Shown here piece by piece: positions 1-64,000 of a stretch of 64,000 nucleotides of DNA (position 1 is the first letter of the stretch; each line of letters starts with the position of its first letter). The stretch is from assembly GCA_950097015.1 (NCBI GenBank), contig CATNEN010000037.1, positions 1,550,001 to 1,614,000 on the forward strand. The letters run 5' to 3'. The notes below the pieces were generated by a model, which was not told the DNA's origin, did no database searches, and saw nothing but the letters and a program-made list of their open reading frames with translations. Both the position numbers and the translations under genes were made by a program. The DNA comes from Macrostomum hystrix. Taxonomy: Eukaryota > Animalia > Platyhelminthes.

Positions 1-430
1 TGTGCTGTGCCAGTACACAAGGCAGGTCAGAAGCTCGCGAAACTCGTCGTACTGCATGATACCATCTTGCGACCGGTCAAGCATGGCCAGCATGATTCTG
101 CAGAGCTCCATAGACCAGGTGACACCGTAGTAGCTGCGAATGTTTGGGTGCTCGTTCAGGATGCGGCAGAGCTCGTGAGCCTGGATACCGCCCAGTGTTG
201 GCGAGGCGTAGCTGTTGAACATTCCTGCGAACTCGTTTTCGTTTTTGAACTGAAAACTCTGAAAAAATAGCGTAGAGAAACACAGGTTAGGCAAGCTAAT
301 TTAGGTTTACATTTAAACGCAATCGAATGAAACTCTCGCTCACCTGCCATGGGTTCACATGCTCGTAGACATTCTGCGCCATATTCTCTCCATAGCTACC
401 GTAGAACTGGCTGTTCTGATGACTCGTCAT
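1..430 (-). CDS. Sorcin/grancalcin-like penta-EF-hand protein, paralogue A (3' part runs off the window)
   Basis: Exon 430-344 (MTSHQNSQFYGSYGENMAQNVYEHVNPWQ, donor GTGAGC), an 85-nt intron, then exon 258-1 (SFQFKNENEFAGMF...WSMELCRIMLAMLDRSQDGIMQYDEFRELLTCLVYWHST). Same exon structure as paralogues B and C. The start codon is uncertain. Confidence 0.8.
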
Positions 431-934
431 CTGCTGCCTGTAGAACTGTTTACCCAGCTAGCTGCTGTGCTACGAAGCGCCTCATGCTGATCGGATGATG
501 GAATGATCTGATCCTTAACACAGAAGACAACTTATCCATAAGGGAAACAAAGAAATGATACTTAACCCAGTTGGGCCAGCAGCCAACGCTTTAAATAAAG
601 GCTTTGTTCAACTGTTCAGTCCATGAACTGGAGAGGCCGCCACCCAAAATTTCCCTGCAAAATGTTATTTCAGCTCTTCAAGAAACTAACCTTGTATACT
701 TGTAATCCGCGTCAGTTGAGTCTTCAGAACTTAGAACTTTTGTTGGTGCTTCAGAACTACTTAATGGTAGATTAAGTCTATGGTTTCAGGCTTGGCGAAG
801 CCACTCGTGACTGTGATCATTATTTAATTCTGAAACCATAGACATAAGCGCATTATCACATAGACTAGCGTTTTCGGTTGATCATTATGTAACGCCATTA
901 AGCCAAGCCATTAAGTAACGCTGCAGTGTCTTCG

Positions 935-2634
935 TGCCATAGATATTGGCAGTGAGCAGGGTCAAGGGAGCGCAGCTCCCTTGCGGGGGTGTGGGGGCAG
1001 AGCCCCGACTAATCGGACTATAGACAATTTTTAGAATACAGTTCTCTAAAAGAAAAGCTCGACCATAAAGTATGTTAGGAAGTTAAGAACTAGAAGCAAG
1101 AAGCGAGAGAAATCGAATTAAAAATGCCACTTATCAACTGGAAAAATCTACCGGTCGACAGTTAGATGGCGTCTCGTCTACTGAACTAGATTTTCTGAGT
1201 GAACTGAGCGCCATGAACCACAGTTCCGATGAAATTCTTGGAGATTTTATCGACTACCTGTCTAAAATCGAGACGGCTGATGAGGCCGCTGCCGTTTCTA
1301 GTGTCGAGCTTCCAGAACTATCTGATTTACCCAGTGCGATGGATGTTGTCGAACTGGAATCACTGACGAGCACTACACAAGAACACATGTTTCTGTATGG
1401 CAAAATGTTCGTGGAGTTTTTGAAGAAGCATTGTGCTGTGGATGTGAGCGAGATCAGTGACAGTCGCTTGGCCGAATTTCTAAGGTTCTTTTACTTCTGT
1501 CTAAAAAAATCTGACGGCAGTTGCTATTCGCCAGCTACGTTGGTCTGCATTCGTGCTGGAGTGCAGAGGTACTTGACTCTCGTGCTGAAGCGTCGAACAA
1601 ATATTATTTCTAGTGACGAGTTCGACACTGCCAACCGGATGCTGCGAGTAAAGGTGCGGCATTTTCATACTGATGGAGGCACTGTCAATCAGCACGAGCC
1701 AATAGAAGAAGGTGATTTACAGAAAATGCGTGCTTATTTTGACCGTTCTACAGCTGAACGGTTGCAAGATGAAGTACTATTTACGCTGCTGTATGTCCTG
1801 CATGGGCGAGAGAGGTCAAGAACACCTGTCAAGTCTAAAGCAAGTTGGCACGCTCCAAGAAGAAGTCGACGCTGATGGGAATCCATATCTTGCGTTGCCA
1901 CCGTTAAAGACAAAAAACCAGAGTAGCGATCCAACAAAATGCTAAGGAAATCAGCGCAAACAGAGTCGGATCTACGGCGCTCAGCGGGAGTTGATCCTGC
2001 ATTTTCAGAGTTTGTTACCGCAGAATTCGTCCTCGTTCTTTCCGCGCCCTCTGACTAACAATTCGGGAGGAAAAATTCGCTTCTCTGCTACGCAAGTACG
2101 CGGTGTCAATTGGTTGGCTGCATTCATGAAGCACGTTAGTATAGTGTGTGCAACCTCTCCAAGCAGTACACGAATCACTGCATCCGCGTCACGCGTATTG
2201 CGGATCTTTTCGACAAAGGAATGCCTATGGGTGAGATAATTGCGGTAACGGGACAACGATCGGAGTCCACTGTTCGACGTTATCTCGCACGCAAGCGTTA
2301 CAGAACCCTCAGGAAAGTTGCTACCGCTGTTAGTGACAATTTGGCCCCACCAACCGAGGCGACTACGAGTGCAACCACTAGTGCAACAGTCATGCAGCAA
2401 GCTCAATTTGACATGCGAAGTGTGCAGCAGCCGATGTTTGCCAACTGCCTCTTCGATGGGTGCACGTTTAATTTCTAACAAAGAATATATAGCTCGTACT
2501 TATAAGTCTTAACTGTCGAAAATTAAATACTTTGGTATTCGTTTGCTTTGCTATATCCTCGATCTGTTTCCTGTTAAAGTTCTTGTTGCTGAAATTAATA
2601 AAAACAGTGAATTTCTCGCTCATAATCTATGGCA
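935..2634 (+). mobile_element. Degenerate Crypton-like tyrosine recombinase element
   Basis: The broken ORF 1213-2478 can be joined across a frameshift near 1800, an in-frame TAA at 1943-1945 and a frameshift near 2145. It gives YSPATLVCIRAGVQRYL, (G)ERGQE, KTKN, YTNHCIRVT, TGQRSES and VRRY, which match the YR R-K-HxxR-H-Y layout with His replaced by Gln. Flanked by inverted 10-mers TGCCATAGAT (935-944) and ATCTATGGCA (2625-2634). Confidence 0.75.
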
Positions 2635-3270
2635 ATTTATCGTGACTTAACAGCTTCATTAAAAATGCATTGAAAAACGATAGTCTATATGATAATGATG
2701 ATGCTTGGATTTCCAATGGCTGCAATACGAGAGATCAAATCGCTTAATATTTATTTATATATTTCACTCAGATATCAGCTGCCCCATTCAGGAAGTCGCC
2801 TAAGGTTTATTGACTAAACGGTGAGGGGCGGTCAATATCTAACTCGAACTGGTTTGAATAATTCATCTCTACATTTGCTATATTTGCTGAGCACATGTAT
2901 TGCTTGCCCATGGAAATGGATCTCGTATTGATCACGATTGAGGCACGATTCTTTTGAGTCTAAACTTCTAAAATAACTGCAAATAAAAATGCCCATTCCT
3001 TATTCTTCCACTTCCAACACTTCCAACAACCACAGCAAGAGCGAGATGCGCTTCTGAATCAAATGTAATGCAGAGGTCCATTTTAGGAAATAAGCTTTCA
3101 ATGACTCAATAAAACTTGTTTTGTCCTGCAGTGTCAATCAAATAAGATTTATTAAACTTTTTTCCGGATGACCACATAAAAACTAAGAATTCTGCTGAGA
3201 TTGCATGCAGCATGCAGTGTGATGTTAAAAACAGTCCGAAATCATTTTATAGTTGAGCTAGCCGGATTGT

Positions 3271-6040
3271 TCACATGCTCATTGTGCACTGAATGAAGTC
3301 ATCGTAAGAAAACTGACAGGTGCCAGTCTCTGTGCAATTGTGCTGCGCCCGGTCACGGGCCCTGAAAGCCTCGGTATAATAGCGTAGGCGAATGGTCAGC
3401 GTGACAAAGTCATCGAATGACAACGAACAGCGGCAATCATATGTGACTCTTGCGTGACGCCTGAGTAGCGTATTCATCGCTTGTGGCGACAGTTGGTAGC
3501 CAAATCTTTGCGTGATGATATTGTGCAGCTCGGGGGCATTAATGTAGCCAGTTTTGTTGCAATCAAACTCCTGGAAGGTGCAGTGCCAGTACAGCAGACA
3601 GGTGAGAAGCTCGCGAAACTCGTCGTACTGCATGATGCCCTCGCGAGCGCAATCAAGCATGGCCAGCATGATTCTGCAGAGCTCCATAGACCAGGTGACA
3701 CGGTAGTAGTTGCGAATGCTCGGTTGCTCGTTCAGGATGCGGCAGAGCTCTTCGGCCTGGATGCCACCCATTGTTGGAGAGGCGTAGCACTGGAACATGC
3801 CGATGAACTCGTTCTCGTTTCTAAATTGAAAAATCTGCACGGAAAGCGGCATGGAAAATTCACTATTTAAGCTTTCTTATTGAAACATTTTAATTCAATG
3901 TTTCTGCTGTGACCTGCAGCAATAGAAGAATTCAACTTCGCACTGGCCCCTAGGCCGTGCTCTGAGATGTGAGCTCACATTAACTCCAAGTTGGATTGAT
4001 GAGAAGAGAAGTAGAAGCAGCGACTCAGCTCGTTCTGTCAATATATATTATAGCCAGAGGACGCATGTACAGCGAGGATAGAGCAGTTTTATAAATGTGT
4101 TTAACCGTTTTCTAAATGTTTTTAACAGTTTCCTAAATGTGTTTAATAGTCTTCTAAACGTGTTTCACAGGTTTCCTAAAGTGTTTAATAGTTTTCTTAG
4201 GTTTCCAAAAGTGTTTATTAGTTTTCAAAATGTGTCCAAGAGTTTTCTAAAAGTGTTTAACAGTTTCCGAAATGTGTCTAAAAGTTTTAAAAATGTGTTT
4301 AACAGTTTTCTAAATGTGTCTAGAAGTTTAAAAAATGTGTTTAACAGTTTTCTTAATGTGTTCAACAGTTGTATCATTGTGTTTAACAGTTTTCTAAATG
4401 CGTTTAACAGGTTTCTAGATGTGTTTCACAAGTTTCTACATGTTTTTTTCAGTTTTCGAAAATCGTTTAACAGTTTTTGAAAATCGTTTAACAGTTTTCT
4501 AATGAGTCTAACAGTTTTCTAAATGTATCTACAGTGCCACATGTAACAGGAAATATTTGTTGCCTCCTGGGCTGAGTGAAATCTTTCTCTGCTATAAACC
4601 TGTTAAAAAGAAAGAGGGGAAATAATTCGATATTTCGTGCTGGGGGTTTGGATGCCTGCAAGTAGCCTCCATTCTGGAATTATGGAGGTTCTCTTCTGTT
4701 TGGGGGAAATTGGTTCTTTGCTGCTGGGGGGACATTGGTTATTTGCTGCTGGGGGGACATTGGTTATTTGCTGCTGACGAAACATCGGTTCTCTGCTGCT
4801 GGGGGGAAATTAGTTCTCTGCTGCTGGGGGGACATTGGTTCTCTGCTACTGGGGGGGATTAGTTCTCTGCTGCTGGGGGGACATTGGTTCTCTGCTGCTG
4901 GGGGGACATTGGTTCTCTGCTGCTGGGGGGACATTGGTTCTCTGCTACTGGGGGGGATTAGTTCTCTGCTGCTGGGGGGACATTGGTTCTCTGCTGCTGG
5001 GGGGACATTGGTTCTCTGCTGCTGGGGGGACATTGGTTCTCTGCTGCTGGGGGGACATTGGTTCTCTGCTGCTGGGGGGACATTGGTTCTCTGCTGCTGG
5101 GGGGACATTGGTTCTCTGCTGCTGGGGGGACATTGGTTCTCTGCTGCTGGGGGGACATTGGTTCTCTGCTGCTGGGGGACATTGGTTCTCTGCTGCTGGG
5201 GGGACATTAGTTCTCTGCTGCTGGGGGGAATTAGTTCTCTGCTGCTGGGGGGAATTAGTTCTCTGCTGCTGGGGGGGAATTAGTTCTCTGCTGCTGGGCG
5301 GAATTAGTTCTCTGCTGCTGGGGGGGGGAATTAGTTCTCTGCTGCTGGGCGGAATTAGTTCTCTGCTGCTGGGGGGGACATTGGTTTTTTACTGCTGAGG
5401 GGATAGTATTCACATGTACCTCAGTAGCATTAAGCTGAGTTGTATCAAACGTAAGTTACTTGTGTAATTTTGCCCTAATGGTGCTCTTGGTGTACATGCC
5501 GGATGTCTCAGTATGTATTCAAGCTCAGACTGGCTATTTTTGTATTTTGTGTGAATTCAAATTCTTGTTGAATCGCAATCACGTATATTCGCAATCAGGG
5601 AAATTATTACTGACGAAATAAGATTTCGTTTTTGTTTGCTTTCAGGTGTGTTTTGTCCTTCTGCATTGCACAATATTTTTTGTCTGACCAGTAGTGCTTC
5701 CCGAAGGGGGGCAAAACTTGCTAGTTGTTAGCTAACTCTGGCTTCGTTAACTCGATTCTAGCTGCGTTAATGTCTAGATTTTTGTTAAATCACAGGATAG
5801 TCAATTTATTCTAAAAACGTATCTTCACACCAAGAGTAGGCTGAACTCAGATCTTTTTTACACTGCAATTGCACGAATTAACGAACTCACCTGCCACGGA
5901 TTGACTTGGCCGTACGCTTTCTGAGTCGTGCACTGCCCATTGCTGCCATAGTACTGGCTGTTCTGGTTCTGGCCCGCCTGGCATGTAGGATTCTGGTACT
6001 GCAGCTGGTTGTTCAGCTGGTTCGGAACGAAGTGCGTCAT
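3271..6040 (-). CDS. Sorcin/grancalcin-like penta-EF-hand protein, paralogue B (237 aa)
   Basis: Exon 6040-5891 is Gln/Tyr/Gly-rich and ends VNPWQ|GTGAGT. Exon 3834-3271 starts after CAG and ends CQFSYDDFIQCTMSM*, resembling the sorcin C-terminus (FPYDDFIQCVMSV). Confidence 0.85.
4097..4525. repeat. Degenerate AT-rich tandem repeat, about 21-bp unit (TGTGTTTAACAGTTTTCTAAA-like)
   Basis: Recurring unit visible by eye, inside the intron of sorcin paralogue B. Confidence 0.8.
4700..5395. repeat. 25-bp minisatellite (CTGCTGCTGGGGGGACATTGGTTCT)
   Basis: Tandem unit; the ORF track shows a 25-aa period (three units). Intronic. Confidence 0.95.
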
Positions 6041-6289
6041 GCTTGACAGACTGTAAAACTCAACTGTCAATTGAGTTTTGAAGTCAGAAGAGACATTAAA
6101 ATGGAAAACTAAATAGATTCAGATTTGAAATGGCAACTTATGAAATTCATACGACTCGTGCCTTGAAGGCTGAATTTATAAAATAGCGTTTATACACATC
6201 TTTTTCATTCGCAAGTTAATTTAAGCATTTTTAAGCGTAACTAATATCTTAAATAACGAATTCTTGAGCAAAATAATAGTGAGAATACT

Positions 6290-6560
6290 AATTATAAGAT
6301 CTGTAGGATCTGCAATCATTTGGTGACAGTAGACCCTCAGCCAGCGAGGAGGCAATTCAGCGCATTCCCATGACTCCTGAGCACACACGCACACAACTAC
6401 CGTGCTTAGGCACACAATCACACAGAGCAGGTGTGTATATGACCTCCGACCTTCTCATGATCGTCAGGCAGTGTACACTCTCAGTCTTGCTGTGCCTTGG
6501 AGGTTGGCCCTCAAAGGCGTAAATTGCACGACAAGCCCCCAAGCCTTTTTCCGCAACCGC
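6290..6560 (-). mobile_element. SINE family A, copy lacking the tRNA-like head
   Basis: Shares CAGCCAGCGAGGAGGCAATTC...GACTCCTGAGCACACACGCACAC...GGAGGTTGGCCCTCAA.GGCGTAAATTGCACGACAAGCCCCCAA with the copy at 45870-46257 and, inverted, with 28593-28950. Confidence 0.8.
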
Positions 6561-7508
6561 GTTCACTGCTCTGCCACCCCTGGTAAAAGAGGTTTTGTGT
6601 TTGCTTACCTTTTTCGCTGGTCCAAGAGCTGAAATTGTCCAAGAGCCGATGAAGTTTTGATGGAAACTTTAAATAGAAACTCGAGCTAAGCAGCCAAGAA
6701 AAAAAGACCATAGACATCAGAGATTGTAATCGAGCTCTGACTGCCAGAAAAACGCACTATTCAATTGCTTTTTTTAATTGCTGGCCCAAATCAAGGACTT
6801 CTAAATAATAACTTCAATATTATCCCTGGACTGATGCTATTGTATAGAAGTCCTTGCCCAAATGCTTCAATAACACTGATTCTAGCTGGTGATTTTTTCC
6901 ATAGACATCGAGTGAGATGCTTTATCGATCGAGCAAAATGAGCATGAGAAGTGCATCAAGCCAAGGAATTCTAATTTCAGTAATTTCTGTGGTTTCAACT
7001 TCACTTTGGATGTGTGCTTGGACTTAAGCAGAAAAATCCACAGATTCTATATTACCCACATTCTATTCTATATTCCACAGGTAATATAGAATCTGTGGAA
7101 AAATCTGTCTTGCTGGAGAGGTTCGTGAAACACCACACCACAATATAACTTACTCTTTATTACACTAAATATAGCCTCTAAAGTGCACACTAATCGTCAC
7201 GATCAGCAGTTTCTGTAGGTAATGTAAAACGTTGCTTAACATACTTTACCTTATATTTACTTGCTTCTGAGTGTAAAACTGAATCAGCTTTTAATTTTAA
7301 CAAAGTATCGGCGCTGTGCATCAAAATATTTATTTCCGCTAGTGATTAGCTTCTGAAGCCAGTTTTTAGACAATAGAACAAAGTTGGTTAACATGTAGGA
7401 AACTTTGTGCCAAGGTGATATAACAAAAAAGAATGAAAATATAGCTAGATCAAGGCCATCGATATGCACAAAGGAAACACAATATTTCAAAAAACTCGGC
7501 TCAAAAAC

Positions 7509-10249
7509 TCAAAGGCTCATTGTGCACTGCAGGAAATCATCGTAGGAAAACTGGCAGGTGCCTGTTTCGCCATTGTGTTGCATCCGGTCGCGGGCGCGGA
7601 AGGCCTCGGTGTAGGTGCGCAAACGCACCGACAGGGTGACGAAGTCGTCGAAGGCTACCAAGCAACGCCCGTCGTCCATGGCCTTTGAGTAGCGTTTGAG
7701 CAGTGTTGTCATAGACTTGGCCGACAGACGGTACAGGAATCGGCTGCTGATGATGTTGTGCAGCTCGTTGGCCTCGATAAAGCCGCTCCGATCCCGGTCG
7801 TACTCCTGGAAGGTGCGGTGCCAGTACAGCAGGCAGGTGAGAAGCTCGCGAAACTCAGCGTATTGCATGACACCATCGCGTGATCTATCTAGCATGGCCA
7901 GCATGATCTTGCACAGTTCCATAGACCAGGTGACCCGGTAGTAGTTGCGAATACTCGGGTGCTCGTTCAGGATTCGGCAGAGCTCTTCGGGCTGGATGCC
8001 GCCCAGTGTTGGCGAGGCGTAGTGCTGAAACATGCCGATGAACTCGTCCTCTGTGTTGAACTGAAAGCTCTGTTGAAGGGCCAAAGGTGCGTTAAAGGGT
8101 CGCCAACAATCGCCAACTCCATGTTTTGTTGTTAAGCAGCTGATGCAATTACTAGAATCTAATTAGAGGGGAGAATTTCTGGGATAGTTTATCGATTGGG
8201 AAGCTAATTTGACGAGTGACTGCATGTATCAATCGTCAGAAACAATATAAGAATTCATAATAATCATTTATGCTCCCGAAGGTAGGCTAAAGTCTCGTTC
8301 ACAAACTGCTATAAAATCACTTGTTTATGCTCCACATTTATTTAACGCACAACTGAATTAAATTTAATGCTAGTCGCATCTTATAGTGGCAGTGCAACTT
8401 TCCAAGTGTAATTTCAATTGTCCAGGCGAGTGTACTCTTCATGGGTTGGAAGCGTATCCTGTCGCATGACTGATAATTAGTGTCATCGTTATCGTTAGTA
8501 CGAATAGCTAAAAATATCTTTGCTGTACATTCTCAATTATCAGCCAATAGCAGGCAGTCAATAAATCCTGGCCATTTCACACAGCCAATCAGAGAGCGCC
8601 AAAATGAAAAGTATCGCCAAGGCTTTCAATCAAATTGACTCATTTCACTTGACCAGACTATTTAATTTACTTAACACCTGGCTCTAAACTTTTACTTGCC
8701 CAGTCGAGGCCAGACAATTAGCAGTAGTGTCGGTGGCCCAAACATACGTATAGGGTTAATATTGATTGACTGACGAGTCTATAGGACAGGACAAAATGGC
8801 TGCGCAGCAAAACCACCCGGAACTGTCAGTTTTGCAGCAACGCGAGGCGGCCCAGCTACTGCGAGCAGAACAGCAGCTGGCCTGCCTGCCGGACGACTAT
8901 TTCCCTTCCAACAGTTTCGAAGGCTCAGCTGCAAGCAGCAGCACACCGCAATGCCGCTGTCATCTGCGACGAACTTCTCTGCGGCAGCCGGCATCGTGGC
9001 CTCCTCAACAGTGGAGCTCGGGCGAGTTCGATATTGACAGCATCAGCTACAGCTGCAGCAGCCTCCTGAGCTTCAACGACTCCACCGATGCCAGCTTTTC
9101 TGCAGTCGACGAAGATCAGCGTCGCCTTAGCCGACTTCGACGTGAGCAGACTCAGCTGAATGGCCTGCTGGTTGACTTGGACGAGCGACTGCTGCGCCTG
9201 CGTCGCCAGGGTGCCGAAGCTGACCAGGCGCGCCTGCTGTTGTCATTGCGTCGAATGTCGGTCGAGAAGCTGCTAAGTGCGGTGGCTAAAAATGCGGACT
9301 CGCAAGCCAAGAAAGTGGCCAGCCTCCTAGAACTCAAGAATAATCCCAAAAGCAACAGCAGTGACAGCGATTTCGACCTTTCAGACGATTGTTGACGCCG
9401 CTGGGCAGGAAACAAGCGAGCAAACAGTTAGCTTATAAAAGCAAAGGGCGCCGCTTTTAAATTGATTTTTGGCTGTCATAGTTTTATCAGCTAAATAAGA
9501 TTTAAACAAAGCTGATATTTTACTCAGGTTTTTTTTGTTTTGCTACTCCGAATACGACTTGTTGCTGTCGTTCGATTAGGCTACTACTTCTAGTAGTAAC
9601 GTACCTTACTGTGAGTAATAATAATTGTTTTGCTTCGAAAAATCCACCTGCTTTGAATTGTAAAATCATTAATAAGCATCTAAAGCGATTACGCTTAAGC
9701 CCTACCCTTTGTAAAGCAGTTCCTGCATTATTTGTTTGTTTTGCAACTTAAAGAAGTCCTAACTCTTATGCTTACAAGCATATTCTCTACCTGTTTTATC
9801 GAACTCTTATCAAACTGTTGTTTTTATATCCCTCTTAGGTTTTTTTATTAATTTTTAAGCATAAAATATTTTAAAGAACTTTTAGATTTTTTTGTTATTA
9901 ATCGCTTTTCTATGAATAATAACAAATTTGTAAGCAGGATTCCAACTAAACCTCCCGAGTTCCTATAATAAACCAAACAATAATTTTAATAAAATTGATT
10001 ACTGAAAAATGGACATAATAATTTGATGACTGACAGTCGTGAAGATCACCAAGAAATAAAATTTGTTATTACATGCCTAAATCACTTAGCACAGAATGCA
10101 CTCACCTGCCAGGGATTCACTTGGCCATAGACATTCTGAGTCATGTTTTGTCCGTAGCCCCCATAGTACTGGCTACCTGGATGGGCCTGCATTTGCTGCT
10201 GATAGACCTGCTGCTGCTGCTGCTGCTGCTTCTGAGGCCAGCCTTGCAT
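7509..10249 (-). CDS. Sorcin/grancalcin-like penta-EF-hand protein, paralogue C (234 aa)
   Basis: Exon 10249-10106 (MQGWPQKQQQ...VYGQVNPWQ|GTGAGT) and exon 8069-7509, with EF loops DRSRDGVMQYAE and DRDRSGFIEANE and the end FSYDDFLQCTMSL*. Confidence 0.88.
8796..9395 (+). CDS. Hypothetical intronless coiled-coil protein (199 aa), nested antisense in the sorcin C intron
   Basis: ATG in AAAATGG context; GC-rich ORF inside AT-rich intron sequence; heptad-like LSRLRREQTQLNGLLVDLDERLLRLRR; two AGCCAAT boxes upstream (8544, 8585). Confidence 0.6.
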   Translation: MAAQQNHPELSVLQQREAAQLLRAEQQLACLPDDYFPSNSFEGSAASSSTPQCRCHLRRTSLRQPASWPPQQWSSGEFDIDSISYSCSSLLSFNDSTDASFSAVDEDQRRLSRLRREQTQLNGLLVDLDERLLRLRRQGAEADQARLLLSLRRMSVEKLLSAVAKNADSQAKKVASLLELKNNPKSNSSDSDFDLSDDC

Positions 10250-10659
10250 GTTTGTTGAAGCCTGGTGCACTATAGGCTGACAACACTATGTATTTTAACC
10301 TGGAGATGTCAAACTAATGTCTCTCTGCTACATTTGCCTCGCTCTTTAACCCTCGCTCGCCAATATAGAAACTCTATGTTGTCATTAGCAACGAGAAGAG
10401 AATATAGGGAGGGGTAAGGTAAAATGAATGTACAGCTAGGAGTATAGAGGATTGAAAGTTGAGAGGACGACTGAAATTAGCTATTGTTAAGAGACCCTAG
10501 CAGTACACTTGCAGTTGTACTTACACCAAGCAAGGCAGTGTACGCTCAGATTACGTGTTTTAGATTCCCAAATATACCACATACAACTGTTAGTTGAACT
10601 CTGTAAAGAAATTGTGTAAAGGTAGATGGCTCCCAGCAGGATTCGTGTTAGGGAACAGT

Positions 10660-12030
10660 AGATGTACTGTGGGATGGGAACAGCTGATGTACTGTGGGAT
10701 GGCAGGATGGGAACAGCTGATGCACTGTGGGATGGCAGGATGGGAACAGCTGATACACTGTAGGATGGCAGGAAGGGAAACAGCTGATGCACTGTGGGAT
10801 GGGAGGATGGGAACAGCTGATGCACTGTCGGATGGGAGGATGGGAACAGCTGATGCACTGTGGGATGGGAGGATGGGAACAGCTGATGCACTGTGGGATG
10901 GGAGGATGGGAACAGCTGATACACTGTGGGATGGGAGGATGGGAACAGCTGATGCACTGTGGGATGGGAGGATGGGAACAGCTGATGCACTGTGGGATGG
11001 GAGGATGGGAACAGCTGATGCACTGTGGGATGGGAGGATGGGAACAGCTGATGCACTGTGGGATGGGAGGATGGGAACAGCTGATGCACTGTGGGATGGG
11101 AGGATGGGAACAGCTGATGCACTGTGGGATGGGAGGATGGGAACAGCTGATGCACTGTGGGATGGCAGGATGGGACAGCTGATGCACTGTGGGATGGCAG
11201 GATGGGAACAGCTGATGCACTGTGGGATGGGAGGATGGGAACAGCTGATGCACTGTGGGATGGCAGGATGGGAACAGCTGATACACTGTGGGATGGGAGG
11301 ATGGGAACAGCTGATGCACTGTGGGATGGGAGGATGGGAACAGCTGATGCACTGTGGGATGGCAGGATGGGACAGCTGATGCACTGTGGGATGGCAGGAT
11401 GGGAACAGCTGATGCACTGTGGGATGGGAGGATGGGAACAGCTGATACACTGTGGGATGGGAGGATGGGAACAGCTGATGCACTGTGGGATGGGAGGATG
11501 GGAACAGCTGATGCACTGTGGGATGGGAGGATGGGAACAGCTGATGCACTGTGGGATGGGAGGATGGGAACAGCTGATGCACTGTGGGATGGGAGGATGG
11601 GAACAGCTGATGCACTGTGGGATGGGAGGATGGGAACAGCTGATGCACTGGATGATGGCAGGATGGGAACAGCTGATGCACTGTGGGATGGGAGGATGGG
11701 AACAGCTGATGCACTGTGGGATGGCAGGATGGGACAGCTGATGCACTGTGGGATGGCAGGATGGGAACAGCTGATGCACTGTGGGATGGCAGGATGGGAA
11801 CAGCTGATACACTGTGGGATGGGAGGATGGGAACAGCTGATGCACTGTGGGATGGGAGGATGGGAACAGCTGATGCACTGTGGGATGGCAGGATGGGACA
11901 GCTGATGCACTGTGGGATGGCAGGATGGGAACAGCTGATGCACTGTGGGATGGCAGGATGGGGACAGCTGATGCACTGTGGGATAGCAGGATGGGGACAG
12001 CTAATGCATTGTAGGATGGGAGGATAAGAT
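10660..12030. repeat. 33-bp minisatellite (GGGATGGGAGGATGGGAACAGCTGATGCACTGT)
   Basis: About 40 tandem units; 11-aa period in the ORF track. Confidence 0.97.
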
Positions 12031-12324
12031 TGGGAACAGCTGATCCTGTGTAAAATCTTGTGTGCCGGAGTTGCAAATGACATCAAAGAGTACGAGGTGC
12101 GAGGACGAGGATAAATAATTCTCTTGCGTATAACAGCAAGTACTTTAAAGTACATAAACGCGTCCATAAAAGACCTCTTTAATTTTCCTCTTAAAATACC
12201 AAAGCAAGTATTTCTTGCCATAGATATTTTGCAGTGAGAAAATATCTATTGAACACGTGAAAAGTAAGTCGTTTAAAATTTCTAGCCATTTGGTTGACCA
12301 ATTGCACATACGGACACATGCGAG

Positions 12325-12594
12325 ATGGCTGAGAACTCAGTAGTTGAAATTCGGGTCTTATTAGTTTCCAGCAGCAAGCAGCTGGTCACAATGAGCGTGC
12401 CAACCAGCATGACCGTCATCGAGCTGAAGGAGGAAATCAAGAAGCGAGTCAGCGGCAAACTGGTCATCAACAATCTGCTGTACAAAGCAGTGGTGCCAAT
12501 GCTGGACATTCGCCAGATTAGCGACTATCTGAGGTATTCGCCAGGCACCATCTCCATCGATGTGACTGTTATGGGACACCAGGAGACTGAGTAG
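12325..12594 (+). CDS. Small ubiquitin-like (beta-grasp) protein, 89 aa
   Basis: EIRVLLV...VTMSVPTSMTVIELKEEIKKR...LLY...LDIRQISDY aligns by eye with ubiquitin QIFVK...ITLEVEPSDTIENVKAKIQ...LIF...LEDGRTLSDY. No C-terminal GG. Confidence 0.6.
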   Translation: MAENSVVEIRVLLVSSSKQLVTMSVPTSMTVIELKEEIKKRVSGKLVINNLLYKAVVPMLDIRQISDYLRYSPGTISIDVTVMGHQETE

Positions 12595-12734
12595 ACTAAC
12601 TATTGACGCAATGGAACCGCAGTTCTAATTACAAATCAATGACTTATTCTGATTATTGCAAACAAAAAAATGATTACTATGAATATGACTTTTGCCTAAA
12701 TTTTAGACTTTCAGAATCTGAAAATAGTGAAAAT

Positions 12735-13720
12735 CAGACTGAGGATCTGGGAAGATTGGAATCAGACCGAGGATCTGGGAAGATTGGAATCAGACCGAGG
12801 ATCTGGGAAGATTGGAATCAGACTGGGGATCTGGGAAGGTTGAAATTAGACTGGGGATCTGGGAAGATTGGAATCAGACCGAGGATCTGGGAAGATTGGA
12901 ATCAGACCGAGGATCTGGGAAGATTGGAATCAGACCGAGGATCTGGGAAGATTGGAATCAGACTGAGGATCTTGGAAGATTGGAATCAGACTGAGGATCT
13001 TGGAAGATTGGAATCAGACTGAGGATCTGGGAAGATTGGAATCAGACTAGGGATCTGGGAAGATTGGAATCAGACTGAAAATCAGACTGAGGATCTGGGA
13101 AGATTGGAATCAGACTGAGGATCTGGGAAGATTGGAATCAGACTGAGGATCTCTTGGAAGATTGGAATCAGACTGAGGATCTGGGAAGATTGGAATCAGA
13201 CTGAGGATCTGGGAAGATTGGAATCAGACTAGGGATCTGGGAAGATTGGAATCAGACTGAAAATCAGACTGAGGATCTGGGAAGATTGGAATCAGACTGA
13301 GGATCTGGGAAGATTGGAATCAGACTGAGGATCTCTTGGAAGATTGGAATCAGACTAGGGATCTGGGAAGATTGGAATCAGACTGAGGATCTGGGAAGAT
13401 TGGAATCAGACTGAGGATCTTGGAAGATTGGAATCAGACTGAGGATCTTGGAAGATTGGAATCAGACTGAGGATCTTGGAAGATTGGAATCAGACTAGGG
13501 ATCTGGGAAGATTGGAATCAGACTAGGGATCTGGGAAGATTGGAATCAGACTGAGGATCTGGGAAGATTGGAATCAGACTGAGGATCTTGGAAGATTGGA
13601 ATCAGACTGAGGATCTTGGAAGATTGGAATCAGACTGAGGATCTTGGAAGATTGGAATCAGACTAGGGATCTGGGAAGATTGGAATCAGACTGGGGATCT
13701 GGGAAGAGTAGAATCAGACT
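12735..13720. repeat. 28-bp minisatellite (GAGGATCTGGGAAGATTGGAATCAGACT)
   Basis: About 35 tandem units. Confidence 0.97.
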
Positions 13721-14007
13721 GAGGGTCTAAGATTGTGATTATTTACCTGGTAAAATGGGAAGAGCGGGAGGTGATATTTGAGAACTTTCGCAACGAAAAG
13801 TAGTAGAAAAAACTAATAGAAAACTGGCAAAAGCGAACACAGATCGAGTTTGTCCATAATGCAGCGAGACAGCCAGAATTTGGCAAAGACAACAAACAAT
13901 TATTCTAGTCCTTTATCGCCATTTTCAATTGTATTTAGGATACGAAAATGGTCAATAAAACGCTCGTTCTGGACAGTCTGCAGTCCCGCCTTGACCCACT
14001 GGCCCTC

Positions 14008-14439
14008 TCAGCTCCTCGGTCGTTCCTTCTTGCCGCGGAACAGCGCCCATAACGACACGTTGGCTACCTTGACGATCTTGAATCGGACGCCGGGGATGTC
14101 TCCGACGGCGTGGCCGGCGCGGCCGAAGCCGGAGACCAGCACTTCGTCGTTCTCTTCGATGAAATTCAAGCAGCCGTCGTTAGGAACAAAGGCGGTGATT
14201 TTCTTGCCGTTCTTAATCAGCTGGACGCGAACGCACTTTCTGATGGCACTGTTTGGCTGTTTAGCCTCTACGCCGATCTTTTCCACAACAATGCCCTTGG
14301 CGTGCGAGGCGCCACCAAACGGATTGGCCTTCCAGCGGGTGCCCAGATGCGACTTCTTGTAGTCTTTGTCTGCCCAGCGCTGTTCGCGCCTGTGATTGCG
14401 CAGCTTGCGCGCGGTGCGAATACCAGCTGGCTTGCCCAT
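14008..14439 (-). CDS. RPS23: 40S ribosomal protein S23 (uS12)
   Basis: [13 protein letters not shown]...[55 protein letters not shown]...KKERPRS. The CDS is intronless, with an acceptor-like TTCCGCAG 2 nt before the ATG. Confidence 0.98.
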
Positions 14440-15688
14440 GGCTGCGGAATTTGTGGATTACAAAGGCCTAGGTATTGCTATGCAATAAATGATTTTTTCA
14501 AAACAAATGTTCTAGATAAAAAAACTTCAGCTTGAGGAGCCATGCAAATATATTCTCTTACACATGAAAACAATGTAAAGATTTTTGGCTGATTTACATA
14601 TAGTAAGGATTATCAAAGGTTCTTAGGTCAGAAATTGTCAGAAATCTATATATTTATCTTTGAAGAAAATAAATACATTAAGTAAAAATAAGCTGAAATA
14701 AACATTTCAAAACATAACATTAATGAGCATATAAAACTATTTATTCATTTCTGCATGATATCAGCATTCCATCATAGTATTATTATTATATTAAGTCTTG
14801 TCATGGTAAGACATTCTGTGCTGACAAAGGTTAGCTTAGCCACGTGGTTCTTAGGTAACTCATTTGATAGAGTTTTCATAGAAGTGCATGCTATTTTTAG
14901 CAAATGGGAAGAAGCCCATTATGTGACATCATTATAGCTAATGAGAGAGTGGTCAGGTATTGGATACGAAAATGGTCAATAAAATGCTTGTTCTGGACAG
15001 TTGGCAGTCCCGTTGTGACCCACAAGCCCTCTCAGTTGTTCATGCTTTTCATGACATAATTTGGTATTGTGTTACTCCAATCACCTGATGGCAGGGATAA
15101 AAACAGTTATCAATATATGAGCTTCTTTGATATTTCTTTGATTATGGAGGATGCCATCCACATGGACCCACATTTGCTCTAACAAGGACTTAAGCTGCAT
15201 GCATGGTAAATAAAAACATAATATGCTGCCCCTTCAGAATGTAATCATTTTAGGGCAGATTTTTTTAGAAATGGTCATTGTCCAAAACTGAAATAACACG
15301 GTCCTACTTTGAATAAAGGACAACAAATTGATATAGTTTAGCAAGACAATAATTTCAATAAGAAATCTGCCCCACAATGATTGTCATATGATATATGAGG
15401 TCTAGATTGTTAAATACACTAAATGCTAATTTTCAAAAAAGGTACTGAAACTAGCTAATGCCACCCATGTTGCTTTTGATTGTTTAGAAACTATGTGTAA
15501 TGTTGTTTTATAAATTTCAACTTCAATTCTTAAATAAAACATTTGCAGTGGTGATTATCACTTGACTCAGTGATTGGCATCCAAAAGATTGCCATGAATA
15601 GTTGTATTTACACTGGCCAAAAGTACATCTCTGTATCCTTGGATGACTTTAGGCCTGACTAGTAGAGAAGCAGGTAAAGTGCCATATC

Positions 15689-15996
15689 TATCATACATGC
15701 GCAACCTCCCAAATCTTAGCCAGCCGTGCGACTTAGTTTTTGCTCTATTTATGACTTAGTTTGCTCTCATTTGCAACTTTGTTCGTTTCATTGCTCTATT
15801 TACAACTTAGTTTGCTCTCATTTGCTCTCTTTTTCTCTCCCCTTTTTCCTTTTCTTCACGCCTTCCTTTTTTGTCCCTTGGTCGGATTGGTCCCCCCTTT
15901 GATTTTTTTGCGCTTGGTCAATTGGTTTTTGCGACTTACCTTGCTTGGCCCTTGTTTCACCCGGCCGGTTCAGCTGGGTATTGCGCATGTATGATA
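15689..15996. mobile_element. MITE with TCATACATGCGCAA inverted termini flanked by TA
   Basis: Perfect inverted 16-mers TATCATACATGCGCAA (15689-15704) and TTGCGCATGTATGATA (15981-15996). The outer TA reads as a TA target duplication. The interior is non-coding. Confidence 0.7.
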
Positions 15997-17632
15997 TCTA
16001 TATTATATTATATTAACAAGAGTACTAGCAAGAGCAAGTGGTGCTAAAGTCCCAATATCGAATTCACATTTGTCAGTCATCTAGAGTCTAGACTTCTACT
16101 AGGGCCTATCTGGCTTCTGAGATGCCAAACCAGTTTAGGCCTTAGGCCTACTCTTAAAAAATCTAGGCCTACTTGCATGCTTCACAAGCAGCTTCCTAGG
16201 CCTACTATGTGTAGTGTACATAGGCCTACCTAGCCTGTGGCCAGCCTAGCTACAAGAGTCACTGCTGCCTTGCTGGCAAACACTAAGCCAACCAACCTCA
16301 CCACTCTAGAGCCAAATAAGCTCTAGGCCTAATGAAAACTTTCCTACCAAAACTCCAGCTGCCTATAAATGTACAAAAACAAGCTTTCTATTTAGGCAGT
16401 GCTTATCCCCACGGTACCCTAGAAATAATTTTTGTCTTATTCCTACGGTGATAGGCCTAAGACAAAAATTATTTCCACGGTACCGTGGGGATAAGCACTG
16501 CCTTCTATTTAAGTAGTGTAGCCTAGTCAACCCTACAGGCACGAGGTCTACAGCTATCATGACCATCAGTCAGTAGCCTACTTATGAAAAATCCAACTGA
16601 CCACACTTTTGGCAACCTGATAAGGCTGATATCTGATTTGGTACCAAGACCCTAATTTTAGACCCAATGTGTCAAATGACAGACACCACGACTTTTACCG
16701 TTTTATGGGGAAAAAACCAAGACAGCAAGAGCTTAAAATATTTTTTTACTTAAAAGGTTTACAAATTAGTAGGCCAATGGCTATGGAATGCCCAAAAAAA
16801 TCATAGAAAGTAGGCCTAAGCTGCTTTCAGCAATATTAATGTGTGTATGAGTATATAAATTTCTGTGACTAGTGATGCGTCACATTCTTAGTGATGCTGC
16901 AGGCAGCATTCTTAGTCAAAATAAGGCGCGCGTCAATAACCGAAAACTGTGGTAGAATGGTATTGGTATCAGAGTCGGACAACACTGAACAGTCTCTTGC
17001 TGACTGACTGACGACGAGCCAAGCGTAAAGTGGTCAGAATTCATTCAATTTTTTGCAAAAAGCAGCACTGGCTAAAACAAAACGACTAATTTTTAAAGTT
17101 TTAAACATACAGTTTGCAATGAATATGTGTATTTAATGTAATAACTACGAAATATATGTATATTCTTGAAGTATTGTACATTTAAACGCACTAATATCAA
17201 TGGTAGTCATAAACGTCACAGAAAGTCAGCACATTCTGCTGCGAGACCAAAATTTTAGGCGCTACCCAGAATATTCATATTCTCGAATATTCATTTCTAC
17301 TTCAATTCTTAAATAAAACATTTGTTGTGGTGATTATCACTTGACTCAGTGATTGGCATCCAAAAGATTGCCATGAATAGTTGTATTTACACTAGCCAAA
17401 AGTACACCTCTGTATCCTTGGATGAGTATACTCATTTGTCCGGCTCGCTCAGCGGAGAAAAAATATATTGTGGACCAGACGGGAGCCAGAGATTTAAGTA
17501 AGAGAGATCAAAGACCTTTTAAAAACTCTTATGTCTTTCTCCCTAAAGAGAACATAAACTGTTCTTTTTTATGACGTAGTTTAAATTTAAATTTCTTTTC
17601 TTTTAGGTGATATTGTCATACGCTCGTAAATG

Positions 17633-17695
17633 TAGGACCTAAGGACCACTAGGAGTAGACTCCCCGAGTCTACTCCTAGTGGTCCTTAGGTCCTA
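17633..17695. repeat. Perfect hairpin: 30-bp arms, 3-nt loop
   Basis: TAGGACCTAAGGACCACTAGGAGTAGACTC-CCC-GAGTCTACTCCTAGTGGTCCTTAGGTCCTA. Confidence 0.97.
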
Positions 17696-17734
17696 GACTC
17701 CCCTTAATTTTATATTATTATTACAGCTGTCTCA

Positions 17735-17962
17735 ATTGGGTCATATGTCTAGCGCAGCTTTTGCACGGGCATCTGAAGGCTGCGTACAGCTTTTCAGTCT
17801 ATGGACTGGGGTGACACCACACACACCAATAATTACCCCAGGTGATGCTTAAGTTGGCACAAATTGTTCGAGTGGAGTCGGGAATTGAACCCCGACATTC
17901 AAGTCGTGAGTATGACGCTCTAAGTCTCTAAGTTCGACCCAATCGCGTACTAAGGCTACAAC
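17735..17962 (-). mobile_element. tRNA-derived SINE family B copy
   Basis: The reverse strand reads GTTGTAGCCTT...AGAGCGTCATACTCACGACTTGAATGTCGGGGTTCAATTCCCGACTCCACT...CCCCAGTCCATAGACTGAAAAGCTGTACGCAGCC, matching 20737-21012. Confidence 0.8.
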
Positions 17963-18164
17963 GACTTTGAACTATAACTATAAAATATAGTTATGGTCGC
18001 GTATGAACGCACCATCAAAAGTCCAGCAAACCGAAGAAACTGTGGGTTTGTTCATTCATACAGAAGCTGGTATATTTTTAGGCATCTCGGTCAGAAAAAT
18101 GCATAATTTGAAAAAAATGACGAAAATATAAAAAAAACTTAACATGCACCTGCTAAATTTAAAT

Positions 18165-21100
18165 TTAAGTGGCGGCAGCGGTGGCCGTTGCAGGCACACA
18201 CACCCAGCTGAAGCTTGGCCAGAATGACAGGTCGTCGGCTACATTGTCTGAGGCGCCGCAAAGCAGGTGCACGGAGCCATCGGCGTGGGCCACACTGCGC
18301 ACTGGGTAACCAGGAGGCCAGGTGAACCGGTAGGGCCAGACGCCACTTCTTGTCGAGTCTCTGCTGACCTGGCTGATGCCCACCTGACAGGTGGCCTGCC
18401 AGCGCTGGAAGGTGCGCCTGTGCGAACCAAGGTCAAAGGGATTCGATAAAAGTAAGTGAAAAAATATGGTGAAAAAAGACGATGAAATAATAATGAGACC
18501 ACCTTACTTGCTCACGTAATAACTTGAGCACACGGAAATAGTTAGATAAAACAGCTTGAGCACACGGAAATAGTTAGATAAAACAGCTTGAGCACATGGA
18601 AATGGTTAGATAAAACAGCTTGAGCACACGGAAATAGTTAGATAAAACAGCTTGAGCACACGGAAATAGTTAGATAAAACAGCTTGAGCACACGGAAATA
18701 GTTAGATAAAACAGCTTGAGTACACGGAATGGGTTAGATGGAACAGCTTGAGCACACGGAATGGGTTAGATGGAACAGCTTGAGCACACGGAATGGGTTA
18801 GATGGAACAGCTTGAGCACACGGAATGGGTTAGATGGAACAGCTTGAGCACACGGAATAGTAGACAGAACTACCTCAGGACGGGATACTAAATACTGGGG
18901 CCGGAAACGGACAATTCATTCAGAAAAGTTTATGAGTCCGATTTTAAAAGTTTTCTGCTGACCAGAATTTTACTCGTGGGAGTTTGCTCATGACACGTGA
19001 GCAAAAATTATACCATTATAACCGAAACACTTTATGGACTGATCTGAAACACGTATTTAGTAGTCCCTGAACTACCTGAAGAAAATCCGCTAAGTCCTTA
19101 CCTATCTAACGGTGTAAGATGCTTCCGCTGCTCTCTAAACTGATCAGCGCTGAACATATAGCACCTGGGCCAGTTCACCAGGCTGGCGTACAGAGCGAAC
19201 AGGTCGTCGCAGGCTGACCGCCTGAATAGATACATGGATACGGGCACTGCGGCCCGTTTGCAGTACTGGCGAAATTGTTGAAAGAATTCGTCAGTAAACA
19301 GTCGCTTTGACTCGGCCAGCTTGCCAACAAAGACCAGATGACGTAGGGCCCGACCTCCAAGGGGCAGCTGATTGTCCAGGCCACAGAAAAACTCGGCAAA
19401 GTCTGGTCTCGAGCGCCTGCCATCGACGCCAGGCGGTAGCAGCAGCAGCAGATTGTTGAGATCCAGAACAGCTCCAGGGCGTCGGCCGGTGCGGGTCGTC
19501 TTGTGCCGCAGCCACTGACGAAAGTCGGCCGCCTCGTCTGGATCGGTGCGCCACACTGGCTGTCCGGTAGCCAGGCGCAGTTCCGCCAGGCGTTCGGCCA
19601 AACCGGCCGCGTCGAGCCGGCCGACGTCATCGTCCAGGCTGTTGCTAGCGGCGGAGGCGGCGCCGTAGGACTCGGCCAGGGACCGGTTGCAGCTGGGACA
19701 GCGGCGGTCGGCCGTAGCTTCGACTGTTGTTGACGGCTGAGTGCGAATGAATATGTATTGGTCCGGTTTTTTCAGAGTTGGAGTTTGGCCTTGCAAAGAT
19801 TGAAGCCTATCTTTATTGACTAGCTTTCATCCGATGAAAATACTTCCAGAATTACAAAACATCGACATCGTCGAGATATTCAACGATTCTCGTCGGATTA
19901 TCTGGTGGTAAAAGCCACCAAAAACAGGCATAACTTTTCTGCTCACTAAATTTCACAATGAACGCTAGAGACCATACGGCTATTATTGTTATTGTACAGA
20001 GCGATGTTACAAGTGTCCTTGTCACCAGAGTCTTCGACAAGTATCGCTGAATATTTCGACGATGCTAACTTTCATTCGGCTTGGGAAATATCGTGAAGTA
20101 TGCAGTGGTCTTTCCCAAGGGAGGAAACTAGCGTGGTATTTCTACTGTTAACTGACAAGAAGTCAGCCAGCTCTGGAAACCTCGCATCCAATCTCTAACC
20201 CTGAAAATATCGATCGCTATCCTCGAATCACTGACCGCATCCTCAGCCCGCAGCAGCAGCCGCGCCAACTCTAACGCCCCAGTCGGGCTGAATAGCAGGC
20301 CCAGCCGACAGGCCGGCTCCACTAGCAGCTGGCGAACACCGCCCCAGCTGATTGGCGCGGCGGCGATCTTGGCCACCAGGCTCTCGTCCACATCCCACGG
20401 CCGCCGAAGCGCCAGCGGACTGGCTGTATTCTCACGGCGACGCCGACTCGTGGCATCGAAGTGGGCAAATAGCTGTTCGCGACTGGCAAACCAGTCCGCT
20501 GTTGAGTCAGACGAAGCATCGGTCACGGGTGACGCAATCAGGTCGACAGCGCGGGCATCGTCGAGCAGCTGACGCTGCAGAGAGCGTAGTTTGATAGAGA
20601 GCAGGCGAAGAGCCGCCGGATCTGCCAGATTTTTCAGCGCGTTAAGACAGCGCGCGCTGCTGGGCGCGTCCTGTTTTAGAAGTGAAGCAAAGTCCTCTTT
20701 TGCTAAGTATAAGCATTTTTTCTTCAGGTTTAAAAAGGTTGTAGCCTTGTGGTTAGGGCGTCGGACTCACGACTTGAAGGTCGGGGGTTGGATTCTCGAC
20801 TCCACTGGAACTACTCGTATTTGTGTCCTTGAGCAAGACACCCACCCAGCTGTTAAATGGGTACCAGCATAAGCTGGGGTAGTTGAGGGTGGGTGTGGCG
20901 TCCCCCAGTCCATGGACCGAACAGCTGTACGCAGCCATCAGATGCTTCGCGCAATAGCTGCGGCTGTGCTGTCGGCTGCACTGCACATCTGGCCCAATCG
21001 GGTCAGGTGTAATCAATTCTTATGATTATTTTTTTCGCGGAAGATCACAATATTGAAGATATTTTTTCATACATTATTATTACTATTATTATTATTTATT

Positions 21101-21776
21101 ATTGTAACAATTATTTCTTCAGGGCAGAGCGTACCCACGCGGCTGCGCCCGAAATTAATGCGGCCTCGCTGCGGATTCCAGCTCAGGGACTTTGATACCA
21201 CCAGTTTTCCCAAGGAATAAGATTTGAACTCCCGACCTCTGGATCCGAATTCCAAAGCTCTAAACACTGGGCTAGAAGCCTCCGTAGCGCAATAGAATGA
21301 TGGAACAAGCTGAGGACACTCACAGCAAGCAGTAGGAGATGCGCCTTGGACATGTCAGCCAGGAGTCCCGGGTTGGTGACGGCGAGCTCGGACAGTCCAA
21401 TTTGGATCTCCAGTTCGTCTAGCAGGGATTTGGCCAGTGGGCGGCCAGCATGCTCGAGCAGCCGGCCGGGCCAGGCGTTGCCAAGGCGACCCCAGGCGGC
21501 GTTAGCATCGGCAGATTCGAACAGCTGGCGAAGCTGAGCAAAATCTGCGGCGCACATTGCCGGTTGCTCCGTCGGCGATGTTCGCTGTTTGTTGCCACCG
21601 CTTACAAGCCGACGCAGAGCGGAGTTGGCCGCGCGAACCGGACCGCCGCTAGCGGCTGAGCGCGCCAAGTCATGCTGCAGACGTTGTTGAAGGTCGGCAA
21701 CAAGGCCGCGCCAGTAGCCGGCGTCAATGACGGCCTGGGTAGAGGCGCACTGCCGTGGAATGGCTGCCAGACGGCG
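18165..21776 (-). CDS. PRORP: Mitochondrial protein-only RNase P catalytic subunit (PRORP/MRPP3) orthologue; first exon not located
   Basis: Exons 21776-21324, 20670-20157 (junction to the next exon tentative), 19723-19102 and 18417-18165. Motifs: CPSC, AVLDLNN, LVFVGK, ACDDLFALYASL, FSADQFREQR, RTFQRWQ, VHL, WVC. These match the human MRPP3 motifs CSGC, VVIDGLN, LLVLGRK, EDDPFLLYATL, ITRDLMRDHK, LFFKWQ, WHI, WLC, covering the zinc ligands and NYN aspartates. Confidence 0.8.
18523..18860. repeat. 32-bp minisatellite (CTTGAGCACACGGAAATAGTTAGATAAAACAG) in the last PRORP intron
   Basis: About 10 abutting units; later units switch to ...GAATGGGTTAGATGGAACAG. Confidence 0.95.
20737..21012 (+). 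mobile_element. tRNA-derived SINE family B with a CORE-like central domain
   Basis: tRNA-like head with A/B boxes (TAGCCTTGTGGTTAGGG...GGTTGGATTCTCGACTCC), then GTGTCCTTGAGCAAGACAC...CACCCAGCTGTTAAATGGGTACC, which resembles the MIR/CORE block. Confidence 0.8.
21075..21282 (-). mobile_element. Short tRNA-derived SINE with (AAT)n tail, apparently hybrid
   Basis: Reverse strand: GGCTTCTAGCCCAGTGTTTAGAGC...GAGGTCGGGAGTTCAAATC head, then GAGGCCGCATTAATTTCGGGCGCAGCCGCG (similar to family A), then an AAT tail. Confidence 0.6.
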
Positions 21777-21849
21777 CTGAAGAGAAAATTATTTTAGATG
21801 GATTTTGCACCTGGGTGGTATTTCAAATACCCACTGCCTAATTGACGAT

Positions 21850-22275
21850 AGCTCCGAAATTCCTGACTCGCCGAATTCCCGATTCGCCGAAATTCCTGAC
21901 TCGCCGAATTCCCGATTCGCCGAATCCCAATTCGCGTTTTCCGAAGTACCTGTGATGTTCTAATTTGCTCACTCAATCTACGTTCCAGAAAGTTAAAAAA
22001 AGTTTAGAAGCAAGTTTACAAGTTAATGAATGAAGAAAGTGCATTTCATTTAAGTTAGTTTTTTAATTAATTTCAATACAATAGAAATAGAGTTCCAATA
22101 TTTGACCAACACTCAAAGAGGGCAATGGTTATGTGGTTTAATTTTAATTTATGATAAAGTAAGATGTACTGAATCAGGATTCGAGTCAGGAATTTCGGCG
22201 AATCGGGAATTCGGCGAATCGGGAATTTCGGCGAATCGGGAATCGGCGAATCGGGATTCGGCGAATCGGGAGTAA
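21850..22275. mobile_element. Foldback/MITE-like element with internally repetitive inverted arms
   Basis: CCCGATTCGCCGAA-type units at 21852-21935 and their reverse complements at 22180-22272 flank an AT-rich spacer. Confidence 0.65.
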
Positions 22276-22888
22276 ACCGCAAAAAAAGTATGCCTTTGTT
22301 TGTGCTTCTTGCCACCAGACCCTCCGACGAGAATCGTTGAATATCTCGACAATCCGGATGTTTTGTTATTCTGAGTTGTTTAATCGGATGAAGCGAAAGA
22401 GATATTCCGTGTTCTAGTACTTGAAATACCTCCCCGTTGTCTTTCTACTGTACATATATATTTGTCTTGCTTAGAGCTAATTTCCTAAAATTGCGAATCA
22501 TGTTTAAAGTCAATGTTGCATTTTGATCTTCTCTTTCGTTATCAAATCATTCTATGCATTGTTTAATCGCAGATCTAATCAGAAAGACAGAAACCGTTTT
22601 TAATGAAAATTTTAAGAACGTGTATTTTTTGACGAAAAATATAAATCATGGAGCAGACAACATAGTGTCAAAAATATCACTACTCAGTTATTAGAAAATC
22701 ACAAGCCAAAAAAAGTCATAAAGCCACAAAAAAAGCCTAGCAAATTTGAGTTTGTAAAATCGGAATTATCTATGTTTTAGTGACATAAACAATGAGAAAG
22801 CATAAGTTTTTGCACTCGTATCTACTAGTAGTCTAGTACGCACCAAAATATAGAGAAGCGATTTATATAGCGAGTATAAATAGAAAGC

Positions 22889-23150
22889 TTTTGGCCCAGC
22901 GGTAAGTGCTTTAGACTTCCGACATGGAGGTCGGGAGTTCGAATCTCATTTATGCCATTGGGAGCAAGACCGTCAATTACCTAGTGCTTTAGTTGGGACC
23001 ATTGTAAAATGGGTAACAACATTAGCTACCGCAGAAATTAGGCTGGTTGAGGCGGACTCCACAGTCGATGGACTGAACAGCTGTACACAGCGTTTGGAAG
23101 CTGTGCGCAATAGCTGGCTGTACATCGGACCCGGTAAAATGTAACTTCCA
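22889..23150 (+). mobile_element. tRNA-derived SINE family B, diverged copy
   Basis: TGGCCCAGCGGTAAGTGC...GGAGGTCGGGAGTTCGAATC head; later TGTAAAATGGGTAAC and GATGGACTGAACAGCTGTACACAGC...GCGCAATAGCTG. Confidence 0.75.
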
Positions 23151-23383
23151 TTCTCCATTTTGCATAAATATGAACGTTGTATTCGCTAGAATATTATAAA
23201 TATTTTTAGAACAAATTACACACGATCTTAAAAAGACTCATAAATAAACGAAAGCGTAAAAAATAAGACGAAAGATTTAAAATACGATCGTAACGAAGTA
23301 AAAATATGTCAACCAGCAACGACTTTCAGGTACCTCTGGTGGTCCATTATTTTCTCCTCTTGTGGACAAACCAAAGAGAAATT

Positions 23384-25110
23384 TTAGGTATTCCGAGGCG
23401 CAACTCGCACCTTAAACCGACGTGGCATGGCGAACAGCAGGTTGCTGTTCTCGTGAAACGAATCCGCGCCCTGGTCCTCCGGGCATTGGACAAACTCGAA
23501 TGACTGCACAAGAAGCAGCGTGGTCAAGAAGGTGGTCTTCTTGGCGATCGACTCGCCCAGACAGACGCGAGGCCCGGCACCGAAGGACAAGAAGCCGCGC
23601 TTATGCGGTGCCAGCTGGCCATCTTCCATCAGGAAGTGCTCCGGCTTGAACTTTGTCGGTTCTGGAAACGTCACCGGATCGTAGTGGCAACGATAGATTG
23701 ACAGCATCACCTGGGTGCCCTGGGGCAGCAGATAGTTGCCAAGCTGGCAGTCCTCGTAGCACTCGCGAGGAATGAACGACAGCAGCGGCCAGAACCGCAT
23801 CACCTCGTGCAGGAAGGCGTCGGTGTACGGCAGGCGGTGCCGCTCGGACAGTCGCGGAGTGGAATCGCCGAACACCGAACGAATCTCTTCGTAGCAGCGA
23901 GCCTGCATCTCCGGATGATCGCACAGGGCCCAGACTGTCCAATAGAGGGTCAGACTGGTTGTATCCGTGCCAGCAGTGAAAATGTCCATCAGGGTCTGAC
24001 GCAAGTGAACATCTTGGAACAAGTGACTGCGGAACAATGTGTCAGTACCTGCTTTGTATTGGGCCTCTATAACAATAATTTTAATTTGAGGATGACAAGG
24101 TACGATAACAAGGTAAGTTAGTTTAGGCAAGGGAGGATTGTTGAAAACAAATAGCTGTTTAAGATTTAGACTCGTGTATCAGTGTAAGCACGCAATTCAG
24201 AAATCCTGACTCACCCCTGCCCAGAACTTATGGCCTGCCTCTGCTCCTGAACCAGGAAGTCTAAGATGTCATTTAGCTCATTTGGATTGAAGTTTCTCTG
24301 CCGATCAGCTACCAGCTTCTTGGCCCACTCAAGCAAGCCGTCAATGCACGAGAGAAACTCGCGAGTACTAGACATAGGAAGAAACCTCAGAACTGGCAGG
24401 ACATCTACCAGGAGACCCTTCTGTATGCTCTGATTTACGCTCTCGAGGTTCTTTCGTAGCCAAAGAAACTCGGGATCATTCGGTGTGTACTCCTTGCTGA
24501 ACGACATGCGACACTGAAGATTGTAGGTCAGCAGATAGATTGTCTCGTACAAGTCTTTCGGCTCTGTGCCCTGTTCAGCGAAGTACTTTGACACACTGTC
24601 AAACGAGTCCAAAATGAACTGCTCAAGCCTATCAGCCTGAGCAAACACGCGGAACGCCGAGAAAGCAGATTTGCGGTGATAGCGCCACCGCTCACTGTTA
24701 GGCGCAGCAAAGATGTCGTTTCTGTCTTCCGTTGCGTAAGTGAACGAAAACAGGCCAGTACTCCTGTTGCTCAGATGCTTGCTCAACAGACCCTCCAACA
24801 CCAACTCTGGCTTCATGACGAGTACCATGTCGATCAGTCCGATCCTAATTGTAGCCATGTCACCATAGTCATTGGCAAGCTTGTCAGTGACGGCCTGGGC
24901 CGCCTCTCTGCCCGACTTACTGAACAATTCGAGATTACCCAACAGCGGGTAGCCTCGGGGTCCTGGCGGCATCGGGTAGTGCGCTTTGCGGATCATTCGA
25001 CGAACTAGCCATACCGTGGCGGTCGATACAGCGATCACGGCGAATGCCGCAGTCAATTATCTCTGGCTATCTGGGATCGTCAGAAGTGACCAGATATCGG
25101 TTAAAGTCAT
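23384..25110 (-). pseudogene. Cytochrome P450 (clan-2-like) paralogue 1 with a premature stop at codon 18
   Basis: Exons 25110-24215 and 24026-23384. Motifs PPGP, WRYHRK, AGTDT, EVMR, PEHF and FGAGPRVCLGE. The frame reads ATG ACT TTA...CAG AGA TAA TTG, with TAA at 25059-25057; the rest is open. Confidence 0.75.
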
Positions 25111-25512
25111 TTTTCTCTTTAGACTGCTGAAAGTCGGAGCAAAAATATATTTAATATAAACTGGTGACAATCATTTGGGTAGAAAACGAAACTTTCTAGT
25201 CCATTCGTAACTATTCTTGGCGGTAGGAATCAATAACCCGCTCTTCTTCTTTATCAAAAACTATCAGCATACACACAAAAATGAAGACAAGGACTGGACG
25301 CTCGGTCTTTAATAAGTGCATATCGCAAAAATCTACTGGAATAAAGACTTATTCATAACTTATATAATAGCTTATTCACGCATTGTAGTCGCAGTCAAAC
25401 TTTAGTTATTTCAATGAAGCATAAAAAGCAGCGAGCATTTCATTATTATAGTACTTGCTCAATACTCTGAAATCGGCTCTGGGGTCTGTGACCCGTCAAT
25501 AGTCACTCGATC

Positions 25513-27142
25513 TTATGGCTGGCCACGTGGCCGAATTTGCACCTTGAAGCGCCGGGGCAGTTGAAAGAACAGGGGATTACAATCGTTGCTAAAACCATCG
25601 GCTCCTTTGTCCTCCGGGCATTGAACAAACTCGAAGGACTGCACAAGCATGGTAGTAATGAGGAAGATTGACTTCTTGGCGATCGACTCGCCCAAGCACA
25701 CTCGCGTTCCAGCGCCGAAAGCTAGGAAGCCGCGCTTGTGCGGTGCCAGCTGGCCATCTTCCGTCAGGAAGTGCTCCGGCTTGAACTTTGTCGGTTCTGG
25801 AAACGCCGACGGGTCGTAGTGGCAACGATAGATTGACAGCATCACCTGGGTGCCCTGGGGCAGCAGGTATCCACCCAGGCTATAGTCATCGTGGCACTCT
25901 CTGGGAATCATGGACACTAGCGGCCAGAACCGCATGACCTCGTGCAGGAAGGCGTCGGTGTACGGCAGGCGGTGTCGCTCGGACAGTCGCGGAGTGGAAT
26001 CGCCGAACACCGAACGAATCTCTTCGTAGCAGCGAGCCTGCATCTCCGGATGATCGCACAGGGCCCAGACCGTCCAATAGAGGGTCAGACTGCTTGTGTC
26101 TGTGCCAGCAGTGAAAATGTCCAGCAGTGTCTGACGCAGGTGAACATCTTGGAACAGATCTCTGTGAAAATAAAGAAAAAGAACATGATGTAGAGTACCA
26201 GGAACATGTGAGCAAAGAACCAGTGCAAGCTCACCCTTGGCCAGAGTCAGCGGCGTTTTTCTGTTCCAAAAACAAAAAGTCTAAAATGTCGTTTAGCTCG
26301 GCGGGATTAAACTTTCGCTTCCGATCGTCGCACAGCTTACGAGCCCAGTCGAGAACACAGTCGGACGCCGCTAAGAAGCGCTTGTTGCTTCCCAAAGGCA
26401 GATACCTCAGCAGAGGCACAAAGTCAGCCAGCAGGCCGCCGAGGAAAAAGCTATTGAGAAGGTCCATTGAGTCGCGCAGACGAATGAACTCAGGATCCTG
26501 GGGTGTGTACTCTTTACTGAATGTCATGCGGCACTGTAGGTTGTAGATCATCAAGTAGATAATTGAGTAGACGTCAATTGGATCTTTAGAGCCCTGCGCA
26601 AGATAATTTGACGCGCTGTCGAATGAGTCCACAATAAAGTTTTCCAGCTTGTCGCCCTGGGCGAACATTCTGAACGCTGAGTAGGTTGACTTCCGGTGGT
26701 ATCGCCAGCGCTTGTCATTCGGCGCAGCAAAAATATCGTTCATGTTCTCTGTGAAGTAGTCCAGAGTAAAGAATGCGGAGCTGCGGTTGCTCATCTGTTT
26801 GCTCAGCAAGGCTTCCTGAACCAGGTCCGGGCCCAGCACAAGCACGATGGTGTTAGAACCAACCTTCACCGTCACCATGTCTCCGTAGTCCTTGGCCATT
26901 TGGTCAGCGCGACCCACTGAACCCTCGCGGCCAGCCTTACTCACTAGGCTCAGATCGCCAACAAGGGGCCAAGAAAATGGTCCCGGCGGCAGCCTATACT
27001 TTGCTCTCCGTCGCACGTGCCGCAAAAGCAAGGCGGTGGCAGTCACGGCGGCGACTGCAGCAACAGCTGCTCGAGCGCTGCGACTCTGTGGCAGCCACTG
27101 TCCGGAGCGGAAAGCTGACCAAATCTCGGCCACGGACGCCAT
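25513..27142 (-). CDS. Cytochrome P450 (clan-2-like) paralogue 2, 518 aa
   Basis: Exons 27142-26235 and 26161-25513 (phase-2 intron at the same position as paralogue 1). N-terminal anchor, PPGP, AGTDT, EVMR, PEHF and heme motif FGAGTRVCLGE. Confidence 0.92.
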
Positions 27143-28102
27143 GCGAAACATGTTACAAGGCAATTTATAAGAAAGATTCACTTCAAAAATTGAAAAGAGC
27201 TTCCAGTTCTGCTCAGTTCGCAACCTGTCGTCGAGGTCTTTCGTTCTCCACCTATGATCTTTATTAGCAGGAAAGCAGATTTCGAACTTCGATATGACAA
27301 GCGCTCTCAGCAGACATAGCAAACAAGCGCAAGATAATTTAAATAGAAAATGTGCTGCAGCAATGCTTGATAAGATACCCTCATGTGTACTCTAGTGCTT
27401 GCCTGGCCACACTGGACTGGAAAGTGCTGTCAATTAACTTAACTATTTGCACAGACTAACCCGTGACATGGCAGCTACAGTCCTAAATGCGAGCTAGTGT
27501 TTACCTAACTCTAAAACAAACAAAGATAAAAATTTGTCGGTCACTACACTCTAAGAACTCAAATAGAATTGTTTGAAAAGTATTCGAAAAACGAAGCAGA
27601 AAACTCAACTGTCTGATATATGCTTTAATTTGATTATTAAAAATGTCTATGGAAAGCTAAAAATGTTGCAAAATACTTCTTATAACAAACTGCTTTTACG
27701 TCCGAGCAGGTCTTTATATTTTTCTGTTCATTTAAAATGCATTACATTTTTATAAAATAAAAAAACTAAAATAACGTATAATAATCATTTCAAGATTTGA
27801 CGCTTGTACCAAATTAAACGCGCTTAAAAAAATAATAAAATACTATTTGTAATACTAACAAATAAATATTTCTTGCAATGCAACGAAGTATAACAATTTT
27901 CGAACGAGAATGCCATTGGTTATTTAATGGTTTAATGGTTTGAGTTGCATCCAGGCAAGGGTGCAAAAAGGGCCAAAACAAAGCAAAAAAGGGCAGTTCA
28001 AGCCGCAGAATACTCGAAAAAATTATCCGCGCAATAACAATAGCTCTGTGTACACGTAATTCACCTGTTTAACTACTGTAAACAAAAAGACACGCGACCT
28101 GG

Positions 28103-29522
28103 TTACTCCAACGGGTCCAATTTGGCCAGACTGAACTCGTAGTGACGCTCCTCTGTGAGGGTCAAGCCGAACATTGTAACAGGCTTAGTCCTGACCAGAT
28201 CAAAGCCCAACGACTCGTAGATTCGGATAGCGTGAGGCTGAGCTGTGCTCACCTGCAGCTCTACCTGGCTGTAGCCGAGCCGGCGCGAATGCAGCATCGC
28301 GTGCCGGCAGAGAATAGCGCCGAGGCCGTCCCCGCGATGTGAAGCCGGCACGCCGACGCGTTGCAGCTCGCAGACGCCGCCGCTCTTGTTGTTAACTTGG
28401 TTCGACAAGTGCAAACAGGCAATTGTGCCGACGAGCGTTTCGCGGCAACTGGAAAATGTCAGAGTGCAGTTGAACACTGTGAGTGTGAACTCCACCTTAC
28501 ACAAACGGTGTTCTCATCATCAGGCAGTGTAAACACTCGCTAGGACTTGACCCTCGTGGGCATAAATTGGACAGGCTACTAAGCCTTTTGTCGGGGGATC
28601 AGTGGCAGAGCGTTTAACGCGCCTGCCTCTCGCACCAATGTCCCTGAGGTCGATTTCGCGGTGAGGCCCAATTAAATTGGGGCGCAGCCACGGAGAGAAG
28701 GCTTGGGGGCTTGTGCAATTTACGCCCTTGAAGGACAACCTACAAGGCGCAGTGAGAGTGTACACTGCCTGTAGAGAGTCAGGGCAGATGTACACGCCCT
28801 GTGTGTGAGTGCCTGAGTACGGTATCTGTGTGCGTATGTGCTCAGGAGTCAGCGAAATGGGCAGAATTGCCTCCTTGCTGGCTGCAGTTCTAGTGTCACA
28901 AAATGGCGCGCCATTGCCTGCAGCCCTCCTGCAATAATTATTATTATTAAGCCTTTTGTTCGCCTATTTCAAAACTAAAAGCCACGTGCCTGTGACGAAT
29001 CTGATCTGTACTCGGAAAAAGAGAAACAGACACTTCCAGTGCATCAATTTTTTTTCTTCATTAATATTCTTCGACTTACTCGGTAGTAGTAGAATCCGGA
29101 GCAGCAAAAAATGAGCCATATATTCTATTAGGCGGTCGAGTCCAATAGCGACCAAAATTTTCATAGTCCGGCAATGTCCAAACGAAGCGGCAGACTATCA
29201 GCTGCAGCAGGCCGTAGCGCAGAGCTGGCGGCAGCAGCAGGGGGGCAGCCGCAGGCCAGATCTGACGCCAACAGGCTAAGCGCCATTGTCCATCAAAAAG
29301 CCAGGCGGCCACAGTCACAGCTAACAGGCTGGAGGCGACTAGAACAGGCTTACTGTAGGCTAACTGGCATGATATTCGATCAGTTGTCCAGGTGTATGGC
29401 AGCAGGCCGACACTACGGAAGTTCTCAGCCTCAGATTCGGTCAGTGGCCTTATGTTCACCTGAACACCTTTGCGAGTGATAGCAGTACCAGTGCCATCTG
29501 GCCTAGTGATATGTCGTGCCAT
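28103..29522 (-). CDS. NAT8/Camello-like GNAT N-acetyltransferase, 262 aa
   Basis: Exons 29522-29080 (GA|GTAAGT) and 28448-28103. A hydrophobic insert precedes the GNAT core ELQRVGVPASHRGDGLGAIL...AIRIYESLGF. Confidence 0.8.
28593..28950 (+). mobile_element. tRNA-derived SINE family A, full-length
   Basis: Head GGGGGATCAGTGGCAGAGCGTTTAACGCG...GAGGTCGATTTCGCGGTGAGGCCC, family A body, and an (ATT)n tail. Confidence 0.8.
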
Positions 29523-29629
29523 GCTTTGCAGCTGAAGTTAATGAGGGTATGGTTTGTAGTCTAGTGACTAAAGCCTAAGTGCCTCTTAAATTAAACTTAC
29601 AAATTTGTGTCCAATAGAAAGATACATTT

Positions 29630-29770
29630 AATTCAGTATTGCTTCAGTTCAGCTGTTAAAGTGGTACCAGCATCACCTCTATTGAATTAATCAGAGGTAT
29701 ATTGAGGGTGGGTGTGGTGTTGCTCTAGTCCATAGATTGAACATTTTTTCTGATGTGTGACAGTCGCTGT
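29630..29770 (+). mobile_element. SINE family B fragment
   Basis: TTGCTTCAGTTCAGCTGTTAAAGTGGTACCAGCAT...TTGAGGGTGGGTGTGG...AGTCCATAGATTGAACA. Confidence 0.65.
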
Positions 29771-31572
29771 GCTATTAGGCCTTCATATCTTAAATTTATT
29801 GTTTAATTCAAGACAACAAATTTAAATTAGCATTTAACAATGAGCAAAGTTAAGTTTAAGAAGTAACTAAAATCTGGGCTTAAAAAGCTTATTAATGTAT
29901 AGGTCCTCGAATCTATGTTTTGAGTGTTTATTGTAATTGCTTGCTATTAGGCCCAATCCTATCATACCAGTAAGAATAAGCTAGTGATCAGGCATTCTGG
30001 CATCTAAGTTAGCAAATGCAAGTGTATTTTTTGTCTGTAGCTGCAATAAAGCATATATAAATGTTCAATGTTATCTGATTAATTTAAATTCAAATTATAT
30101 GTGAATTTACTAATACTCATTTCTTCACCACTAGCTTTTGCATACTAGGTGACTTGCAATTCAACTTGCAAGCTAAAAAATCTGTATTGTGAGATCACAA
30201 ATTTGAGCTACATCACACATTTTTACTACTCAGGAAAAATAATAAAGACAAAAAAATAACATGAATCTATAGGCCCAAAACTTAAATATTTAGTCACCTT
30301 GCTTTCCGTTTTTTAATCATTATTATTTAAATTTACTTTTTGAGCTTTATGCTTTTTCTTACTATTTAGCTAGTATTTATTTGTAACATTTCATATATTT
30401 CCAACACTCTATGTTTGTTTCTAACATGCAACACTTAGTCTTCTGCCTTTAGTTTATTTGAACAGCCATATCTAACAAATTCAATAGGTGTTATAATGAA
30501 GTTATCAGGCCAAGTGGTAGTCAATTAGTCCCCGACCGAAAATAAATGTCCTCTCAAAAACAGTAAGTGTGCCAGTTGTGCCACAAATATGCCCTTTGGC
30601 ACAGTTATAACTGTCTTTGTCTGTCCTGTTTGGCACAAGTGGCACAAATAACCTTTTGTACGATAATTGCCCATTGAAACCAATTGGCACACTTGGCACA
30701 CTTGTAACAAATGTGCCAGTTGTGCCACAGCTATGCCCTTTTGCACAGTTGTAAATGTCTTTGTCTGTCCCTCTTGGCACATTTAACATTGTTATTGCTA
30801 ATTGACCACGAAAACCAATTGGCACGTACTTGGCGCACTTGTAACAAATGTGCCCGTTGTGCCACAAATATGCTCTTTGGCACAGTTATAACTGTCTTTG
30901 TCTGTCCTCTTTGTGCTCACCAGGCATAGTAAACAAAGCTTATATTTTAGGTACGAAATATATAATTGACTGTTTGTTTGCCAGTACGAGCTATCTCGGC
31001 CTTGGCTTGTTATTTTTGCTCTCTTGCTGAATAGTTGGCTATAGACGAAATGTCGGGGGTGTGGGGGCAGAGCCCCCACTGGGGGTGTGGGGGCGAAGCC
31101 CCAACATGGTACTGCCATAGACAAATCATTAAGAAATCATTAAGAAAAAGAAAGAAAAGGAAGACTATACGTTTAATCGGCCTAGGCCGTTAAATGACTG
31201 GCTTAGGCCAGTTAAATGAAAATACACTGTGGAGATAGGCAACTAGCTGGGCCAAGCTGGGGATTAAATAAGGTTACATCACTGTTGCCTTATCAGACAA
31301 TCAGACAGAACGAATATTTTATTTAGGGAGTACATGATTCGTATTGAATATCTGCACACTAATCCAATTTATTGCAGTGCAACAAAACAATGCAGTGCTG
31401 CAAGTGCCACGCAACGGCAACTATTTTGTGCCACACGTGCACCATCACTGGGGACGTGTTGCTATGTGACGAGCATTACAATGCATACCACGTTCCAGCG
31501 ATGCGACACCTCACAAGCCGTCTACCTGCCGTGCCCGTGCATGGAGTGCCAGCAACGTCCATCGTCGCCACT

Positions 31573-31675
31573 GGTGGGGGAGCTTTCGCGACCCCGAGCG
31601 CGCCTGGCGCGCTTCCCAATGCTGCCGCCTTCACGTGGCGGGACCGTCCGGACATACCCCCGGCGAAGTGCAGCG
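31573..31675 (+). ncRNA. Putative HDV/CPEB3-like self-cleaving ribozyme at the LINE 5' end
   Basis: P2 GCUGC 31621-25 / GCAGC 31670-74; P3 GCC/GGC closing L3 UUCACGU 31630-36; GU 31646-47; P4 CCGG 31648-51 / CCGG 31660-63; J4/2 CGAA 31664-67. P1 must be split (GGU 31573-75 plus CCC 31615-17, pairing with GGGACC 31640-45). Confidence 0.7.
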
Positions 31676-31740
31676 CTCACCCTGGACATCGTCTGGGGAC
31701 AGGACACCTCGGGTTTTTCCCAGCTGGACCAGCCTCACCG

Positions 31741-31797
31741 GCTCACCTGGCCCAGCTGCTCCTCCGAGCCGGCGACGTGGAGACCAACCCTGGGCCA
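31741..31797 (+). other. 2A-like StopGo peptide AHLAQLLLRAGDVETNPGP
   Basis: Exact D-V-E-x-N-P-G-P consensus, in frame just upstream of the APE domain. Confidence 0.9.
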
Positions 31798-34700
31798 CCA
31801 ACGTCGTACTCATGCGGTGGCTGCAGCACTAACGTCCACAGCTTTCACATTTTACAACTTAACGCCGCCGGCCTCCGCGCCCGTAAGCTCGAACTCCTCC
31901 ATTTCCTCGAGGCCAAGTCCATCGATGTCGCCTGTGTTCAGGAGACGAATTTGACGGCGACCGGGTCCCTCCCAAGACTGCCGGGCTGGCAATTTGCCGC
32001 CTGCAGGGACCGTCGAGCCAATCGCGCTGGCGAGCCGGCGGAGACGCCGCACGGCGGAGTCTGCTTCCTGATCAAAGAAGGTATCGACTTCTCCGAGATC
32101 CAGATGCCACCCCCCAAGGCTGTCAACTCGGCCACGGAAGCCTCCGCGGTCACTATTCACGACCCGCGTATCGGCCGCCCACTCTCGATCATTAACCTCT
32201 ATATCCCACCGGTCCGTGCAGGAGACGGACGGGTCAGCGACTTCGAACCAGACTGGCTCCCATCCGGCCCCGACACCGTTATCCTCGGCGACATTAACGC
32301 GCACCACGGGATGTGGGACGAGAGCTGCGAGACCGACGACGCCCTGGGGACCGAGTTCGAAAACTGGGCCACGACGTTCGACTACGTCGCGCTTAACGAT
32401 GGCTCCTTCACCAGAATCAGCCCCAGAGGCCTGACCAGCGCCCCGGACGTGACCTTTGTCCCGGCCAACTGGCAAGACCGGATGACCTGGAAGACGGAGG
32501 CACACATCGGATCCGACCATCTCCCTATCGTTATCGAGATTCGAAACAGCTCCAAGAGGCCCCCTAAGCAGAAACGGGTGACCCGCTTCGCCTACCATAA
32601 GGCAGACTGGACCCTATTCCGCGAGCTCATTTCCGAAGAACTCAAGCATTGGCAGCATCGCCCACCACGCTCGGTCGCTGGTGCAACCGATAAACTGAAC
32701 CACGCCATCCGTTCAGCCGCTCGAGGAGCGATTCCGCAGGGCTCGCGCCGAGCCCCAGTAGCATGGTGGTGCCCTGAGGCCGAAGCTGCGTGCACCGCCA
32801 GACGTCAGGCCCTCGAAGCTCTCCGCACGGATCCTGACAATGACGAGCTCGCCGCGGCGTATCAAGCCGCGGGTGCTTTCGCCACCGCGTCCATCCGTAG
32901 GGCCAAGGAGGCACTCTGGCAAGAATTCATATCCGACAACTACAATAAACTGGACTCGGCCGCGATCTGGAGAATAATTCGAGTTCTCGACGGGCGGACA
33001 CCGGCGGCCTGAACATCCGCAGCCATCAAGGACTCGGCCAACCGCTGCGCCACCACGAACTCACAAAAGGCCAACCTTTTCTGTAGAGAGTACGCAACAA
33101 TCGCGCAACTTCCTAAAGACAAAGTGCGGGACCACACAGTCAAACTTGAGGCCAGAAGAGCCCTTGATGAGCCCTGTGCGTGCAACGGACAACGCCTGGG
33201 AATGTGTGCTGACTTCGACCTAGAGGCGCTCACCCAAGCCCTCCGCGCCATCCCGAGCCGGTCCGCCCCAGGGCTAGACGGGATTTCCAACTTGATGCTG
33301 AAGAATCTGCCGCCAAAGGGGATCGAGCTCCTCCTCTTCAACATCAACCTTTCTTGGCGTAGCGGCCAGTGTTGCGCTGCCTGGAAAATCGGCGACATCA
33401 GGACGATACACAAGCCTAGGAAAAGCCCGGACGCGACCTCCAGCTACCGCCCTATCTGCCTCGGAAAGTCGCGGAACGTCTGGTTAACGAACGCCTCACA
33501 CACTACCTGGAGTCCGAGAACCTCATCCACCCGGCCCAGGCCGGCTTCCGCCGCGGTCGCTCTACCGAAGAGCAGATTGCCGCGGCATCCCAGTACGTCT
33601 TCGACGGCTTCCAGAAGAAAAAACCGGCAAACCGTACAGCGATGCTGTTTGGGGACTTCTCACATGCATACGAGTGCATGTGGCGACAGGCCCTCATCGC
33701 TAAGTTACGCCGTAAGAAAGTCCCGACCTGCACGCGCCGCTGGATTCACTCGCATATCTCCGATCGACGTGCCATTGTGACCTGGGACGGCAATCAGAGC
33801 CCCCAACGCCTCTTCCCTGAGGGCCTCCCCCAAGGCTCCGTCATCGCCCCGACTCTGTGGACGGTGTTCGTCGATGACCTGTTGGAGGATGCCCCAGAGG
33901 ACATCTTCTCTCTGGCGTACGCCGACGATACGACCTTTGGCGCACAAGGCACGAATTTGAAGACCTGTGAAGCAAGACTGCAAAGCGCGGCGAACTGGCT
34001 CGTCGTGTGGTGCACGACTTGGAAAGTCGACCTGAACAAATCCAAAACAGTCGTCACCTACTTCTCCCTCGACCCACGTGAGACAAACGGCAAGGCGAGA
34101 CCAAATATCAGACTCGGAGACATGCCAGCCCCATTCGAGGAACACCCCAAGATGCTGGGCGTGTACCTCGATTCACAGCTCACGTTCCGCCACCATGCGG
34201 CGGTCCAAAAGCGCAACCTGCAGAAGCGGACAGGCGCCCTGAGGTGCCTTGCTGGTCGAGACTGGGGGCGCGACCCGAGATCTCTCAGACAGCTTTACCG
34301 CACCTACGCGGAAGCGGCGGTCCTACACGGCGCCTCCTCTTGGATGAGCTTTGCGTCCGACGCCTGCCGCCGGGAAGTTGAGACCCAGCACCTCGCCGCA
34401 GCGCGCGTTATCTCGGGGTGCTGCCGATCCACCCCGACTGCCGCGCTCCTCAAAGAGGCCGGACTGGCTCCACTCAACACCTCGGCTACGGCCGCTGCGG
34501 CTACGCTGATGGAGAAAACCCGGCGAGCAAGACAACAGACACCGCTCAGAACGCTGGCCGAACTCGACGTTCAACCGAGAATCCGCGCTCACGGCAACCA
34601 CGGCGATTTCAGACGCAACTGGAGGACGGAGGCCAACGGCCTGATCGCCCGCGCGGGCCTCGCGGGATCCAAGCGCGAACCTGACAACGTGCCACCGCCT

Positions 34701-36605
34701 CCCCTATCGCCTAACGACAGGATCCACTTCGCAGCGGAACTCGCCAAACCGACCAACCGGGAGGATCCCCCGCACGTCAGACGCCAAGCCGCACTGGAGA
34801 CGCTGGACCGGCTTCCGGAACCCGCCTTGGAACTCCGGACCGATGGCTCGGCCTCCGGAGGCACCAATAGAGGCAGATCCGGTGCGGCCCTGTTTATCCG
34901 CGGAGCCGCGCCAATCTACCTGACTGCTCCAGCGGGCGCGTTCAGCTCTTCTTTTAGGGCGGAGGAGTGTGCCCTCCGCATTGGTCTCCTCGCAGCCCTG
35001 GAGCGCGTCCCATGGCCCGGTACGGCAGAACTGCGTTGCGCCACTGATTCGCAGGCCCTCATCCGATCGCTCGAACAAGGCACGCACTCTCACCTGTCCC
35101 CCTGCGGCCGGGACATCTGGCGCCTCCTCCTCAAAGTCCCTGCGGACCACCACGTGACTATCCAATGGGTCCCAGGACACTGTGACCTGAGGCGCAACGA
35201 TCTGGCGGACAACCTCGCAAAAGACGCCGCCAGACTCCCACAAGACCAAGCGGAAATCGACCTAAACAGTGCCAAGTCCGCGATCCGCCGCACACTGGCC
35301 GCCGAGGCTCGCGCTGCCTACGAAGCGGACCCACACTGCCGGACGCACCGCGCTGCCTTCCGCGAAGACCGCAGGTCCGAGGCGACTCTCAGCAGACGCG
35401 AGTTGATCACGCTAGTGCAACTTCGCACGGGCCACTCGCCTCTGCTGGCCCAGTACCGCCACCGGATTGACCAAGAACAGCCCGCGTCCTGCGGGCACTG
35501 CGGACACCAGGAGGAGGACCTGAAGCATGTGATGCTGGAATGCCCAGCTCACGCCCAGACCCGCAACCGCGTCCTCGGCCCTAACCCGACGCTGGCCATC
35601 CTATCCGACGACGGCCCCCGTGTCCTGTCCTATCTCTAGGCGATAGGGTTGCTGACCCGACGCCCGGACCTGCACGGCCAGGAACTTCTAACTAACTAAC
35701 TGGCGGCCCTGGGACCGAAATCCTCGACGCAGGTCGAGAAAGCGCTATTGCGGCTGGTGTAGAAGTGTCTCATGGGAGAGTCAGTGACTCTCCCATGCAC
35801 GAAGTGCCAGCAACTGCCAATGGTCCGTCGCCGGTTGACGTCCGGAATGCATACCACGCCGCTATGTGTGTCCACATCCGGCGACAGGAGCCATATCAGT
35901 GCCTTGTAAGGCCGCCCGCCGTAAGCGTGATAGACAACGTCGTGTGGCGGGAGCGTTACAGTCAGCTCATACGGATAATAAAACAGCAACGCGAAGCTGG
36001 CTGCGCTTTTACTTGCTTCGATTTCGCAGTGCGTTCGACTGCCAATCACCTGGTGGCATGCGGACAGCTGCGGCGCCTGGCTATGCACGAGCAGCCTCCA
36101 AACCTGCCAACCGAGCTGGCAGATGCGCTCGCGGAAGCAAGCAGTTCTGTGGCTGCCGCTCGTGCAGACCAGTCAATGCAGAAGCCGTCATTGACACCGG
36201 TTTCCGTGCGGGCCTCGCATACCGCTGCATTGTGCTAGCGGTGCTAGCAATCGAGTTGCAATATTACTCGCTGATGTAGACTCATGTGCAAACCTACACT
36301 GTTACATGTTGACAGAATATCTCTTGTATTGCTGTTGTATCCGGCGGTACTGTTGTAATAGGGGCGTTTATATGAAAGGCTCGAGTTTTCGTTGTATGTC
36401 GAAGATCGGTTGCGATCGGAGTTAGTTAGACCGTAGGCACAGACAGAGCAGTTCTGCCTGTCTACCCTCTGTACCCACGAGTCACGAGAATGTTTATATA
36501 AGTTTATATATAAGTTTATACAATAGAAACAACAATTTCAACAATCTCGCACGGACGGACTCCGGGAAATGACAATGTATTCGTTGTTCCCATTCCAGTC
36601 AACAC

Positions 36606-39023
36606 ATGGCGCCTACGCGTAGGCTACGAGATGAAGTGCGAAAGGTCAACCACACAGAAGTCGTACCAGATGCGGTGCGCAAAATTATTCAGAGGCAACA
36701 TCGAAAGCATCGAGACCAATGTCACAATGCTGATCCACCGACACCTGAGCAAGCCGAGAGGTCTACAGTTACAACCACATCGCGACCGATGCCACAGCAT
36801 ATCAATGACATGCCAATCTATCCAGGTGCGCGTCGAACATACATCGAGACGGCGCTATTGCTAACAGAGTTTGCCGAGACCGAGTCATTGACGCGCAAAG
36901 GAACAGACCGTTTATTGCGTCTACTGGACGAGCTGTTGCCCGTCGGGAGCCACTTCCCACGCTCTGTGTATTATCTGGATAGTGTCATTGACACTACCGG
37001 ATGCAACACAGAATGTTACGTTGTGTGTCGCAGCTGCAAGGCCGCCACAGAAGCTCCCGAAGCGACCCGAGACGGTTGTCGACAGTGTCGGATAGCGTTC
37101 GCTGACATCAACTTGAACCGGTACTGGCAGTTTGACATCGGTCGACAACTGCAGTCCGCACTCGAATGTCGCTCGTTCCTTCGGCACGTCACCTTCCCGG
37201 TGGACATGACTGCCGAACCCGACACCATTCACTTTACTAACAGCGAGAAGTACGCCGAATTCAAGCGCGCATGCGGTACCCGGCTGAACGACAGGGCGGA
37301 CCTAACTTACACGCTGAACATAGATGGGTTCGCCATGTACAAGTCATCCCGCTATGAGATTTGTCCCATCTACCTGAGCGTCAACGAAGTGTCCGTTACA
37401 CACAAGTCCCGCTTCCTCGTTGTGTGTGGCCTATGGGGTAGCAAGACGAAGATGCCGACGGCTGCCTACCTTCCTCTACTGCGGCTGCAATTGAACAAAA
37501 TTCGGACTGATGGGGTGTCGTACGTCAATGAGGGGCGGCACTCTGTCATGCGGTTTCATGTGCACTGTGTCATCATGGACGCACCACAGCGTCAGGCAGC
37601 GCTGGAGCTGTTAATGTACAATGGCACATTCGGGTGTGACAAGTGCTACATTGCAACAAAGCGCCAGGCAAATGTTCGAGGCAACGCTAGATACTACCCA
37701 GTCGCCATTGACCAAACAACAGTGCGTGCATTGCTGGACCATCATGTGGGTCAAGTCGAACTGCGAAATCTGGAGGACACGGTTTCACTGGCGAATATCA
37801 AGGCGCCGCGAGACCTTCATCTGTTCGGTGTTAAAGGCGTCTCTGAATTCAGTCGAGTCATCGGGTTCGACTATATTGCCGACTGCCCGCCATGTTTCCT
37901 CCACCAAGCACTAAGTGGACTGGCACGCTGGTTACTATCGCAGTGGTTTCTTATTGGACACGAGAAGCCGGACCCAAGCTTGACCAGGCCAAATCTGTAC
38001 AATGCAATTGACGTCATTGACGGCAGGTTGCGGCGTGTTACAATGCCAAGCAGTGTGCAACGGCGACACCCCCGTTCACTACGGGAACTGAAGTTCATGC
38101 GCGGCCACGAGTTTGCCTGCTGGTTGTTTGCATTTGGCCCCATGGTTCTGGCTGATGGTCCGCTGCACAGGGACTACTACAACCTTTTTTTGTTGTTGTC
38201 CTCCGCTCTTTTCTGGCTCAGCTACCAGAACACCAGCAGGAATTACATGGCGCGGATTCAGGTCACCTTGGACCATTTCTATCGCGACCTCGGAGTCCTC
38301 TATTCCAATCGAGCACTGACGTACAACGCACACTCAGTGTGTCGTCATATGACGGCTGCTGTGTTGCGATTGGGTCCTACTGCCTCGTTGTCTGCTGGAT
38401 TGTTCGAATCCGAACATCGCAAAACCCGCGCACGTGTCCACGGCAACTCTCTGGTCGACAAGGAGCTGGTGATGCAGATCGAGTTCGACATTGGTCGCAG
38501 AGAGATGCGACATCAACGGCGCATGCCAACCCTCTCAAAATTGGCCAACAACGACCGTCATTTGACGGTCGGCTGTCTACGTGTGATTCCATTCTATCAC
38601 GCAGGTGCCGGACAATACAAAAGAGTGATCCTGCCGTGTGGCATGGTACTTCAGCCGTGCGGGACACTTGACGAGCAGCGACTCGGCACGTCAACATCTT
38701 CGTGTTTCGTCGGACTCAAATGCGACGATCCGGAGAAATTCGTGTTCGCTAGAATCGAGTCCATTAGCGCGTCGGAAGCGCTGGGTGTGGCCTTTGAGTG
38801 TCGGATCGTGCCAGTCATCGAGCCCGATGAGTCACCTTTCGTCGCGTACTCCGGCACTGACGAGTGCTGTCGCGCTGCACATGTTCGTCGTCTATCCGTC
38901 CGTCCATTCGATGTGTTTGATGGCGAGTTGACTTCTGTTGGCTTCTCCTCTATTGCTGGACCGTGCGTCGTCAGTGACACGCACATCAGCCTACTGCCGA
39001 GTGCCCAACTTTCATATTCATAA
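36606..39023 (+). CDS. EnSpm/CMC DDE transposase, 805 aa, uninterrupted
   Basis: YTLNIDGFAMYKSS..ICPIYLSVNE, IMDAPQR...YNGTFGCDKC, CFLH (C/D-x2-H motif), LFESEH; N-terminal CxxC pairs. Confidence 0.9.
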   Translation: MAPTRRLRDEVRKVNHTEVVPDAVRKIIQRQHRKHRDQCHNADPPTPEQAERSTVTTTSRPMPQHINDMPIYPGARRTYIETALLLTEFAETESLTRKGTDRLLRLLDELLPVGSHFPRSVYYLDSVIDTTGCNTECYVVCRSCKAATEAPEATRDGCRQCRIAFADINLNRYWQFDIGRQLQSALECRSFLRHVTFPVDMTAEPDTIHFTNSEKYAEFKRACGTRLNDRADLTYTLNIDGFAMYKSSRYEICPIYLSVNEVSVTHKSRFLVVCGLWGSKTKMPTAAYLPLLRLQLNKIRTDGVSYVNEGRHSVMRFHVHCVIMDAPQRQAALELLMYNGTFGCDKCYIATKRQANVRGNARYYPVAIDQTTVRALLDHHVGQVELRNLEDTVSLANIKAPRDLHLFGVKGVSEFSRVIGFDYIADCPPCFLHQALSGLARWLLSQWFLIGHEKPDPSLTRPNLYNAIDVIDGRLRRVTMPSSVQRRHPRSLRELKFMRGHEFACWLFAFGPMVLADGPLHRDYYNLFLLLSSALFWLSYQNTSRNYMARIQVTLDHFYRDLGVLYSNRALTYNAHSVCRHMTAAVLRLGPTASLSAGLFESEHRKTRARVHGNSLVDKELVMQIEFDIGRREMRHQRRMPTLSKLANNDRHLTVGCLRVIPFYHAGAGQYKRVILPCGMVLQPCGTLDEQRLGTSTSSCFVGLKCDDPEKFVFARIESISASEALGVAFECRIVPVIEPDESPFVAYSGTDECCRAAHVRRLSVRPFDVFDGELTSVGFSSIAGPCVVSDTHISLLPSAQLSYS

Positions 39024-39632
39024 CTGTTGTGCCGTTGTGCTGAAGGAGGCAGTTGCAGTGAAGTTAGCGTGCGTGTTTATTTATCAAAGCAAATGGTCGG
39101 TCCGGAGCGTGTGGGTTCAAGGCGTTGCCTCTAGTCTTCGTGCTTAATTTATAGCGAGGTTGGAAGCGTAGGTGCTTCATGTATAAAAAAATATAAGACA
39201 AATGTCTTTTGCCATAACTAGCAACGAAACGAGTTTGCTTGCCAGTGCCGCCTCAATAACTATGCGTGAATGCAGTCTCTCGTTACCTATTGCAATTGGG
39301 ACTGGAAGTCGTCTCTACCCGTTTTGCGTTGTCATGTGTCTATTCAACTTGCAAATTCAGTTCCATAGCACAAGCTTTACGGCCTTCGTGTCGACATCGT
39401 TGTATGTCTTCCATGTAACTGTACAATAAACCGAAAGCGAGTGCATCGCTTATGTTTCGTCACAGTACCACAGCTTTACCAGCTTTCTATCACCCTTTCG
39501 TCACTTTGGTCACTTTACTGAGCTTTACCACTCAGTTACAGTAATGATCATGTTTCATCACGAATAGATGACAACTTATGCAACTACTGACTCTTAACAT
39601 TAACAATTTCAGCTATTCAACGCGCATTTCAC

Positions 39633-40876
39633 ATGGCACCCGACAACGACAAGACCACTAAGGCAAAAAAGACCTTCTGGGTTGTCCAGTTCGTGTCCAA
39701 GGGCAACCACCAGGCTGTCGACCACGACTGCATTGTCGATCCGGCTCCGGCGCCATTGGCAGCGGAGTCGAGTCTCGGTGCTCGCGTTCTTGTTGTCACG
39801 GCGGACGACAAACTGCGCGGGACGCGATTTGAGGCTCACATTCGGAAGGGTCCATATCAGTCGTATGCCGAGGCCAAGCGACATGAGCGCACATGTGCTC
39901 ATTTACCCACGGTACCAACGCCTAAACCGTGTCCGCAGTGTGCATCTTATGTTGTCGCACTGGCTAAGCGAGATGGTGCCAACAAAACTATCGAGGAAGA
40001 ACTTCGAAAGAGTGAACACGAGCGAGAGGAGCTTGAGTTGCGGCTTGAACGCGCCCGTGATCAACTGCGTCAATTGACACAACAGAACGAGGAGCTCATT
40101 CTCGCTTTAACGCAAGCGACTGGACCACATGCTTCGGTGACGGAACCGTGCGCTGCGCATACATCCGGTGCAACTTGTACTGAGGCTGCGACGTCCGATG
40201 CTTCGATTTCGGCGGATGACAGGCAGGTTGTCATTGACAACTTGCGAACTGACCTGTTCCGCCGCGCTAAAATGGCGCAACCGCGTTTGATTGCCGCCAT
40301 ATTAGAACAACTGAAGCAGCAGCTAACGCAGCACCTCGCCGTCCACCTCAACCAGCTTGTCGACCCAGCCGTCACACTTGACGACATGCTGGCCGACGAC
40401 ACCGAAACGCTTGATGCAACGGTAAGCCCTGAATAGTCCGTAATTTATGATTTATGAACACACATCTGCAGCCAGTCGGTGTCGGCTTTACGTCGAACCT
40501 CGCCCGAGTGAATGTCTACAAGGCTTCAGCGACTCCGGCCAACCTCAGTGCGCTTGTCCGCGAGATGGTGCGCGGTTGTTTCAGCGATGACGAGCTGCTG
40601 GTTACGTCGTTGCGTGGTCGCGCTACCAAGCCTGGTCGGCCGCGCCTGCCAGTGGACACGCGGTGCTTAAATGCCATTGTCGACTATCTGGCTGGAATCG
40701 ACATCGCTACCAGTATGAAGGCTGTTGAAAGGGCCTACGTCCGTTGCTGCATCACCATCAGTCGACGTGAAAAGCGGTCCGGACGTTTGCCTGTCAAGAA
40801 GCGTCGACAAGGTGCGGCTGCCGGTGTCACTGACACTGTGCAGTCGGAGGCGACCAATGCCTCTCGCGAGGCATGA
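39633..40876 (+). CDS. Transposon accessory protein with coiled coil and C-terminal BEN-like domain (397 aa)
   Basis: Exons 39633-40421 (ACG|GTAAGC) and 40472-40876 (TCTGCAG|CCA), with a 50-nt phase-0 intron joining two track ORFs in frame. LVREMVRGCFSDDELLVTSLRG...VDTRCLNAIVDYL follows the BEN pattern (L..LF..EEL...SL.G...LD...L.AI). Confidence 0.7.
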
Positions 40877-42669
40877 CCGATCTGTTGCTTCCAGCATAAC
40901 AAACTTTTTTGGCCTATATGGGACCGATCGTGGCCTGTTTCCCCATGCTTCTATAGGGTTTTCCCCTGAAAATCTGCTCCTTCCCACATAATCAACCAAC
41001 AACACTATTATGGTTAGTTCCTGGATCGTAAATTAGACTAGCACCAGGAGTCAGGCCACACTGGTATCACCTGTCGGCTGACGTCAATGATGCCATGCAA
41101 TACAACGGTATAGGGGTTTTGTTCTACGTTCTGCTTCTGTTTTTTTCACTTTTTCATTGTTTGTTACTTACCTGTTTTTCCATTTCAGTTGGTTTCAACT
41201 CAAGTTTTGCATTTTCTTCTCACTTAGTGCAAGCCTTTTGCTCTTACTTTTGCTTGCTTTGCAGCCTCAACTTTTTTCTTTTTCGGTTTTGCCATTGGTT
41301 TTGTTTCCTCTTTCATTTAAATTGGCTTTCTTTCTTATTTTATAATCTGCTTTCCACACTATTTATTGCGCTACTAGCTGCTAACCATACCAGTTACTGT
41401 CATAATAGCTTTGATACTTGCGTATTTTTTCGTCGCTATTCATGTTTTCTATTTTCCAGCAAATATATATGTATGGGCAGCATCCGGATTACTTTCCAGA
41501 TCGTTTTAATTTCAAGTACGCCTTCGCGCGATTGTTTCAATGTTTAATTTATATTGGCAACCTTTTACAATTTGTGTTCCCTCCTTTAAGCATGTACTTT
41601 TTCACAACATGCTGGCTACTTCATGCACTTTAACATGTCACCTATAGCAGCATCAATGGCACATTTGCGCCCCTAGTTTGACTGCTTCAAATAGCACATT
41701 TACTCGTCAGGTGCATCTACACCAAATGGCACAGTTTGACTGCTTCAAACAGCACATTTACTAGTCAGGTGTATGTATGCCAAATGGCACATTTCTGGCA
41801 CAGTTGTGCGCAATTATACGTATTCAAAATGAACTAGGATGACTGACACAGTTGTGGCATAGTAGTGCACAATTAAAATGATTGATTTCTCATTGTCTCA
41901 CTTAGGCCATATGGCACAGCTTGGCACAGTAAAATTTGTGCCACGCTGTGCCACCAATTGTCAAAAAAGCCCATTTTCCGGATGTTTTGACAGTTATTTT
42001 GCGCTTCGCTCTAATTCATTTTTTATGTGCCATTTGACACTTTTAAAGGACATTTATTTTCGGTCGGGTCAGCTCTTGCATTAACTTTAATAATGCCAAA
42101 TCCAGAAGATTTTATGTTTCTAAAGTCCAAAATTGTTATTCAAATGCATGTAGCACACAAAAACTCTTGGATTTAGCTCTCAATTAAGGCATTTGATATC
42201 CAAAGGAAGCAAAAAAATACTTTTGTGCTTAAAAACCTTGTATTTTAGCAAAATAAACAAAATTAAATTAAATTATGTTTTAAAGAAATACATTAGTGAT
42301 TTGCTAAGAAATTTTCTACAATATTCAAATGCTTAAAACCCACATATATTACCATATCATCAGTCCAAACCCCCCAATATAAGCTAGGCCCTAGCATTGA
42401 TAATTTGTGATATCTAGGCCTAATACTACAAAAACTAGCAATTTAAGTAAAGTATTTTTGCACTCAGAATAACTAGTAAACTAGGCTTGGCTTTTCAAAA
42501 AAGGGTTCTGGTCTCCTCATCTGCTGCAATCCTGTTTGCCAACAGACAAGTTGACTTATTTGCTGGCAAGAGAAATTTATGAGCAGTCTAAAAGTTGGCC
42601 AAATTAGCTTTAAGTACATGAGAACAAATAAGAGAAACACCTTGCTATTAGGCCTTATCCTATCATACC

Positions 42670-43963
42670 CAGTGTTGGGCAAGTTACTTTAAAAAAGTAA
42701 CTTCCGGTCAAGTAACTTCCGGTTCGAAAGAAAGTAACTTCCGGTAGTAGTTCCGGTACCGGCACTCGAAAAAAAAGTAACTTCCGGTTCTTCAGCACCG
42801 GTACTTTCTACTTTTGAAAAATCGCGTGTTAAAGAAGGGCTTAATTATGTTTTTATTATTAAAAAACTAATAATAACATGCCTTTGCAACTGCCAACTTG
42901 TCTAGAGTAAAACCAAGTGGAAAATGATTAAATGAAATTATTGAAAACGAAAAATGAATTTCTGAAAACCTATATTTTTATGGTTTTTGCTTCTTTTTCC
43001 AGTACTAAGGTTCAATCCTTGCTGTGGCAGTACTTTACCAATTACCACTCAAAAGTTTGGCCTGCGCAACTAAAAAAGCTGAAAAAAATATAGATTTGCA
43101 TGTATTTTACACCATAACATTACATTAAGTTTAAATTTGAATAAAGCGTGCGCAAATAGACTAAACGTGATCAGTAAAAAATGAAAATTCGAAAATTGAA
43201 AAATCGCGCCTCTGTTTGACGATAATTCGCGCCTGCCCTCAGAAATCGCATATTCGCGCCTCAATCACACCACTGAATAACTAACAACACAAGTCTTACA
43301 AACTAATGACATAAAGTGACAACTCTAAAAAAGTGCAAAGAGTAGGCCTAGCTCTAGTGGCGCTGCTGCCCTGCTGATAATTACCTTTATTAATTCAATA
43401 ACCTTTTAAGCCCTGAAAAAACTACTTTGACATTTAGACAATTTAGCCTAGGTTAACAGCTGAGAAAAAAAGTTTGCATGCTTCTTAAAAGGAACCCCCT
43501 TAATTTAAACTTGAAAGCTTTAGCACTAGTGTAAAAGCTAGATATAGACAGTCATGTTGTCACAATTCACATCAAATGCCTGTTGCCGCGAAGTAGTACA
43601 AGGCGGTTTAGTGTCGCGTCGGCAAGAGGTGCTCGCTTTGCTCGAATTAAAAATTTAATTTTTTAAAGAACCAAAAAGTTGTTTAAATTCACCAACTAAA
43701 TAAAATTCAAAATTTCTCGGCATTTCTTACGACATTATGAACTGATGATATGAAAATTCTTTCAATTTGTATGTTTTCTTTACTTTCTTTCTCTTTTTTT
43801 CTCTGCATTTAAAAAAGTGCCGGAAGTACCGGACTTAACAAAAAGTAACTTCCGATACCCAAGTCCGGCACTACAAAAAAAAGAACCGGAAAAAAGTGCC
43901 GCTTTAAAAAACAGTAACTTCCGGCACAAAGTGCCGGAAGTGCCGGAAGGTTGCCCAACACTG
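42670..43963. mobile_element. Non-autonomous hAT-like element
   Basis: TIRs CAGTGTTGGGCAA / TTGCCCAACACTG; subterminal AAGTAACTTCCGG repeats at both ends; flanks ATCATACC / ATCATAGG (6 of 8 match, consistent with an aged 8-bp TSD). Confidence 0.75.
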
Positions 43964-45252
43964 ATCATAGGCCTACCACTGTGCAGATGGAAGGTCAACA
44001 GATTTTTTTAGTTCTTTGACTAATTTGAATGGATTTTTACACTTGTACTTTTTAGAGTCATAGAAACCACTTGCTTAATCATAAATATGACAGGTGAGTT
44101 AGGGGCCTAGCTAAAGTCTAGACAGACAGTACAATGCATGAGAAAATTTGCACATAGGATGTAGCATTTGATTTGATGACTTTAAGAACAAGCCTCTATA
44201 ATGAGCCAAATATTTTTTAGTTGCTGCAGACTAGGCTCAAAGTTATGCATAAAGTCCAGACACAAAAGCACCTGATCTACTGATCAATATGAACTTGTGC
44301 ATTACCTATCCTACACACTTTATTGTGACAATAAAAGCAGCAGCTGACGACTTTGTTTTATTTATCCTTATTACAAATGAATTTGTAGGCCTACAAAGTT
44401 TCTTTTAAGGACAAGTTAATAGCAGATGAGATGGTGGCCGACAAAAAGACCAGAAACCCTAAAAATGTATGAAATGCCACTTTTATATTATGCATTGCAT
44501 TGTTTATATTAGGAAACTTAACAATAAAGGAAGCGATGTAGTGCCCAACATATAGAAAATCAAGCATAGCTTGCATTGTTACAGCCTATTTTTTCATTTA
44601 AAGTTAACTATATAGTCTCTTGTTTGTAAACCAGCAGATGTAACCTATTCAGCAACCAGTAAACAGTACCAGTAGTACGACTTGACAAGCCAGTGTGCAC
44701 ATGAATTTTTTGCCATATTTAGCAGCTGAAGTTTAAAATGCTATTTTACTTAATAAATACCCTATCTAGATTAAGATTGTGACATATTTATTTGGAGCTG
44801 GGGGGCCTAAACGATCAATGTTAGTATGCGAATAACATTCCAGGAAAGAAAAATAAAGTTTTAAATCTTGTTAATGCATTAAATCCAAACAGCGTAGACG
44901 CGTGAAATTAAAAAGTAATTAGTGCAGTACATCGTAGAATAGAAAAATGTTACCTATTTGTATAAATGTTCGGACTACTAAAGTAAAATTATATATCGTG
45001 TTTGCATATTCAAAACTGTGGACCGTAATATTTATTCTATATTGCACTTGAAAGACAATATTAATCGAGTTTCTATACTGTACAGCCGCGGTTCACAATC
45101 ATTTATTATTATATGAGTCGTGACTGTTCAACATAATTTATGTTTTGGTCAATTGAGTCTACCGAAAACAAGTGTGCAATTAATTTATGTGTGTTTTGGC
45201 TTAGAATCGAAAATTATGAACGATCGAGGAGCCTTCGGAATAAAAAATATAG

Positions 45253-48200
45253 TCAACCTTTAAAGACATCTGGTGCCGAGAACAAAATAGCGCACGTTGC
45301 TATCAAAGTAAAACCAGAGAAAAGAATTAGACAGAGGCGATCGATTACCCTGGCTGCAAATTTCCATTCGCTGCTCACTTCACCATCGGCCACATCGTTG
45401 GCGATTTTCTTAGTGACGACGCGAAGCTCGTGAACAATGGTATCCACATCTTCCTGGGTGTCACACTCATCGTAATGTTTTGCCATCGACTCCTGCTGTT
45501 GTCTTAGGGATTCATCATTGACAGACATCTGCCTCTGTCTTTGCTGCTGCTGGAAGTCCGCGTAGGAACTCGGTGAATCCGTGACTCCGCTAGCCGCTGA
45601 TGCAGACGAGAGCTGATGTGGCAAATGTCGCAGCCGCTTCTGTATTGAAGATTGCTGCTGTTGCTGACTTAAAGATGTCAATTCGTCAAACGATGATAAA
45701 CCAGTGGAACACCTGGTGGATCATGCAATGATGAGAATCACAACCTCTGAGCATGAACTAATTCGAGTAGATTATCGAGCAGAAACTCCCAGATCTACAA
45801 ATTTTAATGACTCCGAACTAAAAAAATGCACGTACAAATGCAGCTCATAATTTCTACTTAGCTCCAGCTAATAATAATAATAATAATTGCAGGATTGAGG
45901 GCTGCGAGCAGTGGCCCATCATTTAGTGACACTACTAGACTCGCAGCCAGCGAGGAGGCAATTCTGCCCATTTCGCTGACTCCTGAGCACACACGCACAC
46001 AGATACCGTACGCAGGCACGCTCATACCGGTGTGTACAGGTGTGTACCGGCTCACACCTGACTTTCTCATCGTCAGGCAGTGTACATTTCACTCTGCCTT
46101 GGAGGTTGGCCCTCAAGGGCGTAAATTGCACGACAAGCCCCCAAATCATTCTCTCAGCGACTGCGCCCCAAATAAAAGTGGCCTCGCCGTGGAATCGAAC
46201 TTATAGGGATCGTGGTGCCGTGAGACAAACACGTTAACCGCTTTGCCACCGACCCCCTTAGCTTTAGCTATCTTCCCAATTTTTTAATTTTACCATGCCG
46301 AAATCGGAATTGAACAAGCTCTTCTGAGTTAAAGACTCAATTCTACTTATAAAGCACTATTTGAGACCCAAAAAGCGTAAAGGGTCACTAAAGTGTATAC
46401 CCTTTAAAGACATGCTGCTGCTGCTGTTGCTGTCCATACCCGCCAGCTACCGTTCTGTAGCTGTCTTCAATATCCAAGACATTCGCCAGCAGCGACTTGG
46501 AACAGCGTTCCCGCAGTTCCAGGCCAGACGCGCCCGAGCGACGCCGCAGTGGCCGCACAACGCTGCTACCGATGCCGCGCGACCATTCGCTTAGCCGACG
46601 CCGCAGACGAATCGGTTCGGTGTGCTCCGTGCGGCCGTGATGCCGCATGCAGAGGATGCTGGCCAGATAGACGCAGATAAATTTACGAATCTGCAAATTA
46701 GCCAATCGGCAGTTAAATATTGAACCATTTTCGATCCCCTCGCAATAAAAGCTTTGAAGATATTTCACAGGGCTCACCCAATTAGGTATCGGATGCGACT
46801 CAGCATTCCTGTGGTGATAGTTGAGCACTATCACGGTGAAAACCACGGATAGGCTGCACATTATCATGGTGCACGCGAAGTACATACCTGCACAATTTTT
46901 GAAGCATTTTTTACTTGTTTTTACAAAAACTGAGACGGAATATGCAATTGTTAGTCGCTATATTACAATTATTTAGAGGAATCGTAAAAAAATAATAGCA
47001 AACTAAAACAAAATCCGTTAAAAACTGCAATTACCCTCGTTGAGTAAAATAAGTATTATCGCCTGTTTATCAAATTTGGGTAACTAAATCAAAGTAATCA
47101 TTGTTGCCGGTTTAATTATTTAGTCTCACTTCAGACCAGTGACGTAACCAGGATTTTCATCTAGGGGGCCGCGCCTAATGGGGGGCGCCACTAACAGGGC
47201 GCCACTACCAGGGGGCGCCACTACCAGGGGGCGCCACTACCAAGGGGCACCACTATCAGGGGGCGCCACTACCCAGGGGGCGCCACTACCAGGGGGCGCC
47301 ACTACCAGGGGGCGCCACTACCAGGGGGCGCCACTACCAGGGAGCGACAATATCAGGGGGCGACAATATCAGGGGGCGCCACTACCAGGGGGCGCCACTA
47401 CCAGGGGGCGCCACTACCAAGGGGCACCACTACCAGGGGGCGCCACTACCAGGGGGCGCCACTACCAGGGGGCGCCACTACCAGGGGGCGCCACTACCAG
47501 GGGGCGCCACTACCAGGGGGCGCCACTACCAGGGGGCGCCACTACCAGGGGGCGCCACTACCAGGGGGCGCCACTACCAGGGGGCGCCACTACCAGGGGG
47601 CGCCACTACCAGGGGGCGCCACTACCAGGGGGTGCCACTACCAGGGAGCGCCACTACCAGGGGGCACCACTACCAGGGGGTGCCACTACCAGGGGGCGCC
47701 ACTACCAGGGGGTGCCACTACCAGGGGGCGCCACTACCAGGGGGCGCCACTACCAGGGGGTGCCACTACCAGGGGGCGCCACTACCAGGGAGCGCCACTA
47801 CTCGTACAATATGTTTGTACGAGCGCCACACTGTTTCTTCAGCCCATTCGGGGGGCCCGCGCCGGCCCCCTTGTCCCCACCTGGCCGACCTACCTATGAC
47901 AGGCACTGAATCAGAGGTGGCTGGCATGGCCTCTCCGACCATCATGAGGAATACGGTGAGCGACAGAAGAATTGTGACACCTGTGTGATTCATTTTCGTT
48001 AGTTTTTGTTAATATTTTGCTCAAGCACAATTTACTATTGTGCGAGAAGAAAAGTAGGCAAGTAAAAAATCTAAAATAAAAATTATATGGAGGTAATATC
48101 TAAAAACGTAATACTCTTCATATAACGTGTATTCTGCGAGTTAATTGTTTTGCTTTGATTGAATAATTGATATAAGGTTTGTCAAATAAGCATTATAGAC

Positions 48201-51200
48201 GCATGCACCTCGATGATCACACAGAAATTATAATAATTGCACGACAACATTCTTCATGCAATGTTCTAAATGCATGTTTTTAATTATGTTTTTAATTTAA
48301 ATGAAGTTAAATATAGACAATCCTGCAGATGCATTTGTGTAGGTTGCAATCGCTCCTGTAAAAACTCAGGCAACCCTATCGCAATTAGCCTGCAGTTGAG
48401 CACTCGCCTTACCAATTAGCGGCAGGGACTCCGATGTCTGCGGCATTGCGTCTGCCACTAGTAGCAGAAACATTATCAGCGACAATAGAATTGTCACACC
48501 TGTGCAGGCGCGAAGAAGCGGCCAAGCAATGCGAGGGTAAGCGCGCTGTTAAGATCATTCAGATAAATTCAGAATTCACTATCCTGACGATTCAGGATAC
48601 ATTGTCAGACAACCCATTAGACGAACTGTGCGTTTATGGTCAAAGTTAAACGAATGATAACAATGTTCGTGACAGCAAAAACAAATTACAGGCACATACC
48701 CAACGATATTTTCTCCCCGGCGTCCGGCGGCAAAAGGAAAGTGAGCAGTGTCATTGTGGAGATGAGCACGCAAGGTATGATTAGGTTAAAACCGTAGTAC
48801 AAGGTCCGCCGTCGAATCTTGATAAGGTATTTCAGGTCGATGAAGGGAAAGGGGCAGCAATCGTAGACTAGGGCCGTCCTCTGGCCAGGCATGCCTGCGA
48901 TGAGGGAGTGCATTTTCGGACGATTTAAACTTGCCTTCCCTGGAGAAAGTCGAGGATCGGAGGGTGTTGGTCAGTTGTGGATCGGAGGGTGTTGGTCAGT
49001 TGTGGATCGGAGGGTGTTGGTCAGTTGTGGATCGGAGGGTGTTGGTCAGTTGTGGATCGGAGGGTGTTGGTCAGTTGTGGATGGGAGGGTGTTGGTCAGT
49101 TGTGGATCGGAGGGTGTTGGTCAGTTGTGGATCGGAGGGTGTTGGTCAGTTTAGGATCGGAGGGTGTTGGTCAGTTGAGGATTGGAGGTTGTTGGTCAGT
49201 TGTGGATCGGAGGGTGTTGGTCAGTTGTGGATCGGAGGGTGTTGGTCAGTTGAGGATTGGAGGGTGTTGGTCAGTTGTGGATCGGAGGGTGTTGGTCAGT
49301 TGTGGATCGGAGGGTGTTGGTCAGTTGTGGATCGGAGGGTGTTGGTCAGTTTAGGATCGGAGGGTGTTGGTCAGTTGTGGATCGGAGGGTGTTGGTCAGT
49401 TGAGGTTGTTGGTCAGTTGTGGATCGGAGGGTGTTGGTCAGTTGTGGATCGGAGGGTGTTGGTCAGTTTAGGATCGGAGGGTGTTGGTCAGTTGTGGATC
49501 GGAGGGTGTTGGTCAGTTGTGGATCGGAGGGTGTTGGTCAGTTGAGGATCGGATGGTGTTGTTCAGTTTAGGATCGGAGGGTGTTTGTAAGTCGAGGATC
49601 GTTTAACTAAAAAAAGTTAATCGCACATTGATTCGGCACACAACAGTTGAGCATTAGTGCCAAGGATGCTGCGAAAAATATTTTTGACATGCGCAAGCGC
49701 TTTGGCTGTGCTCATTTGTGCATCTCGGCAGATATCTAAGAATAAAGAAACAAATACATGATGCGGTGCACACCGAAGACGCCCATCTCGCCATCGTCTG
49801 GCGGAATTTTGTAACCGAGGACCGAGAGAGAGGCCAGGAAGCTGCAAGGGCCCAGCATGTTGAACAGAAAGTACAACTGAGGCCTATACAAATGCGCAGG
49901 TGAAATATCAAGTAAAGCTTGCTAGTACCAGCTCGACCTGGAAGTTTGGTTGGCGTCAACCGGATCGAGATCTTGGAGCATTGGGCAAACGTAGTTTTCG
50001 ATGCTTCTGATTCAGAATATCGGTATGAATCGTTCATCGATCTAGGTGGAAGAGCTAAAAGCTGGTGTCGTCTGAAAGCTCAAGATTCAGTTTTTCTGAT
50101 CTGCATGGTGTGAATAGCTTTTGCTTTGGAAAAAATCGAAGGAACAATCGATAGGACGTGACAGACCAGCGTGAGTAGTTTGCATTTCGGGTTATACTTT
50201 TCGGGTCGACGTTTTACATTGTTACTTTGAATCGAAGTGCCTGTAACCTGATTTTAAAATACTATATTAAATTGTGACATTGTAAAAAACACAAAGATTT
50301 ACCTTCAAGATTCCACTCGCCGCTTTTTACATAGTTGGACGTGTCGCCGCTGCCGCTCTCGGTGCAGCCCTCCGGGTCGCCCAGGCGGTCCTGCACCGTT
50401 TTGAAGCTCTCGTTGGAGCATTTGAACCGAAGATCGACTGTGCCACCGTCGTAAGTCCACGAGCCGAACTTCATCAAACACTCCTGCGTATCGAACGGGA
50501 ACCAGGTGATGTCAATCTTGCAGGTGGACTTGAACATACCGGGCGGTATGTAGGTCATGAAGCCGGTGTTGTCAATCACCACGTTTGTCGGGTACGTGCC
50601 GTCGAATTTCTCGTCAGCGCTTTATGAAAAATGATCGAGCCGAGTGATTTGAAACCACACAACACTGTAGTACAAGCTACTAGTTTCCCTTCTTTATTTC
50701 TGTCTTCACTCACCTATTGTATAAGAGTACATCCGGCCGCCAGACCTTTCTTGGGTCAATGTTGATCTTAGTTATGTTTCCGAATTGCTTCGGATCCCAT
50801 TTGAAGTGATAATCTGACCATGACTACAAGCATGGGAAGCATTGTGCTCTCAAACTTATTGTATGTACGAGCGTAAATATGAGCATGCAACTCACCAAAT
50901 CTAGCCAGATGCTTGAGAATAAGATCTGGTTCTTCTCGTCCTGAAGTAAATTATGGAATTTTTTAGTTTAATTTAGTTTTGTGTATCTTGAGTTAGTCTT
51001 GGCGAGGCTTGTAGCCTACCAGCGGTTAGAGGGGGTTCGATTACCGACTCTATTGGAACAATTTGTGTCCATTAGCAAGACACTTAACTCTGCATTGCTT
51101 CAGTTCACCCAGCTGTTAAATACGTAGCAGCATTAGCTGGGGGGTAATTGAGGGTGGGTATGGCGTCCCCCCAGTCCATGGACTGAACAGCCGTTCGCAG

Positions 51201-53933
51201 CCTTCGATCAGATGCTTCGCGCAATAGCTGCGGCTGTGCTGTCAGCTGCACATCTGGCCCGATTGGGGCAGGTGTAACGAAATAATTGTTTTTATCTTTC
51301 TGCTGCATTAACAGAAAGAGCTAACAAAAAATTCTAAAATAGGTCAAAAGCTCACCACGTCTATGATCTGCTGCAGTGACACTTTGAACCAGACGTACAG
51401 AATGTCCGTATCGTTCTCAACTGGCCGTTCCATTGGATTATGCTGATTTGAGCTGTTCTCAAACAGATAGCGAAGCAGTAGTTTTTCATTTCGACCTGCA
51501 TTAACACATAGGATGCGAAATCAAACCTTATATTTAGATTTATTTCTGTTCAGATTGGTTTAAAACCAACTTCATGTGCGACACAAAAAAGTAAAATTTA
51601 TTGACCTAATTTCTGAGTTAAATAAAAACAATAATAAGGTCGCCGCCAGTCCCTCTGAATGACACAGCATCTTGCAGAATCAATATCTGAGCCATCTTAA
51701 TCCCCCAAGGCCAATCAATTTTTCTAAAGCCTTAACGCAGTGCAATGCAAATCGTTTTGCCGATTAATTTAAATGCAATATATTAATTTTTTCGAAGCAG
51801 CTCATAGCTTATCTCGTGCCACTGTCACAAGCCCGGTCACTTGTTTTATCCCTGTCTCGCAAAGATATGACCTGATTGCCCTGCGGCAGTGGCTATTGGC
51901 ATTTAGCTTTGCCAATTTACTTGCAGATCTCATTTCCCTATTGCATTTCATCCAAAAAAAGGCAACAATTTTTTGTTTAAAATGACACTGTAGTGGTTAG
52001 AACTGCTTGGGGGTTTAGTGATCAACTGCTTCACTGTGTCTACAGATGGTCCTTCACTCCTGTGTCTACAGATAGTCCTCACTCACGGTGTCTACAGATA
52101 GTCCTCACTCACGGTGTCTACAGATGGTCCTTCACTCACGGTGTCTACAGATGGTCCTTCACTCGCTGTGTCTACAGATGGTCCTTCACTCACGGTGTCT
52201 ACAGATGGTCCTTCACTCCTGTGTCTACAGATGGTCCTTCACTCCTGTGTCTACAGATGGTCCTTCACTCGCTGTGTCTACAGATGGTCCTTCACTCCTG
52301 TGTCTACAGATGGTCCTTCACTCGCTGTGTCTACAGATGGTCCTTCACTCGCTGTGTCTACAGATGGTCCTTCACTCGCTGTGTCTACAGATGGTCCTTC
52401 ACTCACGGTGTCTACAGATGGTCCTTCACTCACGGTGTCTACAGATGGTCCTTCACTCCTGTGTCTACAGATGGTCCTTCACTCACGGTGTCTACAGATG
52501 GTCCTTCACTCACGGTGTCTACAGATGGTCCTTCACTCACGGTGTCTACAGATGGTCCTTCACTCACGGTGTCTACAGATGGTCCTTCACTCACTGTGTC
52601 TACAGATGGTCCTTCACTCACGGTGTCTACAGATGGTCCTTCACTCACGGTGTCTACAGATGGTCCTTCACTCGCTGTGTCTACAGATGGTCCTTCACTC
52701 ACTGTGTCTACAGATGGTCCTTCACTCACGGTGTCTACAGATGGTCCTTAACTTTTCTAAACTGTCTACAGATGGTCCCTAAATTGCCTCAGCATTTGGA
52801 TCGAATGCAACTCTCACAATAAATTTGAGATGCTTTCCAATTTAGGCGGTCCAAGTTAGCGACAGTTTATCATCCTTTAAAGATGCAGTTCAAGCAGCAA
52901 CAGCACCGGTCAACTCATCAGAACGCAACAGTCCGCGAAATCCATAAATGTCCTCGAGTTTTCAGTTTAAACGAAATCAGCCAGCATTCTTCCATGCTGC
53001 TGGTGCATGAAATTTTCCTAACAAACAACACATGGGAGACAAATTGGCCCTATTTAGTCCTCTGCAGCTGTCAACAGAACGGCCACGCCAGACTCATTGA
53101 TCGCTGAGAAAAGCCATCGATCTCACTAATTTCACAAAACTCGAGTGGTTTGTGGAGCAGAAATCGAACTCAATCTGTACTAAGAAGCTTGGCGACACTA
53201 CTAGGTCGGTAATTTAGCACGTCCAAACTGGTGAGAAATGGAAGCTTGAGCAGGAGGCGAAATATGAAACAATTCTGAAACTTCGTTACCGCGTATTGTT
53301 GCCACATGGCTAATAACCAGTTTCCATAGAAACTATTTATTGAGCACCTTGAATGATTTGTTGATGCGGTTGTGTAAAATTTATATTACAAGGATTGGAC
53401 TGTCGAGTTTGTGTATTAGGGTGTGGGATTATGGATTATGATGTGGGATTGAGGATTATGGTGTGGGATTGAGGATTATGGTGTGGGGTTGTGGATTAAT
53501 GTGTAGGATTGTGGATTATGGTGTGGGATTGTGGATTAATGTGTAGGATTGTGGATTAAAGTGTGGGATTGTGGATTAATGTGTGGGATTGTGGATTAAT
53601 GTGTGGGGTTGTGGATTAATGTGTGGGGTTGTGGATTAAAGTGTGGGATTGTGGATTAATGTGTTGGATTGTGGATTATGGTGTGGGATTATGGATTAGG
53701 GTGTGGGATTGAGGTTTAGAGTGTGGGGTTGCAGATCGTATTTCGGATTATAGAAGCCTTGTTACTGTAAGCTCGATAAGCACTTGAATTTCGCATTTTG
53801 ATTGGCCCTGGGGTTTTTGTTGCAAATCACTGTCTTCCCTCGCGGTCTCACCTGATGCCACCGCTGCCACTAGAAGCAGTCCTAGCAGAAGAAGCCAGTT
53901 GATTGACTCTGACAAAACCGCGTGTTTCTGCAT
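45253..53933 (-). CDS. Nicotinic acetylcholine receptor alpha subunit, alpha7-like (611 aa using one M2 exon)
   Basis: Exons 53933-53852 (signal peptide), 51495-51356, 50940-50896, 50823-50714, 50619-50303, 48894-48700, [48499-48413 or 47980-47894], 46887-46778, 46690-46401 and 45712-45253. All GT-AG with consistent phases. Cys-loop [15 protein letters not shown], loop B WTYDG, loop [17 protein letters not shown]4 [14 protein letters not shown]. Confidence 0.93.
45870..46257 (-). mobile_element. tRNA-derived SINE family A, full-length, in the last nAChR intron
   Basis: Reverse-strand head GGGGGTCGGTGGCAAAGCGGTTAACG...AAGTTCGATTCCACGGCGAGGCC, family A body, and an (ATT)n tail. Confidence 0.8.
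47190..47800. repeat. 16-bp GC-rich minisatellite (CCACTACCAGGGGGCG)
   Basis: About 38 tandem units in the intron downstream of the second M2 exon. Confidence 0.97.
47894..47980 (-). CDS. nAChR M2 exon, variant b (87 nt)
   Basis: ACACAG|GT GTC ACA...GTC ATA G|GTAGGT, encoding (G)[28 protein letters not shown](G). Confidence 0.88.
48413..48499 (-). CDS. nAChR M2 exon, variant a (87 nt)
   Basis: GCACAG|GT GTG ACA...CTA ATT G|GTAAGG, encoding (G)[28 protein letters not shown](G). Not present in the ORF track. Confidence 0.85.
48955..49590. repeat. 25-bp minisatellite (GGATCGGAGGGTGTTGGTCAGTTGT)
   Basis: About 25 tandem units, intronic. Confidence 0.97.
51006..51280 (+). mobile_element. SINE family B copy with a partly deleted head
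   Basis: GTGTCCATTAGCAAGACACTTAACTCTGCATTGCTTCAGTTCACCCAGCTGTTAAAT and a 3' body nearly identical to 20870-21010. Confidence 0.8.
52030..52780. repeat. 27/26-bp minisatellite (GTGTCTACAGATGGTCCTTCACTCACG)
   Basis: Tandem units; 9-aa period in the ORF track. Confidence 0.97.
53415..53730. repeat. 20-bp minisatellite (GTGTGGGATTGTGGATTAAT)
   Basis: Tandem units in nAChR intron 1. Confidence 0.93.
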
Positions 53934-54299
53934 TAGTTGGCTTCTATGGCAATATACGAGTATTAGTGACTAGCGATTTTCTTATCACAGATTCTAACTC
54001 GCTTCTGGAAGCATTCGGTCATATTTATAGGGCTGGAGACCCGCGGGTAGGGATGGATCCCAACAGCCAATGAAATTCTTTGGATCAGCAAACCGACAAG
54101 TAGAATGGAAGAGCAGTCTAGCCCAGCGCAATCCTTAACAGGCGCAATGTGCTCTCGATTTGTTGCTAAGAAAAGTAAAGCTAAGAAAAGAAAATATAGT
54201 AAAGCTAAATGGAGAGAAGAGGAAAAGGGGAAATAGAAATTATAGGGATGTGAGGAAAATGAAGATAAAGTAAAGGGAAAAGATAAAAAAGAAATTAAG

Positions 54300-54850
54300 G
54301 GAATAGGAAATTTAGGGAAGAGAAAGGAATGAAGGGAAGAAAAAGGAATGAAGGGAAGAGAAAGGAATGAAGAGAAGAGAAAGGGATGAAGGGAAGAGAA
54401 AGAAAAGAAGGGAAGAGAAAGGAATGAAGGGAAGAGAAAGGAATGAAGGGAAGTGAAAGGAATGAAGGGAAGTGAAAGGAATGAAGAGAAGAGAAAGGAA
54501 TGAAGAGAAGAGAAAGGGATGAAGAGAAGAGAAAGAAAAGAAGGGAAGAGAAAGAAAAGAAGGGAAGAGAAAGAAAAGAAGGGAAGAGAAAGAAAAGAAG
54601 GGAAGAGAAAGGAATGAAGGGAAGAGAAAGGTATGAAGGGAAGTGAAAGGAATGAAGGGAAGAGAAAGGAATGAAGGGAAGAGAAAGGGATGAAGGGAAG
54701 AGAAAGGAAAGAAGGGAAGAGATAGGAAAGAAGGGAATGGAAAGGAAATAAAGGGAGGGAAGGGAAATGAAGGCAAGGGAAATTAAGGGAAGGGAAATGA
54801 AGGGAAAGAAAATGACGGAAGGGAAAAGGGAAATTAGGAAAGGGAGATGA
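54300..54850. repeat. Purine-only tandem repeat, about 19-bp unit (GAAGGGAAGAGAAAGGAAT)
   Basis: Long, almost pure purine tract upstream of the nAChR start. Confidence 0.93.
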
Positions 54851-56372
54851 ATGGAAGTATAAGGAAATGGTGGATATGTAAATTGTTAGTGAAAACTGTG
54901 TAGAATGGTATGACTAGAAATGAATAGAGAAAATGTTGATAAAGAAATGATCTCATGTTAAAGTAGATAAATTCTAATTGCTAGGCTATTAAGTCAGCCA
55001 ATAGAGGGAAAATCGAAAGTTGAAAGACATTCCACTTGACCCATGTTCACTAAAATACTTGTAAACTCACTCTTTCTCTCTACTTTCTTAGAAAGACAAT
55101 TGCGGCAACAGCAGAAGTTAAATATCAAGGGATCAGAATAAACTATGGGTTCGTTAAAACAAATTCATGCTAAAACTAAAATGAGGCTCCGTATTTTTGG
55201 ACAGCCGAATGGGATTTTCTAGAGGGAAGAGCGACACACAGCGTGCAGACCTCAAGAACATAATTATAGGAGCGTGTCTTAATTATTGATTTGCCAGGTC
55301 GCGAATGAAACTTGTCCACAAAACAGAAGTTTGTTTAGTTTCAGACATTGCCCCAGGGCAATGGGTATTCTGTTAATAAAGCGTGTTACCTGCGCAATTT
55401 CCAATTGTAGGAGCTCGGCTACTGTTCTGAGTAGGGCGGTACGCGTTGATACTGAAAAATTTGTTTTGAAGAAACAAAAGTAAAAATTGTCGACATTTTT
55501 TCTTTTCGATTCAAATGCAAACTTAAATGCTAATTTAATTGACGAGGGTAATAAAACAAAGACTTATGATTCCTCATAATATTTTTTAAACATCGAAATG
55601 CTATTCGATATGAAGAACTAAACTCAAGAACTATAGCTCGCATTTTATTAAACAAGTTTCGTATTTTCATTAAAAAATATTTAGCCGACCATTTCAATGG
55701 CTTTTTAGACCACAATCTAGTCAAATAGTGAACTTCTTGTAAACAGTGCCTCCTGCCGTACAAGACAGTGCTATTCACACGAGATAGTTTTCTAAAGAAA
55801 GATAGAAATAGGATAGGAGTATAGAGGCACGGAGAAGAGATGCGAGATATCAGACGCAGGTGGAGTCAGGCACAGAGCTGGTTCAACTGTATTCCATGCC
55901 TCAGTGGGTGTAATGCGTACTTTCTTTCCAGGCAGGCTCGCTCGCTCGCTCAAACACCGGGCAGAGCTGCTGCTGAGAGCTCAAGCCAAGCTCTTGACAA
56001 TGCCCCGCGCCGCGTCTCCCATTGTGTATTATTATTCTCATAGGGCAAGGCAGGGCAGACTGCAGGCTCTTTCCCGTACATCATAACCGACAACCTCCAA
56101 GCCACAGAAGCAGCAGCATCAGCAGCAGCAGCAGCAGCGGAGGCACACAGCAGTTGCCATAGTAGTCGCATAGAGATTTCCGTTTGCGAGTTGGGCCCAA
56201 CTGCGTATTAACTATTAAGTCACTCTATTGAGGCCCAGATACTAGCATCGAGTTTAAAAACACGCTCAAGCATCGTTGGCCTAGGCAAAGTTAACAAAGG
56301 AACCCGTTGCGCCACCCAGAACGGTCTACAATTGGCCACAATAGACAAGATCCGTTGTCAGTAGCAGCAGCC

Positions 56373-57245
56373 ATGGCTTACTACCGACAAACTTACATGC
56401 CCGGCTTCACAACTAATGACACTTACGGAAACTTTTATGACGGCAAGAAGGCGTCGCTAATTACCGTGCCCGAGAGGCTAAAGAACTACGACCTGGACGT
56501 CAGAAGTAGCCATTCAAACACGGCGGGCGCGGAGTACGGCAGTTTTCTCAGCCAGCAGCAAGCCATGCAGCTGCAGCGGCTGCAGATGGAGCACGAACAG
56601 CGCCAGCCGCAGTGGCCGCTGAAGCCTTACAGCGGCGCCTACAGTCAGCAGGAGCCGCTCGAGGCCCTGGAGCGTCAGCGGGTTCCAGGGCCGCCGCCGC
56701 TGCCAGATCCGGAGCCATTGGCCAGCAGTCGGGAGCCCCCACCCCCTGTGTCCGTGGAACGCTATCGCAATCCGGCCGCACCGTCTCTGACGGGGCGCGA
56801 CGTCCAGCAACAGCAGCAGCAGAGGCAACATCATATGAGGTCGCGAAGTCCGCCACCGCCGCCAGACCTCGGCACCTACCGGACCAACATGGAGGTCTAC
56901 ACCGGCCGGGATGGACCTATGGCCAGCCAGCGGTCAAGGTTGATAACAGATTTATTCAGAGCCCGTAACGCAGATTGCTGACTCATCATTGTCAAATTAT
57001 GCGTCCGATTTAATTGCAGGTCGCCACCGCCTGCGTCGCCACCGAAACGCGTCCAGTATGCGCAGCCGCCACCACCGCCACCGCCGGCGCCGCAACCAGC
57101 AGGTGAGCCGCAACTGCCGGTACTGCGCTACGGCGCCAAAGAGATTCACCTGCCAGATATTGAAGCCGTGGAGTTGCACATGCGCGACAAGAGCAAGATC
57201 ATACTCAATGTGAAAGAGTTCTACAATAGATACCTGCGAGATTGA
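56373..57245 (+). CDS. Hypothetical Pro/Gln-rich protein (about 263 aa)
   Basis: Exon 56373-56938 (GCCATGG start; donor tentative) and exon 57020-57245 (TTAATTGCAG|G). The second exon ends in an ordered-looking segment LRYGAKEIHLPDIEAVELHMRDKSKIILNVKEFYNRYLRD*. GC-rich coding-like island. Confidence 0.65.
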
Positions 57246-60200
57246 GGACTGCAACGGGAAAACTAACGCTCGGTAGTGGCCTTATTCGGCTGTGCAAATC
57301 ATCGACAGTTTCTCCAATCTGCTTTGTAAAAATATAGATTTTATTTTAGAAATTTTTGGTTAGCCACCTAAAAATGTGTTTCGCTTATTGTTTTTAAATG
57401 ATTAGCGTACACATTTTTTTTCAATCAAAGCGAATGAGATTTTTTACGTTCCGATCGATTTACTTCATTCCCTGTAGATTATTTTAAATATACGAGCGAC
57501 CTATTTTTTTACACTAAATAGACGTTAAAAAAAGAAGTTTACATATATATAAAACAAAACTATTATAGGCTTTGACTATCAATTGCGGAGAATAATATAA
57601 CTAAAGGGCTGGGAAGTATAAATATAACAGTGTTTGGACTTTTCCTGATAGGAGTCAGGATTTATAGGATAGGATTGCTACTCATGCTAGAAAGGACTAG
57701 GAAAAAAACATCTGGTGTACGCTTACATCATGGAGATTTTAGTTTTGAAATCATGCTCTTTTGTGTAAATCAAAGAAGTAAAAAGGGATGCCTAAGGCAC
57801 GTGATCTCATAAAAATATAAGTGTGACGATGTCACTATTTCTTTTTTGTTTACTTTATCTTTCTTAGAAACCTGGCGCAAATTTTAATATAACTTGAAAG
57901 ACGGTTTGTGGCGTAAGAGCGAGCGTCGGAGCGGAATATAGCTAATGTCTAAGGAGTATGTAGACATTTAAAATATTTAAGACATTTTAATTTGTTGGAG
58001 ACTAACCACATTGGAGTCGAGAACAAGTAACCGGGACCCTGGCGCTGCCGCTGACAAGCCGTGGTTGACTTTAATAAATCGTCATTGGTCTTGCATAATT
58101 TCTTCTGACTTCTGGGAAAACTCGTCTGCACACGAACTCTAGTAGTTCGTCACAGAATTAGCCAGTAAAGAATTGTTGCATTATTGGAATTATGTAGTGA
58201 TATATGTCCCTATATCGGTTAATTATTTTAAACCTTAAGAACAAAGCTTTCGAAATAAAAGGCATCATTGATAATAGTATCATGGTGCTCTTTCTTGCTC
58301 ATCAAATTCAACTTCGGAATGAGCTATATTTCTTATTAATCAGCGATGGCTCATATGTGTAATGCAATTTAGGAAACTACAACAATTTGTATTTCGAAAG
58401 TAATATCCTTGATGTTGAAAAATCGCAGGTTGCAATCTTACTGACCCTAAAGCACCTAATCTTTTCTGTTACATACTTGTCTAACAGTCGTATTTTATGT
58501 TGCATGTTTTTGGTAACGCAGAAAATTAGCCACCTAAGCAAGTGTTTCTTATAAAAAGAAAACCACGAAAATGGATTAAAATTTATATACGTTTTTGGTT
58601 CATAAAATTTTTCTGACTTTTCTGAGTAAACATAGCGTTCTTAAAAAATAATAAATTATTAGCTGAGCTTTACTGTCTTAGTAAGATCTCCGACAATCGC
58701 GTTAATAACGAGCCACAAAACCATGGAAACGTTTTCAGCGGGAATTTGACTTTGCCGCAAGAAATCGCATTATGAGGGTCATTCTCAAAATTATGTACCG
58801 AGAAGGCATTAACAAAAAAAATATTTTTTTCACTATTTTTATCGTTTTAAAGTGTGCTGCGAGGATTCAATACTTTTGAAAGTTTTCTAAACATTTGAAA
58901 AAATGAAAAAATAGCGTTTTTACTGCATTCTTACGTTGTTTAAAATCACAAATAAATTTTTTGCGAAGTTTTAAATTTTCCGCGCATGCGCATTTGCCAT
59001 AAAAGTTCACGACTGCAAGCTTAATTATGATAAAATATTAAGTACTACTCCCATCTAATGAATTTAAAAGTAATCTAAGCTAAAATGACTATTAAATTTA
59101 TGCCACTAAGTGCTGTGACTCAGCTTTTTTCGAAGTATTTCATTTGAAAACTAAAAGGTAAATAAATTCTGTGAGGTATTGAAGCTCCATTTTTGAAAGC
59201 GAATAAAATAAAAAGACAGAAGCATTTCGCATTCTCTTATAAATATTTATATCACGATACTGTATCTGAATTAATTCGTAATTATTAGCAATATACTAAT
59301 TGTATTTAAAAACAGCAAACATAAAAAATATAAAAATCGACTCGAATGCTTATGCACAACAACACTGTCAAGAAAAAAGATTTCTCGCATATACTGGTAC
59401 CTTAATACATGGAAATATTACAGATATGATGCCACCTTCCTAAGGAATAAATCTACGTGTTTTGAATATTTCTAATTATTATAGAACATGAAAGATACAC
59501 CATAATTTGCTTATTGTAACATTTTTTGTGTCTGGAAAGGAGATTTCATGACATAAGAAATGCCAAAATAGTGTAAAAATGTGAATTTTTATTGACAAGA
59601 CACGCACCTCTGAATTTCATATCATCATTGCTTCATTTTATTACAAGAATTTCCTTGACGGCCAATTAAATAAAAATTGTGCTATATGTATACATTCCAA
59701 TTGTTCGAAGCTTCTCGACCTTGGAAAATTTTGATTTTTTTCAGAAAAAATGTACATTAACGATGTTAATTTTATTAGATATAACAAAAAACAATAATAA
59801 AAGATTTTTCTAAAATAAGACAACTATGTTTAATATACGAAACCTAAAAAAAAATATGCACTTTTTGTATGATCTTATCTAATAGCAAAATGTACGTCAG
59901 AAAGCAAAATAATTAACGGTGTTTTTGAAGGCAATAAACAAATGTAAATGCTGGTCCATATTAATGTTATTTTGTGGTTCTGGTTTCTATTTTGCACTCT
60001 ACTAGAGACACAGATTAGAATAAATAAAGTTTTTTGCAATTGTCAAAAACTTTTTTTACAACACACTATTTCCGAGCATTAATTTGAGAATGACCCTAGA
60101 CATTTAATTTTATGCAAATCGAACTGTGTGTATACATTAAGAAAACCTAGATTTACGCTTTTTGTCTGGTAAGTTAACCATTTGATTTTTAACAAGTGGA

Positions 60201-60584
60201 CAATTTGGACGAAAAATTAAGATCTGCTTACCTGTTAACTTTATCGAAGTTTTAAATAACTTCTTGTTTTTCTTCGTGTCGCTCTTGCTGATTGTTGCGA
60301 TTAAATGTGGAAATATATATATAATATATGTTTTTTCAAGTATGAGAATACCAGCAGTACATTTATGATTATATAAGTTTTTACAATTTTGTAGAAAACC
60401 CATGGATTATGATTTATTCTTTGCATTTAGAAGCTGTTTAGGTGAACCCTGACACCTAAAAATTAGTCCTTTTTGAATTTAGAAAGATATTTTTTCTAAG
60501 GAATAATTTCATCTGATGGTTATATTTATCTAAAAGGTAATATTTTTATTTATAGCGAACTTATTAAGAATTTTTTTGTTTTAG

Positions 60585-60906
60585 ACTACTGAAGCCCAGG
60601 CCGGCATCATGGCATCAAAGCTAAAGAAGCAATCGAGTTTGAATCTAAACTACGACCCGTCCAGTAGGTTATTTTTGAATTTCTTCTAGAATTTTTCGGT
60701 TTGAATTTTTACAGCTTGGCGTTGAATTCTTGTACAAATACTTTTGCTCACGATCCATGTACTTCAGTCTATCCGCCAGTTGATTACAAGACACCCAACA
60801 CAACATCAAAGGACATTGGCTCCTGGGACGCCTTTAAGCCGGTTGGCAAAAACCTGCCCTGGAGCCAAGTGAAACGATTTCCTATCATCAACAGCGAGAT
60901 GACAGA
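60585..60906 (+). CDS. Partial gene, possibly TEX49/SPMIP11-like microtubule inner protein
   Basis: Exons 60585-60663 and 60768-60906 give ...YDPSIYPPVDYKTPNTTSKDIGSW...LPWSQVKRFPIINSEMT. This recalls the P-T-x4-(G/S)-x-W...PW-x4-R-x4-S-x-MT pattern as I remember it from TEX49. Terminal exons not found. Confidence 0.4.
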
Positions 60907-62170
60907 GTAAGACAATGCATAGATAAACTTGAGCTTAGCATTTTGCCTTATCAACGCTAAAAAACTCAATAGTATAGAGTACGCATTGGCATCAGTATAG
61001 TCAGTCGATCAAGTGTCGAGATCATAAACTGATCCCAAATAAAATTGAACACATTAAAGAATCAGAACGTATATGAATCACGTTTAAACAGAACCTGACA
61101 AAACAAACAAACCCACCACCAATTCCAGTTTTGTCAACAAGATGCACGTCACCAATAGAGAATTCAGCCTGTTCTAAACTGAGACTTGGAGCTTCTAAGA
61201 GAAATCTCATTTCACTGCTCCATATTTGCATATTTCTGCATGCATCTCACACTGACAAGTTGTTTTGGCTTCTTCACAAATTGCTCAACAGTTTTTTATT
61301 TTAGATCTGCAGCATGTTTTTGTGCGCTTTTAGTTCTTTAGCAGAACAATTGCAGATTGATAAAAGTTACTTAGCTAAGCCGTTCGCTTTCAGCTGAATA
61401 GATATTTTGTTATAATCTTAGCTTAGCACACGAGAAGCGCCTTCAATGCTCAAACTGGCGTACTTTTTTCGTTTTTTTTGCTCACGGTTTTAAAATTGTT
61501 TGTGCAGCTCAAATATAAATGGATTTGACACTCGAACTATTTTATAAAAGTCCAACAGATTTCTCTGCAGCCTGCTTTTAGTCGAGATAAGTTCTTTAAT
61601 TACTTAATCGGTCTTTAATAGTACATTTACATTTTTAGTAGAACTATGATAAATTACTTTTTACGATTGCCTAACAACTGCAGCTGTCAATCACTGGCAT
61701 TTCAGTTAGACTTTAATCTGAATTACTATGCGAGCATAGAACTGACGCCAGAAATCAGGAAATGCTTTATTTACTAAAGCTGGGTTCTCATGTGCACCTA
61801 TATACTAGCTCTGTCAATATTATATTATATTGATGAGCACTTGCTTAGAACTTGACTAACTCGAATGGCTGACGGAATGTTAAAACGCTCTGGCTGACGG
61901 GCAGTTTAACACAACACGATAATGCTTGCATGCCTAATGCAGAGTGCAAACATCGAGCAATCTCATTTGGAAGATGCATTTTGCTTATAATTTAGTCATT
62001 AATATTTACCCAAGTAGCCATACAGTTCACAAGCTGGTCGCTCAGCAAACTCATCAAGCTCATGTTTATAAATTGCACTCATAAAATACTGGTAGCTCCA
62101 TATAGCGGCACAATTCCTATAGAGCAGCATTCCTAGCAACACACCCGGAGTTTCATTCGAGACTTTAAGC

Positions 62171-62401
62171 ATGCCATCCGGTAATCAAAATTCAAACAAC
62201 AACTACGATGCGACCTCGCGGGCAATCACTGCCGGAGGCCGCAACGCCGCCAGCTCGGTGGAGATTCGCCGACTGCAACAGCAGGTCGAGGAGATGGAGC
62301 GCAAGCTGGATCGAGATCTGGACGAGTTGAAGCGTTTCGGTCTGAGCCCGGCGACTAACGCCGGTACGATTGGCCTGAGGAAGCAACAGCAACAGACCTG
62401 A
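62171..62401 (+). CDS. Hypothetical small coiled-coil protein (76 aa)
   Basis: ATG-started GC-rich ORF in AT-rich surroundings; VEIRRLQQQVEEMERKLDRDLDELKR. Confidence 0.4.
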   Translation: MPSGNQNSNNNYDATSRAITAGGRNAASSVEIRRLQQQVEEMERKLDRDLDELKRFGLSPATNAGTIGLRKQQQQT

Positions 62402-63284
62402 AAAAAGACTCAAAAGTGGTTCTTATCAACCTGAAAATATATAACTGTCACTGCAATTTTCTCTCCTAGAACAAAATGTCGCTCTTTTTAATTAATGCTC
62501 TCATAACTCGCAACTCGCATCTCACACTATCATCTATATCCGCACATTGAGGATCTGATGAACTATGCACCAGAGAAGGTCCACAGAAGGTCCACAGATG
62601 CAAACATGTGAACGTCGTATGGAATAAGTCTTAGCAGTGTAATAATCGAGTGCAGAGCATTTGCTGCAGCGAGTCCTCTGTGCCGCCTGATGTCGTCTTC
62701 CACATCGGGAACCTATGCAGATTTGCCGATTTAGTTCGACTCCAGGAAGCGTGCAAGCTTGGTCATCCGCCCGTGAGATGTGAGACGTGAGATGCTCTTG
62801 AATGTCGTCCAGTCTGAAACTCGGTCTTCAGGGAATCGACAAATAAATGGACAGGCCCGTCAATCGGCTGCTAGCCAGAACTTCTAGTTGTCAAGAACTG
62901 CTTAATAAAGTACTTGTTAAGTGTTTCAATGGCTAGTTAACTTAGAATTCGCACCCGCTACCCCATGTTTGTGGTAAATAGTAAAATAGATTAAAATATT
63001 CTAGATCATATAGACTCTAGGCTTTATATAGACATCTAAGCCTAGACTCTAGGCTACGACTCTGAAGCAATGTAATTTGAGTTATCATATGTGACACGTA
63101 CTATGATGTACTAGTTTAATCAAAATAGAAGGGAGGATTTTTAAAAGGCGCGTAAAAAAGTTAAAAACTTAAAAAGTTAAAAAAGTAATGGTAGTAGCTG
63201 ATGTTCTAAAAATAATCTTTTGTGTATATTTTTGCTACATAGTTTTTCACCCGTGTTGACAGAGATAGGGTCTAAGAAACAGTA

Positions 63285-63554
63285 ATCGAACATGTGCGAC
63301 GGTCGCCTAATAGGCAACTCCGAACATGTTCTTTGTTCCGAGAACATGTTCTTTTAAATTAATAAGGCTACTTAATGTATTTTAATGAATTAATAACATG
63401 AAGAAAAAACCATGCCTTCCTTGGCATGAGGTCAACAAACAAGACAGAGTTAAACCCATACTATGTCTAGTATGGCTTAACACACACACATGGTTTCTCG
63501 GAACAAAGAACATGTTCGGAGTTGGCTATTAGGCGACCGTCGCGCATGTTCGAT
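63285..63554. mobile_element. MITE with about 60-bp TIRs
   Basis: ATCGAACATGTGCGACGGTCGCCTAATAGGCAACTCCGAACATGTTCTTTGTTCCGAGAA and its inverse (2 mismatches); GTA on both flanks. Confidence 0.8.
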
Positions 63555-64000
63555 GTAGCCTAAGAGTCGTCAACACGGCAGAGTTTTTTTAATGAATTAA
63601 CTGCATGTGCGTTTCTGAAGTCACGATAATTTATAGAACGCAACTTTAAACTAATATTTTCTAGGAACTCGTAAACGAAATAATGCATTGTGGTCTGGTC
63701 TTAGCTGTTCGCGAGCTGGCATTGGCACTTTTTTAAAGCTTGCTATGAGCTGCCTTTGACGTTTTGAACATTTGCACCAGAAATTTTCTCTTATTTTTCT
63801 TTGCTATCAAGTCATTAGTCAAGTTTCGCTGACTAGATTATTTTGTAAGTCTTTTTTATACAAAAATCTAGATAGACAGATTGACGAACAAGTCTTAATA
63901 CATGCACACAAGTTGCTTTCGGATAAAAAAATAAATATGGATATACCTGAAAATCAAAAGCCACGACTATGCATGCTGCGAAAATGGGACGATTTTGCTG

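What the first reader, a model, noticed from the sequence alone, without database searches (positions are those of the whole stretch)
31573..31675. HDV/CPEB3-like ribozyme with an unusual split P1 at the exact 5' end of the LINE
Seen: P2, P3, L3 (UUCACGU), GU, P4 and J4/2 CGAA are in canonical order, with C31664 at the catalytic position. P1 forms only if GGU (31573-75) and CCC (31615-17) jointly pair with GGGACC (31640-45), with two hairpins looped out (31576-95; AGCGCGC-CUG-GCGCGCU 31597-613). The predicted +1 G (31573) coincides with the insertion boundary deduced independently from the host frame. Known: L3 and J4/2 match the human CPEB3 ribozyme, and HDV-like ribozymes process the 5' ends of R2, L1Tc/Ingi and other LINEs. 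Inference: a four-way-junction P1 variant that standard descriptors would probably miss.
Basis: partly seen in the sequence, partly recalled or inferred. Interest (0 to 1): 0.85.

Follow-up and report, generated by a model that had tools for sequence, protein, structure and literature searches.

The report
LINE ribozyme with interrupted P1 helix
The first 100 bases of this jumping gene (a LINE retrotransposon) are a genuine relative of the hepatitis-delta-type self-cutting RNAs, but the helix that sets the cut site is interrupted by two extra hairpins, an arrangement I did not find described and that only a bench test can show to be active.

Summary
Observation confirmed. An HDV-type core descriptor with L3 = UYCNCGN matches once in the 64-kb window, at this spot (0.2 expected by chance).

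The LINE's 5' end at G31573 is independently confirmed. Public DNA contigs contain the empty site, and at least three to four other insertions with different flanks begin at 31571-31573.

Related 2A-peptide LINEs from metagenome contigs carry canonical HDV-like folds at the same place, 100-150 nt before the 2A motif. These have a contiguous 6-7 bp P1 and covarying P1, P2 and P4.

This family has no contiguous P1. Only GGU (31573-75) plus CCC (31615-17) pair with GGGACC (31640-45), across two flush hairpins. That four-way junction is the predicted minimum-energy fold of the isolated 5' domain and arises in 0.5% of shuffles.

GCUUCC(C) (31611-17) aligns with the relatives' P1 strand. This suggests a 5' extension that moved the cut site upstream.

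Activity is untested. Copies are about 99% identical, so there is no within-family covariation, and no RNA runs were found.

The scan found this before on other copies (s1-355503, s1-388061).

Verdict: real HDV-like ribozyme core; split P1 plausible (about 0.5); a new variant of a known kind.

The parts
31573..31575 (+). P1a 5' strand GGU. G31573 is the predicted +1 (cleavage 31572/31573) and the first base of the LINE.
   Evidence: Pairs with ACC 31643-45. Other copies with different flanks begin here.
31576..31595 (+). Inserted hairpin A: 4 G-C pairs, tandem G.A/A.G, 2 G-C pairs, UUUC loop.
   Evidence: Folds. A diverged subfamily has a different hairpin (GGGAGG..CCUCCC) at the same place (loose ends).
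31597..31613 (+). Inserted hairpin B, AGCGCGC-CUG-GCGCGCU. G31596.U31614 can add an eighth pair, leaving a junction with no unpaired bases.
   Evidence: It is retained in the diverged subfamily.
31615..31617 (+). P1b 5' strand CCC. With the preceding GCUU it aligns to the contiguous P1 strand GCUUCC of relatives L001 and L026.
   Evidence: Pairs with GGG 31640-42. MAFFT alignment.
31618..31626 (+). J1/2 AAU (31618-20), P2 5' strand GCUGC (31621-25) and C31626.
31627..31639 (+). P3 GCC/GGC enclosing L3 UUCACGU.
   Evidence: The only part matched by the model R1 built from relatives.
31640..31647 (+). P1 3' strand GGGACC (31640-45), then J1/4 GU. Possible P1.1 pairs are C31634-G31646 and A31633-U31647.
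   Evidence: inspection.
31648..31663 (+). P4, CCGG/CCGG with an 8-nt loop. Other copies differ only in the loop (31654 A>T, 31655 T>C). The subfamily has loop GUUCGC.
31664..31675 (+). J4/2 CGAAGU with C31664 at the catalytic position, then P2 3' strand GCAGC(G).
   Evidence: The subfamily reads CCAAGU, which still fits CNRA.
31573..35701 (+). The LINE copy: APE (Exo_endo_phos), RT, RNase H and a C-terminal Cys/His motif. It is frameshifted near 33010-33120 and near 33640. The tail is (AACT)3 at 35690-35701.
31774..31797 (+). 2A motif DVETNPGP, 100 nt after the ribozyme, in a frame that is open and AUG-less from +1.

Best explanation
Bases 31573-31675 encode an HDV-like self-cleaving ribozyme. 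It frees the LINE RNA from read-through host transcripts by cutting just 5' of G31573.

The core is standard: P2, P3, L3, P1.1, P4 and J4/2, with C31664 as the general acid. The P1 helix, which positions the scissile phosphate, is built from two 3-bp halves on one continuous 3' strand (GGGACC). These halves are GGU at the RNA's very 5' end and CCC 39 nt later. The two intervening hairpins would stack on each other in a four-way junction, so the two P1 halves can stack into a quasi-continuous 6-bp helix.

The likely origin is a 5' extension of an ancestral ribozyme whose contiguous P1 strand was GCUUCC, followed by changes in P1' that moved the cut site upstream.

After cleavage, the 5'-OH RNA with its AUG-less open leader would be translated. 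The 2A peptide would then shed the leader from the APE-RT protein.

Shown: the sequence elements, the 5' end of the copies, and homology to canonical ribozymes. Inferred: junction folding, cleavage, the evolutionary route, and the translation step.
For: - The core descriptor is unique in the window.
- At least three to four independent insertions start at G31573, and empty-site contigs exist.
- Five related LINEs (L001, L026, L002, L025, L024), and tentatively L023 and L022, have canonical HDV-like folds. Their P1, P2 and P4 sequences differ but stay complementary. The folds end 103-150 nt before the 2A motif, against 100 nt here.
- In L001, L002, L023, L025 and L026 the core descriptor's only match in the whole locus is that site.
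- The four-way junction is the minimum-energy fold of the isolated 5' domain, at -29.1 to -29.9 kcal/mol against -24 to -25 for the hairpins alone.
- Only 0.5% of shuffles reproduce +1 pairing with full P1' occupancy.
- A diverged subfamily keeps 31607-31651 (41 of 45 bases), the P4 stem, the CNRA J4/2 and hairpin B. It replaces hairpin A with a different hairpin at the same junction position.
- GCUUCC aligns with the relatives' P1 strand, which fits the cleavage-site-shift model proposed for R2 (PMC3774820).
Against: - No cleavage or RNA 5'-end data exist, and no RNA runs hold the stretch.
- No Rfam family reaches its threshold.
- The model built from two relatives sees only P3/L3 here.
- Each P1 half is only 3 bp.
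- A 4-bp UCCC/GGGA pairing is nearly isoenergetic.
- P3 can extend to CCGCC/GGCGG and compete for G31640-41.
- The whole-region fold energy is not unusual (z = -0.49).
- P1 mismatches are reported to impair HDV-like ribozymes (PMC3774820), and an interrupted P1 has no tested precedent that I found.
- Copies are about 99% identical, so there is no covariation in the P1 halves.
- The first bases of the subfamily were not visible.
Confidence: 0.5

Rival explanations
1. The HDV-like core is inherited, but in this family it no longer cleaves, or cleaves negligibly, because P1 is broken. The uniform 5' end at G31573 is a transcription start set by an internal promoter in the 5' extension. The core persists because the family is young, because it is also coding leader, or because the fold helps cap-independent translation.
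For: - There is no contiguous P1.
- Copies are about 99% identical, so little time has passed for decay.
- The ribozyme region lies in the open reading frame.
- L1Tc's first 77 nt act as both promoter and ribozyme (PMC3383444).
- P1 defects weaken HDV-like ribozymes (PMC3774820).
Against: - Complementarity of the first three bases of the element to the outer half of P1', flush with two closed hairpins, occurs in 0.5% of shuffles.
- The diverged subfamily conserves the core, the catalytic C and the hairpin architecture, while the neighbouring sequence has diverged beyond 80% likeness.
- I saw no initiator-like motif at +1, which reads GGTGGGGG (inspection only).
Confidence: 0.33
2. The ribozyme is active but cuts inside the element, using a contiguous P1. 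The candidates are the ancestral register GCUUCC (31611-16)/GGGACC with one C.C mismatch, the 4-bp UCCC/GGGA, or UUUCGC (31584-89)/GCGGGA with a shifted P3.
For: - The Rfam HDV-F-prausnitzii alignment takes GCUUCCC as P1.
- The descriptor finds the 31584 register.
- The 4-bp register is -28.7 kcal/mol against -29.1 for the split P1.
Against: - Cleavage there would strip 11-41 nt that every full-length copy retains, and no copies were seen starting at 31584, 31611 or 31614.
- The ancestral register requires melting hairpin B (-19.5 kcal/mol).
- The 31584 register destroys the conserved L3 and P3, and its UUUCGC is absent from the subfamily.
- Four base pairs is below the 6-7 bp P1 typical of the family (PMC4908430, PMC3774820).
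Confidence: 0.1
3. Chance resemblance: a G+C-rich 5' UTR that happens to fit the HDV descriptor.
For: - Structure-only descriptors match hundreds of times in the window.
- No Rfam hit reaches threshold.
Against: - With the L3 consensus the match is unique.
- It lies at the LINE's first base.
- It is at the same distance from the 2A motif as the canonical ribozymes of relatives.
Confidence: 0.03

Closest known systems
HDV-like ribozymes at the 5' ends of non-LTR retrotransposons (R2, R4, Dong, baggins, L1Tc; PMC3774820, PMC3185411, PMC3383444; Ruminski et al. 2011, cited from PMC13725137, not held in the library)
   Same: Position at the first base of the element. Order of P1-P2-P3-L3-P1'-P4-J4/2-P2'. 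A 3-bp P3. A C at the start of J4/2. Presumed role in 5' processing of read-through transcripts and in translation of an uncapped RNA. As in L1Tc, it is followed by a 2A peptide and a single APE-RT-RNaseH ORF.
   Different: Those have one contiguous 6-7 bp P1. Extra sequence, up to hundreds of nt, sits in J1/2 or P4. Here 39 nt sit inside the P1 5' strand.
Canonical HDV-like folds in related 2A-LINEs found here (L001 250-378, L026 374-472, L002 1397-1478, L025 92-160, L024 83-150)
   Same: Same LINE group by APE similarity (35-50% amino-acid identity). Same distance to the 2A motif. L3 is UUCACGU, UUCUCGU or similar, and J4/2 fits CNRA. The P1 strand GCUUCC of L001 and L026 aligns with 31611-16.
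   Different: They have a contiguous P1 with J1/2 of 1-3 nt, and no 5' hairpins.
Mammalian CPEB3 ribozyme
   Same: L3 UUCACGU (mouse primer in PMC10919898). From my own knowledge, J1/4 GU and J4/2 CGAA as well.
   Different: CPEB3 is intronic, single-copy, mammalian and has a contiguous P1. No match to the Rfam CPEB3 model at E up to 10. This is a resemblance, not membership.
drz-Agam-2-1 and other large HDV-like ribozymes with a structured J1/2 domain (P1.2) (PMC4908430)
   Same: A stable helical peripheral domain on the 5' side between the P1 and P2 strands. Such a domain can accelerate cleavage by holding P1 and P2 together.
   Different: There the domain follows a complete P1. Here it divides P1 into two 3-bp halves, giving a four-way rather than a three-way junction.

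Membership tests
HDV-like ribozyme (nested double pseudoknot) | Strand order P1-J1/2-P2-P3-L3-P3'-P1'-J1/4-P4-J4/2-P2' | tested here: met
   Manual parse and descriptor. All segments are in order within 31573-31675.
HDV-like ribozyme (nested double pseudoknot) | One contiguous P1 of 6-7 bp starting at the cleavage site | tested here: not met
   Only a 3+3 bp P1 split by 39 nt is available. The contiguous alternatives are 4 bp, or 6 bp with a C.C mismatch, and they start inside the element.
HDV-like ribozyme (nested double pseudoknot) | A 3-bp P3 closing a 7-8 nt L3 of type UYCNCGN | tested here: met
   GCC-UUCACGU-GGC. Unique in the window when combined with P2, P4 and J4/2.
HDV-like ribozyme (nested double pseudoknot) | Catalytic C opening J4/2 (CNRA), directly after P4 and before P2' | tested here: met
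   C31664 GAA. The subfamily has CCAA and relatives have CCAA or CAAA.
HDV-like ribozyme (nested double pseudoknot) | P1.1 of 1-2 bp between L3 and J1/4 | tested here: inconclusive
   C31634-G31646 and A31633-U31647 are possible on inspection. Nothing tests them.
HDV-like ribozyme (nested double pseudoknot) | Score at or above the gathering threshold of an Rfam HDV-type model | tested here: not met
   No gathering hit. The best is HDV-F-prausnitzii at 12.8 bits against a threshold of 44, E = 7.8.
HDV-like ribozyme (nested double pseudoknot) | Mg2+-dependent self-cleavage giving a 5'-OH at +1 | not testable with these tools
   No RNA runs hold the stretch. Logan contigs cannot show RNA ends.
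LINE 5'-end ribozyme | Genomic copies begin at the predicted +1 whatever the flank | tested here: met
   Loose ends before 31571, 31572 and 31573 carry four different flanks. The empty site is also seen.
L1Tc/Ingi-type organisation | Single ORF with an N-terminal 2A, then APE, RT and RNase H, with the ribozyme in the first ~100 nt | tested here: met
   Pfam Exo_endo_phos, RVT_1 and RNase_H. 2A at 31774. Clade assignment by RT phylogeny was not done.
CPEB3 ribozyme family | Match to the family model, in a mammalian intronic context | tested here: not met
   No CPEB3 hit at E up to 10. The context is a LINE 5' end.

The most novel reading that the evidence does not exclude
An HDV-like ribozyme can work with its substrate helix P1 interrupted by a two-hairpin insertion, in a perfect four-way junction whose P1 halves stack. 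This state arose when a 5' extension shifted the cleavage site upstream. It would define a structural subclass that current descriptors and covariance models miss, and a natural example of cleavage-site migration in a dispersed (not rDNA-specific) LINE.
Probability: 0.45. Interest if true: 0.7.

Novelty: new variant of a known kind. Interest (0 to 1): 0.55.

Why it matters
HDV-like ribozymes are found by descriptors and covariance models that demand a contiguous 6-7 bp P1. If an interrupted P1 is active, such searches under-count the family.

It would also change what is thought necessary to position the scissile phosphate. The rule of one continuous substrate helix would be relaxed to two stacked 3-bp halves held by a junction.

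It would give a worked example of how a retrotransposon's cut site and 5' end migrate. It would add a compact peripheral domain of interest to ribozyme engineering.

The family-level result stands on its own as a smaller, useful annotation. Metazoan-type 2A-LINEs carry HDV-like ribozymes 100-150 nt before the 2A peptide, as L1Tc does.

Tried and rejected
- **Rfam.** At gathering and at E up to 10 it gave nothing usable.
- **Phage megablast** was irrelevant and found nothing.
- **Word-indexed protein searches.** The 479-aa and 126-aa N-terminal pieces found nothing. The host species' copies appear not to be in that collection at those lengths.
- **Exact-pattern scans with the core.** The 16-mer in viral contigs and the 18-mer in metagenome contigs gave only chance matches in unrelated, mostly bacterial-looking contexts.
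- **No RNA runs** hold the stretch. The single read-laying run used Logan contigs, which cannot show RNA ends.
- **MAFFT alignments** of the ribozymes were not structurally consistent.
- **Covariance model R1**, built from two relatives, was too narrow. It found L023 and L024 weakly and, in the window, only P3/L3 at E = 9.5. I therefore give no formal covariation statistics, only the helix table.
- **L024's 'TTWRD' leader** looked like the same core but has a different L3.
- **L020 and L021** gave no clean descriptor parse.
- **Rejected P1 alternatives:**
  - UUUCGC/GCGGGA (cut at 31584) breaks the conserved L3 and is absent from the subfamily.
  - GCUUCC/GGGACC (cut at 31611) must melt hairpin B (-19.5 kcal/mol) and has a C.C mismatch.
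  - UCCC/GGGA is only 4 bp.
  - All three contradict the copies' 5' ends.
- **Not attempted:** identifying the host species or assigning the LINE clade by RT phylogeny.

Full report
**What is in the sequence**

From, the stretch 31573-31675 reads, in order:
- GGU
- a 20-nt hairpin (31576-95): four G-C pairs, a tandem G.A/A.G, two G-C pairs and a UUUC loop
- G
- a 17-nt hairpin AGCGCGC-CUG-GCGCGCU (31597-613)
- U, then CCC (31615-17)
- AAU
- GCUGC (P2), then C
- GCC-UUCACGU-GGC (P3/L3)
- GGGACC (31640-45)
- GU
- CCGG-ACAUACCC-CCGG (P4)
- CGAAGU, with C31664 first
- GCAGC (P2')

GGU pairs with ACC and CCC pairs with GGG of the one hexamer GGGACC.

**Is the core more than chance?**

Structure alone is not specific. 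A P2/P3/P4/J4-2 descriptor matches about 260 times in the window and about 178 times in shuffles. When L3 = UYCNCGN is also required, the only match on either strand of the 64 kb is this one. Twenty shuffles gave a mean of 0.2.

Rfam gives no hit at gathering thresholds. At E up to 10 it gives only HDV-F-prausnitzii (12.8 bits, E = 7.8) over 31611-31675, with GCUUCCC taken as an imperfect P1.

**The element and its 5' end**

Downstream lie:
- a frame open from +1 with no AUG
- a 2A motif, DVETNPGP, at 31774
- APE, RT and RNase H domains and a Cys/His motif
- frameshifts near 33010-33120 and near 33640
- an (AACT)3 tail ending at 35701

ACTGG occurs at both junctions, so the host frame by itself leaves the boundary ambiguous by up to five bases.

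Public DNA contigs settle it.
- Three runs contain the empty site (...GCCACTGG then CGGCCCTGGGACC...).
- Contigs with four different upstream flanks join the element at 31571, 31572 and 31573 (the last from two flank types).
- The common start is G31573.
- One such copy is identical over 390 nt except at three positions. Two of these lie in the P4 loop (31654 and 31655); the third is at 31847, outside the ribozyme. The family is therefore young and uniform.

**A diverged subfamily**

Other contigs match only 31607-31651, with 4 differences in 45 bases, and then run on unlike.
- Upstream they read ...UCGGGAGGGUCGGCCUCCCGGAGCGCGCUU.
- Downstream they read GUUCGCCCGGCCAAGUGCAGCCACC....

This subfamily keeps hairpin B, CCC, P2, P3/L3, P1', the P4 stem (with a different loop), a CNRA J4/2 (CCAA) and P2'. 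In place of hairpin A it has a different hairpin (C)GGGAGG-GUCGG-CCUCCC(G). That hairpin is preceded by U and followed by the same G linker.

This is the only covariation-like evidence for the inserted domain. The first bases of that subfamily lay beyond the 30 letters shown, so its P1a could not be read.

**Relatives**

An exhaustive protein search with the N-terminal 479 aa found 5739 relatives. Many carry 2A motifs, and the best is 50% identical. I fetched the DNA of ten of them and scanned the region upstream of the 2A with an HDV descriptor.

| Locus | P1 | J1/2 (nt) | L3 |
|---|---|---|---|
| L001 | UGCUUCC/GGAAGUG | 2 | UUCACGUC |
| L026 | GCUUCC/GGAAGC | 2 | UUCUCGU |
| L002 | GCUGGGC/GCCCGGU | 1 | UUCACGU |
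| L025 | GCGAGCC/GGCCCGU (one mismatch) | 3 | CUUCACGC |
| L024 | GCUGGCC/GGCCGGC | 1 | CAGAUCCUC |

L023 (one P1 mismatch, J1/2 of 11 nt) and L022 (J1/2 of 121 nt) fit less cleanly.

P1, P2 and P4 differ in sequence between lineages but stay complementary. J4/2 is CCAA, CAAA or CAGA. The fold ends 103-150 nt before the 2A motif, against 100 nt in the window.

In L001, L002, L023, L025 and L026 the core descriptor's only match in the whole locus is that site. The background was about 6 chance hits in 71 kb.

The window's core is therefore a member of a lineage-wide 5' ribozyme. This is the arrangement known from L1Tc: ribozyme in the first 77 nt, then 2A (PMC3185411, PMC3383444, PMC3708506). 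The 2A paper on metazoan LINEs does not mention ribozymes.

**The P1 problem**

All the relatives listed above have a contiguous P1. The window's family does not. The alternatives I could find are these.

1. **Split GGU+CCC/GGGACC.**
   - In the isolated 5' domain with P1' attached, it is the minimum-energy structure: -29.9 kcal/mol as a dimer and -29.1 with a linker.
   - With G31596.U31614 paired, it is a junction with no unpaired bases.
   - The hairpins alone give -24 to -25 kcal/mol.
2. **UCCC/GGGA, 4 bp**, at -28.7 kcal/mol. This is nearly equal in energy but shorter than any P1 described: 6-7 bp is typical (PMC4908430, PMC3774820).
3. **GCUUCC (31611-16)/GGGACC** with a C.C mismatch. 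This must melt hairpin B (-19.5 kcal/mol).
4. **UUUCGC (31584-89)/GCGGGA** with a shifted P3. This destroys the conserved L3, and its 5' strand is absent from the subfamily.

Alternatives 2 to 4 would cut inside the element and remove 11-41 nt that all full-length copies keep. No copies were seen starting there. Only alternative 1 places the cut at the observed 5' end.

In 3000 shuffles of the 48-nt 5' part, 0.5% gave a fold with +1 paired to the last P1' base and all six P1' bases paired.

**Origin**

MAFFT aligns the window's GCUUCCC-AAU-GCUGC-C-GCC-UUCACGU with L001 and L026's GCUUCC-UG-UG(C/U)G(A/G)C-C-ACC-UUC(A/U)CGU. So 31611-16 is probably the ancestral contiguous P1 strand. P1' has changed from GGAAGC-like to GGGACC.

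A 5' extension of about 38 nt, plus changes in P1' that favour an upstream partner, is the route Eickbush and colleagues proposed for shifts of the R2 cleavage site (PMC3774820). Here the new P1 would be a composite of a new outer half and the old inner half. This is inference.

**What is not shown**

- There is no cleavage assay and no RNA 5'-end data. No RNA runs hold the stretch.
- There is no covariation in the P1 halves.
- The whole-region fold energy is ordinary (z = -0.49), and P3 can extend to compete for G31640-41.
- P1 mismatches weaken HDV-like ribozymes (PMC3774820).
- Structured domains are known in J1/2 after a complete P1 (P1.2 of drz-Agam-2-1, PMC4908430). I found no paper describing an insertion inside P1.
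- The main rival is that the core is inherited but no longer cleaves and the 5' end is a transcription start. I cannot exclude it.

**Earlier notes of this scan**

Other readers flagged the same architecture on other copies (s1-355503, s1-388061). A follow-up on s1-355503 reached the same reading. These notes are not independent evidence. My tests here were made on this copy and on relatives that I fetched myself.

**Verdict**

- The HDV-like core and its position at the LINE's first base are well supported (about 0.9).
- The claim that the interrupted P1 is functional is plausible but unproven (about 0.5).
- If true, it is a new structural variant of a known ribozyme class.

Noticed in passing
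window 31573-31797: The reading frame is open from the first base of the LINE through the ribozyme to the 2A motif, with no AUG. The leader residues FTWRD and AKCSAH are simply L3/P1' and J4/2/P2' read as codons. L002's leader (AKASAH) shows the same effect. The gene call for P0006 starts at a GTG inside the ribozyme.
   Followed up: partly
window 31596-31601 and 31673-31678: GAGCGC can pair with GCGCUC just after P2'. The unconstrained minimum-energy fold of 31573-31680 uses this pairing instead of hairpin B and P2. It may be an alternative, inactive conformer, or it may be chance in GC-rich sequence.
   Followed up: no
window 31572-31707 (read-laying run X3): Summed contig depth over the first ~130 nt of the LINE (about 1100-1800) is two to three times that of the following kilobase (about 490-580). 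This may mean other elements or subfamilies share the ribozyme 5' end, as NARTc and RIME share Pr77 with L1Tc and ingi. Contig depth is a poor measure, so this is only a hint.
   Followed up: no
window 31570-31574 and 35699-35703; tail 35690-35701: ACTGG is present at both junctions, and the tail is (AACT)3. Three of four independent insertions have T at -1. This is compatible with a target nick at a tail-like ACT, or with a 3-nt duplication.
   Followed up: partly
L021 227-5278 (protein P0002): A related 2A-LINE ORF of 1683 aa carries a Pfam OTU (PF02338) hit between the RT and RNase H hits.
   Followed up: no
L001 about 530-700 and L026 about 600-720: The two closest relatives have a Cys-rich, PHD-like stretch (C..C......C..C..WWH..C) between a degenerate 2A (DIHPHPGP in L001; the L026 motif was not translated) and the APE domain. 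This resembles the 2A-PHD-APE layout noted for some CR1/Crack elements in PMC3708506.
   Followed up: no
L022 107-289: The best HDV-like parse has a 121-nt J1/2 between a 7-bp P1 (CGAGGCC/GGCUUCG) and P2. If real, large J1/2 insertions also occur in this LINE group.
   Followed up: partly
L001 218-256: A tandem duplication of the P1-containing 5' end (CTTGCTTCCTGTGCGACC repeated) offers two or three possible P1 strands for one core. It resembles the duplicated-P1 intermediates in the R2 cleavage-site-shift model.
   Followed up: no
window 36606-39023: An intact 805-aa ORF with no Pfam hit at E up to 0.001. Another first-stage note reads it as the EnSpm transposase of the host element into which this LINE inserted.
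   Followed up: no

What the first reader, a model, noticed from the sequence alone, without database searches (positions are those of the whole stretch)
31676..31860. AUG-less leader plus 2A StopGo peptide defining the LINE protein's N-terminus
Seen: there is no in-frame ATG from 31573 through LLLRAGDVETNPG|P, and APE begins shortly after. Known: DxExNPGP causes ribosomal skipping and occurs in APE-type LINEs, and HDV-like folds have been reported to support LINE translation initiation. Inference: a coupled system in which self-cleavage makes an uncapped 5' end, initiation is non-AUG, and 2A trims the product to a uniform Pro-start polyprotein.
Basis: partly seen in the sequence, partly recalled or inferred. 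Interest (0 to 1): 0.75.

Follow-up and report, generated by a model that had tools for sequence, protein, structure and literature searches.

The report
AUG-less ribozyme-plus-2A LINE leader
A young but broken flatworm jumping gene (LINE) carries a hepatitis-delta-type self-cutting RNA fold, then a leader with no in-frame start codon, then a textbook viral-type 2A "skip" peptide in front of its enzymes; this layout was known as a pair only from trypanosome elements, and here it hints at start-codon-independent translation.

Summary
Frame 1 has no ATG from the LINE's 5' junction (31573/31575) to LLLRAGDVETNPG|P (31756-31797), and the endonuclease starts about 15 codons later. The in-frame ATGs further upstream (31390, 31501) belong to the host transposon ORF that the LINE interrupted.

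The 2A motif is not chance. Relatives carry it at the same place.

A model built only from relatives finds one hepatitis-delta-like (HDV-like) ribozyme in the window, at 31611-31675 (E 1e-7). Compensatory base changes support its fold.

In relatives the ribozyme is the first base of the element. Here 38 extra bases precede it and its first helix (P1) is weakened. This copy either starts at a split-P1 cleavage site or lacks about 24 bases.

Other copies of the family share the ATG-less leader. Among 11 relatives' and window ribozyme-to-2A leaders, 5 have no in-frame ATG, 2 have one only inside the ribozyme, and 4 have one beside a conserved U-run. That U-run sits about 40 nt after the ribozyme and about 75 nt before NPGP.

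Cleavage, the start site and skipping remain untested. This copy is dead (stop at 33010, 13-nt deletion at 33462). Other notes of this scan report the same ribozyme, ATG-less frame and 2A combination elsewhere in this genome.

The parts
31570..31574 (+). 5' copy of the target-site duplication ACTGG. The last GG may instead be the first two bases of the LINE.
   Evidence: Empty-site joint 31569->35699 with 5 ambiguous bases in runs X1 and X3.
31573..31610 (+). 5' extension ahead of the canonical ribozyme start. It folds into two hairpins: GGGG/CCCC and GCGCGC/GCGCGC.
   Evidence: Shared by other copies: X1 record 4 aligns from 31573 with 3 mismatches in 390 nt. Fold energy -22.3 kcal/mol. Absent from relatives, whose element starts at P1.
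31611..31675 (+). HDV-like ribozyme core. P1 31611-16, P2 31620-25, P3 31627-29, L3 UUCACGU 31630-36, P3' 31637-39, P1' 31640-45, P1.1 31646-47, P4 31648-51/31660-63, J4/2 CGAAGU 31664-69 (candidate catalytic C at 31664), P2' 31670-75.
   Evidence: The only hit in the window of a covariance model built from six relatives: 38.5 bits, E 1.3e-7. On the 10-sequence alignment 95.8% of cells pair and 14 of 19 pairs show compensatory change. P1 has one C-C mismatch.
31619..31621 (+). The only ATG of the leader. It is +1 relative to the 2A frame and lies in the J1/2-P2 strand of the ribozyme.
31676..31755 (+). Post-ribozyme leader, open in the 2A frame, with no ATG. It contains the conserved U-run GGGTTTTTCCCAG (31711-31723). 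In-frame near-cognate CTG codons lie at 31693 and 31747.
31756..31797 (+). 2A (StopGo) core LLLRAGDVETNPG|P. The predicted skip lies between the Gly codon 31792-94 and the Pro codon 31795-97.
   Evidence: The same motif sits at the same place in relatives.
31798..31842 (+). Linker with SYSCGGCS. This is the remnant of the PHD finger that relatives carry between 2A and endonuclease.
   Evidence: Alignment with L001 shows an ~86-residue PHD-containing block missing here.
31828..32520 (+). AP endonuclease domain.
   Evidence: Pfam PF03372 and PF14529.
33010..33012 (+). Premature stop TAA, private to this copy.
   Evidence: Other copies read A at 33010 in all four runs (table 3).
33462..33463 (+). 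Site of a 13-nt deletion (frameshift), private to this copy.
   Evidence: Contigs of X1, X3 and X8 carry 12+1 extra bases here (table 4).
33642..35639 (+). Last ORF piece: reverse transcriptase, RNase H and a C-terminal Cys/His motif.
   Evidence: Pfam RVT_1, RNase_H, and a weak zf-RVT match.
35640..35698 (+). 3' UTR ending in (CTAA)n.
   Evidence: Other copies end at 35696-35701.
35699..35703 (+). 3' copy of the target-site duplication ACTGG.

Best explanation
What it is: the stretch is the leader and 2A peptide of a young, single-ORF LINE (endonuclease, reverse transcriptase, RNase H). The LINE inserted into another transposon's ORF.

Build of the family: the 5' region carries an HDV-like self-cleaving ribozyme. 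About 40 nt further on comes a conserved U-run. About 25 codons after that comes a canonical 2A. There is no in-frame AUG from the RNA 5' end to the 2A.

Most likely mechanism (inferred, not shown):
1. The element is transcribed by read-through.
2. The ribozyme trims the 5' end.
3. Ribosomes start without an AUG near the U-run, helped by the structured ribozyme.
4. The 2A releases the short, possibly heterogeneous leader, so the enzyme polyprotein begins with Pro.

This particular copy is dead. It has a stop codon and a 13-nt deletion, a weakened P1, and possibly ~24 nt missing at its 5' end.
For: - The LINE's limits and its copy-specific lesions come from contigs of public runs.
- Domains come from Pfam.
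- The 2A motif is unique in the window and not expected by chance. It sits where Odon et al. place LINE 2As.
- The ribozyme is found by a model built from relatives only (E 1.3e-7). Covariation supports it: 14/19 pairs compensatory, 0/500 shuffles reach the observed values, and pairing falls to 37-55% when partners are slid.
- In relatives the ribozyme's first base abuts flanking DNA.
- Other copies of this family are ~99% identical and share the same leader. So the ATG-less state is not private to this copy.
- Leaders of 10 relatives and the window: 5 of 11 have no in-frame ATG, 2 have one only inside the ribozyme, and 4 have one within ~25 nt of the U-run.
- The U-run lies 38-45 nt after the ribozyme in 9 of 11 and 72-77 nt before the N codon in 10 of 11.
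- Its first Phe codon is UUU in all 11, although UUC is preferred 2-3:1 elsewhere in these ORFs.
- Six annelid-type relatives keep an in-frame GUG right before the U-run.
- Literature: HDV-like ribozymes promote initiation on LINE RNAs. L1Tc combines a ribozyme and a 2A. L1 ORF2 starts AUG-independently.
Against: - No RNA run holds the element, so no 5' end, start site or product is known.
- Rfam's own HDV-type models do not hit.
- The canonical P1 pairs poorly here (-2.5 kcal/mol), and 38 nt lie upstream of it. Cleavage at the canonical site cannot be what produced these copies.
- The true 5' end is unresolved. A longer extension with an AUG cannot be excluded: X1 record 4 runs 342 nt further, and its last 10 codons are open in frame.
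- The window has no near-cognate codon right at the U-run. The nearest in-frame CUG is 21 nt upstream, in a poor context.
- Many more distant full-length relatives begin with Met.
Confidence: 0.5

Rival explanations
1. The ATG-less leader is an artefact of incompleteness or decay. Master copies would carry an in-frame AUG, either in a 5' extension missing from this copy or through a variant that puts ATG 31619 in frame.
For: - Contigs of other copies run on upstream of 31573. The loose ends in X1 and X3 match at 25 of 30 bases, differ only by transitions, and are open in the 2A frame.
- The upstream CGGUCUG pairs with P1' at -8.6 kcal/mol, so this copy may be truncated.
- One X3 contig has an extra C after 31656, which would put ATG 31619 in frame.
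- Odon et al. warn that 5' truncation removes LINE start codons.
- Distant relatives start with Met.
Against: - The 30 upstream bases that can be seen contain no ATG.
- Relatives' elements begin at the ribozyme, so a long coding extension would be atypical.
- The extra-C contig (depth 99) is matched in depth by a contig (depth 102.6) with further indels that take the 2A out of frame, so both probably come from one decayed copy.
- Three to four copies in X3 and one to two in X1 share the ATG-less leader.
- L069, L009, L064 and L012 have mapped 5' ends and also lack an in-frame ATG.
Confidence: 0.28
2. Translation starts at the out-of-frame AUG 31619 and reaches the 2A frame by recoding or processing. 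One route is a -1 frameshift on G_GGU_UUU (31711-17), which is in register with that AUG and is followed 4 nt later by a stable hairpin. Another is removal of a 56-nt intron (GU at 31668 to AG at 31723).
For: - The heptamer fits the X_XXY_YYZ pattern in the frame of AUG 31619, and that frame is open up to it.
- The downstream hairpin folds at -18.6 kcal/mol.
- The U-run plus YAG resembles a 3' splice site.
Against: - Each coincidence has roughly a one-in-three prior.
- Relatives without an in-frame ATG show no matching arrangement. L069 has no ATG in any frame.
- The candidate donor GAA|GUGCAG is weak and is not conserved.
- A spliced-leader acceptor at 31723 would be out of frame.
Confidence: 0.07
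3. The element borrows a start codon from whatever lies upstream. Because the frame is open to the 5' end, uncleaved read-through transcripts would be translated from a host AUG, as at this locus, where the host ORF's ATG 31390 is in frame.
For: - The 2A frame has no stop from the ribozyme start to NPGP in 9 of 11 leaders.
- At this locus the host ORF is in frame with the LINE.
Against: - Within the short, GC-rich ribozyme, stops are rare in all frames, so the open frame says little.
- A ribozyme at the 5' end argues for removal of upstream RNA.
- An in-frame host AUG would be present at only a minority of insertions.
- L020, L061 and L029 have in-frame stops followed by their own AUG.
Confidence: 0.05
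4. The NPGP motif is an inert relic or a chance match and does not cause skipping.
For: Close relatives carry altered cores (DIHPNPGP, DIHPHPGP). Changes at the Glu position have been reported as inactivating.
Against: - The window's core is fully canonical (D-V-E-T-N-P-G-P), with the Leu-rich upstream part.
- It is unique in the window, against 0 in 200 shuffles.
- Its position is conserved across many families.
Confidence: 0.03

Closest known systems
L1Tc / ingi elements of trypanosomatids (Pr77 HDV-like ribozyme plus 2A plus APE-RT-RNase H single ORF)
   Same: An HDV-like ribozyme in the 5' region, a 2A directly ahead of the endonuclease, and one ORF with APE, RT, RNase H and a C-terminal Cys/His motif. 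A cap-independent, IRES-like start has been proposed for it.
   Different: The host here is a metazoan (a flatworm; relatives come from invertebrate-derived metagenome contigs). There is no sequence similarity to Pr77, and Rfam finds nothing. This family has 38+ nt ahead of the canonical P1 and no in-frame AUG. Clade membership by RT phylogeny was not tested.
2A-bearing APE-type LINEs of metazoans (Odon et al. 2013: Rex1, CR1, L2, Crack, Ingi clades)
   Same: [quoted passage not shown] ORF1 is absent.
   Different: No 5' ribozyme was described for those elements, and their starts were taken as Met. Here the ribozyme, the fixed spacing and the frequent lack of an AUG are added.
R2 and other ribozyme-terminated LINEs (Eickbush 2010; Ruminski 2011)
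   Same: A 5' HDV-like ribozyme releases the element RNA from a co-transcript and has been reported to promote translation initiation. From memory (George and Eickbush 1999), Drosophila R2 ORFs also lack a conserved AUG.
   Different: R2 has a restriction-like endonuclease, is rDNA-specific and has no 2A.
CPEB3 / HDV ribozymes
   Same: The nested double-pseudoknot layout and a J4/2 of the C-G-A-A type. From memory, the L3 loop UUCACGU is identical to that of the CPEB3 ribozyme.
   Different: No Rfam hit. P1 is weakened or relocated. Catalysis is untested.
AUG-independent translation of mammalian L1 ORF2 (Alisch 2006)
   Same: A LINE enzyme ORF translated without need of its AUG.
   Different: There it depends on an upstream ORF1 (termination-reinitiation). 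Here there is no ORF1.

Membership tests
2A / StopGo peptides | C-terminal motif D(V/I)ExNPG|P | tested here: met
   DVETNPGP at 31774-31797. It is the only match in six frames, against 0 in 200 shuffles.
2A / StopGo peptides | About 20-30 upstream residues of suitable (Leu-rich) character in the same frame | tested here: met
   The sequence reads GFFPAGPASPAHLAQLLLRAG. The same ~30-residue module is conserved in relatives.
2A / StopGo peptides | Co-translational skipping of the Gly-Pro bond | not testable with these tools
   Needs a reporter assay.
2A-bearing APE-type LINEs | [quoted passage not shown] | tested here: met
   APE begins ~15 codons after the 2A. No ORF1 lies between the 5' junction and the 2A.
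HDV-like self-cleaving ribozymes | Nested double pseudoknot: P1, P2, P3, P4 in the order P1-P2-P3-P3'-P1'-P4-P4'-P2' | tested here: met
   Model hit at E 1.3e-7. 95.8% of cells pair, and 14/19 pairs are compensatory across 10 sequences.
HDV-like self-cleaving ribozymes | Intact 6-7 bp P1 starting at the cleavage site, which is the element's first base | tested here: inconclusive
   The canonical P1 (31611-16) has a C-C mismatch, pairs at only -2.5 kcal/mol and lies 38 nt inside the copy. It could be rescued by a split P1 (31573-74 plus UCCC), or by CGGUCUG in a 24-nt extension seen in other copies (-8.6 kcal/mol).
HDV-like self-cleaving ribozymes | Catalytic C in J4/2 | tested here: met
   C31664 lies in CGAAGU and aligns with the C(A/G)AA of all relatives.
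HDV-like self-cleaving ribozymes | Match to a curated Rfam HDV-type family | tested here: not met
   No hit at gathering score, and none up to E 10 in 31200-32000.
HDV-like self-cleaving ribozymes | Self-cleavage | not testable with these tools
   Needs in vitro transcription.
Ingi / L1Tc clade of LINEs | RT phylogeny placing it in the clade | not tested
   No labelled reference sequences were at hand. Only the domain order APE-RT-RNase H agrees.

The most novel reading that the evidence does not exclude
A compact start module of metazoan LINEs. The 5' HDV-like ribozyme would both trim the RNA and place ribosomes at a fixed distance (~40 nt, at a conserved U-run), where they start with or without an AUG. 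The 2A then discards the variable leader, so every enzyme molecule begins with the same proline.
Probability: 0.3. Interest if true: 0.8.

Novelty: new variant of a known kind. Interest (0 to 1): 0.55.

Why it matters
How ribozyme-processed, uncapped LINE RNAs get translated is an open question. This family and its relatives offer a natural series to test it:
- The same ribozyme, U-run and 2A spacing occurs with an AUG in some families, a GUG in others, and neither in this one.
- That series makes ribozyme-assisted, AUG-independent initiation directly testable with reporters.
- The relatives extend the ribozyme-plus-2A cassette from trypanosome elements to animals.
- They also give a set of covarying HDV-like ribozymes that Rfam does not detect.

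Tried and rejected
- Rfam found nothing, both at gathering score on the whole window and at E<=10 on 31200-32000.
- A first strict HDV descriptor, applied by eye and by script, gave only a poor hit. The fold became clear only after relatives were fetched.
- The leader's minimum-free-energy fold is unremarkable (z -1.1).
- The word-based protein search found no close kin. The window holds no second copy.
- The family's full-length 5' end could not be fetched.
- A relaxed descriptor hits six other places in the window. All are AT-rich with mismatches, and I judged them chance.
- Spliced-leader trans-splicing at UUUUUCCCAG| (31723) would supply a terminal AUG. From memory, flatworm spliced leaders end in AUG. 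I rejected this for the window because the junction is out of frame.
- The J4/2 AUG seen in several distant ribozymes is not consistently in frame.
- The conserved "leader peptide" (AAFTWRDRP..PAK.S) looked like coding conservation. It is explained instead as the ribozyme core read as protein.
- The Ruminski 2011 paper itself is not held, so I cite it only through reviews.
Full report
**The element.** Window 31573/5-35698 (+ strand) is a non-LTR retrotransposon.
- Pfam finds Exo_endo_phos / Exo_endo_phos_2, RVT_1 and RNase_H, plus a weak zf-RVT match.
- Its reading frame is broken by a TAA at 33010-12 and by a frameshift near 33462.
- Contigs of four public runs were laid on 30900-36400. At those two places the other copies read A at 33010 and carry 13 extra bases at 33462/3. 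Both lesions are therefore private to this copy.
- Other copies are about 99% identical: 3 mismatches in 390 nt, 17 in 1506, and 42 in 3769.
- The same contigs give an "empty site". Position 31569 joins 35699 with 5 ambiguous bases. That is a target-site duplication ACTGG (31570-74 and 35699-703).
- The 3' end is (CTAA)n.
I could not check that, because run names are coded.

**The observation.**
- Frame 1 reads ...GHLGFFPAGPASPAHLAQLLLRAGDVETNPGPPTSYSCGGCSTNVHSFHILQLN....
- There is no in-frame ATG between 31573 and the 2A. The only ATG there (31619) is in the +1 frame.
- D[VI]ExNPGP occurs once in six frames of the window and never in 200 shuffles.
- The in-frame ATGs at 31390 and 31501 are host sequence. 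With the LINE removed, that ORF runs on in frame from 35699 to 36238. The LINE happens to sit in frame inside the Cys-rich ORF of the surrounding transposon.

**Relatives.**
- An exhaustive protein search gave no near-identical protein. It found thousands of relatives.
- The closest is 50% identical and lies on a metagenome contig (L001).
- Full-length relatives at about 35% identity have the same build. They start with Met, then a leader of 15-95 residues, then a 2A (...AGD[VI]ExNPGP), then APE-RT-RNase H.
- A scan of metagenome contigs returned 80 loci. Many carry LLLLAGDIHPNPGP, then a PHD finger, then APE.
- The window's family keeps only SYSCGGCS of that PHD finger.
- This placement of the 2A is what Odon et al. 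(PMC3708506) described for metazoan LINEs. They also warn that 5' truncation can remove the true start codon.

**The ribozyme.**
- In the relatives, the sequence between the flanking DNA and the 2A begins with a hepatitis-delta-like fold: P1, P2, P3, L3, P3', P1', P4, J4/2 (C-A/G-A-A), P2'. P1's first base sits exactly where AT-rich flank gives way to the element.
- I built a covariance model from six relatives only (A4).
- Over the whole window, both strands, it gave one hit: 31611-31675, 38.5 bits, E 1.3e-7, covering the full model.
- I then counted pairs on the model-fitted alignment of ten sequences, with P1 written as a pseudoknot. 95.8% of cells form standard pairs, and 14 of 19 pairs show changes on both sides. 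No shuffle out of 500 reached the observed values. Sliding the partners drops pairing to 37-55%. The alignment is fitted to the model, which favours pairing, but the slid controls are not.
- Rfam does not see this ribozyme.

**The window's ribozyme is odd in one respect.**
- Its canonical P1 (31611-16, GCUUCC) meets P1' (31640-45, GGGACC) with a C-C mismatch and only -2.5 kcal/mol.
- 38 nt (31573-31610) lie upstream of it. They fold into two hairpins, and other copies share them. Cleavage at the canonical site therefore cannot have produced these copies.
G31573-G31574 pair with C31644-C31645, and UCCC pairs with GGGA. That puts cleavage exactly at 31573.
- The other repair uses sequence upstream of 31573 in other copies. 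The loose end in X1 contains CGGUCUG, which pairs with GGGACCG at -8.6 kcal/mol. That is as good as a relative's P1 (-7.5).
- This upstream segment (CUGGGCGACCA) also resembles the P1-J-P2 segment of relatives (CUGUGCGACCA). L001 carries a tandem duplicate of that segment.
- Under the second repair the window copy lacks about 24 nt and its ribozyme is disabled.
- Against the second repair: a second X3 contig has an unrelated sequence before 31573, and the X3 version of the extension has transitions that break this P1.
- I leave the two models at roughly even odds. In neither does the RNA gain an in-frame AUG.

**Is the ATG-less leader real?**
- Within the family, contigs covering 31573-31860 differ from the window only at 31654/55 and 31847. 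They amount to about three copies' worth of depth in X3 and one to two in X1. Only the best-supported 40 of 126 differences were shown.
- One contig of about half single-copy depth has an extra C after 31656, which would put ATG 31619 in frame. A contig of matching depth then has -1 at 31764 and -2 at 31836, which take the 2A out of frame. Together they look like one decayed copy.
- Across families I parsed 11 ribozyme-to-2A leaders, the window included.
  - In-frame ATG after the ribozyme: L001, L014, L020, L061. L029, parsed separately, has one too.
  - In-frame ATG only inside the ribozyme: L007, L015.
  - No in-frame ATG: L009, L012, L064, L069 and the window.
  - L069, a sister of L001, has no ATG in any frame.
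- The lack of an AUG therefore recurs in elements whose 5' ends are fixed by their ribozymes. It is not universal.

**A conserved landmark.**
- All 11 leaders have a U-run (GUUUUUG or GUUUUUC). It lies 38-45 nt after the ribozyme in nine of them and 72-77 nt before the Asn codon in ten.
- Where an AUG exists, it lies within about 25 nt of the U-run.
- The six annelid-type sequences keep an in-frame GUG just before it.
- The first Phe codon there is UUU in all 11, although UUC is preferred 2-3:1 in these ORFs. That points to an RNA-level constraint.
- The amino-acid similarity further upstream (AAFTWRDRP..PAK.S) is the ribozyme core read as protein. It is not evidence of translation.
- Stop-codon counts are uninformative inside the GC-rich ribozyme.

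**Mechanism.**
- Shown: the element's build, the ribozyme homology and covariation, the canonical 2A, and the absence of an in-frame AUG in the sampled family.
- Inferred: read-through transcription, self-cleavage, a non-AUG or ribozyme-assisted start near the U-run, and 2A release of a leader of about 30 residues.
- Literature support:
  - HDV-like ribozymes promote initiation on LINE RNAs (Ruminski 2011, via PMC6765202 and PMC13725137).
  - L1Tc pairs a 5' HDV-like ribozyme with a 2A and is thought to start cap-independently (PMC5814959).
  - L1 ORF2 starts AUG-independently.
- A weak point for the window: there is no near-cognate codon right at the U-run. The nearest in-frame CUG (31693) has a poor context.

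**Rivals.**
- An AUG lies in an unseen 5' extension or in a variant master copy.
- AUG 31619 is used together with a -1 frameshift on G_GGU_UUU, or with a 56-nt intron. Each fits the frame, but neither recurs in relatives.
- Translation starts at upstream host AUGs on uncleaved read-through RNA.

**Novelty and context.**
- Each part is known. The ribozyme-plus-2A pairing is known from trypanosomatid L1Tc/ingi.
- Added here are a metazoan family and relatives with mapped, covarying ribozymes, fixed ribozyme-to-U-run-to-2A spacing, and a frequent lack of an AUG.
- Other notes of this scan report the same trio at other places in this genome (s1-286118, s1-291390, s1-327319, s1-316760). I did not test those copies.

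Noticed in passing
window 31390-31572 and 35699-36238: The LINE sits in frame inside a Cys-rich ORF (MQCCKCH...) of the surrounding EnSpm-like transposon. Without the LINE that ORF is continuous, about 240 residues. Contigs without the LINE exist in two runs; they may be empty alleles or other copies of the transposon.
   Followed up: partly
window 31804-31827; L001 515-760: Relatives have a PHD finger between the 2A and the endonuclease. This family keeps only its first Cys pair (SYSCGGCS), having lost about 86 residues.
   Followed up: partly
L007, L009, L015, L064, L001, L069 and others (2A cores): The closest relatives carry DIH(P/L)(N/H)PGP, with His in place of the Glu of DxExNPGP. Whether these still skip is unknown.
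   Followed up: no
window 31711-31723 and the matching place in 10 relatives: A conserved U-run, usually followed by YAG, resembles a 3' splice site or a pyrimidine tract ahead of a start codon. It lies at a fixed distance from both the ribozyme and the 2A.
   Followed up: partly
L001 217-264: Exact tandem duplication of the ribozyme's first ~21 nt (the P1-J-P2 strand plus 6 nt before it) at the element's 5' end. It suggests template jumping at 5' ends in this LINE clade.
   Followed up: no
window 31656, 31764, 31836-37, 31866-31926 (contigs of run X3): Contigs of about half single-copy depth (99-116), possibly one diverged copy, have indels of +1, -1, -2 and -61. Their sum (-63) keeps the overall frame but takes the 2A core out of frame.
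   Followed up: partly
window 35771-35797: A 27-nt near-perfect palindrome in the host transposon, just 3' of the insertion.
   Followed up: no
L012 189-212 and 441-482: One relative carries two 2A-like cores in tandem in the same frame (DIEPNPGP and DINPNPGP).
   Followed up: no

Follow-up and report, generated by a model that had tools for sequence, protein, structure and literature searches.

Alternative splicing of the pore-lining M2 helix has previously been documented for the insect nAChR subunit alpha6 (Dalpha6). The alternative versions of insect exon 8 represent the same 87-nt segment that is considered here (PMC1919356), and RT-PCR documented that exons 8a, 8b, and 8c are used one at a time (PMC1919356, PMC6393475). 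The original prediction for the present locus had pointed to that insect segment, and the parallel held, as insect models also contain tandem M2 copies 29 residues apart. It had also invoked M2 positions that tune alpha7, and positions 13′, 16′, and 17′ are indeed documented determinants that set desensitization and Ca2+ permeability in that receptor (PMC4959957). Swapping the pore helix is the most direct route by which one gene could give rise to two channels that differ in gating, desensitization, and Ca2+ permeability. A literature search found no description of alternative M2 exons in an nAChR of a flatworm or other spiralian. Here, a 64,000-nt stretch of the Macrostomum hystrix genome (contig CATNEN010000037.1; the window) was analyzed. 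The gene within it is alpha7-like and appears to contain two functional tandem M2 exons, and a given mRNA most likely includes only one of the pair.

Pfam analysis indicated a Neur_chan_LBD domain (PF02931) at positions 50582-50262 (E 5e-21) and a Neur_chan_memb domain (PF02932) on exon 7b, exon 9, and the M4 exon, such that a Cys-loop ligand-binding domain is followed by a four-helix transmembrane domain. Both the YDCC motif, which contains the loop C vicinal cysteines of an alpha subunit, and the cation-type GEK ring that precedes M2 are encoded by exon 7b. In a homologue search, the best matches were alpha7-like proteins of Macrostomum lignano and the top names across phyla were alpha-7 or ACR-16, and in a phylogenetic tree the flatworm clade sat within the spiralian alpha7-like genes. 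Moreover, exons 7b, 8, and 9 are 195, 87, and 110 nt long, a shared alpha7-type exon structure that human CHRNA7 has in common (195/87/110 nt). We conclude that the gene, judged by its sequence, is an alpha7-like nAChR alpha subunit of a Macrostomum flatworm and that its 87-nt M2 exon corresponds to human CHRNA7 exon 8 and to exon 8 of insect alpha6.

The extent of the gene was traced by Pfam and by tblastn of two proteins, P0155 and P0151, against the window, and a signal-peptide exon was not found by tblastn of these proteins within the window. The features are as follows, in the direction of transcription.

45256..51520, minus strand: traceable extent of the gene
about 51520-51356, 50940-50896, 50823-50716, and 50621-50301 (Cys-loop), minus strand: upstream exons, all open
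49774..49937, minus strand: decayed exon 7a, a former alternative loop C/M1 exon
48700..48894, minus strand: exon 7b, 195 nt, with loop C (YDCC), pre-M1, M1, and the GEK ring; the constitutive upstream partner in the window copy
48413..48499, minus strand: exon 8a, 87 nt, with the M2 helix (5′ to 20′) and the M2-M3 loop, flatworm a-type
47981..48412, minus strand: intron between 8a and 8b, 432 nt
47894..47980, minus strand: exon 8b, 87 nt, with an alternative M2 and M2-M3 loop, canonical alpha7 type
46888..47893, minus strand: intron between 8b and exon 9, with a 16-nt minisatellite at 47181-47801 (about 39 copies)
46778..46887, minus strand: exon 9, 110 nt, with M3; the constitutive downstream partner
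about 46690-46451 and 45705-45256 (M4 and stop), minus strand: downstream exons, all open

The original prediction described two tandem 87-nt exons separated by 432 nt, and each was found to be exactly 87 nt, preceded by AG, followed by GT, and in phase 1/1, with 2 nt to finish a Gly codon and 1 nt to start the next. The translations given for the two variants were reproduced exactly, the prime numbering of the differences (12′, 13′, 16′, 17′, 19′, and 20′, with more of them in the M2-M3 loop) was correct, and the flanking junctions fitted as well, with exon 7b ending at 48700 before the donor GTATGT and exon 9 beginning at 46887 after AG. Exon 8a encodes Ile12′, Met13′, Asp20′, and a PQTSE loop, and exon 8b encodes Thr12′, Val13′, Glu20′, and MPATSDS as in vertebrate alpha7. 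The two exons are identical at 18 of 28 residues and at about 63% of bases, and they find each other by tblastn within the window with an E value (about 9e-9) far beyond chance. The donors of the pair are GTAAGG and GTAGGT. The acceptor of 8a has a good polypyrimidine tract, and that of 8b is weak, with a purine-rich tract after a match to the branch-point sequence CTAAC. The pair thus has the layout of mutually exclusive exons, with homologous tandem copies that match in length and phase and carry splice sites of their own. We note that 87 is a multiple of 3, such that an mRNA with both exons or with neither would keep the reading frame and escape NMD.

Selection was assessed by comparing the window gene with L001, a paralogous M. 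lignano locus whose exons are arranged in the same order. Relative to its L001 counterpart, exon 8b had a pS of 0.72, a pN of 0.09, and a pN/pS of 0.12 (Fisher p 5e-8), values that average both lineages since the paralogue split and in which a very recent loss of use would go undetected. The same comparison gave a pS of 0.40, a pN of 0.09, and a pN/pS of 0.22 for 8a, a pS of 0.70 and a pN of 0.11 for exon 7b, and a pS of 0.67 and a pN of 0.05 for exon 9, and the values for 8b resemble those of constitutive exons. The closest M. lignano protein, P0155, is known from UniRef as a protein only and was compared at the level of residues. Relative to P0155, exon 8a was identical at 28 of 28 residues and exon 8b at 27 of 28, whereas identity in the intracellular loop was only 57-60%. 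The single difference in 8b is derived in P0155, and the 8b of the window keeps the state common to other 8b copies. Purifying selection on each copy is indicated both by pN/pS and by conservation of the pair in paralogues. We conclude that both exons appear to be under purifying selection and look functional.

The neighboring exon 7a has decayed. The relic contains an in-frame TAG, has lost about 17 codons including those for YDCC, and has a length that is not a multiple of 3. Across 39 alignable residues, it is 64% identical to exon 7a of the P0155 cluster, and its pN relative to L001 7a was 0.26, whereas the corresponding columns of 7b gave 0.05. Because 7a decayed in the window copy, the gene could yield no more than two products (7b+8a and 7b+8b) rather than four. 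The window copy is a natural experiment in which one cassette member, 7a, died and the neighboring 8a/8b cassette was kept.

The same pair was found in paralogous genes. Loci L001 and L003 (GenBank NIVC01002951 and NIVC01004192) have the order 7a-7b-8a-8b-9 with all copies intact, their exon 8 copies are 87 nt long, and they carry the same a-type and b-type signatures as the window gene. They differ from it in that 7a is decayed in the window copy, and introns cannot be aligned between the paralogues. Exon 8b is absent from another paralogue, L002. A locus of Schistosoma haematobium has a single 87-nt exon 8 of a-type (Met13′, Asp20′, PQTSEA), and no exon resembling 8b or 7a was detectable within the 72 kb of that locus. 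Unlike the Macrostomum genes with the pair, this gene is fixed as 7b+8a, and the loss of 8b both from L002 and from Schistosoma suggests that, of the two exons, 8b is the one that can be dispensed with. When the exon 7/8 columns were left out of the phylogeny, the Macrostomum paralogues formed a clade with trematodes as sister (100/99), and in a tree of the 28 exon columns, the single trematode exon 8 grouped with the Macrostomum 8a exons (84/78). Outside the flatworm a-type, Met13′ was absent among 73 distinct M2 sequences. The earlier claim that Met13′ is unusual holds for alpha7-like proteins generally but fails for the flatworm a-type M2, in which Met13′ is a conserved hallmark, trematodes included. 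As 8a is the only M2 exon of trematodes and 8b is of the canonical type, the pair would predate the split between Macrostomum and flukes. We conclude that, on the sequences compared, 8a is the standard flatworm pore and the sole version kept by parasitic flukes, that 8b is the canonical alpha7-like pore, and that the pair is probably older than the Macrostomum-fluke split. The Met13′/Asp20′ pore of fluke receptors would then be half of an old alternative pair and no fluke oddity, which is useful context for the pharmacology of flatworm nAChRs.

Many arthropod alpha6/alpha7 models also contain tandem duplicates of the M2 exon, as does Lingula. One explanation is that 8a/8b descends from an M2 pair of the protostome ancestor and is orthologous to the exon 8 variants of arthropod alpha6/alpha7, in which case a VAE..P.TSD and AD..PQTSE pair would survive in Macrostomum and in arthropod arrays, and lineages with a single exon, flukes included, would be secondary losses. 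Consistent with common descent, Asp20′, Gln24′, and Glu27′ (AD..PQTSE) occur both in the flatworm a-type and in the fourth M2 variant that alpha7 genes of hemimetabolous insects possess, and the 28-column exon tree grouped the a-type with that variant and with exon 8c of alpha6. Support for the grouping was weak (81/76), however, and AU tests on the 28-column alignment rejected neither hypothesis (p 0.17 and 0.23), such that the former value leaves a single flatworm a+b clade standing. Moreover, the Capitella genomic locus has a single exon 8, nemertean, mollusc, and Owenia protein models have a single M2, and the two Lingula copies are nearly identical and lineage specific. Finally, in the flatworm the derived exon precedes the canonical one, and the order is the reverse in the arrays of insects and other arthropods, which argues for an independent origin. 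Descent from a pair in the protostome ancestor thus seems improbable, and the exon order favors independent duplication of the M2 exon in flatworms and arthropods.

Evidence for how the exons are used comes from models of the paralogues. The GenBank BOX15 models derive from a transcriptome assembly (PMC5730564), and in two of them, P0157 and P0158, exon 8a is joined straight to exon 9 even though 8b intervenes in L001/L003. Two UniProt models from another paralogue, P0159 and P0403, instead run from 7a to 8b to exon 9. An improbable further reading is that the choices at the 7a/7b and 8a/8b cassettes are coupled (7a with 8b, 7b with 8a), with a later division of the combinations among paralogues. 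When the 7a-8b-9 segment of P0159 was used as the query, no Macrostomum transcript fragments were found in the protein collection, and only relatives with at most 63% identity were returned. From the topology of the pair, the selection on each copy, and the transcript-based models of the paralogue, we infer that 8a and 8b are used in a mutually exclusive manner, with 8b predicted to be spliced into some mRNAs of the window gene.

If 8b were instead an intact relic that is no longer spliced in, the window gene would make 7b+8a only. Such a relic would have remained free of stops and indels, with its AG and GT intact, without a derived residue change, and with a pN (0.09) equal to that of 8a, whereas the 7a relic gained a stop, a deletion, and a pN of 0.26 over the same divergence. 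We therefore consider disuse of 8b unlikely, even though its partner 7a is dead in the window copy, its acceptor is weak, it was lost in L002 and Schistosoma, the only transcript-based models (P0157/P0158, from a paralogue) use 8a, and the models that do use it (P0159, P0403) pair it with the exon that is dead here. Routine inclusion of both exons, or a choice that is not exclusive, would stay in frame (87 = 3 x 29) and is how UniProt models P0155, P0153, and P0402 (8a then 8b in one protein) and the many arthropod RefSeq and other models with two or three consecutive M2 copies read, but adding a second M2 helix to a pentameric ligand-gated channel would leave M3 and M4 in inverted orientation, P0153 reads through the 8a-8b intron and is thereby marked as a prediction artifact, the transcript-based P0157 and P0158 skip 8b, and selection keeps each copy a complete M2 of equal length and phase, all of which makes joint inclusion highly improbable.

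Several mechanisms could enforce the choice of one exon per mRNA. Steric exclusion is unlikely, as the 432-nt intron is too long, and the donors, GTAAGG and GTAGGT, are not of the U12 type, as U12/U2 incompatibility would entail. A frameshift/NMD filter is ruled out, as 87 is divisible by 3. The best stems in an inverted-repeat scan of the window introns were 16-17 nt long with 75-76% complementarity, and ungapped scores for docking/selector pairing were at or below those of dinucleotide-shuffled controls in both the window and L001. Conserved intronic elements were likewise sought between the paralogues, and none were found. Docking/selector control of the Dscam1 type also acts on tandem homologous exons of which a transcript has to take just one, but its RNA pairing was not found above chance here. 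The results leave splice-site competition or trans-acting factors that act on the weak 8b acceptor as the remaining candidates.

Mutually exclusive use of 8a and 8b would give rise to two subunits from one gene. The ligand-binding domain, M1, M3, and M4 would be common to both, whereas the upper half of the pore and the M2-M3 gating loop would be specific to each. Since desensitization and Ca2+ permeability of alpha7 depend on 13′, 16′, and 17′, gating kinetics and divalent permeability would be predicted to vary between the isoforms.

Like insect alpha6, the flatworm gene belongs to the alpha7-like family and carries tandem copies, equal in length and phase, of an 87-nt exon that encodes M2 and the M2-M3 loop. 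The two systems differ in that insects have two or three copies of exon 8 and the flatworm gene has two. They also differ in their second cluster: insects have the exon 3a/3b cluster, the counterpart of which is single copy in the window gene, whereas the flatworm family has the loop C/M1 exon pair 7a/7b. The presence of an intact and selected pair in a basal flatworm indicates repeated duplication of this 87-nt exon in protostome alpha7-like genes. We conclude that the flatworm gene can very probably make two versions of its channel, as insects do.

The receptor gene lies on the minus strand, and its exons in the region of interest are as follows.

About 49937-49774, minus strand: decayed exon 7a (alternative loop C/M1), with an in-frame TAG
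48894-48700, minus strand: exon 7b, 195 nt; loop C with YDCC, M1 and the GEK ring; donor GTATGT
48499-48413, minus strand: exon 8a, 87 nt; AG before, GT after
47980-47894, minus strand: exon 8b, 87 nt; AG before, GT after
46887-46778, minus strand: exon 9, 110 nt; M3

Exons 8a and 8b each finish a Gly codon with their first two nucleotides and open the next codon with their last one. The original prediction had given translations of both exons, a 432-nt gap between them and the surrounding junction coordinates, all of which proved correct when read on the minus strand. The two exons are identical at 18 of 28 residues and recovered one another when the window was searched by tblastn (E about 9e-9). 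Moreover, Pfam assigned Neur_chan_LBD and Neur_chan_memb to the flanking exons, and the remainder of the gene was open from about 51520 to a stop codon at 45256, with no signal-peptide exon located in the window. We conclude that the 8a/8b pair is a real feature of the gene.

The intron after exon 9 (46691-46777, minus strand) appears to be about 87 nt long, in frame and stop-free (ORF 46388-46885), such that a transcript retaining it would encode about 29 extra residues following M3 instead of a truncated protein. Long and very regular minisatellites, of 16 to 39 copies each, occur within the gene's introns and upstream of it, and the first of those below would hinder read mapping across the 8b/exon 9 intron.

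47181-47801: minisatellite, 16-nt unit, inside the 8b/exon 9 intron
48954-49601: minisatellite, 25-nt unit
52031-52753: minisatellite, 27-nt unit
53409-53731: minisatellite, 20/40-nt unit
54314-54782: minisatellite, 19-nt unit

To find relatives, the Cys-loop exon was run through a full HMMER scan, and word-indexed searches followed. The nearest were alpha7-like proteins of Macrostomum lignano, the protein model P0155 and its cluster being best, and no protein identical to that of the window gene was present in the databases searched, so the window represents either a divergent copy or a different species of Macrostomum. Identity to the P0155 cluster was 92% for the Cys-loop exon, 93% for 7b, 100% for 8a and 97% for 8b, and only 57-60% for the intracellular loop. 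The paralogous M. lignano locus L001 (GenBank contig NIVC01002951) has the exon order 7a, 7b, 8a, 8b, 9 with every copy intact, and L003 (NIVC01004192) is a near-identical copy of it; at both loci 8a and 8b are 87 nt long with AG/GT sites. Introns of the window and L001 could not be aligned, so the two diverged long ago. When the window was compared with L001, the Nei-Gojobori method gave the following counts.

Exon 8b: pS 0.72, pN 0.09, Fisher p 5e-8
Exon 8a: pS 0.40, pN 0.09, Fisher p 0.0016
Exon 7b: pS 0.70, pN 0.11
Exon 9: pS 0.67, pN 0.05

The values for 8b resemble those of constitutive exons, and 8b is thus equally constrained. Moreover, 8b of the window carries no derived amino-acid change relative to other 8b copies, and its sole difference from P0155 is derived on the P0155 side. 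A negative control for exon constraint within the same gene is provided by the decayed exon 7a, which has lost about 17 codons, YDCC among them, and has a length that is not a multiple of three. The surviving part has a pN of 0.26 against 7a of L001, compared with 0.05 for the matching columns of 7b. Exon 7a is intact in L001, L003 and the P0155 cluster; the window copy has lost 7a and kept 8b. Decayed 7a retains an AG acceptor and a GT donor, and because of its in-frame TAG any inclusion would truncate the protein. Judged by these sequence comparisons, 8a and 8b are both real coding exons.

The Mlig_3_7 annotation of M. lignano in GenBank comes from a genome-guided transcriptome assembly (PMC5730564). 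Two of its models, P0157 and P0158, run from 7b to 8a to exon 9, though their loci also hold 7a and 8b. Because 8a is joined to exon 9, use of 8a goes with skipping of 8b, at least in this paralogue. Other models (P0155, P0153 and P0402) carry 8a and 8b concatenated and look like prediction artefacts, as P0153 reads through the 8a/8b intron. In pentameric channels, a duplicated M2 would also place M3 and M4 in the membrane the wrong way round. From the skipping in the paralogue models and the apparently artefactual concatenations, we infer with good confidence that mutually exclusive use of 8a and 8b is the most likely reading.

In another M. lignano paralogue, the UniProt models P0159 and P0403 run from 7a to 8b to exon 9 and include only those alternatives, and the genomic locus L002 (NIVC01004712) has 7b and 8a only. 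It looks as if the alternative isoforms are partitioned among M. lignano gene duplicates, and there are hints that 7a pairs with 8b and 7b with 8a.

Steric hindrance is unlikely to enforce exclusivity, as the 8a/8b intron is 432 nt; the donors of 8a and 8b, GTAAGG and GTAGGT, are U2-type. Since 87 is a multiple of three, NMD cannot remove transcripts with both exons or with neither. Complementarity between introns did not exceed that of dinucleotide shuffles for either the window or L001, and no intronic elements were conserved between the two; a Dscam-like mechanism is therefore unsupported here. At the 8b acceptor, a match to the CTAAC branch point precedes a tract rich in purines, whereas the pyrimidine tract of 8a is good. 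Speculating from the tract difference, 8a would be the default exon and 8b would need activation.

A whole-protein tree made without exon 7/8 columns placed the five Macrostomum paralogues in one clade with trematodes as sister (flatworm clade support 100/99). The Schistosoma haematobium locus has a single, b-like exon 7 and a single exon 8, a second copy of either being undetectable even at E 100. Its exon 8 is a-type, with Met13' and Asp20' (primes denote M2 positions) and PQTSEA. In a tree of the 28 exon columns, Macrostomum 8a and the trematode exons fell together (84/78), and Macrostomum 8b fell beside canonical alpha7-type M2. Of 73 distinct M2 segments recovered, five carried Met13', all of them from flatworms. 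The simplest history, and a likely one, is that the 8a and 8b types predate the Macrostomum-fluke split, that flukes lost 8b and 7a, and that L002 lost both independently. The L002 intron just upstream of the single 8a contains a small tandem repeat derived from the exon (9985-10107), with repeated copies of its first ~20 nt and acceptor context.

Exons 8a and 8b differ at 13' (Met/Val), 16' and 17' (Leu-Leu/Met-Met), 20' (Asp/Glu) and in the AEIMPATSDS loop, and 8b matches vertebrate MPATSDS exactly. In alpha7, mutagenesis of L247, V251, L254 and L255 (9', 13', 16' and 17') alters desensitisation, Ca2+ permeability is set by E237, L254 and L255, and the AEIMPATSDS stretch has a role in allosteric modulation (PMC4959957). 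That mutagenesis summary bears out the relevance to desensitisation and Ca2+ originally claimed for alpha7 13' and 16'/17'. Because the exons differ at alpha7 functional sites, it is a reasonable expectation, by analogy, that gating kinetics and divalent permeability would not be the same in 8a and 8b channels.

Outside the flatworms, it is common for protein models to carry two to four M2 copies at a spacing of exactly 29 residues, examples being insect alpha6 and alpha7 and models from barnacles, an ostracod, a copepod, ticks and a mite. An alpha7 gene of Lingula anatina, a brachiopod (locus L006 from LFEI02000065), contains a genomic tandem pair of 87-nt M2 exons (L006 positions 10415-10498 and 11235-11318) that differ at one residue (Pro/Glu at 24') and at 13 of ~23 synonymous sites (pS 0.57, pN 0.03), making it a second spiralian gene with candidate alternative pore exons. 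An annelid alpha7-like gene, in Capitella teleta (locus L005 from KB312450), has one exon 8 and a tandem loop C/M1 pair, one 7a-like and one 7b-like (L005 positions 6428-6613 and 6770-6961), and several polyneopteran insect alpha7 models contain two loop C/M1 exons consecutively. Pairing of exon 7 may have an earlier origin and a wider distribution than pairing of exon 8. Asp20', Gln24' and Glu27' are common to the flatworm a-type and one insect alpha7 variant. However, a flatworm-specific a+b clade was not rejected by an AU test (p 0.17), and the exon order in flatworms is reversed relative to the arthropod arrays. Independent, recurrent duplication of exon 8 is better supported, and deep ancestry of the exon 8 pair beyond flatworms is improbable. 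Literature searches turned up no account of nAChR genes with alternative M2 exons in flatworms or any other spiralian. The known precedent is exon 8 of insect alpha6 (PMC1919356; PMC6393475).
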